Shown one piece after another: positions 1 to 64,000 of a DNA stretch of 64,000 bases. Position numbers and translations under genes: made by a program. Location of the stretch: contig CAWGHO010000001.1 of NCBI GenBank assembly GCA_963822445.1, positions 1,056,001 through 1,120,000 of the forward strand. The letters run 5' to 3'. This stretch comes from an uncultured Acidobacteriota bacterium (lineage in GTDB: Bacteria; Acidobacteriota; Thermoanaerobaculia; Gp7-AA8). The notes below the pieces were generated by a model, which ran no database searches, was not told the DNA's origin, and saw only the letters and a program-made list of their open reading frames with translations. Numbering within the stretch: position 1 is the stretch's first letter; every line of letters begins with the position of its first letter.

Positions 1-400
1 GCACATGCTCAACCGCATCACCGAAGAGGCGGCCAAGGCGAAAGGCGAGACGATCGAGGCATTTGCGCGCCGCGCCGGACGCGAGGCTGCCGGCGACGCG
101 GTGAAGGGCATCTACCGCTTCTTCGCGCTGGTCATGACGCCGCCGGCTCTGCTCAGCAAGGCCGGGCAGATGTGGAGCTCGCTCTACAACCGCGGCGAGC
201 TGCGCGTGGAAGAGCAGACCGACAAGAGCGCGCGCATCAGGCTCAACAACTTTCCGTCCGAGGTCGCCGGATGCTCGCGCGTGACGGGCTGGATCGAGCG
301 GATGGCCGAGCTCACCGGCGTGAAGAACGTGAAAATCGAACAGACGAAATGCTTCGCCAAAGGCGGTGCTGCGTGCGAGTGGAACGTTACCTGGAGCTGA
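1..400 (+). CDS. V4R-like / DUF2378 (TIGR02265-like) protein, probably 5'-truncated by the window edge
   Basis: ORF 5..400; C-terminal C-x6-C-x-W-x-V-x-W pattern (TKCFAKGGAACEWNVTW) typical of V4R-like folds. Confidence 0.55.
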   Translation, partial: HMLNRITEEAAKAKGETIEAFARRAGREAAGDAVKGIYRFFALVMTPPALLSKAGQMWSSLYNRGELRVEEQTDKSARIRLNNFPSEVAGCSRVTGWIERMAELTGVKNVKIEQTKCFAKGGAACEWNVTWS

Positions 401-419
401 CTTGAACAAAATCTTTCCG

Positions 420-836
420 ATGGAGTCCGACCATCCCCTGTTCCGCTACTTCACCGAAGCGGAGCGCGATCGCATCGAGGCGATCGGCCAGGTTCGCCGC
501 ATTCCGACCGATGCATATCTCATCCGCGCCGGCGAGCTCGATTCGTCGCTTTTCACGATCGAGGACGGCCATCTGGACATCGTCATCGTCCGCGACGGCG
601 AGCAGTCCGTCGTCGCCACCGTCGGCCCCGGCGACGTCCTCGGCGAAGTCTCCTTCATCGACGACTCCCCGCGCAGCGTGTCGGTGAAGGCCGGCGAGGA
701 AACGACGGTGCGCTCGTGGGACAAGCGGACGCTGTCCGAGGCGCTCGCGTTCGAGCCGCAACTGCTGGCGAAGTTCGCCGTGGCGATGAGCGAACTGCTG
801 GTGGAGCGCTTGCGCGACACAGCGCGGCGCGTTTAG
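420..836 (+). CDS. Stand-alone cyclic nucleotide-binding domain protein
   Basis: GPGDVLGEVSF...PRSVSVKA cNMP-binding signature; no HTH; ATG at 420. Confidence 0.85.
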   Translation: MESDHPLFRYFTEAERDRIEAIGQVRRIPTDAYLIRAGELDSSLFTIEDGHLDIVIVRDGEQSVVATVGPGDVLGEVSFIDDSPRSVSVKAGEETTVRSWDKRTLSEALAFEPQLLAKFAVAMSELLVERLRDTARRV

Positions 837-1411
837 GCGCTCTGCGGCGGAACGGCCGCGTCGATGCAGCGCTCGTCGCCGGTTACGACGATCTCGGCGT
901 TGAAGTGTCCCTGATCGACGTAGATCTGCGCTTCGAGCGTGGCCATGTTCGCGAAGGTGAGTTTCAACTCGTCTCCGCGTCCGTATTCGGTCCTGGTGAC
1001 GCGCGCGATCTCGTCATCAGCATCCACATCGATGCCGGACGCGAACGCGATGCGCTCGACGATGTCGTGAAGCATCTTCGCCGCCGTCTCCCGATCATCC
1101 TGCGGAACCGTCACATCAAGGCGGCAGGAACCGGGCTCGCGATAGATGACCGTGCAACTCGGCGGCATCTTCATCCGCACCAGCCCCGCTTTTCCGAGCA
1201 GACGAAGAAGCAGGTAGTACGGCAGGAAGACGATCGCCGTGATCAGGAAGAGGATGAAGATCAGCGGCAGGGTGACGACGCGCGTGAGCTTTCCACCCTT
1301 CACCAGCGCGCCGACCAGCGCCGCCATCGGCACCATCGTCGGCACGGCCAGCATTCCGCCGATGCAGCCGAGGCCACGCTCGGCGGGAAGGAGGCGGCGG
1401 TCATCGCTCAT
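833..1411 (-). CDS. Hypothetical membrane protein
   Basis: 192-aa ORF with N-terminal hydrophobic segments; begins MSDDR inside the 33-bp repeat. Confidence 0.6.
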   Translation of the reverse strand: MSDDRRLLPAERGLGCIGGMLAVPTMVPMAALVGALVKGGKLTRVVTLPLIFILFLITAIVFLPYYLLLRLLGKAGLVRMKMPPSCTVIYREPGSCRLDVTVPQDDRETAAKMLHDIVERIAFASGIDVDADDEIARVTRTEYGRGDELKLTFANMATLEAQIYVDQGHFNAEIVVTGDERCIDAAVPPQSA

Positions 1412-1429
1412 GAAGAGCGATTTTCACAC
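1397..1429. repeat. 33-bp direct repeat copy 1 (GCGGTCATCGCTCATGAAGAGCGATTTTCACAC) with internal dyad ATCGCTC-N5-GAGCGAT
   Basis: Identical to 3396-3428 by direct comparison. Confidence 0.95.
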
Positions 1430-1430
1430 C

Positions 1431-2315
1431 TCACAGGTTGCACGGCGATTCCAACGCCGGTACGGGTTGCATCACGGTGTCGCGGAACGTCACCGCCGCT
1501 TTGCGGAACCCGGAGACCATCGCCTGCACCTCGGAAGGCGCGAGTACAGCTTTGGCGGCGTGAAAAACCCAGTCGACCTCCTGGCGGTACCGGCGCGGTT
1601 CGCGGACCGGCGCCAGGCCGTGCCGCGTGAACCAGAGATTGAAGTTGATGGACATCAACGACTCCGGATAGAACTCCCCCGAATGCGTGGCGAACGGAGT
1701 CCCGTCCACGAAATAACGCACTTCCCCATTTGCCACCTGAACGACGAGCGTCCGCCAGCCGGCGTAACTGGCGATCTTCGACTCATGGACGTTGTTCGCC
1801 TTCCAGTCCGGTTCGGGCTGAAACGTTTCCCAGGTGGTCGCGAACAGGATCGGTCCGTCTCTGCCCCATCCGCCGTTCGGGAGGTACTCGAAATCCATCT
1901 CGCTGTATTCGAGCGCCATCGGCTCGCGCAATGGGCTGATCGTGTAGAACGTCTCGACGACTTGATCCGCATCGGGCCCGGAAAGAGCACCATCGGAAAA
2001 CCGTACGCGAGCCGCATACGTCCCGTCGCCATACTTGCGTTGATGACAGATCTGAACCTGCCGCGTGTTCGAGGGCGTTCCATCCGTCGAGGCAGTCAAT
2101 TGAAGGATTCCCTCGCGTAAGAACGACACGCCTGCCGGATCCCAAGTGGCACCGGGAACACCCGGCCAACCCGCTACGGAGCGAACGATCCACCCTCGTT
2201 TCGCGAGTTGCTCGCGCCGCGAATAGGTGAAGTCATCGAAGAAGATCTGACCGCCGGCCGCCGGCACGCTGAGGAGGACGGATAGCGCGACGGCCATTCG
2301 CATCACCATGTTCAC
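1431..2315 (-). CDS. Secreted glycoside hydrolase family 16-like protein
   Basis: Signal peptide; FFDDF start of mature domain; SEMDFEY matches the ExDxE catalytic motif; YFVDG. Confidence 0.75.
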   Translation of the reverse strand: MNMVMRMAVALSVLLSVPAAGGQIFFDDFTYSRREQLAKRGWIVRSVAGWPGVPGATWDPAGVSFLREGILQLTASTDGTPSNTRQVQICHQRKYGDGTYAARVRFSDGALSGPDADQVVETFYTISPLREPMALEYSEMDFEYLPNGGWGRDGPILFATTWETFQPEPDWKANNVHESKIASYAGWRTLVVQVANGEVRYFVDGTPFATHSGEFYPESLMSINFNLWFTRHGLAPVREPRRYRQEVDWVFHAAKAVLAPSEVQAMVSGFRKAAVTFRDTVMQPVPALESPCNL

Positions 2316-2363
2316 AGCTGCCAGCGCATGCTGCTTCGGTGCCTTGGCTGAAGAGACCGATGT

Positions 2364-3410
2364 TTACCACCCATGTCCAAGACCGATCACGGCAAGGGCC
2401 GCTGACACGATCGCGATGGCCACCCACGCGATCGTACTTTGTGGCAAGAGACGCCGGTACGCCCACATGATCGGCGGCAGCGAAGGAACGAGCAGGCGGT
2501 GAAACTCGTGGAATCCCCACACGCCGCCCACGCACAACACGATCAATAGATTGGAGGCGTGCCACACGACGAGCGGCAGAGAGCGTTCCGTCTTGCGCAG
2601 GAGCAGAACCAGCGCGCCGAATGCGGCGGCCACGTGCAGCCAGACATAGGCGATTTTCCATGTCGCCACGCCCGCGCCGAAGGAAAGTCGAAGGAGTGAC
2701 GCGAACGGCCAATCGAACATACGCGCGCCTCCATACGCGCGCGGTTCGGTGGCATACACGCGCACGCCAGAGGCAATCGAGCCTGACCAGAGCGCAAACG
2801 CCGCGACACACACCGCGATTACGAGCGTCGCCACCACGGAAGCCATCACGATGCGGCGCGGGCGCTGTCGATGCTCGGCCAGGTACGCAAGTCCAATCGG
2901 CAATGCGAACGGGCGAACCATGGCGGCGAACCCCAGGAATGCCCCCGCTGGGAGGGGCCTGTCTCGGCGGCCGGCATGCAGTGCACCAAGCGCAAGGAGA
3001 AGCATCAGCGGCTCCGTCATGATGACGGTCGAGTACATGACGTAGCTCGGCGTCAGAACGGCCATCGCCCATCCGACCCTCGCGTCCTCGAACAGGCGAT
3101 AGCTCAGAACGGCCACGCCCGCCGCGATGGCCCAGTTGACGATCATCGCCACCAGGGGAATCGCGTAGAGGCCGGTGGCGCTGAGGACGGCGGGATATCC
3201 AGGGAAAACCCTGCGGTCATATGACGCCAGCGACGCGAATCCATCAGCATCTCGCAGCGCCGCGGCGAACCGCAGATAAGAACCGCCGTCCCGCGCTTCA
3301 GCCAGTCTGTCGATCGACAGATCGCCCCACGCCATCGCTCCGAGGAGCACAGCGGCCCGGATGATTACGGATGCGGCGGCGACTTGCTTCGTGCTGCGGT
3401 CATCGCTCAT
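2364..3410 (-). CDS. Polytopic membrane glycosyltransferase (GT-C/PMT-like)
   Basis: DGGSY, FPGYP, MTEPL and VRP motifs; many TM segments. Confidence 0.65.
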   Translation of the reverse strand: MSDDRSTKQVAAASVIIRAAVLLGAMAWGDLSIDRLAEARDGGSYLRFAAALRDADGFASLASYDRRVFPGYPAVLSATGLYAIPLVAMIVNWAIAAGVAVLSYRLFEDARVGWAMAVLTPSYVMYSTVIMTEPLMLLLALGALHAGRRDRPLPAGAFLGFAAMVRPFALPIGLAYLAEHRQRPRRIVMASVVATLVIAVCVAAFALWSGSIASGVRVYATEPRAYGGARMFDWPFASLLRLSFGAGVATWKIAYVWLHVAAAFGALVLLLRKTERSLPLVVWHASNLLIVLCVGGVWGFHEFHRLLVPSLPPIMWAYRRLLPQSTIAWVAIAIVSAALAVIGLGHGW

Positions 3411-3428
3411 GAAGAGCGATTTTCACAC
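3396..3428. repeat. 33-bp direct repeat copy 2
   Basis: Identical to 1397-1429; covers the permease stop codon and the start of the 2364-3410 gene. Confidence 0.95.
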
Positions 3429-4649
3429 GCGCAGCGCGTCCACCGGCTGCAACCGCGACGCGGTCAGCGACGGATACAACCCCGCGAACAAGCCCACCGC
3501 GATGGCGAAACCGCTCGCGACGGCCAGACCGAACATCGATACCGGCAAACCCGCCGGGAAGAATCCGCCGACGACTTTCACCAGGCCGATGCCGCCGGCC
3601 AGGCCGATCGCTGCGCCGACTACGGACAGCGTCACCGACTCGATCAGGAACTGAATGAAGATGTCCCCATCGGTCGCGCCCATCGCTTTGCGCAGGCCGA
3701 TCTCGAAGAGGCGCTCGGAGATCGAAATCTTCAGCACCGAGAAGATGCCCACGCCGCCGATCAGCAGCGAGACCCCGGCGATGCAGAAGAAGACGATCCG
3801 CCAGTTACCGAGGAGCACCGCGATCTCGCCGCGCTCCTTCTGAATCTCCTTGCCGACGTTGTTGATGCGCGTGTCGCCGATGCCGTTGTGGGCCTGCCGG
3901 AAGCGGGCGATGGCCTCGTACTCGGCCTCCACACTCTTCTCCGTCGAGACCGACTTGGCCAGCATGTAGGCGATGGAGTTGTCACGGCCGAACATGTCCC
4001 GGAACACGGTCCAGGGCACGTACGCGCCGCCCATCTCCTTGAACATGTCGTCGTCGTCGACGAAGGTCGTGTCGAACTTCTCTCCGACGCCGATGACCGT
4101 GAGACGGCGGCCGCCGAGGTTGATCTGTTTGCCGATCGCGTCCTCGCTGCCGAACGCGCGCTTGTTGAGATTGAAGCCGATGACGGCGACCGGTGCGCTC
4201 GTCTCGACGTCGCGCTCGCTGATGAAACGGCCCTTGGAGACCTTGCGATTGCGGATGTCCGCGTATTCGGGCATCACTCCGTAGACGTCGATCCGGCGCG
4301 TCACGCGATCGGTAGTGACGATGGCCTGGGTCTCGCCGACCGGCGACATGGTCTCGATGTTCTCGGAGTCGTCGAAAGCCTGCGCGTCCTCGATGCGCAT
4401 GCCCCGCGAGAGATGCGCCTTCGCCTTTTCCACGCGATCGGTGGGCGTTCTCCGCGATGCGAAGAGGGTGTTGTCCAGGCCGAGGTCGTTGATGCCTTTG
4501 AGCACGGACATCTGCACGCCGTCGAGAACGGACATGACCACGACCAGCGCGAGCGTGCCCAGGACCACCCCGAAAAGGGTGAACATCGAGCGCATGGGAT
4601 GGGCGCGGACTTCTTCGTAGGACGTGCGGATGGATTCGCCGATTTGCAT
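3423..4649 (-). CDS. MacB/FtsX-family ABC transporter permease
   Basis: ERLFEIGLRKAMGA, QFLIES and ASRLQPVDALR motifs. Confidence 0.92.
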   Translation of the reverse strand: MQIGESIRTSYEEVRAHPMRSMFTLFGVVLGTLALVVVMSVLDGVQMSVLKGINDLGLDNTLFASRRTPTDRVEKAKAHLSRGMRIEDAQAFDDSENIETMSPVGETQAIVTTDRVTRRIDVYGVMPEYADIRNRKVSKGRFISERDVETSAPVAVIGFNLNKRAFGSEDAIGKQINLGGRRLTVIGVGEKFDTTFVDDDDMFKEMGGAYVPWTVFRDMFGRDNSIAYMLAKSVSTEKSVEAEYEAIARFRQAHNGIGDTRINNVGKEIQKERGEIAVLLGNWRIVFFCIAGVSLLIGGVGIFSVLKISISERLFEIGLRKAMGATDGDIFIQFLIESVTLSVVGAAIGLAGGIGLVKVVGGFFPAGLPVSMFGLAVASGFAIAVGLFAGLYPSLTASRLQPVDALRV

Positions 4650-4651
4650 GG

Positions 4652-5881
4652 CTACTCGACTCTCAGTGCTTCGATGGGATTGAGGCGCGATGCGCGGATG
4701 GCCGGGTAGATGCCGAAGATCAGTCCCGTTCCGGCTGCGAAAACCAGGGCGTTGATGACGGTCCCCGGTGTGATTACAGTCGGCATGTCCAGCAGAACTC
4801 CGATGCCCTGCGTGAACAGCTTCCCGGCGAAGATCCCCAGAAACCCGCCAAAAACCGACACCAGAACAGCCTCGGTCAGCATCTGGAAGAAGATCTGCGC
4901 CGGCGTCGCACCGACGGCTTTGCGCGTGCCGATCTCGCGAACGCGTTCATTGAAGGAAGCGAGCTGGATGTTCATGATCACGATGCCGCCGACGAGCAGC
5001 GAGATCACGCCGCAGATCATGAAGGTCATGTCGTACATCGCGTTCTCGGACTCGTTGCGGGCCAGGTTGGCGACGCGCGAGAAGACCTGGAAGTCCTTCA
5101 CGCCATGCCGGCGGAAGAGGATGCGCTCCAGCTCGCCGACCGCTTCCTTGTGACGCTTCACGTCCTTCATGCGGGTGTGCATGAAGCTGATGCGTCCCTG
5201 CTCGAGCGGCTCGCCCTTGCGGGTCATCATGGTGGTGATGGGCATGTACATCTGCCGGTTCATCCAGCGCAGGACGTTCCGCTTCTTGTCGAAGCTGAAG
5301 TACTTCTCTTCCATCACGCCGACCACGAGGTAGCCCGAGCCGTTGATGGTCATGGTCTTGCCGACGGGGTTGTCGCTGCCGAAGAACTCCGCCGCGCGGC
5401 TGGTGCCGAGGACGACCACACGGGCCGCGGTCTGCAGGTCGGTGTCTGTGATGAAGCGGCCGCGCTCGACTTTGAAGAAGGTGATCGGCATGTACGCGGG
5501 GGTGACGCCCATGACGTCGCGGTCTTTGACGATCGAGCCGTAGCGGACGTTCATCTGATCCTGTGAAACGGGCGAGACCAGATCGACTTCCTTCGCTTCG
5601 GCGCGGATGGCCAGGGCGTCGGAGTACGTGAGGCCCTTCGACGCGAGGGCCTTGGCGTCGAGGGTCACGTTGCCGGTGTCTTTGTTGCCGATCCAGATGC
5701 GCTCGATGCCGCCGCTGACCTTGTAGAACTTCATCGACGCTTCCTTGCCGGCGACGGAAAGGGAGAACGTCGCGACGATGGATCCCGCGCCGAGGATGAT
5801 GCCGAACAGCTGCAGCAGCGTGCGGCCGAGGTGGTCCTTGATGTCGCGGATGCCGTCGATGATGGCTTCGAAGATCAGCAT
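4652..5881 (-). CDS. MacB/FtsX-family ABC transporter permease
   Basis: ERVREIGTRKAVGA, ASRLNPIEALR; start set at MLIFE because the upstream ORF extension is repeat-derived. Confidence 0.92.
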   Translation of the reverse strand: MLIFEAIIDGIRDIKDHLGRTLLQLFGIILGAGSIVATFSLSVAGKEASMKFYKVSGGIERIWIGNKDTGNVTLDAKALASKGLTYSDALAIRAEAKEVDLVSPVSQDQMNVRYGSIVKDRDVMGVTPAYMPITFFKVERGRFITDTDLQTAARVVVLGTSRAAEFFGSDNPVGKTMTINGSGYLVVGVMEEKYFSFDKKRNVLRWMNRQMYMPITTMMTRKGEPLEQGRISFMHTRMKDVKRHKEAVGELERILFRRHGVKDFQVFSRVANLARNESENAMYDMTFMICGVISLLVGGIVIMNIQLASFNERVREIGTRKAVGATPAQIFFQMLTEAVLVSVFGGFLGIFAGKLFTQGIGVLLDMPTVITPGTVINALVFAAGTGLIFGIYPAIRASRLNPIEALRVE

Positions 5882-5902
5882 GTGAGGGCTCGCTTCGCTC
5901 GC

Positions 5903-6010
5903 GGGTTCCTGGGTTGCTGGGTTGCTGGGTTGCTGGGGGCTCCGCTGGCTGCGCGATCGTGCGTCTCGGCGGAGCACTCAGCAACCCAGCAACCGAGCAA
6001 CTCAGCAACC
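5903..6010. repeat. Inverted octamer tandem-repeat element (GGGTTGCT)n ... (AGCAACCC)n
   Basis: About four octamer units per arm, arms complementary; intergenic. Confidence 0.9.
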
Positions 6011-6013
6011 GTT

Positions 6014-6769
<756 letters not shown>

Positions 6770-6789
6770 TTTTGGCTCGCTTCGCTCGC

Positions 6790-6873
6790 GGTTACGGGGT
6801 TACTGGGTTGCGGGGTTACGGGGTGGTTGAATCGGGGCTACCTCGTAACCCCGTAACCTCGTAACCCCGAAAC
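6790..6873. repeat. Inverted octamer tandem-repeat element (GGTTACGG)n ... (CCGTAACC)n
   Basis: Four units per arm, complementary; intergenic. Confidence 0.9.
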
Positions 6874-6880
6874 TCCACTA

Positions 6881-8110
6881 TCAGTCGTCGTCGTCCTCGT
6901 CGTCCTTCGTCACGGTCGGGTCTTCCAGCGCGACGAGCTCGCCGGCTTTCAGGCCGGACAGCACTTCGACCTTGGCGTTGTCGGCGAGGCCGGTGGTGAT
7001 CACGCGTTTGTCGAAGAACTTCTTCCAGGCGTCTTTCTCGGCCTGGCGGGCCGCTTCGCCTTCGAGCTTCTTCTCTTCCTTCTTCTCTGTGACGGCCTTC
7101 GGGTCGACGACCTTCTTCACGTAGACCACTTCCTGGTCGTCGCGCTTGAAGACCGACTCGACCGGGACGGTGAGGACTTTCGCCTTTTTCTCGCCGACCA
7201 CTTCGATGTTCGCGGTCATGCCGGAGCGGAGCTCGCGGCCTTGGGCGTCGAGGCGGACTTCCACGTCGAAGACGCGGACCTTTTCATCCACGCGGACCGC
7301 CGGAGCGATGCGGTCGATCTTTCCCTGGAAGGAGACTTTTGGATAGGCGTCGAGGGTGACCTTGACCGGCATGCCGGTCTTGATCTTGCCGATGTCGACC
7401 TCGTTCACACCGGCCTTGACGATCATCCGGGAGACGTCGGCGACGCTGAAGAGGACCGTGCCGGCGTTGAAGGAGGAGACGCCGGAGGTGATCGACTCAC
7501 CGATCTCCACGTTCTTGGTCAGGACCACGCCGTCCATCGGGGCGACGACGTTGGAGCCGGTGAAGTTCGCCGCGGACTGGCCGATGGGGATGCCGCTCTT
7601 CTCGACGATTGAGTACTTCTCGCGGGCCTTCGCGTACTCCTGCTTGGCCTCGAGGAATTCGGTCTCGGCGTTGCGGTGGGAGGTCTGCGCGAGCAGCCCT
7701 TGGGTGAAGAGCTTGTGGTTCTCTTCGTAATTCTTCCGCGCGTCTTCGTAGCGGATCTGCGCGGAGGCGAGGTAGTTCTTGGTGTCGGCCAGCGACTGGG
7801 CCTGGGTCAGGTCGGGCTCGACGCGCGCCAGGACCGTGCCCCGGCGGACGACGTCGCCGTCGCGGTGGAGGATCTCCACGACTTTGCCGGAGATGGCCGA
7901 TTTGACGTCGACCTTCACTTCCGGCTCGACGGTCCCCACCTCGGTGACCTTGACCTGGACGTCAGCCACCTCGGCCTTGCCGGTCTTGATCGGGGAGTCG
8001 GGGGCCTTCTTGTCCTTGCCGTTCGCCTTCACCGCCAGCGCGCCGGCGATGATCAGGACCAGGACAATGACCGAGACGATGGTGATTTTCTTCCGCTTCT
8101 TCGCGCTCAT
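6881..8110 (-). CDS. MacA-like periplasmic adaptor (membrane fusion protein)
   Basis: N-terminal TM; biotinyl-lipoyl-like segments; VNEVDIGKIKTG, GMTANIEV; GGAGG RBS before ATG 8110. Confidence 0.92.
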   Translation of the reverse strand: MSAKKRKKITIVSVIVLVLIIAGALAVKANGKDKKAPDSPIKTGKAEVADVQVKVTEVGTVEPEVKVDVKSAISGKVVEILHRDGDVVRRGTVLARVEPDLTQAQSLADTKNYLASAQIRYEDARKNYEENHKLFTQGLLAQTSHRNAETEFLEAKQEYAKAREKYSIVEKSGIPIGQSAANFTGSNVVAPMDGVVLTKNVEIGESITSGVSSFNAGTVLFSVADVSRMIVKAGVNEVDIGKIKTGMPVKVTLDAYPKVSFQGKIDRIAPAVRVDEKVRVFDVEVRLDAQGRELRSGMTANIEVVGEKKAKVLTVPVESVFKRDDQEVVYVKKVVDPKAVTEKKEEKKLEGEAARQAEKDAWKKFFDKRVITTGLADNAKVEVLSGLKAGELVALEDPTVTKDDEDDDD

Positions 8111-8140
8111 CCATTCCTCCAGAGCTGTATGAAGGCTGTA

Positions 8141-8198
8141 TTCGTTCGACGAACGAAATAGTTGCAGGTAACTACGCGCGGCGAGGCCCGGAGTTAAC
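8141..8198 (-). promoter_or_regulatory. Putative ECF-type promoter (AAC-N16-CGT, 8195-8174) and 17-bp palindrome TTCGTTCG-A-CGAACGAA (8141-8157)
   Basis: Both motifs read directly upstream of the exporter operon. Confidence 0.45.
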
Positions 8199-8201
8199 AA
8201 A

Positions 8202-8727
8202 TCACTCGGAACGGACGTACTCGAAGCGGGCGTTTTTCTGCGCGAAAACAGCCTTCTGCCCCTGTCGCGCCAGCCACCTGGTCGGCGCGTCGCTGGAACT
8301 GGCCATGACCTCGCCCCGAAACGTGAGCAGGTAACGGCCATCCTCGATGAAGACTTCTGCGACGGGCACCGCGGATTCCTGGAACTCGACGGTCGCCGGA
8401 CGCACGACGTCGATCGTTCCGAAGTCCAGAACCGGCCCCGGCGCGAGCTCGAGTGCAACGATCCCCCAGCTGTCCTCCGATCCGTAATCGGCGAGCATCA
8501 GCAGCCAGCCGTCACCGGCGAAGAAAGCCGGATCGAGAAAGTCGGCGTCGAGCATTACCGGGGATCGCCCAGACGCTGAAAACATCGGCGTCCACCCCGT
8601 CCGGAAGGATTGCTTGATCGTCTCCCCGACAGCGATTTCAGGCGACGCGCCGGAGTGGGATTCGCCCCGCAACACTGGCGCACGCCGTCGCGAGCGCCAG
8701 TGCGAGGAGATAGCGGCCGCGTTTCAC
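8202..8727 (-). CDS. Hypothetical lipoprotein, frameshift near 8670
   Basis: GTG at 8727 overlaps the peroxiredoxin stop and gives MKRGRYLLALALATAC (lipobox-like); continues in the 8202-8675 frame. Confidence 0.5.
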
Positions 8728-9161
8728 AGATTCCGCAGCTGCCAGCCGGGATAGGTCGCCGGTTCCACCTTCGGATGGGCCTGGGCGATCTTTCCTTCTT
8801 CGTCGATCACGTACGCGATCCGCCGGGCGTACTCGTCTTTCGGTGAATCGCACGCGCCGTAGGCCAGGCCGATCTTCCGCTCGGTGTCACAGAGCAGCGG
8901 GAACGGGAAGTCGAACTTTTCGGCGAAGGCCTTGTTCTCTTTCGGCGTGTCGAAACTCGCGCCGAGGATCATGGCGTTCTTCGCTTCGTACTCCGGCATG
9001 AGGTCCCGGAACCCGGAACCTTCTTTCGTTCAACCGGGTGTGTCGGCCTTCGGATAAAACCAGAGGACGACTTTCTTTCCGCGCAGATCGGAAAGACGGA
9101 AGCGGTTGCCGTTGTGATCGACCACGTCGAAATCAGGAGCTTCCTCGCCAGGCTGAAGCAT
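8724..9161 (-). CDS. bcp: BCP/PrxQ peroxiredoxin with in-frame UGA (selenocysteine) at the peroxidatic site
   Basis: WFYPKADTPG-TGA(9030-9032)-TKEGSGFRD aligns with the BCP motif FYPKxxTPGCTxE; same frame on both sides; GGAGG RBS. Confidence 0.9.
9002..9020 (-). promoter_or_regulatory. Putative bacterial SECIS hairpin GGUUCCGG-GUU-CCGGGACC
   Basis: 8-bp stem (one G-U pair) with a G-containing apical loop, starting 10 nt after the UGA. Confidence 0.65.
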
Positions 9162-9202
9162 CTTCGCCCCTCCTCGGAAGATCATTTGCAGGATGCCGCG
9201 CA

Positions 9203-9709
9203 ATGACACGCTCGCCATTAGACGACTGGAACCTCCGCTACCGCAACCACGAAGCCTTTGATGACGCGCCGGCGCGGCTGCTGGTGGAGGCGACGAGCTC
9301 GCTCGAGCCCGGTAGCGCGCTCGATCTCGCCTGCGGCGCGGGCAGGAACGCGGTCTGGCTCGCGGAGCGGGGCTGGGAGGTGGTGGCGCTGGACGGTGCG
9401 GAAGAAGCGATCCGCCTCGTGCCGAAGGGGATCGACGCCCGAGTCTTCGATCTCGAAACCGGCGCGCCGCTGCCGTTCGCGGACGAGTCGTTCGACCTGG
9501 TGGCCATCCTCTTCTATCTGCATCGACCGCTGTTCGCCGAGGCGAAGCGGGTGTTGCGGAGGGGCGGGATGATCGTGGCCGCGGCACGGACGAGCGGGCG
9601 GTTCGGCGTCGCCCCCGGAGAGCTGCGGACGTTCTTCGAGGAGGATTGCGAGGTGCTGCTCGACCGCGAGGATGGCGTGGCGGAAATCGTCGCGCGACGC
9701 CGCGTATGA
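9203..9709 (+). CDS. Class I SAM-dependent methyltransferase (TehB-like)
   Basis: ALDLACGAGRNAVWLA motif I; FDLV; WNLRY N-terminus. Confidence 0.85.
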   Translation: MTRSPLDDWNLRYRNHEAFDDAPARLLVEATSSLEPGSALDLACGAGRNAVWLAERGWEVVALDGAEEAIRLVPKGIDARVFDLETGAPLPFADESFDLVAILFYLHRPLFAEAKRVLRRGGMIVAAARTSGRFGVAPGELRTFFEEDCEVLLDREDGVAEIVARRRV

Positions 9710-9716
9710 TTGCCGC

Positions 9717-12167
9717 TTGCGCACTTTCCTCCTCACAGCTCTGCTCCTCACCGGCTCGGCCTTCGCTCAAAACCCGGCGATCACCGTCACTGTCGACGTG
9801 GCCGCGAATCGCCATTCCATCGATCCGCGCATCTACGGCGCCGCGTGGGCCGACTCGGGCGAGATCGACGAGCTCGGCCTGACCCTGAACCGCTGGGGCG
9901 GCAATGCCATGAGCCGCTACAACTGGGCGTTCAGCACCGCGAACCGCTGCAAGGACTATTACTTCTTCAACATCCCCGACATTTTTGGCGGTGGCGCGAA
10001 CGGAGAGTCTGCCGACGATTTCATCGCGTTCACACGCAACGCGGGCGCTGATCCGGTGATGACCATCCCCATGCTGTCGTTGCTTCCGGAGAGCAACCAG
10101 AAACAGTGCTCGTTTCCCGTGGCGACGTATCCGGGACAGGAAGACCACCACCTCGATCAGATTGATTGCGGCAACGGACGCATGGAGGACGGCAACGGCA
10201 TCGTCGGCGACGGCCCGCGCATCCTCGGCAACCCTGATCCGAGCAACATCAGCATCGCCTATCCCCTCTCCCACCAGGGCGACTGGGTGCAGCACATGAT
10301 CGATGAATTCGGCTCGGCCGCCGCGGGCGGGATGAAGTACTACTCGCTCGACAACGAGCCGGGCCTCTGGAGCTTCGACCACTGGGACGTTCATCCGACC
10401 GGCACGAGCTACGACGAAGTGTGGGAAAAGATGGAGGAGCTCGGGGCGATCATCCGCGCGAAGGACCCCGCGGCGGTAATCACGGGCGGCGAAGAGTGGG
10501 GCTGGTCGGGCTACTTCATGAGCGGTCTGGACATGGAGAACCTCGACGGCGCGGACCGAGCCGCACACGACGACCTCCCCTACTACGACTGGCTGCTGCA
10601 GCAGTTCGCCGATTACGAGGCCGACACCGGCGTGCGCATCCTCGACGTCTGGACGGCGCATTACTACCCGCAGAGCGGTGAGTTCTGGTCGGGCTCGACG
10701 ACGACGGAAATGCAGGAGCTGCGCAACCGCTCCACGCGCTCGCTCTGGGACCCGAACTACGTCGACGAGTCGTGGATCGGCGGCACGGAAGTCGGCGGCG
10801 CGAAGGTCAAACTCATCCCCCGCCTCAAAGACTGGGTGAATAACAACTATCCCGGCACGCAGATCGGCATCACCGAATACAACTGGGGCGACGTCGCCCA
10901 CATCAACGCCGCCACCACCCAGGCCGACATCCTGGGCATCTTCGGCCGTGAAGACCTGGACATGGCCATACGCTGGACTTCGCCGGACGCCGGCTCATTC
11001 GTCGGCAACGCCTTTCGGATGTATCGGAACTACGACGGGAACGACAGCACGTTCGGCGACGTCAGCGTGAGCGCGTCGGTGCCAAATCCCGATGAAGTCT
11101 CCGCGTTTGCCGCCGAACGCACCTCGGACGGCGCGTTGACGATCATGATCATCGAGAAAACGGTCGCCCCGGCGGTTCCGCCACCGGTGACGAGGTCCAT
11201 CACGGTGACTCTCGCCGGATTCACTCCGGCCCGGAACATCGATCGCTGGCAACTGGGATCGTCGAACACGATTACCCAGCTTGCCGACATCCAGCCCGGC
11301 ATCGGCTCGATCGCGCTGACCGTTCCGCTGCAGAGCATCACGCTGCTCGTCGTTCCCGCCGCGACCCCGCCCGACCCGCCGACCATCGGCTCGCCCACGC
11401 CGGGCGACGGCAGCGCTTCCATCGCCTTCACGCCGCCCGCAAACGACGGCGGCTCGAACATCACCAGCTACCTCGCCACCTGCCAGCCCAACGGCGCCAC
11501 CGGCAGCGGCGCGTCGTCGCCGGTTTCCGTCGCCGGGCTAACGAACGGCGTGACCTACTCCTGTTCCGTGCAGGCCATCAACGCCGCGGGAACGAGCGCG
11601 CCGTCGGGCACGGTGAATGTCACCCCCGGCAGTTCCGTTCCGATACTCACCGCAACCGCAACCAGCACCTCGCAGGTATCGCTGTCGTGGACGCCGGTCG
11701 CCGGCGCGATCGAGTACCAGATCCAGCGCAGCGTCAACGACAGCGCGTTCATGTCGCTCGGCGTCGTCGCCGCCACGTCCACCAACGACGGCGGACTCAC
11801 CGCCAACACGACCTATCTCTACAAGGTCCGCCCGGTGGACGGTCCGTTCAGCAACGTCGACGGGGCAACGACCATCGTCTTCACCGACTCCTCCGTCGTC
11901 GCCGGGACAGCCGTCAAAGCGGTGCACTTCACCGAGCTGCGCACCGCCGTGAACGCCATGCGCGCGGCGGCCGGACTTTCGCCGCAGGTCTTCACCGACG
12001 CGACGCTGACAACGATCAAAGCCGTGCATCTGACTGAGCTGCGAACCGCACTCGACGCCGCCCGCGCCGATATCGGCCTGCCCGCGCTCACCTACACCAA
12101 TCCTTCACCGTCGGGAACGACGGTGAAGGCGGTGCATGTGAATGAATTGCGGAGCGGCGTGAACTAG
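9717..12167 (+). CDS. Secreted GH44 endoglucanase-like protein with FN3 domains and C-terminal helical repeats
   Basis: RWGGNAMSRYNW, LDNEP and ITEYNWG GH44 motifs; FN3 segments; TTG start before signal peptide. Confidence 0.85.
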   Translation: MRTFLLTALLLTGSAFAQNPAITVTVDVAANRHSIDPRIYGAAWADSGEIDELGLTLNRWGGNAMSRYNWAFSTANRCKDYYFFNIPDIFGGGANGESADDFIAFTRNAGADPVMTIPMLSLLPESNQKQCSFPVATYPGQEDHHLDQIDCGNGRMEDGNGIVGDGPRILGNPDPSNISIAYPLSHQGDWVQHMIDEFGSAAAGGMKYYSLDNEPGLWSFDHWDVHPTGTSYDEVWEKMEELGAIIRAKDPAAVITGGEEWGWSGYFMSGLDMENLDGADRAAHDDLPYYDWLLQQFADYEADTGVRILDVWTAHYYPQSGEFWSGSTTTEMQELRNRSTRSLWDPNYVDESWIGGTEVGGAKVKLIPRLKDWVNNNYPGTQIGITEYNWGDVAHINAATTQADILGIFGREDLDMAIRWTSPDAGSFVGNAFRMYRNYDGNDSTFGDVSVSASVPNPDEVSAFAAERTSDGALTIMIIEKTVAPAVPPPVTRSITVTLAGFTPARNIDRWQLGSSNTITQLADIQPGIGSIALTVPLQSITLLVVPAATPPDPPTIGSPTPGDGSASIAFTPPANDGGSNITSYLATCQPNGATGSGASSPVSVAGLTNGVTYSCSVQAINAAGTSAPSGTVNVTPGSSVPILTATATSTSQVSLSWTPVAGAIEYQIQRSVNDSAFMSLGVVAATSTNDGGLTANTTYLYKVRPVDGPFSNVDGATTIVFTDSSVVAGTAVKAVHFTELRTAVNAMRAAAGLSPQVFTDATLTTIKAVHLTELRTALDAARADIGLPALTYTNPSPSGTTVKAVHVNELRSGVN

Positions 12168-14911
12168 TCGGGCACCGTCTCCAGGTCCCCGGCCACGATC
12201 ACGTGCAGCCGATCCGGGAAGAAGTGAAGCTTCATCGCCTGATTGGCCTGCTCTTTCGTGACCGCGCGCATGCGCGACGGATATTCGTCGAGGTACTTCG
12301 GACCGAAGCCGAATTTCTCGGCGGTCACCAGTGCGGAAGCGATCCCGGCGTTCGATCCGAGACCGACCTGGTAGTTGCCGGCGAAGAAGCTCTTCTGCGA
12401 TTCCACTTCCTCGTCGGTCAGCCCTTCGCGCGCGAACTTCTCGATCTCCTCGCGCGTCGACTTCATCGCCTTGGCCAGGTTCTGCGGGGCAACGTTGACG
12501 TTGACGTACCACATCCCGTCGACCTCGTCGCTGTATCCGAACCGCGACGCGAGGCTGTACGACAGCCCTTCGGTATCGCGCACGCGGCGGCCGATGCGCG
12601 ATGAAAGGGCGTTCTGTCCAAGAGCGGCGTTGGCGATGAGCGCGGCCTCGTAATCGGGATCGTTGCGACGCAGACCGCTGGCCGAGCCCATGATGATGTT
12701 CATGTTGGCCTTGCCGCGCATCGTGACCGCTTCCCGAACGGGCTTCTCGCCGGCGTTCGTGCGAGCGAGCTTCGCCAGCGAGAAACGCTCGCCGCGAGGG
12801 ATGTCGCCGAGATGCTTCTCGACGAGGGCGATGGTCTTCGCGGCATCGACGTCGCCGACGATGGCCAGGATCAACCCCGCGCCGGTGAAGCGAGCCGCAT
12901 GAAACGCGCGGAGATCCGCTTCCGTCGCCGCATTCACACTGGCCAACATTTTTTCGCGGCCTGACGAGCGATACGGATGCCCGTCGGCGTAGACGACCTG
13001 CGTGAGCCGCTCCATGCCGCGCGAGGAGGTGGCGTCGTCGAGCCGGAGAATGTTCGTCTCCAGCTCCTTCTTCGCCTTGGCCAGCTCCTCGGCATCGAAC
13101 GCGGGGTTCTTCAGCTCATCGGCGAGGACGTCGACGAGCAGTGGAAGATCGCGAGAGAGGCCGTTGAGGTTGATCGAGGTCTCGGTCAAGGCGGCGAAGT
13201 ACGAGCGCGTCGCACCGGCGTTGTCGAGCAGCGCGCCGATCTGCTCCTTCGTGCGCGATTTCGTGCCCCGCTGCAGCATCGCCGTGGTCAACGCGGCAAC
13301 GGCAGGCTTGCCCGCGGGGGCCGCGGTCTCACCGGCGAAGGCGATGCCGCGAATGGCGACGGTAGGAACGGAGCGGTTCTCGACGACGTCGAGGATGATG
13401 CCGTTTTTGAGGACCTTGCGGGTCGTGCGCTCGGCGAAGGTGGTTTTCGTACGGCGCGCGTCCCGCGCGCTCGCGGCGGGCATCTTGCCCGTCGCTTTCT
13501 CCGGTTCCCGCGGAGCGGCACGCTCCGCGGTGGCGGGCGGGACGCCCGCCGTACGGGCCGCCGCCCCAGCCACGAACCACCCCACCGTCGCATGCTCCGG
13601 CACGAGATACGCCGCGGCCACGCGCTTCACATCGGCCGCTGTCACGGCCTTGATGTTGTCGACGTAGGTGAGGAACCACTTCCAGTCCGTCGAGGCGACG
13701 GCTTCGCCGAGGTTCGAGGCGAAGTTGTAGGTGCCGTCGCGGCTGCGCACGATCGCCACTTCGATCTGCTGCTGCGCGCGCTTCACTTCCTCATCGGTTA
13801 CGCCCTTCGCGACCACTTCCGCCAGCGCGGCCTTGATCGCGTCCTCGACTTCCTGATGTTTCCTGCCCGGCGCTACCGTCGCGTCGACGAGCAGCGGATA
13901 GGGATCGCGCAACGTGAAGTTGTTCGAGTTGACGTTCGTCGCCAGCCCCGTCTCGACGAGCGAGCGATGCAGACGCGAGTTCACGCCTTCCGCGAGCAGC
14001 ACGCTCAACACTTCGAGCGGCATGAAGTCGGGATGCGTTCCGCCCGGACGAATGTAGCCGACCATCACCATCCCCACGGTGCCCGGCCGCTGCACGAGCG
14101 TGCGCCGCTCCCCTTCCTGCGGCGGCTCGGCAGTGATGACCTGCGGAATCGGCGTCGATGATTTCTTGAACGCGCCGAACTCGCGATCGAACAGCGCCAG
14201 CGCCTTCTCCGAGTCGAAATCGCCGACCAGGATGGCCTCGGCATTGTTCGGGTGGAAGAAGGCCTTGTAGTGGTCGCGCAGTTTCTCGGTGGTCACCCCT
14301 TCGATGTCGGAGCGATAGCCGATCGTCGACCAGTGATAGGGATGGGCCTGAATGGCCGTGGCTACCGTGGCCTTGAACAGCGCCTGCCAGGGATTGTTCT
14401 CGCCGATCTCGAACTCATTGCGAACGACGGACATCTCCGACTGCCGCTCGCTGTCGAGAATGAGCGCGCGGCCGAGGCGGTCGGCCTCGATCTTCATCGC
14501 CAGCTCGAGCTTGTCCGTGGGCAGCGTCGAGTAGCCGTTCATCCGGTCGTACCACGTGGTCATGTTCGTCGACGAGAAGTCGGCGCCGGCCTCGTAGAGC
14601 ACTTCCTGGAAGGTCTTGTGCCCCTTGGCTCGGCCGAAGTTCTCCGTCGACTTGTTGAAGATCATGTGCTCGAGCAGATGCGCGGAGCCGGTGTTGCCCG
14701 GCGCCTCGTTCCGCGAGCCGACGTGGTAGACGACCATGAAGGTGAAGACCGGCGAGGTGTGATCGGGGACCAGGAGGATGGTCATCCCGTTCGACTTGAG
14801 CCGGTACTGGGTGATGCCGCGGAACGTTTCGACTTCTTCGACGTTCGGCGGGAGGGCGGCGAAGGAAGAGGTGGCGACGAAAAGCAAAGCGAGAGCGAAG
14901 GCTCGGCGCAT
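12164..14911 (-). CDS. M16 (pitrilysin/PqqL-like) zinc protease
   Basis: HLLEH inverted zinc motif; RDTEGLSY; signal peptide. Confidence 0.92.
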   Translation of the reverse strand: MRRAFALALLFVATSSFAALPPNVEEVETFRGITQYRLKSNGMTILLVPDHTSPVFTFMVVYHVGSRNEAPGNTGSAHLLEHMIFNKSTENFGRAKGHKTFQEVLYEAGADFSSTNMTTWYDRMNGYSTLPTDKLELAMKIEADRLGRALILDSERQSEMSVVRNEFEIGENNPWQALFKATVATAIQAHPYHWSTIGYRSDIEGVTTEKLRDHYKAFFHPNNAEAILVGDFDSEKALALFDREFGAFKKSSTPIPQVITAEPPQEGERRTLVQRPGTVGMVMVGYIRPGGTHPDFMPLEVLSVLLAEGVNSRLHRSLVETGLATNVNSNNFTLRDPYPLLVDATVAPGRKHQEVEDAIKAALAEVVAKGVTDEEVKRAQQQIEVAIVRSRDGTYNFASNLGEAVASTDWKWFLTYVDNIKAVTAADVKRVAAAYLVPEHATVGWFVAGAAARTAGVPPATAERAAPREPEKATGKMPAASARDARRTKTTFAERTTRKVLKNGIILDVVENRSVPTVAIRGIAFAGETAAPAGKPAVAALTTAMLQRGTKSRTKEQIGALLDNAGATRSYFAALTETSINLNGLSRDLPLLVDVLADELKNPAFDAEELAKAKKELETNILRLDDATSSRGMERLTQVVYADGHPYRSSGREKMLASVNAATEADLRAFHAARFTGAGLILAIVGDVDAAKTIALVEKHLGDIPRGERFSLAKLARTNAGEKPVREAVTMRGKANMNIIMGSASGLRRNDPDYEAALIANAALGQNALSSRIGRRVRDTEGLSYSLASRFGYSDEVDGMWYVNVNVAPQNLAKAMKSTREEIEKFAREGLTDEEVESQKSFFAGNYQVGLGSNAGIASALVTAEKFGFGPKYLDEYPSRMRAVTKEQANQAMKLHFFPDRLHVIVAGDLETVPD
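13449..13554. repeat. GTAC-bounded REP-like multi-hairpin element inside the M16 gene
   Basis: GTACGGCG...GGGACGCCCGCCGTAC; same architecture as 16404-16503 and 26517-26617. Confidence 0.85.
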
Positions 14912-14925
14912 GGGGCTCCTTTTGA

Positions 14926-15033
14926 AATGCAGAATGCAGAATGCAGAATGCAGAAAGAAGAAAGCGTGAGAGTTACAGTCCTCTAAATTCTCGCTTCATC
15001 TTTTCTGCATTCTGCATTCTGCATTCTGCATTC
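14926..15033. repeat. Inverted heptamer tandem-repeat element (AATGCAG)4 ... (CTGCATT)4
   Basis: Direct reading; intergenic. Confidence 0.92.
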
Positions 15034-15047
15034 GCGCGCCAGCGCGC

Positions 15048-15491
15048 TCACTTCATCCACTCGAAGACCTGATAGTGCTCGCCGTTCATACCGAGACGGG
15101 TGTAGACCTTCTGGGCCGGCGTGTTCCGCTTGTCGACGTACAGGCGGATGCCGCGCACCGTCGACTGTTCGACCATCGATTTCACGTGGTCGTACAGACC
15201 AGCGTAAACGCCGCGGCGGCGAAATTCGGGGATCACGTACACGCTCTGAATCCACCAGACCATGCCGTTGCGCCAGTCGCTCCATTCGTAGGTGATCATC
15301 AATGAAGCGATGACGCGGCCGTCACTTTCGGCGATGTAGTAGCGGCCGAGGGCGGGGTCGGCGAAGACGGCGTTGACACCGCGGGTGAGGACGTCGCGAT
15401 CGAGCTCGAGGTCCTCGGTCTCGCGGGCCATGGCCAGCTGGAAGTCGATGATCGCGCTTGCGTCGGCGGGAAGGGCTTCGCGATAGTGCAC
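15048..15491 (-). CDS. GNAT-family N-acetyltransferase
   Basis: YEWSDWRNG, VYVIPEFRRRG, NTPAQKVYTRLG. Confidence 0.9.
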   Translation of the reverse strand: MHYREALPADASAIIDFQLAMARETEDLELDRDVLTRGVNAVFADPALGRYYIAESDGRVIASLMITYEWSDWRNGMVWWIQSVYVIPEFRRRGVYAGLYDHVKSMVEQSTVRGIRLYVDKRNTPAQKVYTRLGMNGEHYQVFEWMK

Positions 15492-15494
15492 GGC

Positions 15495-16403
15495 GTGACA
15501 TTACCAAACGCCACGCGCCGGGCCGTCCTGCTGATGGTCGCCTCGGCGTTTTTCTTCGGGGTGATGGCCTTCGCGGCCAAGCTGGCGTCGACCCGACTGT
15601 CGGGGTCGGAGGTGGCGTTCATCCGCTTCGCGACGGGACTTCTTCCGGTGATGCTCGTTCCGCGCTGGCGGCGCAGCGCGCTCACCTTTCAACGCCTCGA
15701 TCTCTTGTTTTATCGGGGATTCTTCGGCGGACTGGCGGTGCTCTGCTACTTCATCGCCATCGAGCACATCAACGTCGGCGTGGCCACGCTGCTCAATTAC
15801 ACGGCGCCGGTTTTCTCGGGCCTGTTCTCGATGTACTTTCTGCGCGAGCACATCAGCCCGAAGGTCTTGCTGCCGACGCCGATCGCGCTCCTCGGCGTCT
15901 TTCTCGTGGTCGGCGCGCACGCAGCGCCCGGCGAGCTGCTCGGGTTCGCACGCTGGGAGTTGATCGGCCTGGCATCGGCGCTTTTTTCCGGCGCCGCGGT
16001 GACAGCCATGCGCGCGGCGCGGCAGGGCGAAAATTCGTGGGCGGTCTACACGAGCTTCTGCCTTCTGGGCACGCTGCTCACGGCGCCGTTCGCGATCACG
16101 ACCTGGAAGAATCCGACGCTGCACGAGTGGCAATCGCTCGCGGCGACGTCGATCTTCGCGATTGCCGCGCAGCTCCTGCTCACCTTCAGCCTGCGCTGGG
16201 TCGATGCGATGACCGTCGGCGTGATCTCCCAGCTGGCCGTGGTCGTGGCGATGATCATGGGCGTGACGCTGCTCGACGAGAGCATTTCCGCGATGGCCGT
16301 CACGGGCGCCGCGCTCACCATCGGCGGCGTGGTCGGCGTCGTCTACGTGACGTCGTGGACGAAGCGGACGGTCGCCGCCGTGGAAGTCGCGCCGGAATCG
16401 TGA
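15495..16403 (+). CDS. DMT/EamA-family transporter
   Basis: About 10 TM segments; ATLLNYTAPVF; start uncertain (15486 or 15495). Confidence 0.88.
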   Translation: MTLPNATRRAVLLMVASAFFFGVMAFAAKLASTRLSGSEVAFIRFATGLLPVMLVPRWRRSALTFQRLDLLFYRGFFGGLAVLCYFIAIEHINVGVATLLNYTAPVFSGLFSMYFLREHISPKVLLPTPIALLGVFLVVGAHAAPGELLGFARWELIGLASALFSGAAVTAMRAARQGENSWAVYTSFCLLGTLLTAPFAITTWKNPTLHEWQSLAATSIFAIAAQLLLTFSLRWVDAMTVGVISQLAVVVAMIMGVTLLDESISAMAVTGAALTIGGVVGVVYVTSWTKRTVAAVEVAPES

Positions 16404-16503
16404 GTACGGCGGGCGTCTCGCCCGCTATCCGCCGCGCATCCTGCGCGGCGGTTCAGGGCCGGGCAGGATGCCCGGCCCTAGGCGGGCGGGACGCCCGCCG
16501 TAC
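16404..16503. repeat. GTAC-bounded REP-like multi-hairpin element
   Basis: Terminal inverted GTACGGCGGGCGTC / GACGCCCGCCGTAC with internal hairpins; lies between convergent genes. Confidence 0.88.
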
Positions 16504-16510
16504 AGCGACC

Positions 16511-16831
16511 CTACTGCTTGTTGAGGTGCCGCGAGATGTACGCGGTCATCTCGAACATCGACAGCGAGGTGTTGCCGTCGAAGACCGGCAGCAGATTCTC
16601 ATCCGCGCGGATGCGCCGCTTGTTTTCCGGATCCTGCAGGTCGTGCTTCTTGATGTACTCCCAGACCCGCTTCATCGCGTCGCCGCGCGAGAGCGGCTTC
16701 GACCCGACGATGTGCGCGAGCTCGGGCGTCGGCGTGACCAGCGCCGCCAGCGCTCCGCGGGCGGTGTTGCCCGACGCTTGTGGTGACTTGATTGCGCGTT
16801 GCTTACTTTCTTTTTTCCCTTTGATCGGCAT
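16511..16831 (-). CDS. SWIB/MDM2 domain protein
   Basis: LAHIVG, VWEYIKKHDLQDPENKRRIRAD, SMFEM. Confidence 0.9.
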   Translation of the reverse strand: MPIKGKKESKQRAIKSPQASGNTARGALAALVTPTPELAHIVGSKPLSRGDAMKRVWEYIKKHDLQDPENKRRIRADENLLPVFDGNTSLSMFEMTAYISRHLNKQ

Positions 16832-16875
16832 GGGCGGAAGTTGCTGCAGCAGGCGGGCCAAGAGAGAATCCGGTC

Positions 16876-17341
16876 ATGCCCTCCAGAACCTTCAAAGCCA
16901 CCATCGTTCGCGACGGGTCGATGTGCTTCATCGCCGGTTCCCTTCGATCCTAAGGAGGTCTTCGGCAAGGTTCGCGCGCCGGTGAAAGTAACGCTGAACG
17001 GCTACACCTATCGGAGCACGATCGCGGCGATGGGCGGGTTTTGCATTCCGTTGCGCAAGAGCAACCGGGAGGCGGCCGGGCTCGAGGGCGGTGAGACGCT
17101 CGACGTGCGGCTGGATCTCGACACGGAGAAGCGAGAGGTCGCGGTCCCGAAAGACTTCGAGAAGGCGCTTCGTGCCGCGCCGCCGGCGTGGGAACGATGG
17201 GAAGAGCTGAGCTTCAGCCATCAGCGCGAGTACGTCGAGGCGGTGGAGGGAGCGAAGAAGGCGGAGACGCGCGACCGGCGGATCGCGGCCGCGGTGGAGG
17301 CGATAGGCTCAAAGGCTCAGAGGCGCAAAGGCTCAAAGTAA
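16876..17341 (+). CDS. DUF1905 + YdeI/OmpD-associated domain protein, frameshift near 16933
   Basis: MPSRTFKATI then VPFDPKEVFGKVRAPVKVTLNG; SHQREYV...AKKAETR. Confidence 0.8.
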
Positions 17342-17383
17342 CCTGACCCTTTGCGCCCTTGAGCCTTTGCGCCTTTGCGCCTA
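17304..17383. repeat. Inverted octamer tandem-repeat element (AGGCKCAA)n ... (TTGMGCCT)n
   Basis: Four units per arm; left arm is translated as the C-terminus of the upstream gene. Confidence 0.88.
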
Positions 17384-17417
17384 CTAACCTTCTCCGCCGG
17401 GCACCGTATGACGATTC

Positions 17418-18224
17418 ATGCGATCGATTCTCGCTCTCGCTCTCGCTCTCGCTCTGTCCGTCGTTCCCGCCGTCGCGCAAACACCCCCGCCGCCTCGCGC
17501 GGAAATCCTCGTCCTCGGCACGTACCACATGAACAATCCGGGGCGGGACATCTACAACAGCAAGGTCGACGACGTCCTCGCGCCGAAGCGGCAGGCGGAG
17601 ATCGCCCAGCTCATCGAAGTGCTGGAGCGGTTCCAGCCGACGAAGATCTCCGTCGAGCGCAATGCGGGCGATGAGCGGATCAAGAAGGATTACGCCGCGT
17701 ACCTGGCCGGCACGCACGAGCTGACGCGCAATGAGATCGAGCAGATCGGCTTCCGCCTGGCGAAAAAGCTCGGCCACAAGATGGTGTACGCGGTCGATGC
17801 CGACGGCGAGTTTCCGTACATGCGGCTGCTCAAATTCGTGAAGGCGACCGGCCGTTCGCAGGAGTTCGACGCGTTGTCGGCGGAGATCGGCGAAATGGTG
17901 AAGCGGAAGGACGCCTACCTTGCCTCTCACACCATCCTGGAAACGCTGCTGTACATGAACGCCGATGAACAGGTCGCGCAGGACGTCGGCTTCTACTACC
18001 GGCAGGCTGAGTTCAGCGAGCCGTGGGACTGGGCGGGACCGGATCTCCTCTCCGACTGGTATCGCCGCAACATGCGCATCTACGGCAACGTCATGCCGCT
18101 GGTCACCTCGCCCAACGAGCGCATCCTCCTCGTCTACGGCTCCGGCCACCTCGGCTGGCTGCAAAACGCTTTCGCCAGCAACCCGCGTCTGCGACTGCGC
18201 AAACTGCACGAGCTCGCCAGGTAA
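17418..18224 (+). CDS. Secreted DUF5694-like protein
   Basis: LVLGTYHM, NEIEQIGFRLA, WYRRN and YGSGH motifs. Confidence 0.7.
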   Translation: MRSILALALALALSVVPAVAQTPPPPRAEILVLGTYHMNNPGRDIYNSKVDDVLAPKRQAEIAQLIEVLERFQPTKISVERNAGDERIKKDYAAYLAGTHELTRNEIEQIGFRLAKKLGHKMVYAVDADGEFPYMRLLKFVKATGRSQEFDALSAEIGEMVKRKDAYLASHTILETLLYMNADEQVAQDVGFYYRQAEFSEPWDWAGPDLLSDWYRRNMRIYGNVMPLVTSPNERILLVYGSGHLGWLQNAFASNPRLRLRKLHELAR

Positions 18225-18262
18225 CGCGGCAACGGAACGTTCGCTGCACCCGTAGCACCGTC

Positions 18263-19053
18263 ATGCGCATGCGCTTTCTCGCGCTCGGTCTGATGGTGGC
18301 GCTTCATGCGGATGCGCGCACGCGCGCCGTCAGGCATCCGACAGTGATTCCGACACCCGCGTCGGTGATGTGGATCGGCGCGCATCCGGATGACGAGGTG
18401 GTGGCCGCTCCCCTGCTCGCGAAATGGTGTCGCGATGCGGGCGCGCGATGTGCGTTTCTCCTGCTCACCCGCGGCGAGGCCGGACCATGTCTTCGTGCGG
18501 ATGGTTGTCTTCCCGACGTCGCCTCGGTTCGCAGCGCGGAAGCTGCCGCGGCGGCGCAGTACTTCGGCGCGACGTCGATTCTCCTCACCCTTCCCGATGG
18601 CGGAGGATCCGCCGCGCCGAATTGGGAACCTCGGGAAGACGTAGTCGCCGCGCTCGCGAATTACATCGCAGCGTTCCGTCCGGCGGCGATCCTCACCTTC
18701 GATCCGCGCCACGGAACGACTTGTCATCCCGATCATCGCGCGACCGGCGACCTCGTTCTCGAAGCCGTGACGCGACTGCCGTACGTTCCGGCCGTTTATC
18801 TGCTCGAGACGAGAACGAACATCACCTCGTTCCGATCCGCGTTTCCATCGGCGGAGCGCTTCGACGCGAATCCGATTCTGCAATCGACCGGCGAGCCGGC
18901 GTGGAACGCGGCGATCGACGTCATGCGCTGCATCCCAGCCAGTTCGATGAGTCGTGGATTCGGCCGATCGAGAACGTGCCGCGCGCAGATCGCGCGGTGT
19001 TCATCGCTCCCGCGTCAACGGCTCTGCTTCAAACCGTTGATGAATGCCGCTGA
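18263..19053 (+). CDS. Secreted PIG-L/LmbE-family deacetylase, frameshift near 18930
   Basis: GAHPDDE, TRGEAG, HPDH; C-terminus HPSQFDESW lies in another frame. Confidence 0.82.
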
Positions 19054-19937
19054 GCCGACGGGCGCTTGACCGACTTCGCCAGACCGGCCTTTTCCAGCAG
19101 CACGATCACGTACCAGCCGAAATCGAGCTGCCACGCGCGTCCAACCGAAGCGCGCCGGAAGACGGCACGGCGTGGTGATTGCGGTGCCAGTTCTCGCCCT
19201 GAAAAAAGTGGATGGGGCCGAGCCAGCCGATGTTCTGCGAGGAATCCTCGCCGGCGCTGCCGGGCCTCGCGCATGTGCGCGATGCTGTTCACGAAGCACT
19301 GCGCATGCAGCGAAGCGACGAGCCGCATCGGCCCGAGCCAGAAGAACGCGGGAATGCCGAAGGCGAGCCCGCCGAAGAGCGACACGGCCAGCAAGGGGAT
19401 CTGCATCCGCCGCCAGAAGCGATACTCCGGCTTGTCGAGATCGGGGGACCAGCGGCTCACCGGCACATTGCCGGCCTGCCACAACCAGCGCAGGTGCGCC
19501 CACCAGAACCCGCCGATCCAGGGGCTGGAGATGTCTTCGACGGTCTCGACCTTCGAGTGATGCTGGCGATGATTCGCCGTCCAGGAATCGGGCGATCCGG
19601 AGCCGTTGAACATCGCGAAGAAGATCAGGATGTGCTTGACGACCGGGTGAAGCCGCAGCGCGGTGTGGGCCAGCGCGCGGTGGTAGCAGACCGTGACGCC
19701 TAGGGCGCCCATCCATGCGAGCGCGACGGTGGCGGTGATCACCCGCCAGCCGGGCGTGGCGAAAAACATCAGGCCGATGGCGGCGAGAATGTGGATGGTG
19801 ACGACGTAATAGAAGGTGGCCCGGTCGCCCTTTGCCGTCTTCCACCAAGGCATCGACCAGGGCTCGGTGCCCAGACTCGAAACGATGGCGTGTGGTTTAG
19901 GTGTTTCTTCGGCCTGCGGCCAAGTCCCTGAGGTCAT
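19029..19937 (-). CDS. Membrane fatty acid desaturase (delta-9-like), with compensating frameshifts near 19140-19250
   Basis: YHRALAH, HRQHH and FWWAH; third His box GENWHRNHH is in a shifted frame. Confidence 0.85.
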   Translation of the reverse strand: MTSGTWPQAEETPKPHAIVSSLGTEPWSMPWWKTAKGDRATFYYVVTIHILAAIGLMFFATPGWRVITATVALAWMGALGVTVCYHRALAHTALRLHPVVKHILIFFAMFNGSGSPDSWTANHRQHHSKVETVEDISSPWIGGFWWAHLRWLWQAGNVPVSRWSPDLDKPEYRFWRRMQIPLLAVSLFGGLAFGIPAFFWLGPMRLVASLHAQCFVNSIAHMREARQRRRGFLAEHRLARPHPLFSGRELAPQSPRRAVFRRASVGRAWQLDFGWYVIVLLEKAGLAKSVKRPSAQRHSSTV

Positions 19938-20042
19938 TCATCTTGCCTTCCGTGGCATTCGACCTCGGCCGAGCGCAGCAAGTACAAGCGGGACCATACC
20001 ATGGCAATTCCGGTACCCGTTTCGGGACTGTGCCGAAGTGCG

Positions 20043-20671
20043 TCAGATCAGGCCGAGGTCGATGGCCCGGAGCACTGCCCTGGTGCGGTCGCGCACGCCA
20101 AGCTTGGCCAGCACGCTGGAGATGTGATTCTTCACCGTGCCGTCGGAAATCTTCAGCAATTCGGAGATCTCGCGGTTGCTGTAGCCGCCGGCGAGGAAAC
20201 GGAGGATGGTTTTTTCGCGATCGGTGAGCGGCTCCGGCAGCTCGGCCGATTCGAATGACGCGACCGGCTGCTGTCGAGCGCGCGGACGATTCGCTCGGTG
20301 ATGACCGGCTCGATGCAGGTGCCTCCCGCGGCGACGGTGCGGATGGCGGTCGTCAGCCGGTCGAGCGACACATCCTTCAACAACCATCCTTTCGCACCGG
20401 CGCGCACGGCTTCGAAGAGCATGGCGTCGTCGTCGAACGTGGTGAGGATCAACGCCGGCGTCTTGATCTGTTTGAGCACGCCCAGGCCGTCGAGTCGCGG
20501 CATGCGCAGATCGAGGAGCACGACGTCCGGCTTCTCGCGCTCGATCACTTCGAGCGCCTCCTCGCCGTCCGACGCTTCACCGACGACCTGAATGTCGGGA
20601 TTGAGTGCGAGCAGCGCGCGAAGGCCTTCGCGGACGATGTTCTGATCTTCGACCAGGCAGACGCGGATCAC
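20043..20671 (-). CDS. NarL/DesR-family response regulator, frameshift near 20260
   Basis: REC domain (LLDLRMP) in one frame; LuxR HTH (LTDREK...TVKNHISSVLAKLGV) in another. Confidence 0.9.
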
Positions 20672-21744
20672 GCCGCACCGCCCACGGGCAGACGGACGTG
20701 CACTTCGAAGCCGTGGCCGCGCATCGACGAGACTTCCAGCGTGCCGCCGGCCTGCTGCACGCGCTCGCGCATGCCGCGCAGACCGTTGCCGAAGACGACG
20801 CGATCAGTGCCGCCGCCGTCATCGCGCGCGTCGACGGTCAGCGCCTGATCGGCCGTACCCACGGTCAGCCAGAGATTCCGCGCGTTGCTGTGGCGGACGG
20901 CGTTGGTGACGATCTCCTGAACCGCGCGCAGTGCTGTTTGCGCAACGAGTGGCTCGGCCACGGCCACACCATCGGCATCGACGTGAATCGCCGGCGACGG
21001 AACGGCGTTGCGCAAGGCCGCCAGCGCTGCGCCGAGGTCGACTGCCTCCCCTTCGCGCAGTTTGCTGACCACATCGCGGACGTCGCTGAGCAGCAACTTC
21101 GTGAGGGCCTGGCTCTTCTCGATGTGTTCTTTGGCCTGACCCTCGGCGAGATGACTGGCCACTTCGAGATTGAGGCTGAGCGCGGTCAGGTGATGGCCGA
21201 TCAGATCATGCAGGTCCCGCGCGATCCGCAACCGCTCCTCGGCACGGCTGCTCATGTCCAGCAATCCCGTCGCGACCTGCAACTCGGCATTGGCTTCGGC
21301 CAGGGCCTGCTTCGCTTCGCGCTCGTCGTGGGCGATGCGCGCGGTCATGAATCCGAAGATCTGGAAAGCGAAGTAGCCGAACGCGCCCCAGATGGCGTGC
21401 TTCGAGCCGTCGGAGACGATGAAGAACAGCGCGGCCGTCTGCGTGACGATCCACGTCATCGCCGCTGGAGCGCGCAGGTGCCCGAGTTGCGCCGCTGTGA
21501 TCACCAGCAGCACGGGCTGCATGCCTTCGAGTTTCAGATACGCGCAGGTCAGCGCCAGAACGGACTGCACGGCGATGAGAGCGAGCTCGAACGGGCCCGT
21601 GCATTCCTTCCGCGTGGCGACGAGGAAGAGCGCGAGAAAGGTGACGTAGCAGATCGCCCAGGGAATCGTGATCTCGCGCAGGTGCGGCAGGGCCACGATG
21701 ACCCAGGTGAACACGCCGGAGAAAACGAGTTTGCGGATTTGCAT
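20668..21744 (-). CDS. DesK-like HisKA_3 sensor histidine kinase
   Basis: About 5 TM segments; ERLRIARDLHDLIGH, QEIVTNAVRHS, GLRGMRERV. Confidence 0.92.
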   Translation of the reverse strand: MQIRKLVFSGVFTWVIVALPHLREITIPWAICYVTFLALFLVATRKECTGPFELALIAVQSVLALTCAYLKLEGMQPVLLVITAAQLGHLRAPAAMTWIVTQTAALFFIVSDGSKHAIWGAFGYFAFQIFGFMTARIAHDEREAKQALAEANAELQVATGLLDMSSRAEERLRIARDLHDLIGHHLTALSLNLEVASHLAEGQAKEHIEKSQALTKLLLSDVRDVVSKLREGEAVDLGAALAALRNAVPSPAIHVDADGVAVAEPLVAQTALRAVQEIVTNAVRHSNARNLWLTVGTADQALTVDARDDGGGTDRVVFGNGLRGMRERVQQAGGTLEVSSMRGHGFEVHVRLPVGGAA

Positions 21745-21746
21745 GG

Positions 21747-22772
21747 TCAGAAATACACGCGCACGCCAGCCGTAGTCGCTCTGTCTACCTGTAAATACTC
21801 CATTTCGCTGCCCGAACGCCCGATCAACTCCGTGTCGATGACATACAACGCGACATTCGGCCGCACTTTGTACGTCGCCGCGGCGCGCACGAGCGTCGAG
21901 CCGTCGCGAAGGTTGGTGATGGTGATCAGCTCCGCGTCGAGCTTCCCCATCGGCCGCGTCACGCGCGCGAACGCGTACGTGCGGGCCATGCGCAACGGTG
22001 CGTACGCGGCGTTGGCGCCGCGCAGGTCGTGATCGACCGCGTCGCGGAAGGCATCCCATTGGCTCGCGGTCAGGCCATCGGTGCCGTGGTAGACCTCGAG
22101 CACGACGTTCACGTTCTTTGGCAGCGTGTACTGACCGCCGACCACGATGCGCGTGTGCTCGGTGCGCGCGACTTCCGCGTGCAGTTCCAGCGCGTCACCG
22201 AAAACGCGCGAGAGGCTGATCCCGACGTCGTTGTTCTTCATCATCAGCGAGACGTCCGTGCCGCGCACGAGTCGGTACACGCGCGCGGCAACGTCGCCGC
22301 CTTCGAACGCATACAAGGAGATGTTGGTGTCCTTCACGAAGACATCGGCGCGAACCATGTCCCGGCCGCGGTAAGCAGAGCGGCGGTCATTCGGATCGGT
22401 GGGATTGCGCGCCGGGCCGACAAACGCGGTCGGCGTCCAGCCGTAACCGGTACCCCATTTCTCGATGACTCGCCCCGCGGTCACGTCGAGCCAGTCCGTT
22501 GCCGCGAACTGCACGAACGCCTCACCGACCTCGCCGCGATCGGCGGCGCGATCCGACGCATCGGCGCGCAGCTTCATGCGCACTTTCCAGCGCTTGTCGT
22601 CCGTGGCCGCCTCGACGAACGCCGTCGCATCGGCAACGTTCGTCTGAAACGGGATCGAAGCGACGTTGCGCGGATTGAGCGGCGACGACGTGTTCGCCGG
22701 CGTGAGTTGCGCTTCCGCGCCCGCCGAGCCGAACACGCGAATCGTCGCCGCGAGAAAGAGTGCGCTCAACAT
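21747..22772 (-). CDS. Putative outer-membrane beta-barrel protein
   Basis: Signal peptide; GRVIEKWGTG; C-terminal aromatic residue (VRVYF); follows the LolA-like gene. Confidence 0.6.
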   Translation of the reverse strand: MLSALFLAATIRVFGSAGAEAQLTPANTSSPLNPRNVASIPFQTNVADATAFVEAATDDKRWKVRMKLRADASDRAADRGEVGEAFVQFAATDWLDVTAGRVIEKWGTGYGWTPTAFVGPARNPTDPNDRRSAYRGRDMVRADVFVKDTNISLYAFEGGDVAARVYRLVRGTDVSLMMKNNDVGISLSRVFGDALELHAEVARTEHTRIVVGGQYTLPKNVNVVLEVYHGTDGLTASQWDAFRDAVDHDLRGANAAYAPLRMARTYAFARVTRPMGKLDAELITITNLRDGSTLVRAAATYKVRPNVALYVIDTELIGRSGSEMEYLQVDRATTAGVRVYF

Positions 22773-22791
22773 GTTGTCCCCGGGCTCGCCA

Positions 22792-22943
22792 AGTTCACCC
22801 CGCGCGTCCCACAGTTCACGCCGCGCGTAGACCGCGGCGTCAACGGAGCAGTCGGCTACAAGTTGCGGCAGCTCCGTGAGTGCGCCACTGACCCCGCGTC
22901 TTCGCGCGGGGTGAACTGTGGGACGCGCGGCGTGAACTGTGGG
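22792..22943. repeat. Inverted repeat of about 21-nt tandem units (CCCACAGTTCACSCCGCGCGT)
   Basis: Two units at 22792-22827 complementary to two units at 22903-22943. Confidence 0.8.
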
Positions 22944-22963
22944 AACCGCGAGAAGGAGAACGC

Positions 22964-23668
22964 TCACCATTTGCCGAGCGCGTCCTTCGTGAACATCTTG
23001 TCGGCGTTGTTGCGCGCGGTGAGATTGGCGTAACGCATCACGGTGCGGTTTCCGGCGCGCAGGAGGTCCTCGATCTCTACTTCGGTCACGATGCGCCGAC
23101 CGGCCAGCGTGCCGAACTTGCGGTAGTGCGCTCGCTTGAGCAGCTTGCCCGAGGCGACGTAGAAATCGGCGCGGCGCGGTTCGTAGGTCGAGCGATCGAT
23201 CCAGAGCTTGATCGACTTGTACGAGATCGACGGATCCTTCGCTTCCAGATCGAGCAGCCAGGTCTCGCCGTCCTGCACCGCGGACTTGGCGTCGTAATCG
23301 ACGGCGAAACTGGTGCGGGCGACGTCACCGTTCGAAGCCTGTCCCATCAGTCGCTGCAGCGGCGAGATGCGAATGGGGCGGCTCGCGGACGGCATGTAGA
23401 TCCACATCGCGTCGCGCAGCATGAGCAGGAACTTCCCCTTCTCCGCCGCGGGCGCGGTGAACTCGACCACGCTCCGCTCAGAGCCTTTTCCATACACGCG
23501 GAACTTCGAAGACTCCGACTTTGTCCCTTCGAAACTGGTCAGTTCCACGTCGATGGAGAAGCTGTCCATACCGTTGCGGAACGCATCGCTGCGGGAAAGG
23601 ATCGCCGTCGCGTCTTCGGCAAGTGCCGGCAACGCGACGAACATCAAAAGCATCGCTAGTTTTTTCAT
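22964..23668 (-). CDS. Outer membrane lipoprotein-sorting (LolA-like) protein
   Basis: MWIYMPSASRPIRIS, GQASNGD, GKLLKR. Confidence 0.82.
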   Translation of the reverse strand: MKKLAMLLMFVALPALAEDATAILSRSDAFRNGMDSFSIDVELTSFEGTKSESSKFRVYGKGSERSVVEFTAPAAEKGKFLLMLRDAMWIYMPSASRPIRISPLQRLMGQASNGDVARTSFAVDYDAKSAVQDGETWLLDLEAKDPSISYKSIKLWIDRSTYEPRRADFYVASGKLLKRAHYRKFGTLAGRRIVTEVEIEDLLRAGNRTVMRYANLTARNNADKMFTKDALGKW

Positions 23669-23677
23669 GGGATCACC

Positions 23678-24877
23678 TCAGATGTGGCCGAGTGCGTCGA
23701 CGATCTTCAGTCGGGAGGCTTTGAGCGCCGGCAGGATGGAGGAGAGGGTTGCGGTGACGACCGAGATCAGGAACGCGGTTATGAGCACCGGCGTCTGCAG
23801 CAGGATCTGCAACCGATAACCGACCGTGTAGCCCGGCGGCGGCGGGAGCATGACGTTGCCGCTGTTGATGGCGGTCGCGAGCAACGCGCCGATGGTCAGT
23901 CCAAGGAGGCCGCCGATGACGCCGGTCATGAGGCCTTCGAGGAAGAACATCCGCCACACCCTTCCGCGAGTCGTCCCGATGGCCATGAGCGTGCCGATCT
24001 CCCGGGTGCGCTCGAAGATGGACATGACGATGGTGTTGGCGACGCTGAAGATCACGACGCCGAAGACGATCAGGCCGAGGAAGCCGAAGATGCCGTTGTA
24101 GAGCAGGACGACCTGGTGGTAGAAGCTCGCGAGCTCCGACCAGCTCTTGATCTCGATCGGCCACTTGCGGCGTTCAATGTCCGCGCGCATCGCGGCGGTC
24201 GTTTCCGTGTCGCGGAGGAAGACCAGCAGCTTTTCGACTTTCGTGGTCTGCAGCAGCGATTGCGCGCCGGTGATGGGCATCTTCACCGCGCGCTCGTCGA
24301 GCTCCTTCACTCCGGTCTGGAAGATGCCTGCGACGCGGACGTCCATCGCGTTGAGCGAGCCGGTCACGGTCGGCGTCATCAGGGTGATGTAGTCGCCGGG
24401 CTTCGCGTTCATCGACGCGGCCAGGCCCTTGCCGAGCAGGATCGCGTCGGGCTCGTTGTCGGGAAGGAGCGTGCCGGCGATGACTTTCTGGCCGCGCATG
24501 GTGCGGTCTTTTTCAGGCTCGACGGCGGTGGCGATGAAGGTCTCGGACTTGTCGCCGTTGCTGACCAGGCCCATGAGCGTGATCTGCGCGGCGGTTGATT
24601 CGACGCGCGGATCTTTCTCCATCTCGGCGCGCATCGCGGCCACGTTGTCGAGCGCATGCTCGAGCGGCTTCTGCGAGCCTTTCTCGTGGCCTGCACCGAA
24701 GATCTGCAGATGTCCCAGACGGCCGCGGATGGTGCTCTCGCGGAGTCCGCGGAAAGTCACGGCCTTGTATCCGCCGAAGAGGATCAGGCCGACGGCGCTG
24801 AAGACGATGACGGCGAGGGTGATCGCCGAACGGCGGCGATTGCGGAAGATGTTGCGAAGGGCGAGTTTGATCAGCAT
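23678..24877 (-). CDS. LolE/FtsX-family ABC permease
   Basis: LRNIFRNRRRS, ERTREIGTLMAIG. Confidence 0.9.
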   Translation of the reverse strand: MLIKLALRNIFRNRRRSAITLAVIVFSAVGLILFGGYKAVTFRGLRESTIRGRLGHLQIFGAGHEKGSQKPLEHALDNVAAMRAEMEKDPRVESTAAQITLMGLVSNGDKSETFIATAVEPEKDRTMRGQKVIAGTLLPDNEPDAILLGKGLAASMNAKPGDYITLMTPTVTGSLNAMDVRVAGIFQTGVKELDERAVKMPITGAQSLLQTTKVEKLLVFLRDTETTAAMRADIERRKWPIEIKSWSELASFYHQVVLLYNGIFGFLGLIVFGVVIFSVANTIVMSIFERTREIGTLMAIGTTRGRVWRMFFLEGLMTGVIGGLLGLTIGALLATAINSGNVMLPPPPGYTVGYRLQILLQTPVLITAFLISVVTATLSSILPALKASRLKIVDALGHI

Positions 24878-24887
24878 GTGCGTGTCC

Positions 24888-25589
24888 TCAGGCCGCGATG
24901 GCGGCTTCGATGTCGGTGATTCTTCCGTCGCGAACGCGGATGACGCGCTGGGCGCGGGCGATCACGGCCGGGTCGTGGGTGGCAAAAACGAACGTCGAGC
25001 CGGTGCGCGCGTTGATGTCCTGGATCAGATCGAGGATTCGCGCCGCGTTCTCGGAATCGAGATTCGCGGTCGGTTCATCAGCAACCACGAGCTTCGGCTC
25101 GCCGGCCATGGCCCTGGCGATGGCAACGCGCTGGCGCTGACCGCCGGACAGTTGATCGGGGCGCTGTTTGGCCTGGGCGAGGATGCCAACGTGCTCGAGC
25201 CACGTCGAGACGCGATGATCGCGCTCGCGCTTCTTCATGCCGCGCAGCATCAGCGGGAACTCGACGTTCTCCCACGCCGTGAGCACCGGCACCAGGTTGA
25301 AGGTCTGAAAAACGAACCCCAGCACTTCGGCACGAGTCCGAGCCAGACGGTGCAGCGGGACGGCTGTGACGTCGACGCCGTCGATGACGACGCGGCCGGA
25401 GTCGGGCTTGTCGACGCAGCCGATGAGGTTGAGGAGGGTGGTCTTGCCGCTGCCGGACGGGCCGGCCAGCGCGACCAGCTCGCCGGGGGCGATCTCGAGG
25501 GAAACGTTGTCGACCGCGCGGACGAGGATGCGTCCGAGCTTGTACGACTTTTCGACGGATGTGAGTTGAACGACTGTTTCGTGTGCCAT
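24888..25589 (-). CDS. ABC transporter ATP-binding protein (LolD-like)
   Basis: [26 protein letters not shown]. Confidence 0.93.
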   Translation of the reverse strand: MAHETVVQLTSVEKSYKLGRILVRAVDNVSLEIAPGELVALAGPSGSGKTTLLNLIGCVDKPDSGRVVIDGVDVTAVPLHRLARTRAEVLGFVFQTFNLVPVLTAWENVEFPLMLRGMKKRERDHRVSTWLEHVGILAQAKQRPDQLSGGQRQRVAIARAMAGEPKLVVADEPTANLDSENAARILDLIQDINARTGSTFVFATHDPAVIARAQRVIRVRDGRITDIEAAIAA

Positions 25590-25673
25590 GGCTCGCAAGA
25601 TAGGGCGAGCCACGTTCACGCACATGTGCCGGAGGTCAGCTCAGCCGAGCATGACTTCCGGCACCCCCGGGCG

Positions 25674-26444
25674 TTAGTTGATTCCGAATCGCACCGTCAC
25701 CTGCAGCAGCACTTCCACGGCCTCCCCGCGCAGGGATCCCGGTTTGTATCGCCACTGCTGCACCGCTTTCATCACGGCCTCGTTGAAGGGCGGCATGGTC
25801 GCCGAGACGATGCGGATGTCGCGCACGCGGCCGTTCTTGTCGATCACGCACTCGGCGATGACGGTCGCGGTCACGCCGCTCCTCCGCATGATCTCGGGAT
25901 ACCCCGGCTCGACTTTCTGGATGAGGACCGGCGACTTCACTTCGCCCGTGACGCGATAGATCTTGTCTTCGACGGGCGGGACGTCCACGACGGCAGCAGG
26001 CGGATTGTTGATGTCACCGATCGAGTCCTTCTCTCCCCAGGGCTCACCGAACGGTTCGGTGGAGGTGCCGGTGCCGTTCGCGGGCTCGGTCGATGTCGCA
26101 CCGCCCGAGCCAGGCGCGTCGAGCGTCGGAACTTCGTCAGGGATGTCGGCCGGCGCCATCACTTCGTTGGGTTTCGGCGCGGGCGGTGGCGTGTCCTGCT
26201 TCACCGGCGCCGGAGCCGCTCCGCCATCGGGACGGCCAAGGGGCGGCGGAGGCAAAGCCACGGGCATGAAGATCGGCGCGCTGGCCATTTCGTCCGGCGC
26301 GGCCGCGGGAAAGTCGACCGACGCGACGCTGACCGCGACTGCGCCGAGGATCACCGCGCTGTGCGCGATGAGTGAGATGGTGAAAAGCCCGAAGCGCCCC
26401 CGCCCCGCCCCGGTCTGAGCATGGACAACCGATGTCTCGAACAT
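25674..26444 (-). CDS. TonB-family energy transducer
   Basis: MFETS start with GGAGG RBS; TM carrying SxxxH; Pro-rich linker; TonB_C (YP...AVQQWRYKP). Confidence 0.88.
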   Translation of the reverse strand: MFETSVVHAQTGAGRGRFGLFTISLIAHSAVILGAVAVSVASVDFPAAAPDEMASAPIFMPVALPPPPLGRPDGGAAPAPVKQDTPPPAPKPNEVMAPADIPDEVPTLDAPGSGGATSTEPANGTGTSTEPFGEPWGEKDSIGDINNPPAAVVDVPPVEDKIYRVTGEVKSPVLIQKVEPGYPEIMRRSGVTATVIAECVIDKNGRVRDIRIVSATMPPFNEAVMKAVQQWRYKPGSLRGEAVEVLLQVTVRFGIN

Positions 26445-26516
26445 GCGTTCCTCCTGGGATTGTTGGAGGGGGCGGGTGGGGCTGGAGAAACCGTGGGTTG
26501 CAACGGACGGGTGAAC

Positions 26517-26617
26517 GTACGGCGAGCGTCCCGCTCGCATCGCGCCGGGCATCGTGCCCGGCGCTCATCCGCGCGGGCGAGACGCCCGCGCGATTGCGGC
26601 CGGGACGGCCGCCGTAC
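26517..26617. repeat. GTAC-bounded REP-like multi-hairpin element
   Basis: GTACGGCG...CGTCCCG and CGGGACGGCCGCCGTAC ends; internal hairpins. Confidence 0.85.
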
Positions 26618-26652
26618 GTGACCTCTGGCACGGTTCGTTCGTAGACAGGGGC

Positions 26653-27861
26653 ATGAAGAAGCTGACCCCGGATCCGGAGCTCGCGCAGCTCGTCCGCGAG
26701 TTGAACGAGACCGAGGCTGCGACGGATGAGACGCGCGCCGCGAATGCGTGGCCGTCGTCGACCGTGCCGGAAGGGAACCCGATCGAGCGGCTGCTGATCG
26801 AGATGGCCCAGCGCGGCGCGAGCGATCTGGTGATCGTCGCCGGCGCGCCGCCGATCTTCCGCCTGGCCGGCCGGTTGACGCGAACGGCCGACGCGCCGCT
26901 GACGGCGGAGGACATTCAGTCGCTGCTCGCGCCGATGCTCACCGCGCGGCTGCGAGAGAAGCTCGAAACCGAAGGTGCGGCGGATTTTTCGTTGCGCCTG
27001 AGCAAGGGCTCGAGTGACGACGATCGCCGCGCGTGGCGTTTCCGCGTGAACGTTCATCGCCAGCGCGGCACTCTCGCCGCCGCTGTCCGGGCGCTGCCGA
27101 CCGAGGTGCCGACGCTGCAGCAGTTGAAACTGCCGTTGGCGCTCGCCGAACTGGTGAAACCGACGCGGGGACTCGTCCTGATCTGCGGCCCGACCGGCTC
27201 GGGCAAGTCCACGACGCTGGCCGCGCTGATCGGCGAGATCAACCGCACCGAGGCCAAGCACATCATCACCATCGAAGACCCGATCGAGTACGAGCATCGC
27301 AATGCTTCCTCGATCGTCGAACAGGTGGAGATCGGCCGCGACGCGCCGTCGTTCGCATCCGCGCTTCGCGCTTCGCTGCGTCAGGATCCCGATGTGATTC
27401 TCGTCGGCGAGATGCGCGACCTCGAAACCGTAGCGACAGCCCTGACCGCCGCGGAGACCGGTCATCTGATCCTGTCCACGCTGCACACCAGCGACGCGGC
27501 CCAGGCCATTCATCGCATCGTCGACGTCTTTCCGCCGGCGCAGCAGACCCAAATCAAGCAGCAGCTCGCGCTGAGCCTCAACGCGATCGTCGTGCAGCAG
27601 CTCGTTCCCCGCACGGACAACAGCGGACGGTCGGTGGCGGTGGAAGTGCTGCTCGCGAATTACGCGGTGCGCAATCACATCCGCACGGACAAGCTCCAGA
27701 ACCTCGCCACCGAAATCACCCTCGGCAAACGCCAGGGCATGATCTCGCTCGAGGATTCCCTCGCGCGGCTCGTGCAGGAAGGCGTGATCACGCACGAAGA
27801 CGCGCGTGTGCGCTCGCCGCGGCCGGACGAGCTGGATTCACTGCTGCGGACGCGCGGTTAG
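26653..27861 (+). CDS. pilT: PilT/PilU-family type IV pilus ATPase
   Basis: GPTGSGKSTT, TIEDPIEY, LRQDPDVILVGEMRD, TGHLILSTLHT. Confidence 0.92.
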   Translation: MKKLTPDPELAQLVRELNETEAATDETRAANAWPSSTVPEGNPIERLLIEMAQRGASDLVIVAGAPPIFRLAGRLTRTADAPLTAEDIQSLLAPMLTARLREKLETEGAADFSLRLSKGSSDDDRRAWRFRVNVHRQRGTLAAAVRALPTEVPTLQQLKLPLALAELVKPTRGLVLICGPTGSGKSTTLAALIGEINRTEAKHIITIEDPIEYEHRNASSIVEQVEIGRDAPSFASALRASLRQDPDVILVGEMRDLETVATALTAAETGHLILSTLHTSDAAQAIHRIVDVFPPAQQTQIKQQLALSLNAIVVQQLVPRTDNSGRSVAVEVLLANYAVRNHIRTDKLQNLATEITLGKRQGMISLEDSLARLVQEGVITHEDARVRSPRPDELDSLLRTRG

Positions 27862-27871
27862 GTCGTTGCCA

Positions 27872-27985
27872 GGTTGCTGCTCTGGACTGCGGCGGCAAGG
27901 CCGCCGCTCTCACTCGCCGCAGCGCCAGCTGCGGCTGGCGCAAGTGAGAGCGGCAGCTCTGCTGCCGCAGTCCAGAGCAGCAACC
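27872..27985. repeat. Long REP-like palindrome between convergent genes
   Basis: GGTTGCTGCTCTGGACTGCGGC ... GCCGCAGTCCAGAGCAGCAACC with inner hairpins. Confidence 0.88.
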
Positions 27986-27990
27986 CACAC

Positions 27991-29910
27991 TCACCACGCG
28001 ATCCCGTAATCCTCCCCATGATTCGAGCTTCCGCCCCAGAACGTGCCGTGGGCGCGGTCGAACCAGATCGCGTTGATCGGGCCGGAGGTGCGGTCCTCGA
28101 ACGTGAGCGTGTAGCCCATCTTCTGCAGTTCGCTGCGCACCCACGGTGGCGTGTCGCTGTGCAGAAGAATGCGGCCGGGCACTGACAATCGATCGCCGAG
28201 CCACTTCCGCATCTGGAACGAATTGAAGTTCGCCGCCTCGGAGGCCTCTTGCGGCGTCATCCCGAACTCGACCACGTTGAGGAAAAACTGCAGGAGGTTC
28301 TGATCCTGCGTGTCGCCGCCCTGCACGGCAAAGGCGAGGAACGGCGCGCCGTCTTTCAGCGCGAGCGTCGGCGTGAGCGTGACGTGCGGACGCTTGCCGG
28401 GCTCGATCACGTTGTATGGATTCTGCGCGGGATCGGTGTCGAAGCTCTGCGCGCGCTGCGAAAGGCCGATGCCCGTGCGGCCGGCGATGACCGCCGGAAT
28501 CCAGCCGCCGCTCGGTGTGATCGAGACCACCCACCCTTCCTTGTCCGCGGCTTCGATCGAAGTGGTGCCGAGGCGGAAGGACTCATCGAACGAGCGCAGC
28601 TCGGCGGTCGTGCGCGGTTTGGTCGCGGTCGCGTTCCAGTTGCGGAGGTAGTCGAGGAACGGATTCTTCTCGTTCTGGAAGGGATAGGGATCGCCGGGTC
28701 CGATCTTCGGATCGTTGCGATTGGGGTTGATCAGCTTCGCGCGTTCCTTCGCATACTCCTTCGACAGCAGGCCGGCCACGGGCTCCGCGGGGGGAACGGA
28801 CGGATCACCGAAGTAGAAATCGCGATCGGCGAAGGCGAGGCTCATCGCCTGATAGACGGTGTGGACGTAACGCGCGCTGTTGTAGCCCATCGACTCGAGG
28901 TCGAAGTTCTCGAGGATGTTCAGCGCGGAGAGCATGGCCGGCCCCTGAGTCCAGACCGTTAGCTTGTAGACGTCGATGCCGCGGTAGGTGGTCTTCACCG
29001 GCTCTTCGATCTTCACCTGCCATTTCGCCAGATCATCGGTGGTGATCAGGCCGCCCTGCTCCTGCGTCGAGCGGGCGATCTCCTGGGCGATGTCGCCTTT
29101 GTAGAAGCGGTCGTACGCGGCGAGGATCGCTTCACGTCGCGATTTGCCGCGCTTCAGCGCCTGCTGTTCCGCGTCGACGAGCTTGCGCAGAGTCGCGGCG
29201 AGATCGGCCTGTTTGAAAATCGAGCCGGCCAGCGGTGCTTCACGCGTCGACGTAACAGGCGCCGCGGCGGCGACGACATCGTGAGACGGCGTGACGCCAC
29301 TCGGCGTCGTCGTGGCCGGCGTCGCGGAGACCTCGGGCCGAAGGTTCGGAAGCATCACCGTCTTCGAGTAAGGCCACTTCTTCAGCTCCCCCTTGTTCCG
29401 CTCGATCGCATTCGCGGCCTGGGCCTCGATCGCGTATCCGTCAGCCATCTGGATCGACGGCTCGAGCACATCCTTCAGCGACAGCTTCCCGTACTCGGCG
29501 AGCATCACCATCAAGCCGCCCGGCGTTCCCGGCGTCACAGCGGCCAGCGGCCCGAACTCGGGCGGGTAGTTGAGATTTTTCGAGTGATAGAACGCCGCCG
29601 TGGCGCCGGTCGGCGCGACGCCCAGGGCGTTGATGCCGACGACTTTTTTCGCGCGGGGGTCGTAGATCAGGGCCTGGGTCTCGCCGCCCCATCCGAGGGT
29701 GTCCCACATGGTCGAAGTGGCGGCGAGCATCGCGCATGCGGCGTCGACGGCATTGCCTCCCTTCTGAAACATCATCGAGCCGGCCGTGGCCGCGAGGGGC
29801 TTGCCGGTGATGGCCATCCAGTGACTTCCGTGCAGCGGCGGCTTCTGCGTTCGCTGCGCGAAAACTGGCACGACGAAAACGAGAACGAGCACGGCGGAGC
29901 GTAGGCGCAT
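27991..29910 (-). CDS. ggt: Gamma-glutamyltransferase
   Basis: GGNAVDAA, GTTSIEAADKEG (Thr nucleophile), PGKRP, GGDTQDQ. Confidence 0.9.
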   Translation of the reverse strand: MRLRSAVLVLVFVVPVFAQRTQKPPLHGSHWMAITGKPLAATAGSMMFQKGGNAVDAACAMLAATSTMWDTLGWGGETQALIYDPRAKKVVGINALGVAPTGATAAFYHSKNLNYPPEFGPLAAVTPGTPGGLMVMLAEYGKLSLKDVLEPSIQMADGYAIEAQAANAIERNKGELKKWPYSKTVMLPNLRPEVSATPATTTPSGVTPSHDVVAAAAPVTSTREAPLAGSIFKQADLAATLRKLVDAEQQALKRGKSRREAILAAYDRFYKGDIAQEIARSTQEQGGLITTDDLAKWQVKIEEPVKTTYRGIDVYKLTVWTQGPAMLSALNILENFDLESMGYNSARYVHTVYQAMSLAFADRDFYFGDPSVPPAEPVAGLLSKEYAKERAKLINPNRNDPKIGPGDPYPFQNEKNPFLDYLRNWNATATKPRTTAELRSFDESFRLGTTSIEAADKEGWVVSITPSGGWIPAVIAGRTGIGLSQRAQSFDTDPAQNPYNVIEPGKRPHVTLTPTLALKDGAPFLAFAVQGGDTQDQNLLQFFLNVVEFGMTPQEASEAANFNSFQMRKWLGDRLSVPGRILLHSDTPPWVRSELQKMGYTLTFEDRTSGPINAIWFDRAHGTFWGGSSNHGEDYGIAW

Positions 29911-30018
29911 TCGCTGACTATATTTCAGCTCGCACGGCTCACTCGCGGCCGTTTCCAGCACCCGTATTGCAATGTCCTGGATTGCGCGCGTGAGAGCGCG
30001 TGAGAAAGGAATCTCCGG

Positions 30019-30453
30019 ATGCCACGCACAAAAAAGCATGTGAAGGAAGAGGGTGCGTTTCAACGCGTCACCACCGCCGTGAAACGGATCTTCGGCCGCG
30101 GCCGCTCCGCGGACTCGAACGAATCGAATGCGGCTGAGCCCGCGATGAGCGTCTCCGCTCCGAAACGGAAACAGGCGCGAAACGAAGGGATCAAAGCACG
30201 TGCAACGCGGCGCGAGGCGGACATCGGCCTGGACGTCGCCGGCCGCTCCTACACGCCGCCGATGACCAGCTCCAAGGCTTCGTTCCGGACCGACGGCGCC
30301 GATCATCAGCGCGATCAGGTATTCGCATTCACCTCGGCCGACGAGCGCTGGAACGACGAGGACCACTACACGAACAAGTCCGGCGATCCGCGAATCGGAA
30401 CGCGCCAGAGGACGTACGAGCCGGGTGAGAGCCGGGCTGAAACACGCGAGTAA
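30019..30453 (+). CDS. Hypothetical hydrophilic protein
   Basis: 144-aa ORF with AAGGA RBS; directly followed by the next gene. Confidence 0.6.
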   Translation: MPRTKKHVKEEGAFQRVTTAVKRIFGRGRSADSNESNAAEPAMSVSAPKRKQARNEGIKARATRREADIGLDVAGRSYTPPMTSSKASFRTDGADHQRDQVFAFTSADERWNDEDHYTNKSGDPRIGTRQRTYEPGESRAETRE

Positions 30454-30468
30454 ATGGAGGAACCAGAC

Positions 30469-30918
30469 ATGAGCAACAGCGGATTCAACAGCGGTACGGG
30501 CAACACCGGATCGATGGGCGGCGGTGGAGTGACCACCGGCCCCGGCACCAGCGGCACGGGCGCGTCGGGCACGACCCTTGGCTCCGGCACCGACTTCAGC
30601 ACCAAGAGTGGTTTCGGAACGCAGAGCGCGACCGATGACGCGATCTGCCCGCACTGCGGTCAGACCAAGAGCAAGGGCCTCGAGCAGTTCCTCGGCCGCC
30701 TCGGCATCACCGACGAGATGCTGAACAATCTCAAGGGGCAGTTCTCGAACGTCGACATCGACGAGTACATGAACACGGCCCGCGAGTATCTGAAGGACGG
30801 CGGCACGAAAGCCTCGACCTACGCGAAGGAGAACCCGGGCAAAGTCGCCGCGGGCGTGGCCGCTTTGGCGCTCGGCGCCGGGCTGATTTACGCGGCAGTG
30901 AATCGCGACAAGGCTTAA
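30469..30918 (+). CDS. Gly-rich protein with CPHC and an ElaB/YqjD-like C-terminal membrane anchor
   Basis: GGAGG RBS; YAKENPGKVAAGVAALALGAGLI tail. Confidence 0.6.
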   Translation: MSNSGFNSGTGNTGSMGGGGVTTGPGTSGTGASGTTLGSGTDFSTKSGFGTQSATDDAICPHCGQTKSKGLEQFLGRLGITDEMLNNLKGQFSNVDIDEYMNTAREYLKDGGTKASTYAKENPGKVAAGVAALALGAGLIYAAVNRDKA

Positions 30919-30928
30919 AGTCCGCGAT

Positions 30929-31750
30929 GTGAAATTGCATTTCGACTCGAAGGGGGACGGTCCGTTGGTCGTCCTCCTTCACGGTTTTCCGCAGTACCGC
31001 ATCGCCTGGCAGAAACAAATGCCCGTCCTCGCCGCGGCGGGCTATCGCGCGGTCGCCCCTGACCTGCGCGGCTACGGCGAATCACCCAAACCCACTTCCA
31101 TTGACGACTATCGAATGCCGCTCGTCGTCGAAGACGTCGCGGAGCTCATCCGCTCGCTGAACGATGGAAAGCCGTGCATCGTCATCGGACACGACTGGGG
31201 TGCTCTGGTCGCGTGGTTCCTGGCGATGATTCATCGCGATCTCGTGAGCCAGCTGGTGATCCTCAACGTTCCCCATCCGGCGCTCTTCGCGCGCGAGCTC
31301 AAACGAAGCGGAAAGCAGCGGGCGAAAGCGGCGTATCAGCTCTTCTTTCAATTGCCGGTGCTGCCCGAGCTGGTCATGCGGTTGTTCGGGCGGACGCTAA
31401 TGAAAAAGGCCGGACGATTCACTCCGGAGCAGATCGACGCGTTTGCCGCGAACTGGAAAACGTCCATGACGCCGATGCTGCACTACTACCGGGCCATGCG
31501 GAAAACGCGCGGCGAGCTGCGCAAGATCATGCGGCGGATCGACGTGCCGACCATGATCATCTGGGGCGAGTGGGAACCGGTTTTCCTGCCGCAGACGCTC
31601 GTCGGCACGGAGGAATGGGTGCCGCATCTGAGCATCGCGCGCGTACCCAAGGCCGGGCACTTCATTCAGAACGATGCGCCGGAACGGGTCAACGAGTTGT
31701 TGCTGGAGTTCCTGTCCGCCACTCGTTCCACTGATCCTCGACCGAGCTGA
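30929..31750 (+). CDS. Alpha/beta hydrolase (epoxide hydrolase-like)
   Basis: HGFP, APDLRGYG, GHDWG, AGHF. Confidence 0.92.
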   Translation: MKLHFDSKGDGPLVVLLHGFPQYRIAWQKQMPVLAAAGYRAVAPDLRGYGESPKPTSIDDYRMPLVVEDVAELIRSLNDGKPCIVIGHDWGALVAWFLAMIHRDLVSQLVILNVPHPALFARELKRSGKQRAKAAYQLFFQLPVLPELVMRLFGRTLMKKAGRFTPEQIDAFAANWKTSMTPMLHYYRAMRKTRGELRKIMRRIDVPTMIIWGEWEPVFLPQTLVGTEEWVPHLSIARVPKAGHFIQNDAPERVNELLLEFLSATRSTDPRPS

Positions 31751-32549
31751 CGAACGTCCGCCGCGGCGACCAGCCGAGTTTCTCGCGCGTTTCCGCGCTG
31801 GAGATGACCTGATCGACGGCCAGCGCGTCGGCGAACGATCCCATCGCCGTGCGCGCGACTTCGAGCGGCAGCTTTTCGATCGTACCGTTTGGTGCGATCG
31901 CCCGCGCCATCGTCTCCAGCGTGTCGTGCGAGTCGTCGATGCCGTGCAGCACGCCTTTCGGCTGCTGCTCGACGGCGCGCACGTACAGGTCGGCGAGCTC
32001 GCGAAGATCGACCATGGCCCAGCGATTCGTGCCGTCGCCGACGATCTGCAGCGGTTTGTTCTGCTCCGCGGCCGCGAACCAGGCGCCGAGAAGACTCTGC
32101 CTGCCGCCGTACACGCAACCGGGCCGGATGACCGCGCCGCCGGTGCCGAGGACACGCTCTTCGTGCGCCGGACGCCACGCCACGATCGGCAGCGGATTCA
32201 CGGGCGAGCCTTCGCTCGCCGAATCGGTGTTGCCGAGAACCCAGACGCCGGACGTGTAGACGAACGGGCGGTCGATGGCGGCGAAGGTCTCGACGGCCAC
32301 GCGATCAGCTTCGCCGCGCTCGGTCGACGAAAACGCGGCATGCACGAACGCGTCGTAACTTTCGAGCTGCTCGCGAAGAGAAGGCAGCGACGACAGATCG
32401 CCGCTGATCAGAACGACGCCGAGGTCGCGAAGGTTGCCGGTGTCGGATTCGGGGCGGACCAGCGCCGCGACTTCATGACCGTTGCGGCGAAGCGCGTTCG
32501 CGACTTCGCCGCCGATGTAGCCGGTTGCGCCGGTGAGGAAGATGCGCAT
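31689..32549 (-). CDS. NAD-dependent epimerase/dehydratase family protein
   Basis: TGATGYIG, YTSGVW, IRPGCVYG. Confidence 0.9.
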   Translation of the reverse strand: MRIFLTGATGYIGGEVANALRRNGHEVAALVRPESDTGNLRDLGVVLISGDLSSLPSLREQLESYDAFVHAAFSSTERGEADRVAVETFAAIDRPFVYTSGVWVLGNTDSASEGSPVNPLPIVAWRPAHEERVLGTGGAVIRPGCVYGGRQSLLGAWFAAAEQNKPLQIVGDGTNRWAMVDLRELADLYVRAVEQQPKGVLHGIDDSHDTLETMARAIAPNGTIEKLPLEVARTAMGSFADALAVDQVISSAETREKLGWSPRRTFVSSVEDQWNEWRTGTPATTR

Positions 32550-32572
32550 GAAGGAGCGCTACTTCTTGGCCA

Positions 32573-33991
32573 TTACTTTTTGCCCTTGGACTCCATGGCC
32601 CGTTTGAACGCCAGAGCCATCGCGCTCTCGCCCGCGGCCTCGTCGTTCCGCTCGTCCATGAACTTCGTGTACTCCTCACGCTCCACGGCGGCCTTCGCGG
32701 CCTCGTGGCTCAGGGAGATGCGCTTGCGCTGCGGATCGACGCTCATGATGCGAACCATGAGCTTCTCGCCCGCCGGGTGAAGAGACGTCGGATCCTGTCC
32801 CGGCGCCGCGGAGATCTCGGACACCGGAATGAGACCGGTCAGGCCCGGCTCGAGCTCGACGAAGATGCCCGGGGCCGCGCCATGGTCGACAGTTCCTTCG
32901 ACCACTTTGCCGATCGAGTAGCGCTGCGTCGCGGTCTCCCACGGGTCGTTCGTCGCCACTGCGCGAAGCGAGAGCGAGAGGCGCTTCTTGGACGGATCGA
33001 CTTCGCGAACCCAGCCCTGCACCGGAGTGCCGATCGCGACTTCCGGATCACCGGCCTTGATGCCGTGCGGAAGCTGCGAGACGTGCACGAGACCGTCGAG
33101 GCCCGGCTCCACTTCGACGAAGTAGCCGAAGTCGGTCGAGCGGACGATCTTGCCGTTGAAAGCGGTGCCCGGCGTGTAACGCGCCGCGACATCGGACCAG
33201 GGATCCGGCTCCTGATCTTTCATCGACAGCGAGATGCGCTTGCCGTCGTTCTCGATCTTGATGACCTTGACGTTCACTTCCTGGCCGACCTGAACGATTT
33301 CCTTAGGGTCGGTCACGCGGCGGCGGCTCATCTCGGAGACGTGCAGCAGACCGTCGATGCCGCCGAGGTCGACGAACGCGCCGAACGGCGTGAGAGTCTT
33401 GACGCGGCCGGTCAGCTCGGCGCCCGGGACGATGCGTCCGCGAGTCTCCGCGGCGCGCTCGGCGGCGGCTTCCTTCAGCAGCGCGGCGCGTGAAACGACG
33501 ACGCGGCGTCCGTCATCACTGAGCTCGGTGACCCGGAACTCGATGGTCTGGCCGACAAAGGAATCGGGATCCTCGATCTTGCCGAGGGCGATCTGGGAAA
33601 GCGGGCAGAAGGCACGGAGGCCGGCAACGCTGACTTCGAAGCCGCCTTTGTTGCGGCCGGTGACTTTTCCTTCGACCGGGAGGCGAGCCTCGAACGCGCC
33701 GCGGAGCTGGTCGAGCGATGCCTTGCCCTTGATCAGCTTGCGCGAGACGCGGATCTCGCCGCCCGCCTTGACGACAGTCGCTTCGATCTGGTCGCCGATG
33801 TCGAGCCCTTCCAGCTCGGCGGCATCCATCACGGCCTCGGACGGTCCACCGTAGGAGATGTAAGCGTCTTCGCCGGAGATCGAAACGATCGTCCCGCGAA
33901 GGGCCTCACCCTGCTGTGGAGTCTTGAGGTCCAGATTCTCCATCGCCTCGGCAAAAGACGTAGCCTCGGCGCTTTCTCTCGACTGACTCAT
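32573..33991 (-). CDS. Ribosomal protein S1-like multi-S1-domain protein
   Basis: Repeated S1 domains (FGAFVDLGGIDGLLHVSE, RISLS); 472 aa. Confidence 0.88.
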   Translation of the reverse strand: MSQSRESAEATSFAEAMENLDLKTPQQGEALRGTIVSISGEDAYISYGGPSEAVMDAAELEGLDIGDQIEATVVKAGGEIRVSRKLIKGKASLDQLRGAFEARLPVEGKVTGRNKGGFEVSVAGLRAFCPLSQIALGKIEDPDSFVGQTIEFRVTELSDDGRRVVVSRAALLKEAAAERAAETRGRIVPGAELTGRVKTLTPFGAFVDLGGIDGLLHVSEMSRRRVTDPKEIVQVGQEVNVKVIKIENDGKRISLSMKDQEPDPWSDVAARYTPGTAFNGKIVRSTDFGYFVEVEPGLDGLVHVSQLPHGIKAGDPEVAIGTPVQGWVREVDPSKKRLSLSLRAVATNDPWETATQRYSIGKVVEGTVDHGAAPGIFVELEPGLTGLIPVSEISAAPGQDPTSLHPAGEKLMVRIMSVDPQRKRISLSHEAAKAAVEREEYTKFMDERNDEAAGESAMALAFKRAMESKGKK

Positions 33992-34142
33992 GGGGTTGTT
34001 TGCTACCTTTCAGTGATTGGTTCTCGGTCCTGAGAACGGTTGGGACGCGAATGATACCCGAACTCCGAAGCGGCGTCACGACCGAGGGATGACGTGAACC
34101 GGGGCCGTCCGGAAAATATTTTGGCTGGGGCGGCGGGCGCGG

Positions 34143-35723
34143 CTACTCGACCATGAACGTCACGCGCCCGACGATGGGCTCGTTCGACGAATAAGGCTTC
34201 AGATTCTGGCCTTTATCGAGCGTTTGGATCCAGGCGACGATGTATTTGCCGCGGGCCTGCGCGCCGTCGAGGCTGATCTTTCCGGTGAAGTTCTGCCCGT
34301 CCTTGGAGGGATCGAAGTGGATGTTCAGCCGCTGGCCGCTCGGGCCGGTGACGAGTCCGCTGAGGGTTGCGCCGCCGCAGTTGTCGTCCTGAACCGTCGC
34401 CGTCACGTGGATCACCGCCGGCTGCCCGTTGGCGACGACAGTCGGCTCGAGGGCGAGCCCGGTGAGGACGGGCGCGAGGCTGTCGCACTTGTCCCCGGAG
34501 ACGGCCACCTGAATCGAGGAGACCATCTGGTTGTCGACGCGCACGGTGGTGGTGTTGTTGGCGTTGTCCTGCATCTGCACCTGCTCGAGCTGCCAGATGC
34601 CGCAGTCGACGCATTCGGGAACGTTGACGTTGCACTCCCACGCGCCGGTGCCGCCGACCTTGCAACCGAATCCGACGCGGGCCGACTTGGTCGGACTGAC
34701 AAACACGCCGCTGACGATCTTCACGCCGGCCTTGTCGTCCTCGGCCTGAACGAAGACGGTGTTCTTCTCCCCCGCCGCCATGGAGCGCTTGTCGACCCAG
34801 AGCTCCTTCAGCTCCGGTCCCTTCGAGTCGGAGCGCGCCGAGGTGACGCGGAAGGTCGCCGGGCCAGTCGGGAGGCCCTGGCCATAGGTGAGATTCACGC
34901 TGTTCGCGGCGTTGTCGGACATGGTCAGGTACTTGATGTGCCAGTTTCCTTCGGCACCATCTTTGGGAACGACGACTTTGGCGACGTAGCGATTCGTGTC
35001 CCCTTCGCGCTGCGCAGCAAAGCCATTCACCGTCGCGCCGGTGGGATTCGCGATCACTCCGGAGATCGTGCGAATGCCTGAGAGGTCGTCCTGGGCAACC
35101 ACTGCCAGCACGGTGGTCTCGCCGTCCTGCACCTGCTTGGGCATGAAGTCGAGGGTGAGCAGTTGCGGCGGACGGGTGTCGGATTCCGCATCCATCTCTT
35201 CGGCGAGTTTCACCTCTCTGCCGGAAGTCGAGGTCTGGCCCGATCCGCTTTGAGAGGCCTGCTGCTGTTGCTGCTGATTCGCGGACGGACGTGGCGCACG
35301 CGGTGCGGGCGGCGGTGCTGTGGCGGGCTTCTTCTCTTCGCCGATCCCGATCGCGCTGGCGACGCGCTGCAGGATCGACTGTTTCTCGGCAGGCTTCGGC
35401 GGAGCCGGGATCTGCACTCCCGGAGGCGGCGAGGAACGGAGCAGCTCCTGGTAGCGCTGATCGCGTGAGCTCTTGCTCGAGGTGCGCGTGGGCGCACTGG
35501 TCGCGTTCTCCGCGATCATGATCGTTCCGGTCTCGGGCGGAAGATCGTCCGCCGTCCGCGAAGTCACGTTCGCGCTCGTGGTGGTCGTCGCCGTCTCCGC
35601 GTTCCCCGGTGTTGCTTCGTTCGCGACCGTGGCTTCGAAGGTGCGCAGACGGAAGAAGATCGCCGCCACGAACGCGAGGCCGAGGATGACGAAGAACGAG
35701 GTGAGGAACGAGGGCCGTTTCAG
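34143..35723 (-). CDS. Membrane-anchored protein with low-complexity linker and three Ig-like repeats; probable CTG start
   Basis: TM FFVILGLAFVAAIFF; three D-x2-[PGA]-P-x-L...DD..G...D..[N/Q]N repeats; CTG overlaps the apaG stop. Confidence 0.65.
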   Translation of the reverse strand: MKRPSFLTSFFVILGLAFVAAIFFRLRTFEATVANEATPGNAETATTTTSANVTSRTADDLPPETGTIMIAENATSAPTRTSSKSSRDQRYQELLRSSPPPGVQIPAPPKPAEKQSILQRVASAIGIGEEKKPATAPPPAPRAPRPSANQQQQQQASQSGSGQTSTSGREVKLAEEMDAESDTRPPQLLTLDFMPKQVQDGETTVLAVVAQDDLSGIRTISGVIANPTGATVNGFAAQREGDTNRYVAKVVVPKDGAEGNWHIKYLTMSDNAANSVNLTYGQGLPTGPATFRVTSARSDSKGPELKELWVDKRSMAAGEKNTVFVQAEDDKAGVKIVSGVFVSPTKSARVGFGCKVGGTGAWECNVNVPECVDCGIWQLEQVQMQDNANNTTTVRVDNQMVSSIQVAVSGDKCDSLAPVLTGLALEPTVVANGQPAVIHVTATVQDDNCGGATLSGLVTGPSGQRLNIHFDPSKDGQNFTGKISLDGAQARGKYIVAWIQTLDKGQNLKPYSSNEPIVGRVTFMVE

Positions 35724-36103
35724 TTGACCACTCCCGGTGCGGCCAGAGTGAAGGGCGCGATCTGCGCCTCGAACGTGTCGCCCGAGCGCGTGCGCATCGT
35801 GTAGGTGCCGTGCATCATGCCGACGTCGGTCGTCAGCGGGCAGAAGCTGGTGTACTGGTACGACATCCCCGGATCGAGCACCGGGAAATCGCCGACGACG
35901 CCCGGACCCTGGACGGTCTCGACGTCGCCGTTGCCGTCGGTGATGATCCATTCACGGCTGACCAGTTGCGCGGTCTCGTTGCCCACATTCGATATACGAA
36001 CGTGGTAGGCGTAGTAGTACTCGGCGCTGCCGGGGTCGCTACGATCGGCAAGGTACTCGCTCTCGACCTGGATACGGATCCCGCGGGTAGTGGCATCGGA
36101 CAT
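35720..36103 (-). CDS. apaG: ApaG
   Basis: QLVSREWIITDG, GPGVVG, YTSFCPL, GMMHGTY. Confidence 0.95.
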   Translation of the reverse strand: MSDATTRGIRIQVESEYLADRSDPGSAEYYYAYHVRISNVGNETAQLVSREWIITDGNGDVETVQGPGVVGDFPVLDPGMSYQYTSFCPLTTDVGMMHGTYTMRTRSGDTFEAQIAPFTLAAPGVVN

Positions 36104-36107
36104 GGCG

Positions 36108-37478
36108 TTGTCAAAAATTATCACACTGATTTCCATCACTCTCGCCGCGTGCGCGCGGGCTGCGGTGCCCGTCACGCCGCCGGCGCCTGTTACTCCCCCA
36201 CCGCCGCCCGAGCTCTCGACGATCGTCGTGCCGATCCGCGCGAGCCTCGCGCCGCTGCTGCCCGAGCTCGAGGCGCGGGTCCCGAAAACGTTCAAGGACA
36301 AGCAGCGCGAGCGCGGGATCGACGTGCGCTACGAGGTCGCACGCGATCCGTTGAAGCTGAACATGGTCGGTGCCGGTCTGCATGCCACCACGACCGTGAA
36401 ATATGCGATCGAAGCCTGTCGCGGCCGCTTCCCGTGCGTTTCCTGCGGGTTCAGCGAGGCGCGGCGCGAAGCGAAAATCACCCTGCACACGAAGCTCGAT
36501 TGGGATCCGGCCTGGCGACTTCGCTCGACGACGAAGCCGCTGCCGGTGCATTACGCGAAGCCGTGCGCGGTGACGTGGTTCGACATCGACGTGACCCGCC
36601 GCTTCGTCGCGCCGGCCGTGAACGATCAACTGGCGATCGCCGCGCGGACGATCGATCGCAACACTCCCGCGCTGGCGTCGATCAAGCCTCAGGCGGAACA
36701 GATCTGGACGGCGCTGCAGACGCCGATGGAGATCGCCCCGCGGACCTGGCTGACGATCGAACCTTCGGAGGTCGCGCTGACTCCGATCAGCGGATCGGGA
36801 CCGAACGTGAACAGCTCCCTCTCGCTGCGCGCTCTCACGCGGGTGGTCGTCGGCGAGAAGCCGCAGGTCGCACGCAAACCACTGCCGGCGTTGAAAGTCG
36901 CCAGCGGCACGTCGACCGGCCTGCGCGTGCCGTTCAATCTCGAGCTGCCGTACGACGACGCCAGCCGGCTGGCGACGAAGGAGCTGGCCGGCAAGTCGTA
37001 CAAGGTCAACGGAAAGCCGCTGACGATCGAGTCGCTGAAACTGCTGCCGGCAACGAACGGCAAGGTGTTGATCGAGGCGGCGATCGATTACCGCGGCGGG
37101 AAGCTGCGCAACTACAAAGGCATGGTCTGGTTGGAGGGAACGCCGCGCTTCGATCCCGCGACGGCCAGCGTGATCGTGCCCGATCTCGACTACACGCTCG
37201 ACCCGAAACGCCGCGGCGTGATTACGCGCCTGCTCGAGCGCGCCGCGCACTCTTCGATCCGCGACCGCCTCCGCGAGAACGCCCGCTTCGACCTCGGCAC
37301 CCGCATCAACGAAATGCGAGCCGAGATCACCAAAGCGCTGACGCGCAAGCTCGGCCCGGGCGTGAACGTGCGCGGGCGCATCGATGCGATCCAGCCCGTC
37401 GCGGCGACGCCGCTGCCGAGCGTGCTGGTGGTACGGGTCATTGCGACGGGGATCGCGGAGGTAACGATTGAGCACTAG
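36108..37478 (+). CDS. DUF4403-like lipoprotein
   Basis: LAAC lipobox; STIVVPI; IWTALQTP...WLTIEP; start uncertain. Confidence 0.65.
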   Translation: MSKIITLISITLAACARAAVPVTPPAPVTPPPPPELSTIVVPIRASLAPLLPELEARVPKTFKDKQRERGIDVRYEVARDPLKLNMVGAGLHATTTVKYAIEACRGRFPCVSCGFSEARREAKITLHTKLDWDPAWRLRSTTKPLPVHYAKPCAVTWFDIDVTRRFVAPAVNDQLAIAARTIDRNTPALASIKPQAEQIWTALQTPMEIAPRTWLTIEPSEVALTPISGSGPNVNSSLSLRALTRVVVGEKPQVARKPLPALKVASGTSTGLRVPFNLELPYDDASRLATKELAGKSYKVNGKPLTIESLKLLPATNGKVLIEAAIDYRGGKLRNYKGMVWLEGTPRFDPATASVIVPDLDYTLDPKRRGVITRLLERAAHSSIRDRLRENARFDLGTRINEMRAEITKALTRKLGPGVNVRGRIDAIQPVAATPLPSVLVVRVIATGIAEVTIEH

Positions 37479-37755
37479 AACGAACGTGACGATTACGACG
37501 GATGGCGGGTTCACCGGACGCGGAATCGGCAGCGCCGGCGCGGAGGTCGAGGACGACTTCGTCGCGCAACTCGACGTGGATTCGTGGCAGGAGAGCTACA
37601 CGGCGCCGGGCGCGGATCTGATCCGGTACGCGCTGGAGATCGGCGGGCGCCGCGTGACCTGGATGGAAGGGGCGAAGATCCCTGACGATCTGCGCGAGCT
37701 GTTCGAGCGGGTCTGGAACAAAAAGCCGGGCCGCCACGAGGGCGGCCCGGCCTGA
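37468..37755 (+). CDS. Emfourin-like (protealysin inhibitor family) protein
   Basis: 95 aa; GGFTG and ADLIRYALEI resemble the emfourin GGFAG and AD..xY motifs; adjacent to an M4 protease. Confidence 0.65.
   Translation: MSTRTNVTITTDGGFTGRGIGSAGAEVEDDFVAQLDVDSWQESYTAPGADLIRYALEIGGRRVTWMEGAKIPDDLRELFERVWNKKPGRHEGGPA
37719..37752 (-). terminator. Intrinsic terminator of the M4 gene
   Basis: GCCGGGCCGCC-loop-GGCGGCCCGGC followed by TTTTT on the minus strand. Confidence 0.75.
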
Positions 37756-37776
37756 AGTCAGATTACGGTTTGGCGG

Positions 37777-39925
37777 TTACGGCTTGGTGGTGCAGAGGGT
37801 GAAGCTGCCGCTGCCGCTGTACGCGTACACGCGCCAGCGATAGGTGCCGGACGTGCCGCTGTAGGTCACGTTCTCGATCGACGTGGCGCTCTCGCCTGCC
37901 GCGACGCTCGACCAGCTCGCGCCGTTCCACTTCTGCAGATAGAGATCGAAGTCCGGGCCGCTCGGTCCGGTGAGCTTGCCTGTGTGCGAGCCGCTCACGC
38001 TGGAGGTGTACTGCGCCGAGTACCAGTTCGCGCCGGTACCGGACAGCGATCCGGAAACGCTCGTGCAAGCTGCGGCGCCCGTGTACGTCGCGCGGAGCGT
38101 GACGCTGGAGTACGTCGAGTAGGCGTACAGGCTGATGTACCAGTCGCCCGCGACAGGATTCGTGACCGAGACGGTCTCATTGTTGCCGTTGAGATACGGG
38201 CGGTAGTCCCACACGGACGAAGTCGGCTGCGCGCCGCGCTTCACGTACATGTCCGCGTCGCCGCTGCCACCCGACATCACGATGTCGAGCTTCGTCTGTC
38301 CCGAAGGAACGGCGATCTTGTAGTGCTTCCAGGCGCCGGTGGAGGCGCCGATGCCGGTGACGGCAACGCCGTTGGTCAGCGTAGTCGTGCCCGTGCCGCC
38401 GCCACCCGGGGTTCCCGGAACGCCGACAGCGTCCCAGCCCTTGTGCACCGCGGCGGCCGCGGTGGCGCCGTAGAGGTCAGTCGCCGCCTGGGCGGTGGCG
38501 GTGCGCGCGGCCTGGAAGTTGGAGGAGGAGGTCATGTAGACCGTCAGCGCGCGATACCAGATCTTCGCGGCCATATCGATCGAGGTCATGGCCGTGGCGC
38601 TGAGCGCGGGAACGCTGACCGTGGTCTTGCCACGCGGGTGCGTTCCGCCGGTGACCATCAGCTTCCAGGCGAGGTTGGCGATGCCGGAGTTGAGGTGAAC
38701 GCCGCCGTAGTCACCGGTGCCGGTGTAGCGGGTCGGGTAGTAGTCGTAGGAGCTGCCGTCGGCGATGGGGTCGTTCATGTAACGGAGCGCGTCCCCGGCA
38801 GTGCCAGGCGTGGTGATGTCCTCGCCGACTTTCCAGGTGTCGCTGCTCACAGCGCCGTCTTTCCACGCTTCCACGGCGGCGGCCATGATGTCCGACGTTC
38901 CTTCGTTCAGCGCGCCCGACTCGTTCGAGTACGTGAGGTTGGCGCTGTAGGTGGTGACGGCGTGCGTGAGCTCGTGCGCACCGACGTCGAGCGCGTTGCC
39001 GAGCATGTAGAACTGCGATCCGTCGCCGTCGCCGTAAACGAGCTGGCTGCCGTTCCAGAAGGCGTTGTTGTAGTTCACCTGATGGTGAACCGTGGTCTTG
39101 ATCTGCGCGCCCGCGTTGTTGAACGAGTCGCGGTTGTGCACGTTCTTGTAGTAGTCGTACGAGGTGGCCGCGTGCGCATGCGCCGTGGAGATGGCGCTGT
39201 CGGTGGTCGAGCCGCCGGTCTCCGTCAGCACGAGCGTGCCCGGGAGCGAAGAGCTGTTGTTGCCGTTGTAGGTGGCCCGGTTGCGAGCGCGATGGATCTG
39301 CGCGTCGCGCAGCACGAGGTCGCCCGTGACCGCGTTCGCGTACACGATGTCGCGCTGCTCGCCCTGCTCGTCGATGTATTCGATCGTGCCGCGCCACGCC
39401 AGGTACGCCGAACCTTTCTCGGTGGCGACGTAGACCAGCGCTGCCCGCACGTCGTTCCAGCGGCCGCCGGCGATGCCGGCCTGCGAAGCGGCCTGCTCGA
39501 GCGCGGCCCAGCCGTTGATGGAGGGGTTCCGCGGCAGATCATGGTCCGGCGCGAAACGGCCGTTCGATCGCGTAGACCTTGCCGCTGCCGTCAGCGTGAA
39601 CGATGTACTCGGCGCCGTAGACCGGCAGTCCGCGCAGACGCTGCTGCAGGCGGACGTGGGTGTGGCCGAAGTTGTCCTTCGTCGACCCGATGGCCTCGAA
39701 GTCTTCGGTGCCCGCGCCTCCGAGAAGGGCGCGCTGCCCTCTCAGAAAGTCGGCGGCGGCGTTGCTGGTCGCACCAGGGCCGAGCTGCCCCAGCTCGCCC
39801 GTGACGAACGTCGGAACGCCCCTCGCGTCGGTGTCGGTGATCTTGATCTTGCTCTCGGAGGAGGGATTCTTGGCGAACGCCATCGTGGCGGTCAGAAGCA
39901 GTGAGACCCACAGTGTTTTTTTCAT
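37777..39925 (-). CDS. Secreted M4 (thermolysin-family) metalloprotease with PPC domain; frameshifts in the propeptide around 39450-39545
   Basis: FTP propeptide (GHTHVRLQQ..GLPV); NNAFW, HELTH, GALNEG, GVHLNSG; GDADMYV. Confidence 0.92.
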
Positions 39926-40078
39926 GTCCGTCCTTTTTTTCTTTCGAAGGCCGGGCGGACCCAATGGCAACGCGCGCGCCACCACGTAAGTCATTGATTC
40001 TATTGAAGAGTGAATCGAAATGGATCAGTGAACGACCCGTTACGGAGCCAATTTGGGGTCAAAAACTGAGCAGGCGGG

Positions 40079-40295
40079 TCAGATGTTCACGGCCTGATCG
40101 CCATCGGGAGAAAAAACGTCTTCGATCCTCGATGCAAACAGTCTGGCGATGGCGAAAGCGAGCGGCAGGCTGGGGTCGTATTTGCCGGTCTCGATGGCGT
40201 TGATGGTCTGGCGGGAGACGTTCGAACCGGTCCGCAACCTCGGCCTGCGACCAGCGCTTCTCCGCCCTGAGCACGCGCAAGCGGTTGTTCATCAT
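40079..40295 (-). CDS. Small XRE/Cro-C1 HTH regulator, frameshift near 40222
   Basis: MNNRLRVLRAEKRWSQAEVA then VSRQTINAIETGKYDPSLPLAF in a shifted frame. Confidence 0.88.
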
Positions 40296-40714
40296 TGCTC
40301 CCCCGCCACGGCGTAACGCCGCGCAACGATCCACTGCCCGGCCATCCAGGTGAGGATCATGATCAGCGACGGATCGTTGAAGTCGAGCTTCGGCGCGCCG
40401 AGCCGCTCGCAGAGGCGGTAAGTCATCATCACAACCATCCCGATCCCGAACGCGAACGCCAAGGCCTCGAGATGCACCCTGCGCAGCAGCTCGTCGGCCT
40501 GCCGGAGGAAGAGCACGTAACTGCACATGGTCAAAACCATCAGCGACGCGGTGATCGCCGTGAGCAGCCAGGCGACCGGCCTGGAGATGAACTTCCCGTC
40601 GATGAGCAGCGTCGACGCGGCAAACGCGGACATCGCCCCGATCATCCACGAGGCGAAAACGCGGTAGTTGTGGGAGTCCCGAGGGGTGAAGAGATTGGCG
40701 TAGGGCTCGGTCAT
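40292..40714 (-). CDS. Four-TM membrane protein coupled to the XRE gene
   Basis: DELLRRVHLEALAFAF; GGAGG RBS; stop overlaps the XRE start. Confidence 0.75.
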   Translation of the reverse strand: MTEPYANLFTPRDSHNYRVFASWMIGAMSAFAASTLLIDGKFISRPVAWLLTAITASLMVLTMCSYVLFLRQADELLRRVHLEALAFAFGIGMVVMMTYRLCERLGAPKLDFNDPSLIMILTWMAGQWIVARRYAVAGEQ

Positions 40715-40723
40715 TACGGCCTC

Positions 40724-40787
40724 CTTATGTCAATGTTGCTTGACATAAGGTAGGGCGAATGTGGCGGATTGTCAAGTGTGCTTGACA
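40724..40787. promoter_or_regulatory. Twin operators TGTCAA-N6-TTGACA (40728-40745 and 40770-40787)
   Basis: Two palindromes 42 bp apart directly upstream of the membrane protein-XRE operon. Confidence 0.75.
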
Positions 40788-40792
40788 TTCCG

Positions 40793-40853
40793 GTGTAGTG
40801 TGGGCCTCTGGCCTACCTTCAACCCAAGGGTAGGCCGGAGGCCCACACTACAC
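40793..40853. repeat. GTAG-type REP doublet
   Basis: TGTAGTGTGGGCCTC..GGCCTACC / GGTAGGCCGGAGGCCCACACTACA; second copy at 44281. Confidence 0.9.
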
Positions 40854-40881
40854 GGCCCCGCCGATGTGCCCAAAAAACGCG

Positions 40882-42792
40882 TCACTCGCCACCGGCCGTC
40901 CGAGAAACCTCTCCACCATCTCCCTCGCGGGCTCCTCGCTGCCGCGGCTCAGGATCAGTCTCGCGGAAGCGCTGGCCGACCTCGGAGTTCATCACGTCGG
41001 CGCCGAACGCGGTCACCAGGTCGAGGGCGATCACTTTCGCCCACATGTAGCCGTAGTAGCCGGCGGCGTAGCCCGAAGCGATGTGCTCGAAGGTTCCGGG
41101 GAACTGCGTGCCTTCGACGTAGCCCATCGGCGTGGCACCTTCCATCGAGCGCCACACATCGAGCGCGCGGCCCGGCTGTTCGCTGGAAAGAGCCATATCG
41201 AACGAGGCGTAGAGAAGTTGGCGGCCGTAATCGACGCCGGCGCCGAACTCGCTTCGCTGAACGCAAACGATCGACGAGCGACTGATCGATCTCCGGACAG
41301 GTCGCTGCAGTGCCTGCGCAGCAGGGAGAGGCTCTCCATCCGGCTCGCCCACTCCTCGTACATCTGCGACGGCGCCTCGACGAAATCGCGCTCGACGCTC
41401 GTGCCGGAGTGCCCGACGTAGTACGTGTCTCGACAGCACGCCGTGCAGCACGTGCCCGAACTCGTGCAGCAGCGTTTCCAGCTCGTCGTGGGTGAGCCCC
41501 TCGCGATCGAAGTTCGTCACCAGCGCGCTGATCGGCTTCCGTCCGGTACGGCGGCTCACTCCGCGCACCGGCCAGGCCGCGGCATGCTTGTACTTGCCGT
41601 CGCGCGGATAGAGATCGAGATAGATGCCGCCGACCAGATCGCCGCTCGAGGCATCCAGCACGTCGAGGTAGATCACATCCTCGTGCCACACCGGCACGGT
41701 CGCGCGCTCGAATCGCAGACCGTAGAGACGCTCGCTGATGTCGAGCATCCATTCGATCGTGGCCGGCGTGGGGAAGTACTTGCGAAGCTGTTCCTGGTCG
41801 ATGGCGTAGCGCCGTTCGCGCAATCGCTCTCGATAGAACGAGACGTCCCAGCGATCGATGCGCGCCTGCTCGACCGAAACGCCGGTCAGCTCGGCCTTGA
41901 GCTCGGCCAGGTGTCCGAGGTCGCGGATCTCGGCTTCGGTGACGACCTTGCGGACGTCGTCGAGGAAGCTCGTCACCTTCTCCGGAATCTCCACCATCCG
42001 CCGCTTGGTGACGTAGTGGGCGAAGCTGGGAACGCCGTAGAGATCGGCGATCTCCTTGCGCAGCGAGACGATCTCGTCGAGCACGGCCAGGTTCCGTTCG
42101 GTACCCCGCGACGTATTCGCCATCCAGTAGCGCTTCCGGGCCTGCTCGTCCTGCGCGTTCATCATGAAGGGGACGTAATCGGGATAGTCGAAGCCGACGA
42201 CCACGTCCCCCTCTTCATCGCGCGGCACGCGATCGAGCCACGACTGCGGCATGCCCCGGCACTCGTCGGGCGTGAAGACCAGACGGGTTTCGTTCTCGCG
42301 GATGTTCTTCGCGAACTCCTGCCCCAGCTCGGTCAGCCGCTCGGAGATCTGCTTGAAGCGATCGCGCTTCTCGACGGGAAGTGATACGCCGCTGTCCTCG
42401 AAGGCCTCGATGAGATGTTTGCGCAGCTCGCGCTCCGCGACGGACCGCGGCGCGACCGCGCTCACCCGCTCGTAGAAACGTTCGTTCTGAAAGACGCTGG
42501 TGATGAAGCTCGACTCCTGCACGAGCACGTCGTCGCAGGCGTCGCGGACCGCTTTGTCGGGATGGACGCTGTTGAGGAGCGAGATCGGCCCGAACGCGTC
42601 CTCCATCATCATGGCCGTGTCCTCCCAGGCGTCGAGGATGCGCGCGGCATCCGCCGATTCGAGCGGCACGGCCTCGATGCGGGCCAATGACTCTCGGGCC
42701 CGGCTCAGCGCACGCTCCGCGGACTCGGTCACGTCGCGGACATCGAGGATGGGAATGGTGGCGCGGCGGATCTCAGCGGCTTCAGCGGTCAT
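40882..42792 (-). CDS. M3 metallopeptidase (thimet oligopeptidase/PrlC-like), compensating frameshifts in the C-terminal third
   Basis: YLDLYPRDGKYKHAA, HEFGH, GYAAGYYGYMW; DFVEAPSQ lies in another frame. Confidence 0.9.
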   Translation of the reverse strand: MTAEAAEIRRATIPILDVRDVTESAERALSRARESLARIEAVPLESADAARILDAWEDTAMMMEDAFGPISLLNSVHPDKAVRDACDDVLVQESSFITSVFQNERFYERVSAVAPRSVAERELRKHLIEAFEDSGVSLPVEKRDRFKQISERLTELGQEFAKNIRENETRLVFTPDECRGMPQSWLDRVPRDEEGDVVVGFDYPDYVPFMMNAQDEQARKRYWMANTSRGTERNLAVLDEIVSLRKEIADLYGVPSFAHYVTKRRMVEIPEKVTSFLDDVRKVVTEAEIRDLGHLAELKAELTGVSVEQARIDRWDVSFYRERLRERRYAIDQEQLRKYFPTPATIEWMLDISERLYGLRFERATVPVWHEDVIYLDVLDASSGDLVGGIYLDLYPRDGKYKHAAAWPVRGVSRRTGRKPISALVTNFDREGLTHDELETLLHEFGHVLHGVLSRHVLRRALRHERRARFRRGAVADVRGVGEPDGEPLPAAQALQRPVRRSISRSSIVCVQRSEFGAGVDYGRQLLYASFDMALSSEQPGRALDVWRSMEGATPMGYVEGTQFPGTFEHIASGYAAGYYGYMWAKVIALDLVTAFGADVMNSEVGQRFRETDPEPRQRGAREGDGGEVSRTAGGE

Positions 42793-42850
42793 CAGGCGGG
42801 CGGGATTCTAAGTGCCGCAACTTTGCTCAGCAAATCACGTACACAGATGT

Positions 42851-43723
42851 ATGCGCCCTATCTCCCTGCTGCTCGTGCTCTGCCTGATCTCCGTCCCCGT
42901 TTTCGCCGCGAATCACGTCGAGCTTTTCACGGCCGGCAAGGCGGCGCTCAGCTCCGGCCAGGCCGAGAAAGCCGCGGGCCTCTTCGAGCAGGCCATCAAG
43001 CTTCAGCCGAGGAACGCCGAATATCACTACTACCTCGGCGGCGCATACGGCGAGATGGCCATGGCCGCAAGCCTCTTCGGCAAGGCCTCGCTCGCCAAAA
43101 AGGCGAAAGTCGCGCTGGACAAAGCGGTGGAGCTCGACCCCAACGCCATCGAGCCCCGTTTCGCCCTCATCGACTTCCATCTGATGGCCCCCGGGTTCAT
43201 GGGCGGCGATCCTGACAAAGCTCTCGCGCATGCGAACGAGATCAAGAAGCGCGACAACATCGACGGCCATCGCGCCTTCGCCCGGATTCACGCGCGGCAG
43301 AAGAAGACCGATCTGGCGCGCAAGGAGTTCGTCGACGCGGTGCGCGAGAATCCGAAGTCGGCGCGCGCGCACTACCTGCTGGCGACCTTCCTCTGGAGTG
43401 AGAAGAACTGGACCGGTGCCATGCAGGAGGTCGATGCGGCGCTGAAGCTCGACCCGAACTTCATGCCCGCCTGGTACCGCCTCGGCGCCGTGGCCGGGAA
43501 CTCCGGCCAGAACCTGGCGCGTGGTGAAGAAGCGCTGCGCAAATACCTCGCGTACACGCCGGTGCAGAACGAGCCGTCCCACGGCTGGGCGTGGTACTTC
43601 GTCGGACTGATTCAGGAGAAGCAGGGGAAGAAAGCGGAGGCGAAGGTGAGTCTGCAGAAAGCGCAGAAGATCCTGCCGAACGCGAAGGACATCAGCGACG
43701 CGCTCAAGCGCGTTTCCAGCTAA
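42851..43723 (+). CDS. Secreted tetratricopeptide repeat protein
   Basis: Signal peptide; repeated A..L.P.N TPR patterns; APGFMGG. Confidence 0.85.
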   Translation: MRPISLLLVLCLISVPVFAANHVELFTAGKAALSSGQAEKAAGLFEQAIKLQPRNAEYHYYLGGAYGEMAMAASLFGKASLAKKAKVALDKAVELDPNAIEPRFALIDFHLMAPGFMGGDPDKALAHANEIKKRDNIDGHRAFARIHARQKKTDLARKEFVDAVRENPKSARAHYLLATFLWSEKNWTGAMQEVDAALKLDPNFMPAWYRLGAVAGNSGQNLARGEEALRKYLAYTPVQNEPSHGWAWYFVGLIQEKQGKKAEAKVSLQKAQKILPNAKDISDALKRVSS

Positions 43724-44187
43724 TTCGGCTTCTCCACATCGGCGAGCGGCGTGACCGATCCCGTGGCCGCGTCGAACTTCTGAGCCTCGGGCGACTCGGT
43801 CTGCGATTCCTCGATCATCTGCCTCGCCGTATCGACGAGGGCCTGGGCGACGGCGTTGATGTCGAACGGCTTCCGGATCACGCGGCGCACCAGCGAGTCA
43901 TCGAGTGAAGCCACGTCGCCGTTGGTGAGGGCCGTGGCGACGATGACGATCGGCCGGGGCACGATGCCGTTGATCTTCTGCACCAGCTCGTAGCCGCTGA
44001 GGCGCGGCATCATCAGATCGACGATGGCGATCTGATACTCCTTCTGCTCGAACTTCTCGAGCGCATCCACGCCGTCGCGCGCCGTATCGACCTCGAAGCC
44101 TTCACGCTGAGCGATCCGCGCGAGCAATTTGCGGATCGCTGCATCGTCATCGACGATGAGTAAGGTCGTCTTCTTCGGCCCTGCCAT
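43720..44187 (-). CDS. Single-domain response regulator
   Basis: LIVDDD, DLMMP, KPF. Confidence 0.9.
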   Translation of the reverse strand: MAGPKKTTLLIVDDDAAIRKLLARIAQREGFEVDTARDGVDALEKFEQKEYQIAIVDLMMPRLSGYELVQKINGIVPRPIVIVATALTNGDVASLDDSLVRRVIRKPFDINAVAQALVDTARQMIEESQTESPEAQKFDAATGSVTPLADVEKPN

Positions 44188-44235
44188 GCCAGGGGCAAAG
44201 AAGTGCAAGGAGTGTGCGCAGTATGACCGGGAAAT

Positions 44236-44251
44236 TGTGATTTAAGTCACG
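44236..44251. promoter_or_regulatory. CRP/FNR-family-like site TGTGA-N6-TCACG
   Basis: 9/10 match to TGTGA-N6-TCACA, about 50 bp upstream of the response regulator. Confidence 0.5.
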
Positions 44252-44280
44252 CACGGTCAGTCATTTACGGCAGGCTGGGC

Positions 44281-44340
44281 TGTAGTGTGGGCCTCCTGGC
44301 CTACCTCCCGCCCGGAGGTAGGCCGGAGGCCCACACTACA
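44281..44340. repeat. GTAG-type REP doublet
   Basis: Arms near-identical to those of 40793-40853. Confidence 0.9.
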
Positions 44341-44347
44341 CGGCACA

Positions 44348-45823
44348 TCAATGCGCGAAGCTCTGCATCGACCAGGCGAAGTCGACCTTCGTGTTGGTCG
44401 CGAACCAGGTCTTGTCATCGGGATTGAGCTGGAAAGCGATCGCGTACGAGTTCGTCGTCCAGGCCGCGGCGCGATGACAGGTCATGCAGTTGGACTGCAC
44501 GCCGTAGCCGTCGCCGGTCTTGTTCATCCCCTTGAGGTGCTTGAGGTCCGTCTCGAGGTAGGGGTTGTAGCAAAGCCGCCCCTGCCCGGTCAGTGAGCCC
44601 GGAGGCGTGACCATGTAGTACGCCGTGCAGCCAGCGTACTGATTCCAGGGCTTGGGGATGGTCGAGGGCGGCGACATCGCCGTCGGAGGATCGGCCGCGA
44701 GCTGCGACGGATTCGGCTGCCACCAGAAGGTCTGCCAGGTCCAGTTGTCGATCTCGCGGCTGGACACGTGTGTCGCGACCAGCAGCGCGAAATCGCCGAC
44801 CTTCGGCATCGACTCGTTCGAGTTTCCGAGCTCGTCGGCGTACTGCGCGAGATCGTTGACCTCGTCCTGCGTGAGCTGGAACGCGTAAAACGCGGACTGG
44901 GCCGGCTGCGCACTCACCGGCATGACCACGTACGTTCCCGCCTTCATCGTGGTCTGCCCTGGATTGCCCTCGTTGCAGATCCGGTCGACGTCGTTCTTCG
45001 CCTTGCCGGTCGGATCGGCGAGCACGCACTGCTTCCAGGTGTCGTTCGACGGGTTCGTCGTGCTGGTGCTGGCGTTGGACGAGAGTCCGTTCCAGTACGG
45101 GACCATGGTCGGCTCGGTGCCGCTGATGATCCAAAAGACCGGCTTGGTCATGATCGACGTGTTGGGAAACGGCTTGATCGCGCGCTGGGCGACCGGTGTC
45201 GTCGCCGTCCAGCTGTTGTTCAGATCCGTCAGGGTCTGCTTGAGGTAATACGAGTTCGTCCAGACGTGATCCTTCATCTCCTGGGTGAAGCGATTGAAGG
45301 TCAGGAGCAGGCCGGCATTGCCTGTGACCGGCGCGGCTCTCGGCGGCTTCGGATCAGTGTTGCCCTTGAAAAACTGATTCGGCCGGTGCATGCGCCGCTG
45401 CGGATTGACGCGGCGATTCTGGGCCTTGGCCATGACCATGTCGGCGCCCTGCGCGGCATCGGCGGCCGGCGCGGCCCCCTCGTTGACTTTGTAAACGGTG
45501 GTCGAGTCGTACCAGGTCTCCCACACCGGCAGCGGCGTGCCGTTGTAGGACTGGCCGCTGTCAGCGTTCATGGCCGCCCAGAGATCCCAGGCATGATCGG
45601 CGATGGCCGCATCATTCGGCGGCGTGCTGTTGATCCAGCCGTCGATCGTGGCCAGCGGAACGTAGACGCTGGGATTGATGGCCGTGTAGCGGATCTCCTG
45701 CTGGGCAGCCGGCTGGGTGCTGGTGGCTGTGGCGGACGTCGAGGATGTCTCGGTGGTGGATTTGGTTTCGGACTGGCAGGCAACGAACAGGACGAGAGCG
45801 ATCAGGACAAGCGATCGGCGCAT
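44348..45823 (-). CDS. Lipoprotein with a C-terminal CxxCH (putative c-type cytochrome)
   Basis: FVAC lipobox; VWETW, WTWQTFWW, SNCMTCH. Confidence 0.7.
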   Translation of the reverse strand: MRRSLVLIALVLFVACQSETKSTTETSSTSATATSTQPAAQQEIRYTAINPSVYVPLATIDGWINSTPPNDAAIADHAWDLWAAMNADSGQSYNGTPLPVWETWYDSTTVYKVNEGAAPAADAAQGADMVMAKAQNRRVNPQRRMHRPNQFFKGNTDPKPPRAAPVTGNAGLLLTFNRFTQEMKDHVWTNSYYLKQTLTDLNNSWTATTPVAQRAIKPFPNTSIMTKPVFWIISGTEPTMVPYWNGLSSNASTSTTNPSNDTWKQCVLADPTGKAKNDVDRICNEGNPGQTTMKAGTYVVMPVSAQPAQSAFYAFQLTQDEVNDLAQYADELGNSNESMPKVGDFALLVATHVSSREIDNWTWQTFWWQPNPSQLAADPPTAMSPPSTIPKPWNQYAGCTAYYMVTPPGSLTGQGRLCYNPYLETDLKHLKGMNKTGDGYGVQSNCMTCHRAAAWTTNSYAIAFQLNPDDKTWFATNTKVDFAWSMQSFAH

Positions 45824-45869
45824 CAATACTTCCTCCCTGACGGAGGAGAGTTGCCAGCGGGATAAATCC

Positions 45870-46466
45870 CTACCGCGATCCTTCGAGAGACGCCGTGCCG
45901 CCCACCAGGATCGGGTACGGATTGACCGGCGTGCCCTTCCACCAGCGCTTCTCCGCCGTCAACACTTCGATGGCGAAGTGAAGGTGAGGAGTGCCGCGGG
46001 TGTTGCCGGTCGTCCCGACGTAGCCGATGACCGTTCCCTGGGTGACGAAAAGCCCTTCCGCGATTCCCTTCGCATAGCGATCGAGGTGGGCGTAGTAGTA
46101 AACGCGCTCCCGGTTCACGTCGAACTGGTAGATCGTCACGCCGCCCGCTTTGCTGTGGAAGAGCTTCTCGATCCTGCCGTCGACGGCCGCGATGACCGGC
46201 GTGCCTTTGGGGGCCATGATGTCGAGCGCGTTGTGCAGGCGGCCGCCGCCGCGCGGCTGGGTGAAGTTGTCGCGGATGCGATCCGCCGTCATGCCCCGAA
46301 CGGGGATCATGATGCCGCCCGACGGCGTCACCACCATCGACGACGGCACGCGCGCCAGGGCGGGCGACGCCGGCGCGGGTCGCGCGACGCTCTCGCCGCT
46401 GCTGAGAATCACGATGGCCACGCCGCCGAGAATCCAGCCGCCGATCAGTACTCCGAATGTACGCAC
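45870..46466 (-). CDS. M23 family metallopeptidase
   Basis: HNALD, YYAHLD, VGTTGN, PHLHF, NPY. Confidence 0.9.
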   Translation of the reverse strand: MRTFGVLIGGWILGGVAIVILSSGESVARPAPASPALARVPSSMVVTPSGGIMIPVRGMTADRIRDNFTQPRGGGRLHNALDIMAPKGTPVIAAVDGRIEKLFHSKAGGVTIYQFDVNRERVYYYAHLDRYAKGIAEGLFVTQGTVIGYVGTTGNTRGTPHLHFAIEVLTAEKRWWKGTPVNPYPILVGGTASLEGSR

Positions 46467-46487
46467 GAGACCGATAATGAACGTCCG

Positions 46488-47369
46488 GTGCCGGAACTTC
46501 CCGATATCACCCTTTATCTCGAGGCCCTCGAGGCCCGAATCGTGGGCAAAACGCTGGAAAAAGTCCGTCTGGCCAGCCCGTTTCTGCTCCGGACCGTGGA
46601 GCCAACTCCTGCAGACGTAGCGGGTAAGCGCGTAACCGAGCTCCGCCGTCTCGGCAAGCGCATCGCCATCGGCCTCGAAGGCGAGCTCTTCCTCATCATC
46701 CATCTGATGATTGCTGGCCGCCTGAAGTGGCTGCCCAAAGGCGCGAAGGTCCCCGGCAAGGTCGGTCTCGCCGCCTTCGACTTCGATGCGGGGACGCTCG
46801 TGCTGACCGAGGCGGGGTCGAAGCGGCGGGCTTCCCTGCATATCGTGAAGGGCGAAGAGGCGCTGGCCGATCACCACCGCGGCGGGATCGAGCCGCTTGA
46901 GATGACGTTCGACGAGTTCCGCGCCGCCCTCACCGCGGGACGCCACACCCTCAAACGCCAGCTCACCGACCCGCAGGTCTTCAGCGGAATCGGCAACGCC
47001 TACTCCGACGAGATCCTCCACCGCGCCCGCCTCTCGCCGGTGCAGATGACGACGAACCTCGACGACGAAGAACTGAAGCGCCTCTACGACGCGATCCGCG
47101 ACACGCTCCAGCTCTGGATCGCGCGCCTCCGCGCCGAGACCGGCACCGCCTTCCCCGAGAAAGTCACCGCCTTCCGCCCGGAGATGGCCGTCCACGGCAA
47201 ATACAACCAGCCCTGCCCCGACTGTGGCACCCCCGTCCAGCACATCGTCTACGCCGAAAACGAAACGAACTACTGCGCCCGCTGCCAGACAGGCGGAAAG
47301 CTCCTCGCCGACCGCGCGCTCTCGAGATTGTTGAGAGGGGATTGGCCGAAGTCGATTGATGAGCTCTGA
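46488..47369 (+). CDS. Fpg/Nei-family DNA glycosylase
   Basis: MPELP, HLMIAG, GIGNAYSDE, CPDC...CARCQ zinc finger. Confidence 0.93.
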   Translation: MPELPDITLYLEALEARIVGKTLEKVRLASPFLLRTVEPTPADVAGKRVTELRRLGKRIAIGLEGELFLIIHLMIAGRLKWLPKGAKVPGKVGLAAFDFDAGTLVLTEAGSKRRASLHIVKGEEALADHHRGGIEPLEMTFDEFRAALTAGRHTLKRQLTDPQVFSGIGNAYSDEILHRARLSPVQMTTNLDDEELKRLYDAIRDTLQLWIARLRAETGTAFPEKVTAFRPEMAVHGKYNQPCPDCGTPVQHIVYAENETNYCARCQTGGKLLADRALSRLLRGDWPKSIDEL

Positions 47370-47372
47370 TTT

Positions 47373-47452
47373 GGTTACGAGGTTTCGAGGTTGCGGGGTT
47401 ACGAGGTGGCTCTTCTCCCTCGAAACCTCGCAACCCCGTAACCCCGCAACCC
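47373..47452. repeat. Inverted octamer tandem-repeat element (GGTTDCGR)n
   Basis: Same unit family as 6790-6873. Confidence 0.9.
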
Positions 47453-47455
47453 TTC

Positions 47456-47483
47456 TCTAACGTTTCCAAAACCCGCACGTCTA
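47456..47483 (+). promoter_or_regulatory. Putative ECF autoregulatory promoter TCTAAC-N16-CGTCTA
   Basis: AAC/CGT ECF consensus 15 bp before the sigma factor ATG. Confidence 0.55.
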
Positions 47484-47497
47484 TCCAGTTTGAACCC

Positions 47498-48145
47498 ATG
47501 CTTCAGGCGGCCATGACCGGCATTCTTCCAGTGACTGCGACCTCGCCAGTGGGAACCACGGAGGATCGCCGGCTCGCGAGCGCTTGTGCGGCGGGGGACA
47601 CAGGGATCTTTGAAGAGATTTACCAGCGGTTCGGCGAGCGGATGAAGAGCATCGCCTGGAATCACCTCGGCAACCGCAGCGATGCCGAGGATGCGGTCCA
47701 GGAGACGTTTCTGAAGATCCATCGGGCGGCGAAGACGTACTCGGGCGAGGCGTCGTTCTCCACGTGGGCATTCAGGATCCTCGTCAATACCTGCTACGAC
47801 GTTCTCAGGAAGCGGCGGCGGCGCATCGAAGAAGCGCCGATCGACGACACCCCCGAGACCGCCGAGCGGACCGCGCCCAACATCGACGAGGCCAAGCGGA
47901 TGACGCTTCGCAAGCTCCTCTCCGAGCTCACCGAACAGCGCCGTACCGTCTTCACCCTTTTCGAGATCGAAGGACTCAGTCACGCCGAGATCGCCGAGAT
48001 CCTCGGCATCAGCGAAGGGAATTCGAAGTGGATTCTCTTCGCAACCAAGAAGGAGCTCCAGGAGAAATGGTTACGGGGTCACGGGGTTACGGGGTCCCCT
48101 CCACCCCGCAACCCCGAAACCTCGCAACCCCGGAACCATCAATGA
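47498..48145 (+). CDS. ECF RNA polymerase sigma factor
   Basis: DAEDAVQETFL, FSTWAFRILVN, EGLSHAEIAEILGI; C-terminal tail is repeat-derived. Confidence 0.93.
   Translation: MLQAAMTGILPVTATSPVGTTEDRRLASACAAGDTGIFEEIYQRFGERMKSIAWNHLGNRSDAEDAVQETFLKIHRAAKTYSGEASFSTWAFRILVNTCYDVLRKRRRRIEEAPIDDTPETAERTAPNIDEAKRMTLRKLLSELTEQRRTVFTLFEIEGLSHAEIAEILGISEGNSKWILFATKKELQEKWLRGHGVTGSPPPRNPETSQPRNHQ
48069..48137. repeat. Inverted octamer tandem-repeat element within the 3' end of the sigma gene
   Basis: GGTTACGG-like units and complementary CCGCAACC-like units. Confidence 0.88.
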
Positions 48146-48781
48146 TGAACATCACCTGCAATCAACTCGACGACCTGCTGTTCGACGGCTCTCCGCTGGC
48201 CATGGAGTCCGCGGCGCGGCATGCGCGCGACTGCGCGGCCTGCGCGGAGAAGCTGGCGGCGTGGAACGACATCTCGGACACCGCTCAGTCCATGCGCGAG
48301 AGCTGGCAGAACGACATGCTCTGGCCGCGCATCGAGCGCTCCCTTCGCGAAGAGCGGAAGAAAAGCGCACCCATGACCCGCCTCTGGCAATACGCCGCGG
48401 CCATCCTCATCACCATCGGCCTCGGCGGCACGATGTGGTACTCGCTGCGCGTCCAGAGCAGCGAGGCCGCATTCGACAAACGGATCCTGCAGACCTCCGC
48501 GCTCGACGACGTGGAGCGCGCCGAAAAGAGCCACGAGCTGGCCATCGCCCAGCTCGAGCAGCTCGCCGAATCGAAGATCGACCACGAGCGGCTCGCCGCT
48601 GATGGTCTCCTACAAAGAAAAGCTCATGCTCCTCGACGACGCGATCGCCGAGTGCCAGTCCAACATCGACAGAAATCGACAGAACGCGCATCTCCGGAAG
48701 CAGCTGCTGGCCATGTACTCGGCCAAGCAGCAGACCCTCGAGGACGTGCTGCGGGAGGACACCAATGTCTCGAATCAATAG
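48142..48781 (+). CDS. Zinc-binding anti-sigma factor (HxxxCxxC), frameshift near 48590
   Basis: HARDCAAC, single TM; C-terminus LLDDAIAEC...KQQTLEDVL in a shifted frame. Confidence 0.8.
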
Positions 48782-50222
48782 CGCGATTGCCGCGCTGGTC
48801 ATGCTCCTCATCGTCGCTCCCGTTTTCGCGGAGCCGCACGATGACGAGCGTTACGAGCTGAAGTTCGGCAAGAACCTTTCCTACCACGGCGGCACGGTCA
48901 CCATCGATCACCGCATCGGGTAGCCTGACCGTACGCACGCATGCTGCGAACACCGTCGACGTCCGGGCCATCATCCGCGCGTCCGATCCCGACATCGGCA
49001 AGCAGATCCGCATTCACGTCAGCGAGAGCGGGCCGGCCACGATCCGCACGGAATTTCCCCGCATCGTCAATTACCGGGGCAATCTCTCCTACTCGGTCGA
49101 CATGACCGTGACTCTGCCCGCGAACGCGCCGGTGCTAGCCAAGAATCAGTTCGGCAACATCGATGCGCGCGGCTTGCGCACGGCCAGCCAGATCGAGAAC
49201 AAGCAGGGCTCGATCAAAGTCGCCGACACCCGCGGCGCACAGACGGTGTCGAATCAGTTCGGCTCGATCGAAGTGACGGACAGCGCCGGCGATCTGACCG
49301 TGGCCAACAGCAACGGCTCGATCAAGGTGCAGAACGTCGACGGCGCTCTCACCGTCGCGAACCGCTTCGGTTCGATCACCGTTCCGACATCAAGCGCGCG
49401 GCGACCATCGCCAACTCGAACGGCGCTGTCGATGTGACCGACGTTGGCGGCACTCTCAAGGTCACCAACGCCTTCGGCAGCGTGAAGGTCTCGACCATCA
49501 CCGGCGCCGCGGACATCACCGTCAGCAACGCCCGGGTCGAAGTGTCGAACGTGAAGGGAGCGGCGACGATCCGCAATTCATTCGGAACCGTGGTCGCGCG
49601 CACGATCGGCGGGGCGCTGACCGTGGACGGCGACAACTCGCGCGTTGATGCGACGGACATCGGCGGCAACGCCACCATCGACACGGCCTTCGGCGCGGTC
49701 AACGTTCAAAACGTATCGGGACTGACGAAGATCGTGGCCGCGAACGGGAACATCAAAGTGTCGGATCTGAACGGCGCGCTCGACGCGCAGACGCGCTTCG
49801 GCTCGGTGAAGGCGGAGCGGGTCCGCGGCAACGCGACGGTGAAGGGCTCAAACGGCAGCATCACCCTCAACGAGATCAGCGGCGGCGTGAACGTGCGTAC
49901 GAGCTTCGGCTCGGCGTTCGTCGACGGCGTCGGCGGCGCGGTGGACATCCAGAACGAGAACGGCGCGGTCGGCGTGAGCGGCCTGCGCGGCAGCGGATGC
50001 CACCCGGTGTCGCTCCGGACGAGCTTCAGCTCGATCAAGATCGCCCTGCCGGAAAACGTGGGCTACAACGTCAGCGCCCGGACGTCGTTCGGCCGCATCA
50101 ACACCGATATCCCCGTCACCGCAACCGGCTCGGTCGGCGAGACGCTGTCCGGCACGATCGGCAAAGGGGGCTGCCGCCTCGACCTCATCAACTCGAACGG
50201 GAACATCACCATTACGCGCTGA
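48765..50222 (+). CDS. DUF4097 beta-strand repeat (adhesin-like) protein, frameshifts near 48920 and 49385
   Basis: Signal peptide; repeated N.FGSI / NSNG.I motifs across three frames. Confidence 0.8.
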
Positions 50223-50229
50223 CGCGCTG

Positions 50230-50311
50230 AGTGATTAGTGGTTAGTCGTTAGTGATTAGTAGCCACGCGGAACCGGCTTCCTAATCACTAATCACTAACC
50301 ACTAATCACTA
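50230..50311. repeat. Inverted heptamer tandem-repeat element (TGATTAG)n ... (CTAATCA)n
   Basis: Four units per arm; supplies the TAG stop of the convergent gene. Confidence 0.9.
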
Positions 50312-50935
50312 AAACGTCCTGCGATACGTAAAGATGAAGGCTCGCGGAACGCAGTTGCGGATGGGGGGCGAGAACTTCGCCCCCTTGATCTCGCGCTCGG
50401 CTAGAAACGCGAGCGATTCCTCGCCGGTCGTGTTCGAGACCACCTTCGTTTTCGTGACCACGCCCTTCGTGTTCACGCTCGCCTCAACCACGACCATCCC
50501 CGGCCGCGCGCGGTCGGAAAAGGCCAGGGTCGGTGTCTCGACGAAGGCGTAGTCCGAGTCGCAGCTGGTGTTCTTCTTCTTCGCTGTAGTTTTTGTCGAC
50601 GCCGTTCCGCTGCTCACGAATCGCGAGGCCACCCAGCCGACCTCGCCGCTGGCGAGCTTCACCTTCGTCCAGTTGTCATCGTCATCGGCCAGCACGTCCA
50701 GCGCCGTCCCTTTTTTCAACTGGGTGATGACCTCGGCGTCACCCGACGCGTCGCGGCGGACGTTGAGCGCCGAAGCGGTGACCCGCACCGTGCCGATCAC
50801 CTTTTCCACCTCGGTGATTTTGGGAGGTGGCGGCGGAGGCGCTGCCGGTGCGACGACGGGCGCAGGCGGCGCGGCGCATGCGCACAGCAGGAGCAGGGAG
50901 AGGGCAACCAGGACCCGAAGCACGAGCCCGATCAT
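50309..50935 (-). CDS. Lipoprotein with SH3b and TonB C-terminal-like domains
   Basis: ALNVR...WTKVK...GWV; VVEASVNTKGVV...FSP. Confidence 0.78.
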   Translation of the reverse strand: MIGLVLRVLVALSLLLLCACAAPPAPVVAPAAPPPPPPKITEVEKVIGTVRVTASALNVRRDASGDAEVITQLKKGTALDVLADDDDNWTKVKLASGEVGWVASRFVSSGTASTKTTAKKKNTSCDSDYAFVETPTLAFSDRARPGMVVVEASVNTKGVVTKTKVVSNTTGEESLAFLAEREIKGAKFSPPIRNCVPRAFIFTYRRTF

Positions 50936-51933
50936 ACCTTCCGGAAGACGTAAACGTCCTGCAGGGCGGCGATCGGAAAGAGCGTCGGCGGATCGGCGTC
51001 ATGGCCGCGCTCGAAGTAGCCGCGCAACTCGAACCCTTCGAACAGCGACTCCGCGAACGCGCGCGTGTGAAAGGTCGCGAACGCGTTCGAGCCGACAGCG
51101 CCGGTGGGCAGCTCGGAGTACTCGCCGGTCTGGCCGAAAATCCGCGCGTACACCGCGCCGTGCAGGGTGATCACGAGCACGCCACCGCGCTTGAGCACTC
51201 TGCGGATCTCCGCGATCCACGCGCGCTGATGCTCGATCGGGAGATGGGTGAAGACCGAGGCGAGTTGGACGAGGTCGAACTGGCCATCCTCGAGTGGTAA
51301 CGGCGGCAACAGATCGCAGACCGCCCACTCCCCCGGTAGGTTGGCTTTGCTCCACGCGATCAGTTCCGCGTTGATGTCGGCGCCGAACGTGCGGCGCTCC
51401 GGACTCGCGCAATGCCAGCCCATGAGCAGCCGTCCCGTCCCACAGCCGATGTCCAGGATCGACTGCATCTCCTTCGGCTCGACACCGCTCGCGCGCAGCA
51501 ACGACTCGAGCGTGTGCAGCCCCGCCACCATCGAGTCGAGATACGACCGCACGTCCCCCCCACCCTGCGTCGCCGCAACCAGTTCCGGCGTCGGCGTGGG
51601 CAAGGCGTCAATGCACGGCCAGATGTCCTTGCGCGAGCTTCCATCGAGCCGGAACACGGCCTCTTCGCCGCCGTCTGCATACACGACGCGCAGCTCGAAC
51701 GGCGGTTCAGCATGCGCGATCTCGACTTCGAACCGGCACTGACCCGCCCGGTGAAACGGCAGAAACGCCAGCTCGGGACAGGGTTTGTTGGTAGGCGTCT
51801 CGACGCCCTCGCCAATCCTGACCGCGACGATTTCGCGGCCGTCGATGGCCAGGGCAGCGCCGCGAAAGCGAAGCTTGCTCGACCTTTCGAAATGGTGATG
51901 GTGCGGCTCGTCGAGGAAGAACAGCGGTTTCAG
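50932..51933 (-). CDS. Class I SAM-dependent methyltransferase; probable CTG start
   Basis: ILDIGCGTGR, SVFTHL, RVLKRGG; frame is open back to a CTG overlapping the aroF stop. Confidence 0.8.
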   Translation of the reverse strand: MKPLFFLDEPHHHHFERSSKLRFRGAALAIDGREIVAVRIGEGVETPTNKPCPELAFLPFHRAGQCRFEVEIAHAEPPFELRVVYADGGEEAVFRLDGSSRKDIWPCIDALPTPTPELVAATQGGGDVRSYLDSMVAGLHTLESLLRASGVEPKEMQSILDIGCGTGRLLMGWHCASPERRTFGADINAELIAWSKANLPGEWAVCDLLPPLPLEDGQFDLVQLASVFTHLPIEHQRAWIAEIRRVLKRGGVLVITLHGAVYARIFGQTGEYSELPTGAVGSNAFATFHTRAFAESLFEGFELRGYFERGHDADPPTLFPIAALQDVYVFRKV

Positions 51934-52943
51934 ATACTCCTCCCCACCGCCGGCACAATGATCTTGAGCTCATCCATCAAACGCGCGAACTGATCGGGGT
52001 ACAGCGACTGTGGCCCATCGCACACCGCCTTTTCCGGATCGTGATGCACTTCGATCAACAATCCGTCCCCACCCGCGGCCACAGTCGCGCGAGCGAGGGG
52101 CATTACTTTGTCGCGGCGTCCGGTGGCATGCGATGGATCGCCGACGATTGGCAGATGCGACAGTTTGTCGATCACCGGGATGGCCGAGATGTCGAAGGTA
52201 TTGCGCGTGTACGTCTCGAACGTGCGGATGCCGCGCTCGCACAGGATGATGTCGTAATTGCCGCCGGCCATGATGTATTCGGCGGCGAGCAGCCATTCCT
52301 GAATGGTGGCGGACATGCCCCGCTTCAACAGAATGGGCTTTCGCACCTGCCCCAGCGCCGAGAGCAGGTTGTAGTTCTGCATGTTGCGCGCGCCGACCTG
52401 GAGGATGTCCACGTATTCGAGCATCTTCTCGATCTGCGAGATCTCCATGACCTCGGACACAGTGGCCATTGAGAATTCATCGCCCGCCGCGCGCAGCAGC
52501 TTCAATCCTTCGATGCCCATTCCTTGAAACGCATACGGCGACGTGCGGGGCTTGTACGCGCCGCCGCGTAACACGCGCGCGCCGGATCGCGCGACGCGAC
52601 GCGCGGTCTCGAAGAGCTGCGTCTCGCTCTCGATCGTGCAGGGACCGGCCATGACCACGACGCGATCGCCGCCGATCTCCACACCGCGCGCTTTGACGAT
52701 GGTCTTGTCGCGCTTGAACGTGCGGCTGGTGAGCTTGTACGGCTCGCTGACCCGCACCACTTCCTGCACGCCTTCGAAGAGCTCGAACTCGCGCGGATCG
52801 AGGGTGTCGACGCGGCCCACTACGCCGAGGATGGTTTGATCGGCGCCGGTGGAGCGGTGGACGTCGAAGCCGCGCGAGCTCAGCTCGGCGACGACGTGCT
52901 CGATCGACGGATCGGGGGCATGTTTCTGCATGACGATGATCAT
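51930..52943 (-). CDS. aroF: DAHP synthase type I-beta
   Basis: AGPC, KPRTSPY, IGARNMQN-like VGARNMQN, CERGIR, DPSH. Confidence 0.95.
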   Translation of the reverse strand: MIIVMQKHAPDPSIEHVVAELSSRGFDVHRSTGADQTILGVVGRVDTLDPREFELFEGVQEVVRVSEPYKLTSRTFKRDKTIVKARGVEIGGDRVVVMAGPCTIESETQLFETARRVARSGARVLRGGAYKPRTSPYAFQGMGIEGLKLLRAAGDEFSMATVSEVMEISQIEKMLEYVDILQVGARNMQNYNLLSALGQVRKPILLKRGMSATIQEWLLAAEYIMAGGNYDIILCERGIRTFETYTRNTFDISAIPVIDKLSHLPIVGDPSHATGRRDKVMPLARATVAAGGDGLLIEVHHDPEKAVCDGPQSLYPDQFARLMDELKIIVPAVGRSI

Positions 52944-53242
52944 TGAGACACTCCTGTAGATGCGGATTCGCGTTCGACACGACGCGATTCGTCGATGATT
53001 CGTTCGAAGAGACGGCGGATGGAAGGACCGTCGAGCGGGCCCGTACCCGCCGCTTCGACGTGCCGCAGCACTTCCTTTTCGCGCTCCGGTGCGTAAATCG
53101 GCAACGACAGCACGCCTTTGATCTCGCCGATCTCCACCGCGTACTTGGCGCGTTGATTGAGCAGTTTGACGAGGACGTCGTCGACGCGATCGATGGCCTC
53201 GCGCAGGCGGGTCAATTCGGCTTCGGCATCTGGCTTGTTCAT
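52940..53242 (-). CDS. Chorismate mutase (AroQ type)
   Basis: LREAIDRVDDVLVKLLNQR, IGEIK, PERE; GAGG RBS. Confidence 0.92.
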   Translation of the reverse strand: MNKPDAEAELTRLREAIDRVDDVLVKLLNQRAKYAVEIGEIKGVLSLPIYAPEREKEVLRHVEAAGTGPLDGPSIRRLFERIIDESRRVERESASTGVSQ

Positions 53243-53260
53243 AGGACCTCGGCGTGACAT

Positions 53261-53358
53261 TGGAGCGCCGGCGTCCCCGCCGGCTGTTGCGCCGGCGTCG
53301 CGCCGGCCCATGCAGGCGAGGACGCCTGCGGTCCAGCCGCCGGGACGGCGGCGCTCCA
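53261..53358. repeat. GGAG-bounded REP-like multi-hairpin element
   Basis: TGGAGCGCCGGCGTCCC ... GGGACGGCGGCGCTCCA; related to the GTAC family. Confidence 0.8.
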
Positions 53359-53382
53359 GGGTTCCGATTGACAATTCGGCAT

Positions 53383-53417
53383 AAACAAAAAACCTCTTCC
53401 CCCGGCGGGAGAAGAGG
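53383..53417 (-). terminator. Attenuator terminator hairpin
   Basis: CCTCTTCTCCC-GCC-GGGGAAGAGG followed by TTTTTTGTTT. Confidence 0.88.
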
Positions 53418-53480
53418 TTCGAGTTTGCCGTTGCCGTTTCGAGCGCCCCTTCTCGCGTCGGGGCGGACGTTTGCCCCACG

Positions 53481-53534
53481 CTAGCTGTCGTAGCCGTAAT
53501 AAAACGAGGCGTATCGAGTGGCGCTGTGGGTCAT
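53481..53534 (-). CDS. Tyr/Phe-rich attenuator leader peptide MTHSATRYASFYYGYDS
   Basis: 17 codons with 4 Tyr and 1 Phe, upstream of the terminator and of chorismate mutase-aroF. Confidence 0.85.
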   Translation of the reverse strand: MTHSATRYASFYYGYDS

Positions 53535-53541
53535 GGAGCGG

Positions 53542-54314
53542 TCAGGGTACGGGCGCCACCGCCGGACTGTCAAGAATCGACCGCACGACGTCCGCCGCCC
53601 GCTCCGCCCCTCCCTCGGCAACCGCGCGAACGATCGCGCTGCCGACGACGATGGCGTCGCAATGATCGCGAAGCAGCGCGTAATGCTCGGGTTTGGAGAT
53701 CCCGAAACCGACGGCGATGGGATGTTTCAACTTGCCGCGGACCTCGTCGAGCCGCTCGATCAACGCCGGATCGAGATCGTTGCGCGTGCCAGTGACGCCG
53801 GTGGTCGAGACGTAGTAAACGAATCCGTCGCTGGCCTTGTCGATGGCCTTGATGCGGGCGTCGGTCGACGTCGGCGCGAGCAGAAACACGGTGCCCAACC
53901 CATGGGCACGCATCGCCGTCCGCACCTCAGAGGAAGCCTCCGGCGGCAGGTCCGTCAACAGCAGTGAGTCGATTCCCGCCGCAGCCGCTTCCGATGCAAA
54001 CCGCTCCGGGCCGTACCGCAGGATCGGGTTGAGATAGGAAAAAGCGATCAGCGGAATGTCGCTTTCCTCCCGAATCTCGCGTGCGATCGCAAACACGTCC
54101 GGCGTGGTTGTGCCATTCTTCAGCGCGCGTTGCGCGGCGGCCTGAATCACCGGACCATCGGCGATCGGATCGGAAAACGGGACGCCGAGCTCGATGGCGT
54201 TCGCGCCGGCGCGCTCGAGCGCACGCACGATGCCGACGGTGTCGCCATCGCCGCAGGTCACGTACGCGATCAACCGGCAGCGATCGCGTTTTCTGAACAG
54301 ACGATCGACGCGAT

Positions 54315-54318
<4 letters not shown>
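53542..54318 (-). CDS. trpA: Tryptophan synthase alpha subunit
   Basis: [27 protein letters not shown]. Confidence 0.97.
53544..53573 (-). promoter_or_regulatory. Sigma70-type promoter TTGACA-N18-TACCCT inside the 3' end of trpA
   Basis: Perfect -35 box; TAnnnT -10 box 9 nt before the leader ATG. Confidence 0.65.
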
Positions 54319-55489
<1,171 letters not shown>

Positions 55490-55493
<4 letters not shown>

Positions 55494-56086
55494 GCGGCCC
55501 GCACCCTTTCCAACAGCGCGCGCACTTTGTCGGGATCCTTCCTGCCCGGCGCGGATTCGACACCGGAAGCGACGTCGATCGCGTACGGCCGCGCAACGCT
55601 GATGGCTACGCCGGCGTTCTCCGCGGTGATCCCGCCGGCGAGGAAGAATGGTTTCTCGCGGACGTACGCCACGAGCTCCCAGTTGAAACGTCTCCCAGTG
55701 CCGCCGGCCAGCCGGTCATCGAGCGTGTCGAACAGCAGATACGCCGCGCGCGTCTTCACCTCGGGCACCTCTTCGCCGACGCGAATGGTCTTGATCACCG
55801 AAACGCCGAGCTGCGTCATGTAGTCATCCGACTCCGATCCATGAAGCTGCACCAGATCGAGCCCGACCTCGGCGATCGCCCGCTGCACCATGTCCAGCGG
55901 CTGATCGCGAAAGACGCCGACGATCTTCGGCCGCGGATTTCCGAGGGCGGCCACGATCTCGCGGGCGCGGTCGTTCGTCACGCAGCGAGGTGACTCGGGC
56001 ACGAAAATGAGGCCCAGATAATCAGCGGACGAGCAGAGGATGGCGTCTTCGGGATTCGTGATTCCACACAATTTGATTTTCGTCAT
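55490..56086 (-). CDS. trpF: Phosphoribosylanthranilate isomerase
   Basis: KLCGIT, QLHGSE, GGTG, DVASGVE. Confidence 0.96.
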
Positions 56087-56862
56087 GACTTCACCAGTTC
56101 CCGCACTGCGGCGGCGCGATCATTCTGTCGCAGGAGCGACTCCCCGACGAGAAACGCATTGAATCGCGCCGCGCGCAGGCGATCAACATCGGCGCGCGTG
56201 CGGATGCCGCTTTCGGCGACCCGGATCGCTTCTGTAGGCATGAGCGTACTCAGACGTTCGGACGTTCCGAGATCGACGTGAAAGTCGCGGAGATCGCGAT
56301 TGTTGACGCCGATGACCCGCGCGCCGGCTTCGAGGGCGCTGGCGAGCTCCGCCTCGTCGTGCACTTCGACGAGCGCATCGCAGCCGTAGGCCTCGAGCAG
56401 GAGGATGAATTCGAGCATGCGCCGGCTGTCGAGCAGCGACGCGAGCAGAAGAATCGCGTCCGCACCCGCGGCGATGCCGCGCATGATCTGCGAAGGCTCG
56501 ACGACGAAATCCTTCATCACCGCCGGCAGTCCGCTCGCCGCTTTTGCGCGGGCAATCCACTCGATGTTTCCCTGGAAGAAGTCGGGCTCGGTGACGATGG
56601 AGATTGCCGCGGCGCCGCCGCGCGCGTAATCCGCGGCGATGGACTCGACGTCGGGATTCGGAGCGATCGGACCGGCCGACGGCGACGCGGCTTTGATCTC
56701 GGCGATGACGTTGATTCCGGCGCGAGCGAGCGCCTGCCGGAACGCGAAGGGGCTTCGCTGTGCGGCACGATCCATCGCCGCGCGGCGCGTGTCCTCGACT
56801 TCCATCGGCTCGTTGCGAAGGCGTTCGCGCGTGCGCGCGACGATGTCGTCGAGAACGGTCAC
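56083..56862 (-). CDS. trpC: Indole-3-glycerol phosphate synthase
   Basis: IAEIKAASPS, GVNNRDL, AESGI. Confidence 0.96.
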   Translation of the reverse strand: MTVLDDIVARTRERLRNEPMEVEDTRRAAMDRAAQRSPFAFRQALARAGINVIAEIKAASPSAGPIAPNPDVESIAADYARGGAAAISIVTEPDFFQGNIEWIARAKAASGLPAVMKDFVVEPSQIMRGIAAGADAILLLASLLDSRRMLEFILLLEAYGCDALVEVHDEAELASALEAGARVIGVNNRDLRDFHVDLGTSERLSTLMPTEAIRVAESGIRTRADVDRLRAARFNAFLVGESLLRQNDRAAAVRELVKS

Positions 56863-57884
56863 GAGGCGCCTCCCAGCTCATTGGTCGCATCGACGAGCTG
56901 CTGCAACTTCTCGCGCGCCGCACCGCTCGCGATCGCATCCCGCGCCATGGTTACTCCTTCGCGAATCGAAGTCGCGAGCCCGGCGACATACAAAGCCGCG
57001 CCGGCGTTGGCGATGACCACATCGCCTCGCGCACCGCTCTCGCCGGCGAGGACTTTGCGGGCGATCTCGGCATTCGCCTTCGCATCGCCGCCGCTCAACT
57101 CCTCGATCGCATGCGTCCGCAATCCGATCTCTTCGGGCGTGACGTCGTACGAGCGCACCTGACCGTCGCGCACTTCGCACACGTGGGTCGGCGCGGAGAC
57201 GGAGATCTCGTCGAGGCCGTCGCGGCTGTGCACGACCATCGCGTGATCTGCGCCGAGAGCCGCAAGCACGTGCGCAACGGTTTCGACGAGCCGGTCCGCG
57301 TACACGCCGAGGACCTGTCGCCGCGCGAACGCGGGATTGGTGAGCGGGCCGAGGACATTGAAGATCGTGCGCAGGCCGAGCTCGCGACGAACCGCGGCCA
57401 CCGCGCTCATTGCCGGATGAAGTTTCGGCGCGAAGAGAAAAGCGATGCCGACCCGGCGAAGGACTGCCGACATCCGTGAGGCATCGAGATCGATGTGCAC
57501 GCCCAGCGCGCTGAGCACGTCCGCGCTGCCGCAGGCCGAGGAGACGGCACGATTGCCGTGTTTGGCGACGTTCGCGCCCGCAGCCGCGGCGACGAGTGCG
57601 GCAACGGTGGAAATGTTGAACGTGCCGCGACCATCGCCGCCTGTGCCGCAGGTGTCGACGAGGTTGTCCCGATCGACATCCAGAGGCGTGACCCGCGCGC
57701 GCATGGCCAGGGCCGCGCCTGTAATCTCATCCGCGGTCTCCCCTTTCATTCGCAGCGCCACGAGCAGCGCGGACTTTTGAACATCGCTCGCTTTTCCATC
57801 CATGACGTACGCGAAGACTTCATGCATCTCGTCGCGGCCGAGATGGTGGCCGTCGACGGCGCGTTTGATGGCCTGCTCGATCAT
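56859..57884 (-). CDS. trpD: Anthranilate phosphoribosyltransferase
   Basis: DTCGTGGDG, KHGNRAVSS, GPLTNP, DGLDE. Confidence 0.97.
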   Translation of the reverse strand: MIEQAIKRAVDGHHLGRDEMHEVFAYVMDGKASDVQKSALLVALRMKGETADEITGAALAMRARVTPLDVDRDNLVDTCGTGGDGRGTFNISTVAALVAAAAGANVAKHGNRAVSSACGSADVLSALGVHIDLDASRMSAVLRRVGIAFLFAPKLHPAMSAVAAVRRELGLRTIFNVLGPLTNPAFARRQVLGVYADRLVETVAHVLAALGADHAMVVHSRDGLDEISVSAPTHVCEVRDGQVRSYDVTPEEIGLRTHAIEELSGGDAKANAEIARKVLAGESGARGDVVIANAGAALYVAGLATSIREGVTMARDAIASGAAREKLQQLVDATNELGGAS

Positions 57885-58468
57885 CGAAGGCCTCCCAGAA
57901 AATTGAGAATCAATTGATCGCCGCCGGACGTGCCGTAGGACTCGGGATGGAACTGGATTCCGAACACAGGCCGGCGCCTGTGCGAAATCGCCATGATCGT
58001 CCCATCCTCGGTCTCCGCGTCGACAGACAGATCGTCCGAAAGCGTCTCGCGCGCGACAACGAGGGAGTGATACCGCGCGGTGTGCATCGGCGCCGGACAT
58101 CCGGTGAACAACCGCTCGCCGCCGTGGCGCACTTCGCTGACCTTCCCATGCACCGGCACCTCGCCGCGCATGACCCGAGCCCCGAACGCCTCGGCAATGG
58201 CCTGATGTCCGAGGCAGACGCCGAGGAGAGGGATCGCGTCGTTGATGCGAATCAGATCGATGCAGCGGCCGGCGCGTGACGGCGTGCCGGGACCGGGCGA
58301 GATGACCAGCGCGCGAGGCTTTTCGGCGATGAGCGCGGCGGGATCAAACGCGTCGTTGCGCACGACGCGGACACGCTCGCCGGAAAGGCGCTCGATCTGC
58401 TGAACCAGGTTGTAGGTGAAGGAGTCGTAATTGTCTACGACTGTGATTGGCGAGTTACTCGAGCCAAA
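57881..58468 (-). CDS. trpG: Anthranilate synthase component II (glutamine amidotransferase); no in-frame canonical start
   Basis: ITVVDNYDSFTYNL, SPGPG, GVCLGHQ, QFHPES; frame closed by an upstream TGA with no ATG/GTG/TTG before DNYDSF. Confidence 0.92.
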   Translation of the reverse strand, partial: FGSSNSPITVVDNYDSFTYNLVQQIERLSGERVRVVRNDAFDPAALIAEKPRALVISPGPGTPSRAGRCIDLIRINDAIPLLGVCLGHQAIAEAFGARVMRGEVPVHGKVSEVRHGGERLFTGCPAPMHTARYHSLVVARETLSDDLSVDAETEDGTIMAISHRRRPVFGIQFHPESYGTSGGDQLILNFLGGLR

Positions 58469-58523
58469 GCGACGAGCCGGCGACGTGACTCATCGGCTCG
58501 TTTGTCTCCTGTGGGTTCGACAT
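58455..58523 (-). CDS. Putative trp leader ORF MSNPQETNEPMSHVAGSSLWLE (second ATG at 58493)
   Basis: TAGACT -10 box 9 nt before ATG 58523; AGGAG before ATG 58493; single TGG preceded by CTT; overlaps the trpG frame. Confidence 0.5.
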   Translation of the reverse strand: MSNPQETNEPMSHVAGSSLWLE

Positions 58524-58548
58524 GGGACGGGAAGTCTAGCACGGGGCC

Positions 58549-59883
58549 TCATGCCTTTTTCATAGGCACCAGTTCCCCCGGCTCGTCGTCCTGCATCCGC
58601 AACCGGAGCTTCGACGATTCCAGCGGCGTTGCTTCGAGCTGGTCGAGGTTGCCGAGGTCCTTGCCGCTGCCGGCCATGCGCTGGAGCTCTTCCCCTTTCG
58701 GCCAGAGGCGGGTGTCGATCGAACGGATGGTCTCGTTGTACTTCTCGACCGTCTTGCCCAGCCGGCCGCCGACCTCGGAGATGAGGTCCATGATCCTCAC
58801 GAAGCGGTTGAACAGCTCCACCGCCGCGTCGTGCATCTTCTTGGCGTTCTCCTCGGTCTTCTCCGCCTTCCAGCTCGCGGCAACCGCGCGCAGCAGCGGG
58901 AGGAGAACCGTCGGTGACGCGAGGAAGATCTTCCGCTCTGCCGCGTACTCGTGCAGCGTGAGATCGGTGGACAGCGCGGCGGCCAGGAAATGCTCGCCGG
59001 GGATGAACATCACCGCGAAATCGAGCGTCTCGCCGACGCTCGCCTGATATTCGCGTTTCGCCAGTGCGTCGACATGGCGGCGGATGTTCTTCGCGTGCTG
59101 TTCGAGAAACGCCCGTTTGCGCGCTTCGTCGGGCTCGTTGCAGGCCGCGATGTACTCGGTGAGCGGCGCTTTCGCGTCGACAGCGATCACGCGCTTGTTC
59201 GGGAGATTGATCACGACGTCGGGGCGGATGCGGCGGCCTTCATCGGTCATGAAAGTCTGCTGCGCATCGAAGTCGTGGCAGTACTCGCTCATGCCCGCGA
59301 GCTCGATGCAGCGCTTGAGCGACATCTCGCCCCAGGAGCCCTGGACCGTCGGAGACTGCAGGGCATTGGCGAGGCGCGCCGCTTCGCGTTGCGCGGATTC
59401 CTGCGTGACGAGCAGAGAGCGAAGCTGCTCCTGCAGGCCTCCATAACTCTCCTTGCGCGCATGCTCGCTCTTCGTCACCTCGGCGCGGTACGTCTCGAGC
59501 ATCTCCCTGACCGGCACGAGCACGCCGTCGAGCGTGCCGCCGACCTGGGTCTTGTTCGACTGCACCAGCGACTCGCTGACGTCCTTGAACGCTTTCTGCG
59601 CGAGCACGGCAAAGCTCTCTTCGAGCTGCTTGTGATTGGCGAGGAGCTTCGCCGCTTCCTCGGCGCGCGTTTCGGCTACGGCGCGTTCCTGCTGGGCCTC
59701 TTCAACCCGGCGCTGCATCTCGGCCCGGGCGGCGTCGCTTTTCTCTCGCTCGGCGTGCTCGAGATCGCGCTCGGCAAGGGCCCGCTGCGCTTCGGCGCTC
59801 TTCCTCGCGCTCCCGACCACCCATCCCACGATCGCACCAATCATCAGGGCGATCACGCTCGAAAACAGCACCGTGATTGTCAT
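58549..59883 (-). CDS. rmuC: DNA recombination protein RmuC
   Basis: N-terminal TM, coiled coil, GSWGEMSL, RPD, VDAK, FIPGE, SPT. Confidence 0.93.
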   Translation of the reverse strand: MTITVLFSSVIALMIGAIVGWVVGSARKSAEAQRALAERDLEHAEREKSDAARAEMQRRVEEAQQERAVAETRAEEAAKLLANHKQLEESFAVLAQKAFKDVSESLVQSNKTQVGGTLDGVLVPVREMLETYRAEVTKSEHARKESYGGLQEQLRSLLVTQESAQREAARLANALQSPTVQGSWGEMSLKRCIELAGMSEYCHDFDAQQTFMTDEGRRIRPDVVINLPNKRVIAVDAKAPLTEYIAACNEPDEARKRAFLEQHAKNIRRHVDALAKREYQASVGETLDFAVMFIPGEHFLAAALSTDLTLHEYAAERKIFLASPTVLLPLLRAVAASWKAEKTEENAKKMHDAAVELFNRFVRIMDLISEVGGRLGKTVEKYNETIRSIDTRLWPKGEELQRMAGSGKDLGNLDQLEATPLESSKLRLRMQDDEPGELVPMKKA

Positions 59884-61007
59884 GAAGAAGATGATAACCC
59901 GCGCATGATCGCGACCACGCGCTCGACCTCCTCCGCGTCGTTGTAGAAGTGGGGCGAGAACCGCAGCATCCCCTCGCGGGGCGCGCAAACTACCCCTTCT
60001 TCCTCGAGGCGGCGGTGGTACCACAGAAGCGACTTCTCTACATCTGGTGGAGTCACGCCGACGATCGGCGAGGCGATGGGCTTCGGCGACCCGACCCGCC
60101 AGCCGATGGATTCGGCCCCCTCGGCCAACCGACGGGCAACAGCCAGAGCGTTTTCGGCAATGACGTCGATGCCGATCTCGAGGAGGAGGTCGACGGCCGC
60201 CCGCAAACCGTAGATCCCGTTGGTGTTCAACGATCCGGCCTCGAACCGGCGCGAGCTCGGAAGCAGGTCGGTCGGCGCGCCAATGAACTTCTGCTGCCGG
60301 TCGATGTTCATCCAGCCGTTTTCGAGGACCTCGAGCTCCTCGCGGCGTTCCTCCGCCACGTAGAAAATCGCGCACCCTTCCGGGCCACACATCCACTTGT
60401 GGCCGTCGGCCGCGAGGAAGTCGATGTTCGCCGCGCGGACGTCGATCGGCAGCACGCCCACGCCCTGAATGGCGTCGACACAGAAGCGGACGTTGCGCCG
60501 TGCGCAAAGCTCGCCGATCGCGATCACGTCAGCGACGAAGCCGTTGTGGAACGCGACGGAGGACACCGTGACGAGACGGGTGCGGTCGTCAATCAGCGGC
60601 TCGATGTCTTCCACGGTCGGTGTTGCGGCGACGCGGCACTCGACACCGCGGCGCGCGAGCACTTTCCAGGGCGTCCAGTTCGAGGGGAACTCGATGGCGG
60701 TGGTGATGACGTTGTCGCCGTCGCGCCAGCGCAGACCTTCCGCGACGAAGGACAGGCCTTCGGAGGTGTTCTTGAGGATGGCGATCTCGCCCGGCTTCGC
60801 GCCGATGAGACGCGCCAGGGACTCGCGAAGGTGGTCGTACTCCGCGTACCAGTCGCGCCAGTGCAGCGCGCCGTAATCGCGCTGATCGCGCGCGTGACGC
60901 TCCATCGCTTCGTAAGCGCGTGTGGAGAGCGGGCCGACGGCGGCGTGATTGAAGTAGATGAGATTTCCCGTGACCGGGAAGAGATCTTTAAAAGCGGCGG
61001 AGGTCAT
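59880..61007 (-). CDS. Class V PLP-dependent aminotransferase (cysteine desulfurase-like family)
   Basis: YFNHAAVGP, VDAIQ, GHKWMCGP, RFSPHFYN. Confidence 0.9.
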   Translation of the reverse strand: MTSAAFKDLFPVTGNLIYFNHAAVGPLSTRAYEAMERHARDQRDYGALHWRDWYAEYDHLRESLARLIGAKPGEIAILKNTSEGLSFVAEGLRWRDGDNVITTAIEFPSNWTPWKVLARRGVECRVAATPTVEDIEPLIDDRTRLVTVSSVAFHNGFVADVIAIGELCARRNVRFCVDAIQGVGVLPIDVRAANIDFLAADGHKWMCGPEGCAIFYVAEERREELEVLENGWMNIDRQQKFIGAPTDLLPSSRRFEAGSLNTNGIYGLRAAVDLLLEIGIDVIAENALAVARRLAEGAESIGWRVGSPKPIASPIVGVTPPDVEKSLLWYHRRLEEEGVVCAPREGMLRFSPHFYNDAEEVERVVAIMRGLSSSS

Positions 61008-62142
61008 CGAGGTAGGCATCGTAGCTGCGCCGCATCTCGGTCATGGTGTCGCCGCCGAATTTCTCGCGCATCGCACCGGCCAGGACGATGGCCAGCATGG
61101 CTTCGCAGACGACGCCGCACGCCGGAACGGCGGTGACGTCGCTGCGCTCCCACTGCGAGCGATGTGCTTCCCGCGTCTCGATGTCGACGCTCGGAAGTCC
61201 GCGACGCAGAGTGGAAATCGGCTTCATGAACGCGCGAACGACGATGTCCTGCCCGTTGGTGACGCCGCCTTCGAGGCCGCCCGCACGATTGGTCTCGCGG
61301 TAGTACCGCCGCGTGTCATCGAAGTAGATCGCGTCATGAACTTCCGATCCGAGTCTGCGCGCGGCCGCGACCCCGTCGCCGACCGCAACGGCCTTGACCG
61401 CGTGAATGGAGAGGATGGCCTGGCCGATGCGGCCATCGAGCTTTTCGTTCCACTGAACATAGGAGCCGAGTCCGACGGGTACGCCGCGCGCGGCGATGAC
61501 GATCGTGCCGCCGAGGGTCTCGCCGGCTTCTTTGGCGCGGTCGACGGCGGCGATCATGTCCGCCTCGCTGTTGACCGCGCGCAACGGTGAGTCATCATCG
61601 ACGTCGAGGTCGTCCCAGGTCGGTGAGTACTCCGGATCGCCCGCGTCACCGACGGACACGACGCCGGAGCGGATCTCGATTCCGAACGCGCGCAGCAACT
61701 CCTTCGCGATCGCCCCCGCCGCCACCCGCCCCGCGGTCTCGCGGGCCGACGCGCGCTCGAGGATGTCGCGCAGATCGCGGCGGCCGTACTTCATCCCCCC
61801 CGCGAGATCGACATGCCCCGGCCGCGGTGCGTGGACGCGACGCTTGTGGGTCTCGGCTTCGTCGAGGTCCCACGGGTCCATCGCTTTCTGCCAGTTTTCA
61901 TGATCTTTATTGCGGATGACGATGGCGATGGGAGCGCCGATGGTCTCCCCGCCTCGGACCCCGCCGACGATTTCGGCTTCGTCGGATTCGATCTTCATGC
62001 GGCCGCCGCGGCCGTAGCCGTGCTGGCGCCTTCGCAGGTCGTCGTTGATCCTGGTTCTGTCGAGTCTCAGGCCCGCGGGGATGTTCTGCACGAGGATCGT
62101 GAGTTGGGGGCCGTGGGATTCGCCGGCTGTTGTGAAGTGCAT
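60988..62142 (-). CDS. aroC: Chorismate synthase
   Basis: TAGESHG, PRPGH, ERASARET, KPISTL, ERSD. Confidence 0.97.
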   Translation of the reverse strand: MHFTTAGESHGPQLTILVQNIPAGLRLDRTRINDDLRRRQHGYGRGGRMKIESDEAEIVGGVRGGETIGAPIAIVIRNKDHENWQKAMDPWDLDEAETHKRRVHAPRPGHVDLAGGMKYGRRDLRDILERASARETAGRVAAGAIAKELLRAFGIEIRSGVVSVGDAGDPEYSPTWDDLDVDDDSPLRAVNSEADMIAAVDRAKEAGETLGGTIVIAARGVPVGLGSYVQWNEKLDGRIGQAILSIHAVKAVAVGDGVAAARRLGSEVHDAIYFDDTRRYYRETNRAGGLEGGVTNGQDIVVRAFMKPISTLRRGLPSVDIETREAHRSQWERSDVTAVPACGVVCEAMLAIVLAGAMREKFGGDTMTEMRRSYDAYLDDLRRF

Positions 62143-62181
62143 TGGTTCGCTCGCTCACCCTCAACTCTATCCCGCCGAAAG

Positions 62182-62588
62182 TTTATCCCGCGCGAAGACG
62201 CGGGATCTCTCCGTGCACCGACGCAACTACTCCAACAAGCGCAGAGGATCCAGCCGCGACGAAAGATCCAACCAGTTCGGATTCATGGTTTGAATCAGCG
62301 CGACTCGTCGCGACCGATGCCACTTCTTGATTTCTTTCTCGCGCTTCGCGGCCGCGGTCATCGACCGCGCCACTTCGAAGTACACGAGCCGATCGAAGTG
62401 ATAGCGCGCTGTGAATCCGTTTGGATACGCGCCGGTCTTATGCTGCTCGAAGCGTTCGCGGAGATTCGTTGTGATGCCGCAATACAGCGTGTGGCTGACG
62501 TTCGAGACGATATAGACGAACGCGTGTCGCACGTGGCTACGTTCGTCGCGGTGTAACCGGGAGATCCCGCGTCTTCGCGCGGGATAAA
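62182..62588. mobile_element. GIY-YIG gene flanked by perfect 28-bp inverted repeats (62182-62209 and 62561-62588)
   Basis: TTTATCCCGCGCGAAGACGCGGGATCTC and its exact reverse complement; mobility is inferred. Confidence 0.65.
62227..62532 (-). CDS. GIY-YIG nuclease (UPF0213-like)
   Basis: FVYIV...LYCGIT.NL.ER..QH, FTARY, REKEIKKW.R. Confidence 0.92.
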   Translation of the reverse strand: MRHAFVYIVSNVSHTLYCGITTNLRERFEQHKTGAYPNGFTARYHFDRLVYFEVARSMTAAAKREKEIKKWHRSRRVALIQTMNPNWLDLSSRLDPLRLLE

Positions 62589-63358
62589 GTGACGAAAACG
62601 AGAGCAAGCCCCGCGACCACCAGTAGCACAGAGATCACCTGCGCCACCGTAAACGACCCGAAAAACCGGTCATCCTTCGCCCGCACGATCTCGACGAGAA
62701 ACCTCTCGATCCCCAGCAAGATCATGAACAGCGCCCACGACAGCCCCCGCGGATGCGGCCGGCGGTTCAAAACCATGAGAACCGCGAACATGAGCAAAGC
62801 CGCGAAGGCCTCATACAACTGCGTCGGGTGCACCTTCAGCACCTGATACCCAGGGATCGAAGGATCGACGAAGACCCCGAACTCCCGCAGGGAATCGGCG
62901 GTCGTCGGCGGCGCACCTTTCGGAAAGGCCACGCCGACCCAGGCATCCGTCGGGCGGCCGTAATCGTCGCCGACCAGGAAGCAGCCGATGCGGCCGAGGG
63001 CGTAGCCGAGGGAGAGGGCGGGGGCGGCGGCGTCGGCGGCTTTGAGGTAATCGACGCGGGCGCGGAGGACCACGAACGACGCGGCCAGGAATCCGCCGAT
63101 CAGGCCTCCGTACCAGACCAGCCCGGCGCGGTCGAAGAGCAGGCGCCAGTCCTTGAAAAGAATCGCGTAGTAGATCTTCGCGCCGATGATCCCGCCCAGC
63201 GCGCCGGCGACGACGATCGACGAGGCCAGTTCCTCATCGATGCCTTGGCGCCGGAACTCCCGCGCCAGCACCCAGCCTCCGATCACGAAGGCGAGGAACA
63301 TCATCAACCCGAAGGTCGTGATCTCGAAGTTACCGACTTTTATTAGGGTTGGCCACAT
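62537..63358 (-). CDS. lgt: Prolipoprotein diacylglyceryl transferase
   Basis: WYGGLIGG, GRIGCF, HPTQLYE, RFLVEIVR. Confidence 0.95.
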   Translation of the reverse strand: MWPTLIKVGNFEITTFGLMMFLAFVIGGWVLAREFRRQGIDEELASSIVVAGALGGIIGAKIYYAILFKDWRLLFDRAGLVWYGGLIGGFLAASFVVLRARVDYLKAADAAAPALSLGYALGRIGCFLVGDDYGRPTDAWVGVAFPKGAPPTTADSLREFGVFVDPSIPGYQVLKVHPTQLYEAFAALLMFAVLMVLNRRPHPRGLSWALFMILLGIERFLVEIVRAKDDRFFGSFTVAQVISVLLVVAGLALVFVTLSRAKTRDLPVTPRRT

Positions 63359-63370
63359 GCGGCGCGGAGC

Positions 63371-64000
63371 TTATACCGCGGCCTTCTCCAGGCTGGCCTT
63401 CTGATCGGAGATGAAGCGGAACACATCCACCTTCCCGGCCTGATCGAGATGCTGGGAGACCTCGAACAGTTGCACGGACAGCAGTGTGTTCAGCCCTTCA
63501 TCCAGCACGGCCTTCCGCCGCTCGAACGGCAGCTCGGAGATGTTGGCGATGAGCATGTTCTCGTCGAAGCGGCCGTACTGATCGAAGAACACGCCCGCCC
63601 ACAGCTCGTCCGTCTCCGCGTTCTGGAGGATGGTCATGAAGATGTCCCGGGCCTGGTCCTCGCCCACCTGCTTCTCCAGCGATTCGAAGAGGCGGCCGAA
63701 CATGTCGTTGTACGTGGAGATGACTTTGAGCAGCTCCGGCGAGTCCTCGACGTCGAGGAACACCGGGCGGAAGATCTTCTCCTCTTCCTTCACCACCTCG
63801 ATGAGCCGCGCGCTGAGGAGCTGAAAAAGGATGCGCGCCACCTCGAACTGGGTGAGCTCCGAGCGGCCGGTCAGCTCGCGCACATTCAGCTTTCCGTCGA
63901 TGTTCTTGTAAACCGCGATCTCCCCGTCATTCAGGTCCAGGCCCGCGAAATCGGGCACGCTGCCGTGGACCTTCGCGAAGACGATGTCGAGGTTCGGGAT
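63371..64000 (-). CDS. DUF4388/PATAN-associated protein, C-terminal part (truncated by the window edge)
   Basis: IDGKLNVREL...FEVARILFQLLSARLI winged-helix-like segment; frame open to the window end. Confidence 0.5.
   Translation of the reverse strand: MPNLDIVFAKVHGSVPDFAGLDLNDGEIAVYKNIDGKLNVRELTGRSELTQFEVARILFQLLSARLIEVVKEEEKIFRPVFLDVEDSPELLKVISTYNDMFGRLFESLEKQVGEDQARDIFMTILQNAETDELWAGVFFDQYGRFDENMLIANISELPFERRKAVLDEGLNTLLSVQLFEVSQHLDQAGKVDVFRFISDQKASLEKAAV

What the first reader, a model, noticed from the sequence alone, without database searches (positions are those of the whole stretch)
58441..58540. Candidate tryptophan-sensing +1 ribosomal frameshift (CUU-UGG) gating trpG, the first gene of the trp operon
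Seen: the trpG frame has no ATG/GTG/TTG between an upstream TGA and the conserved ITVVDNYDSF start. A short ORF in another frame (ATG 58523 or 58493) reads ...TCG CTT TGG CTC GAG TAA, and its only Trp codon directly follows CTT (58469-58464). A +1 slip from CUU to UUU reads GGC TCG AGT AAC TCG CCA ATC ACA GTC GTA GAC, exactly into trpG. A TAGACT -10 box precedes the ORF, and an ACGAGCCG/CGGCTCGT stem encloses the second ATG, with an alternative GGCTCG partner just past the Trp codon. No terminator hairpin is visible, so this is not a classical attenuator. Known: prfB shifts +1 at CUU-UGA when A-site decoding is slow, and hungry codons promote shifts. Inference: low Trp-tRNA would switch on TrpG and, through overlapping stop/start coupling, trpDCFBA. 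Caveats: deleting one T gives a plain in-frame gene, this window has many indel errors, and the prfB-type SD stimulator is absent. Reinitiation at the AUC 7 nt after the TAA is a third option.
Basis: partly seen in the sequence, partly recalled or inferred. Interest (0 to 1): 0.85.

Follow-up and report, generated by a model that had tools for sequence, protein, structure and literature searches.

The report
Tryptophan-codon frameshift switch for trpG
The first gene of this soil bacterium's tryptophan operon has no start codon and can only be made if ribosomes that started on a tiny upstream reading frame slip forward one base at a Leu-Trp codon pair, an arrangement kept across a whole bacterial family that looks like a new way of sensing tryptophan shortage.

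Summary
On the minus strand, trpG (58447-57881) has no ATG/GTG/TTG and no Shine-Dalgarno (SD) sequence. A 22-codon ORF (ORF1, 58523-58455) starts 9 nt after a conserved extended -10 box. It contains CTT TGG C (58469-63), and trpG lies in its +1 frame.

This is not an assembly error.
- Two independently assembled contigs cover the site without a gap.
- 33 of 109 family genomes (12 genera) have a start-less trpG.
- A frame-blind metagenome scan found 66 start-less sequences, and all 66 share the arrangement.
- CTT-to-trpG distances are 10 to 31 nt, and all are 1 mod 3.
- trpG is under purifying selection (dN/dS 0.14-0.18).

The other 57 leader-bearing genomes keep a start codon for trpG. In them the +1 frame of ORF1 stays open into 1-3 further Trp codons, which hold 109 of 118 TGG triplets.

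The genome's own prfB uses CTT TGA C. A hairpin ends 2 nt before CTT. Short-ORF1 relatives carry an SD-like motif at that position instead.

Best reading: a programmed +1 ribosomal frameshift at CUU-UGG, raised when Trp-tRNA is scarce. The frameshift is strongly supported by comparison. The dependence on Trp is inferred. I found no published description.

The parts
58533..58542 (-). Extended -10 promoter-like box (gTGc TAGACT). There is no conserved -35. The ORF1 ATG follows 9 nt later, so the mRNA is expected to be leaderless or nearly so.
   Evidence: Sequence. Family consensus tGTGcTAnnnT followed by 8-10 nt and ATGA in 85 aligned leaders. ATG lies 8-10 nt after the box in 80 of 86. The simple sigma-70 scanner, which requires a -35, found nothing. 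The transcription start site is not measured.
58455..58523 (-). ORF1, the leader ORF of 22 codons (ATG 58523 to TAA 58457-58455), with a single Trp codon near its end. A second in-frame ATG lies at 58493, 11 nt after an AGGAGA.
   Evidence: The first ATG after the -10 box is in frame with CTT TGG in 85 of 86 relatives, with 6 to 26 codons before CTT.
58472..58501 (-). Hairpin inside ORF1. The 5' arm is 58501-58494 and the 3' arm is 58479-58472, ending 2 nt before CTT, so it abuts the E-site codon when CTT is in the P site. It is a candidate +1 stimulator.
   Evidence: Present in the minimum-energy fold, but the fold as a whole is not significant (z -1.35). 90% of cells paired in 49 relatives, with one covarying pair (CG 25, UA 10, UG 4). 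The 3' arm ends at -3 in 112 of 113 long-ORF1 leaders. Upstream E-site-adjacent hairpins stimulate +1 shifting at CUUUGA on 70S ribosomes in vitro: PMC6321510, passages read. The function here is inferred.
58463..58469 (-). Proposed shift site CTT TGG C. Peptidyl-tRNA-Leu(GAG) on CUU re-pairs with UUU while UGG waits for Trp-tRNA. The next codon read is GGC.
   Evidence: C at +6 in 90 of 90 leaders and T at +7 in 85 of 90: (CTTTGG itself was the search key). tRNA set (Leu-GAG, one Trp-CCA, Gly-GCC). prfB of the same genome has TAT CTT TGA C.
58455..58457 (-). ORF1 stop codon (TAA), four codons after CTT. This is the fate of ribosomes that do not shift.
   Evidence: The stop is not required for the arrangement: relatives with short spacers have no ORF1 stop before trpG.
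58448..58465 (-). Six-codon linker read only in the +1 frame (GGC to CCA), joining ORF1 to the conserved TrpG N-terminus.
   Evidence: In relatives the linker changes mostly at +1-frame third positions (351 versus 265 and 219 pairwise differences), and one genus keeps the linker peptide through synonymous codon swaps.
57881..58447 (-). trpG (anthranilate synthase glutamine amidotransferase subunit), 188 codons plus TGA, with no start codon of its own and no SD.
   Evidence: Pfam GATase class I, E 1.9e-51, covering residues 3-184. dN/dS 0.14-0.18 between start-less relatives.
53542..57884 (-). trpD, trpC, trpF, trpB and trpA. Each start overlaps the previous stop by 4 nt (ATGA or GTGA), so their translation is probably coupled to that of trpG.
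   Evidence: ORF coordinates. The ATGA junction between trpG and trpD can be read. Pfam identities. Coupling is inferred from the overlaps.

Best explanation
Proposed mechanism in the window:
1. Transcription starts a few bases before ATG 58523, from an extended -10 promoter.
2. Ribosomes translate ORF1.
3. When CUU (58469-67) is in the P site and the single UGG codon is in the A site, one of two things happens.
   - A well-supplied cell decodes UGG quickly, and the ribosome terminates at TAA four codons after CUU. No TrpG is made.
   - If charged tRNA-Trp is scarce the A site stays empty. Peptidyl-tRNA-Leu(GAG) slips from CUU to UUU, Gly-tRNA reads GGC, and the ribosome continues in the +1 frame through a six-codon linker into TrpG. 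The product carries a 25-residue N-terminal extension.
4. trpD, trpC, trpF, trpB and trpA follow by coupled translation across their 4-nt overlaps.

The hairpin that ends 2 nt before CUU probably plays the role that the internal Shine-Dalgarno sequence plays in prfB, pushing the ribosome forward.

What is shown by comparison: trpG can only be reached from ORF1 by a +1 change of frame at or next to CTT TGG. What is inferred: the slip is ribosomal, it rises when Trp-tRNA is low, the hairpin stimulates it, and the downstream genes are coupled.
For: 1. There is no alternative start. No ATG/GTG/TTG and no SD precede trpG. The +1 frame is closed by the TGA inside the ATGA of the ORF1 start, which is ATGA in 82 of 85 leaders.

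2. It is not an error. A 329-nt contig of run X1 covers 58255-58583 with 0 differences and 0 gaps; it may come from the source sample. A contig from another study (X3) covers 58431-58543 with 7 substitutions and 0 gaps.

3. Frame linkage in genomes. 33 of 109 located family loci, in 12 genera, lack a start. Their CTT-to-TrpG distances are 10 (x6), 13 (x4), 19 (x2), 22 (x15), 25 (x5) and 28 (x1), all 1 mod 3. The first TrpG codon is ATC 24, CTC 5, ATT 2, GTC 1, CTG 1.

4. Frame-blind test. The metagenome pattern CTTTGGC + 9-39 nt + the DNYDSFT codons gave 108 distinct sequences. Of these, 66 have no start within 12 codons. All 66 are in the +1 frame with the family-type leader, at distances of 10, 13, 16, 19, 22, 25, 28 and 31 nt. 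The 42 with their own start, from other organisms, fall in all three frames (24/10/8).

5. Repeated origin. On a TrpG+TrpD tree of the genus the long form is basal. Fused forms sit in at least two separately supported places (SH-aLRT 99 each), and the tree needs a minimum of 4 changes.

6. The gene is functional. dN/dS is 0.14-0.18 at dS 0.55-0.90 between fused forms, the same as for long forms.

7. The 57 long-form relatives keep an SD and a start for trpG, yet the ORF1 +1 frame runs open into Trp codons.
   - TGG triplets after the ORF1 stop: 109 in the +1 frame, 5 in frame 0, 4 in frame +2.
   - 56 of 57 have at least one Trp codon in the +1 extension.
   - The +1 ORFs fall in 19 different length classes.
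   - The +1 frame is open in 52 of 56; the +2 frame is open in 1 of 56.

8. The machinery is present. The genome has tRNA-Leu(GAG), one tRNA-Trp and tRNA-Gly(GCC). Its own prfB has GGAG-C-TAT-CTT-TGA-C.

9. CTT-TGG is avoided in ordinary genes. It occurs 59 times against 122.9 expected in 2552 long ORFs (0.48). CTT before T-starting codons overall is 1.44, and CTT-TGC is 1.56.

10. Stimulators are mutually exclusive. Among 152 distinct leaders, 112 of 113 with a long ORF1 have the hairpin arm ending at -3 and 0 of 113 have an SD-like 4-mer there. Among the 39 with a short ORF1, 26 have GGAG or GGTG-type 4-mers there and 0 have the hairpin arm. These 4-mers match the 16S 3' end.

11. Upstream hairpins stimulate +1 shifting at CUUUGA on 70S ribosomes in vitro (PMC6321510, passages).
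Against: - There is no expression, proteomic or ribosome-profiling data. The one RNA run laid had no contig on the site.
- Trp dependence rests on analogy with hungry-codon frameshifting, not on any measurement.
- The window lacks an SD-like stimulator. The hairpin has only one covarying pair, and the window's fold is not significant (z -1.35).
- Relatives are kin, so raw counts overstate independence. The firm argument rests on the eight spacer classes and the 19 length classes, not on the totals.
- CTTTGG was my search key, so its invariance is partly by construction. I saw no leader with a different hexamer among the 19 remaining family loci, but only by eye.
- The control group in the metagenome scan is itself skewed towards the +1 frame (24 of 42).
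- Strong codon-pair biases exist in this genome (CTT before A-starting codons is 0.11), so the CTT-TGG depletion is only suggestive.
- The tree was a quick search on about 530 columns, and several branches are weak.
Confidence: 0.77

Rival explanations
1. The +1 frameshift is real but constitutive. A fixed fraction of ORF1 ribosomes shifts whatever the tryptophan supply, so the site only sets a low expression level or is a tolerated evolutionary accident. Trp control lies elsewhere.
For: All the comparative evidence for a frameshift is silent on regulation. Nothing here measures a response to Trp. The Atkins 2016 review notes that no natural hungry-codon frameshift giving a functional product was known (PMC5009743, passage).
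Against: The A-site codon is the single codon for the pathway's own end product in every leader found. In the long forms the +1 extension leads into 1-3 further Trp codons (109 of 118 TGG triplets), which is hard to explain without Trp sensing. trpE carries no leader of its own, so no other Trp-specific control was seen. CTT-TGG is avoided in ordinary genes.
Confidence: 0.12
2. TrpG is started independently at a non-canonical codon (AUC at 58447), or by 70S reinitiation after ORF1 terminates at TAA 7 nt upstream.
For: ATC or ATT is the first conserved codon in 26 of 33 fused forms. ORF1 stops 7 nt before it in the window. Table 11 allows ATC starts.
Against: There is no SD before it. The first codon is GTC in L055 and CTC or CTG in six others. 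Ile/Val/Leu at this place is simply the first strand of TrpG and also follows the ATG in long forms. In 17 of the 33 fused genomes ORF1 does not stop before trpG but 7-12 codons after CTT, inside trpG. Neither model requires a frame, yet 33 of 33 and 66 of 66 are in the +1 frame. The linker shows +1-frame coding constraint.
Confidence: 0.05
3. The change of frame is made at the RNA level, by transcriptional slippage or editing that drops one U of CUUUGG, so that a fraction of mRNAs encodes an in-frame ORF1-TrpG fusion.
For: It would give the same protein and the same comparative signature of frame linkage.
Against: From established knowledge, not tested here: a run of three T is far shorter than known slippage tracts. 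It would not explain the invariant G G C after TTT, the Trp codon, the E-site-adjacent hairpin or SD, or the likeness to the genome's own prfB site.
Confidence: 0.02
4. Assembly or sequencing artefact (one extra T), or a decaying trpG pseudogene.
For: Deleting one T would give a plain in-frame gene. The genome is a 3-contig assembly at 94.7% completeness.
Against: Two other contigs agree, with no gap at the site. The same out-of-frame layout is found in 32 other species and 66 metagenome sequences. dN/dS is 0.14-0.18 over dS up to 0.9. The Pfam match is full length.
Confidence: 0.01

Closest known systems
prfB (release factor 2) programmed +1 frameshift, CUU UGA C
   Same: CUU in the P site slips to UUU while a slowly decoded A-site codon beginning with U waits. 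C follows the A-site codon. A duplex sits just 5' of the E-site codon. The logic is negative feedback: the factor that decodes the A-site codon shuts off the shift. The genome's own prfB has this site.
   Different: The A-site codon is a sense codon (UGG), so the sensed molecule would be Trp-tRNA rather than a release factor. The product is a biosynthetic enzyme and, through coupling, a whole operon. In the window the stimulator is a hairpin, not an SD. The shifted ORF is a leaderless mini-ORF.
Ribosome-mediated attenuation of trp operons (trpL leader peptide, E. coli type)
   Same: A short upstream ORF with Trp codon(s) reads the charging of tRNA-Trp and sets expression of the trp genes.
   Different: There is no terminator or antiterminator and no Rfam leader match. 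There is one Trp codon, not tandem ones. The structural gene has no initiation site of its own. The read-out is a change of frame, not RNA refolding.
Hungry-codon +1 frameshifting (Gallant and colleagues in E. coli; yeast Ty1 CUU AGG C)
   Same: CUU followed by a slowly decoded sense codon followed by C. The shift frequency is set by the supply of one aminoacyl-tRNA (PMC5009743, passages).
   Different: The E. coli cases are laboratory constructs or errors. Ty1 relies on a constitutively rare tRNA, not on amino-acid supply. The review states that no natural case yielding a functional starvation-specific product was known.
pheL CCC UGA frameshifting in E. coli
   Same: A +1 shift inside the leader ORF of an aromatic amino-acid operon.
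   Different: Its authors judged it incidental and without effect on pheA (PMC3082878, passages; PMC5009743). It occurs at the stop codon, not at the regulatory codons.
Leaderless cysteine-rich short ORFs that attenuate downstream operons in mycobacteria (bioRxiv 10.1101/834739; search listing and abstract start only)
   Same: A leaderless mini-ORF carrying codons of the pathway's amino acid controls the operon behind it.
   Different: No change of frame is involved, and the structural genes have their own starts.
Antizyme +1 frameshift (polyamine sensing)
   Same: A metabolite pathway regulates itself through the efficiency of a +1 frameshift (recalled; also the abstract listing of PMC3113565).
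   Different: It is eukaryotic. High product level stimulates the shift. It occurs at a stop codon. The shifted product is an inhibitor, not a biosynthetic enzyme.

Membership tests
prfB-type programmed +1 ribosomal frameshift site | P-site CUU that can re-pair as UUU (next base U) | tested here: met
   CTT T at 58469-58466. tRNA-Leu(GAG) is present.
prfB-type programmed +1 ribosomal frameshift site | The A-site codon is the in-frame stop UGA, decoded by the gene's own product | tested here: not met
   The A-site codon is UGG (Trp), a sense codon. This is therefore not a member of the prfB family, although it appears to work like one.
prfB-type programmed +1 ribosomal frameshift site | SD-like sequence about 3 nt 5' of CUU | tested here: not met
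   The window has GGCTCGTCG before CTT and no SD-like 4-mer. Counts are 0 of 113 long-ORF1 leaders and 26 of 39 short-ORF1 leaders. A hairpin arm occupies that position in the window.
prfB-type programmed +1 ribosomal frameshift site | The downstream ORF is essential, lacks its own start, and is conserved in the +1 frame across species | tested here: met
   33 of 33 genomes and 66 of 66 metagenome sequences are in the +1 frame. dN/dS is 0.14-0.18.
prfB-type programmed +1 ribosomal frameshift site | The shifted protein product is demonstrated | not testable with these tools
   No proteomic or reporter data are available.
Classical trp transcription attenuator (trpL) | Leader ORF with Trp codon(s) upstream of trp biosynthetic genes | tested here: met
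   ORF1 has one TGG. Long-form relatives have 1-3 more, but in the +1 frame.
Classical trp transcription attenuator (trpL) | Intrinsic terminator and alternative antiterminator between the leader ORF and the first gene | tested here: not met
   No terminator-like site in 57800-58800. Only 7 nt lie between the ORF1 stop and the TrpG N-terminus. No Rfam match at E up to 1.
Classical trp transcription attenuator (trpL) | The first structural gene has its own ribosome-binding site and start codon | tested here: not met
Natural hungry-codon (aminoacyl-tRNA-limited) frameshift sensor | Shift frequency rises when the cognate aminoacyl-tRNA falls | not testable with these tools
   This is inferred from site anatomy, from the Trp codons in the +1 extensions of relatives and from genome-wide avoidance of CTT-TGG.
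Leaderless regulatory mini-ORF | The transcript starts at or within a few nt of the ORF's AUG | tested here: inconclusive
   A conserved extended -10 box lies 8-10 nt before the ATG in 80 of 86 leaders, with a C-rich spacer and no SD. No transcription start data are available.

The most novel reading that the evidence does not exclude
An entire family of soil bacteria (at least 90 of 109 species examined) senses tryptophan through a programmed +1 frameshift at CUU-UGG in a leaderless mini-ORF. This would be the first natural case in which starvation for an amino acid switches on its own biosynthetic genes by recoding.

In the ancestral long form the shift works as the first step of a two-step check. 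Only shifted ribosomes reach a second set of Trp codons, and stalling there unmasks the trpG ribosome-binding site.

In at least two lineages, and probably many more, a deletion fused trpG directly to the +1 frame. The enzyme itself then became the trans-frame product.
Probability: 0.6. Interest if true: 0.92.

Novelty: new variant of a known kind. Interest (0 to 1): 0.9.

Why it matters
Programmed +1 frameshifting in bacteria is known as a regulator essentially from one gene, prfB. Amino-acid control of biosynthetic operons is known through attenuation, T-boxes, repressors and TRAP.

A leading review states that hungry-codon frameshifting yielding a functional starvation-specific product has no known natural example (PMC5009743, passage). 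[quoted passage not shown] If confirmed, this site fills that gap.

It would show that charged-tRNA level can be read directly as a choice of reading frame. It offers a minimal portable sensor of about 30-70 nt for tryptophan supply.

It also explains why gene callers will truncate or mis-annotate trpG in many genomes of this family. The natural series of variants provides a ready-made mutational analysis:
- hairpin versus SD stimulator;
- spacers of 10 to 31 nt;
- with and without an ORF1 stop;
- fused versus two-step.

Tried and rejected
Steps that led nowhere:
- The Rfam scan of 57000-60000 at E up to 1 gave no match.
- The simple promoter and terminator scanner found nothing. The promoter call therefore rests on family conservation only.
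It returned only relatives at about 50% identity from other phyla. It gave neither close relatives nor a taxon name, so I cannot name the family.
- RNAalifold on the 23 long forms of the genus failed, because MAFFT could not align the variable spacer. Only a 4-pair local stem was returned.
- I tested whether the trpG SD region pairs with the Trp-codon region in long forms. The best partner lies next to the Trp codons in 52 of 53. Energies are barely better than shuffles (mean z -1.07; 7 of 53 below -2), and the segment is short, so this is weak. The two-step model for the long form is a hypothesis.
- In genus g39 the predicted SD-sequestering helix is invariant and shows no covariation.
- Sequencing runs: only X1 held much of the stretch (0.41 of words). 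The RNA run X20 and the other runs held small shares and gave no cover at the site. That says nothing about expression.
- trpE of this genome has no leader; it overlaps an upstream aroE-like gene.
- A quadruplet-reading tRNA-Leu was considered and rejected. Five ordinary Leu tRNAs were found, and about 2000 in-frame CTT-T pairs exist in long ORFs.
- A TnaC-like arrest peptide was considered and rejected. It has the wrong regulatory direction, and it would not change frame.

Literature:
- They found no paper describing a frameshift in a trp leader or in trpG.
- This claim is limited to the held library.
- The supplements of the GeneTack survey (PMC3711429) list clusters of conserved frame transitions. 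I could not see them, and they might contain this gene. Its main text has no hit for anthranilate, tryptophan or amidotransferase.
Full report
**1. What is in the window**

The following features lie on the minus strand.
- An RmuC-family gene ends at 58549.
- It is followed by gTGc-TAGACT (58542-58533), nine C-rich bases, and ATG 58523.
- That ATG opens a 22-codon ORF (ORF1), which ends TCG CTT TGG CTC GAG TAA at 58455.
- The glutamine amidotransferase gene trpG is recognisable from ATC 58447 to TGA 57881. Its Pfam GATase match has E 1.9e-51 over residues 3-184.
- Upstream of ATC the trpG frame is open for only 14 codons, back to a TGA, and contains no ATG, GTG or TTG.
- No purine-rich ribosome-binding site precedes it.
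- trpG lies in the +1 frame of ORF1. Reading CTTT as a single step joins the two without a stop (protein P0002).
- trpD, trpC, trpF, trpB and trpA follow. Each start overlaps the preceding stop by four bases.
- A chorismate mutase gene and a DAHP synthase gene lie behind them.
- No Rfam family matches, and no terminator-like hairpin is present.

**2. Not an error, not a dead gene**

- A 329-nt contig of run X1 covers 58255-58583 without a difference or a gap. It may come from the source sample.
- A contig from a different study (X3) covers 58431-58543 with seven substitutions and no gap.
- The layout is also shared by other species (section 3).
- trpG of four start-less species shows dN/dS of 0.14-0.18 at dS 0.55-0.90. 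These values do not differ from those of species whose trpG has a start.
- The genome holds no second close TrpG. Its other class-I amidotransferase matches are at about 30% identity.

**3. Relatives: the frame is always +1**

The genome's family holds 124 species genomes, and 113 of them have a TrpG match. I located the trpG 5' region in 109 of them. Two unpublished genomes were skipped and two truncated contigs were lost.

The 109 fall into three classes:
- 33 'fused' forms like the window, with no start codon between CTT TGG and TrpG;
- 57 'long' forms;
- 19 without the leader. Most of these have trpE directly upstream.

The fused forms occur in 12 genera. The distance from CTT to the first conserved TrpG codon takes these values:

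| Distance (nt) | Genomes |
|---|---|
| 10 | 6 |
| 13 | 4 |
| 19 | 2 |
| 22 | 15 |
| 25 | 5 |
| 28 | 1 |

All six values are 1 mod 3.

The first TrpG codon is ATC 24, CTC 5, ATT 2, GTC 1 and CTG 1. In 17 of the 33 fused genomes ORF1 has no stop before trpG and ends 7-12 codons after CTT, inside trpG.

Because I had found these loci through TrpG and then looked for CTTTGG, I ran a frame-blind test. I scanned metagenome contigs for CTTTGGC, then any 9-39 bases, then the codons of DNYDSFT. The results were as follows.
- There were 120 hits, 108 of them distinct.
- 66 have no start codon within 12 codons of the Asp codon. All 66 are in the +1 frame. All 66 carry the family-type leader (a -10 box and an in-frame ATG). 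Their distances are 10, 13, 16, 19, 22, 25, 28 and 31 nt.
- The 42 with a start of their own come from other organisms. None has the leader, and they fall in all three frames (24, 10, 8).

Related sequences are not independent. However, eight spacer lengths require at least seven length changes, each of which kept the frame.

**4. The long forms point the same way**

In the 57 long forms trpG has a good SD and an ATG/GTG/TTG directly before the ITVV residues. ORF1 is nevertheless conserved. It stops 3-6 codons after CTT TGG, and its +1 frame continues for 15-43 codons (73 in one case).

- TGG triplets between the ORF1 stop and trpG number 109 in the +1 frame, 5 in frame 0 and 4 in frame +2.
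- 56 of 57 leaders have at least one Trp codon in the +1 extension, and 36 have two or three.
- The extensions come in 19 length classes.
- From CTT to the last TGG, the +1 frame is open in 52 of 56 and the +2 frame in 1 of 56.
- Several leaders (for example L006, L007, L016) have no ATG/GTG/TTG anywhere in that frame.

The Trp-rich codons that one expects in a trp leader are therefore reachable only from ORF1 by a +1 shift. The window's fused form is not an oddity. It is a shortened version of a family-wide device.

On a TrpG+TrpD tree of the genus (32 genus rows and two outgroups, quick search) the long form is basal. Fused forms appear in at least two separately supported places:
- the clade L012/L035/L013/L031 (SH-aLRT 99);
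- L037, with a 10-nt distance, inside a clade of long forms (SH-aLRT 99).

The window's own lineage sits in a poorly resolved grade. The tree needs a minimum of four changes. Deletions that fused trpG to the +1 frame were therefore viable more than once. That is expected if ribosomes already entered that frame.

**5. Where the shift occurs, and what helps it**

The region in which frame 0 and frame +1 are both open is bounded upstream by the TGA inside the ATGA of the ORF1 start. The start is ATGA in 82 of 85 leaders. Downstream it is bounded, in many genomes, by the ORF1 stop 3-4 codons after CTT.

Within that region only CTT TGG C is constant. C at +6 is present in 90 of 90 leaders and T at +7 in 85 of 90. 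The hexamer itself was my search key.

The site has the anatomy of the RF2 site. The same genome's prfB reads GGAG-C-TAT-CTT-TGA-C, with the rest of RF2 in the +1 frame. The tRNA set contains Leu(GAG), a single Trp(CCA) and Gly(GCC) for the first +1 codon.

In 2552 long ORFs of this genome CTT-TGG occurs 59 times against 122.9 expected. CTT before other T-starting codons is over-represented (1.44 overall; CTT-TGC is 1.56). This fits selection against an error-prone pair. Other strong pair biases exist, so it is only suggestive.

Two kinds of element sit just 5' of the E-site codon, and they exclude each other. Among 152 distinct leaders:

| Leader type | n | Hairpin 3' arm ending at -3 | SD-like 4-mer at -11..-3 |
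|---|---|---|---|
| Long ORF1 (at least 16 codons) | 113 | 112 | 0 |
| Short ORF1 (at most 11 codons) | 39 | 0 | 26 |

The window belongs to the long-ORF1 type. Its hairpin arms are 58501-58494 and 58479-58472. The SD-like 4-mers are of the GGAG or GGTG type and are complementary to the 16S 3' end.

The hairpin is 90% paired across 49 relatives, with one covarying pair. The window's fold as a whole is not significant.

Work from another laboratory showed that a stable hairpin adjoining the E site stimulates +1 shifting at CUUUGA on 70S ribosomes in vitro, and that it mimics the internal SD duplex (PMC6321510, passages). I therefore read the hairpin as the window's stimulator. This is an inference.

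**6. The start of ORF1**

Aligned on the -10 box, 85 leaders give tGTGcTAnnnT with no conserved -35. Eight to ten mostly C bases follow, and then ATGA. The first ATG after the box is in frame with CTT TGG in 85 of 86 leaders, with 6 to 26 codons in between.

This is the signature of an extended -10 promoter driving a leaderless or nearly leaderless mini-ORF. No transcript data exist to confirm it.

The window also has an in-frame ATG at 58493, 11 nt after AGGAGA. Either start leads to the same site.

**7. Mechanism proposed**

- With ample Trp-tRNA, UGG is read and ORF1 ends at TAA. trpG and the coupled trpDCFBA genes stay untranslated.
- With scarce Trp-tRNA, the ribosome waits with CUU in the P site and slips to UUU. 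It reads GGC and makes TrpG with a 25-residue extension. The downstream genes follow.
- In the long forms, shifted ribosomes reach further Trp codons that lie next to sequences able to pair with the trpG SD. Stalling there would free the SD. This gives a two-step check, but its support is weak.

What comparison shows is the need for a +1 change of frame at this site and the functional state of trpG. The ribosomal nature of the shift, its dependence on Trp, the role of the hairpin and the coupling of the downstream genes are inferred.

**8. Rivals**

- Constitutive frameshifting without Trp control is the main rival (about 0.12).
- Initiation or reinitiation at AUC fails. The first codon can be GTC, CTC or CTG. 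Many genomes have no ORF1 stop before trpG. No SD is present. The model also does not explain the universal frame.
- RNA-level slippage on three T is implausible.
- Assembly error and pseudogene are excluded (section 2).

**9. Comparison with known systems, and novelty**

The site works like prfB but is not a member of that family. Its A-site codon is a sense codon, and the window has no SD.

It is also not a classical attenuator. There is no terminator, trpG has no start of its own, and there is no Rfam match.

The closest concept is hungry-codon frameshifting. A comprehensive review says that no natural example giving a functional product was known (PMC5009743, passage). The pheL shift was judged incidental (PMC3082878).

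Seven literature searches found no description of this system. The supplements of the GeneTack survey could not be seen.

I rate it a new variant of a known kind: a programmed +1 frameshift with a new input and a new role.

**10. Limits**

- The tools gave no taxon name. Relatives bear only handles.
- One unpublished genome (G002, locus L009) is among the 57 long forms. Nothing depends on it.
- No experiment or expression data bear on the claim.

Noticed in passing
Relatives L002-L024, L032-L039, L041-L094 (long forms); no counterpart in the window: In 57 relatives the ORF1 +1 frame runs into 1-3 Trp codons, then a stop about 40-48 nt before an SD-equipped trpG. Pyrimidine-rich stretches beside the Trp codons can pair with that SD. 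In genus g39 the partner contains the +1 stop codon. This looks like a two-step sensor: frameshift first, then stalling.
   Followed up: partly
L014 (G020) and L099 (G073): Two family members have lost ORF1 altogether. The conserved -10-like box sits 8-12 nt before a TTG or ATG that directly starts trpG. There trpG itself appears to be leaderless and without the Trp-codon leader.
   Followed up: no
G000 contig C3, about 1082640-1082890 (locus L196): prfB of the same genome carries the classical programmed +1 site (GGAG, then C TAT CTT TGA C) after 22 codons.
   Followed up: yes
G000 contig C1, about 1580800-1581100 (locus L199): trpE is not in the trp operon. Its ATG overlaps (ATGA) the stop of an upstream gene that looks like shikimate dehydrogenase, and it has no leader ORF.
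   Followed up: partly
Whole genome G000 (2552 long ORFs): Codon-pair usage is very uneven. CTT is almost never followed by an A-starting codon (0.11 of expectation) and is enriched before C- and T-starting codons. CTT-TGG is the only depleted T-starting partner (0.48).
   Followed up: partly
Upstream of the -10 box in L012, L013, L031, L035, L037, L047, L052, L061, L095, L097 and several g39 loci: Many relatives carry arrays of short tandem repeats (6-8 nt units) arranged as long inverted repeats just upstream of the trp leader promoter. The repeat units differ between genera. The window has none, because rmuC ends 7 nt before the -10 region.
   Followed up: no
window 51930-53479 (-): A chorismate mutase (CM_2) gene and a DAHP synthase gene, overlapping by 4 nt, follow trpA after a 62-nt gap. 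Aromatic-pathway entry and branch-point enzymes therefore sit behind the trp operon on the same strand.
   Followed up: no
window 58549-61019 (-): The RmuC ORF as listed (652 aa) overlaps the next ORF (59880-61019) by about 630 nt. The Pfam RmuC domain covers only residues 326-612, so the true RmuC start is probably further downstream.
   Followed up: no
Run X2, loose end at window 58441: A soil-metagenome contig that diverges from the window upstream of trpG shows another fused leader (CTTTGG, 16 nt, then ATC GTC). It is an unplanned extra instance of the arrangement.
   Followed up: no
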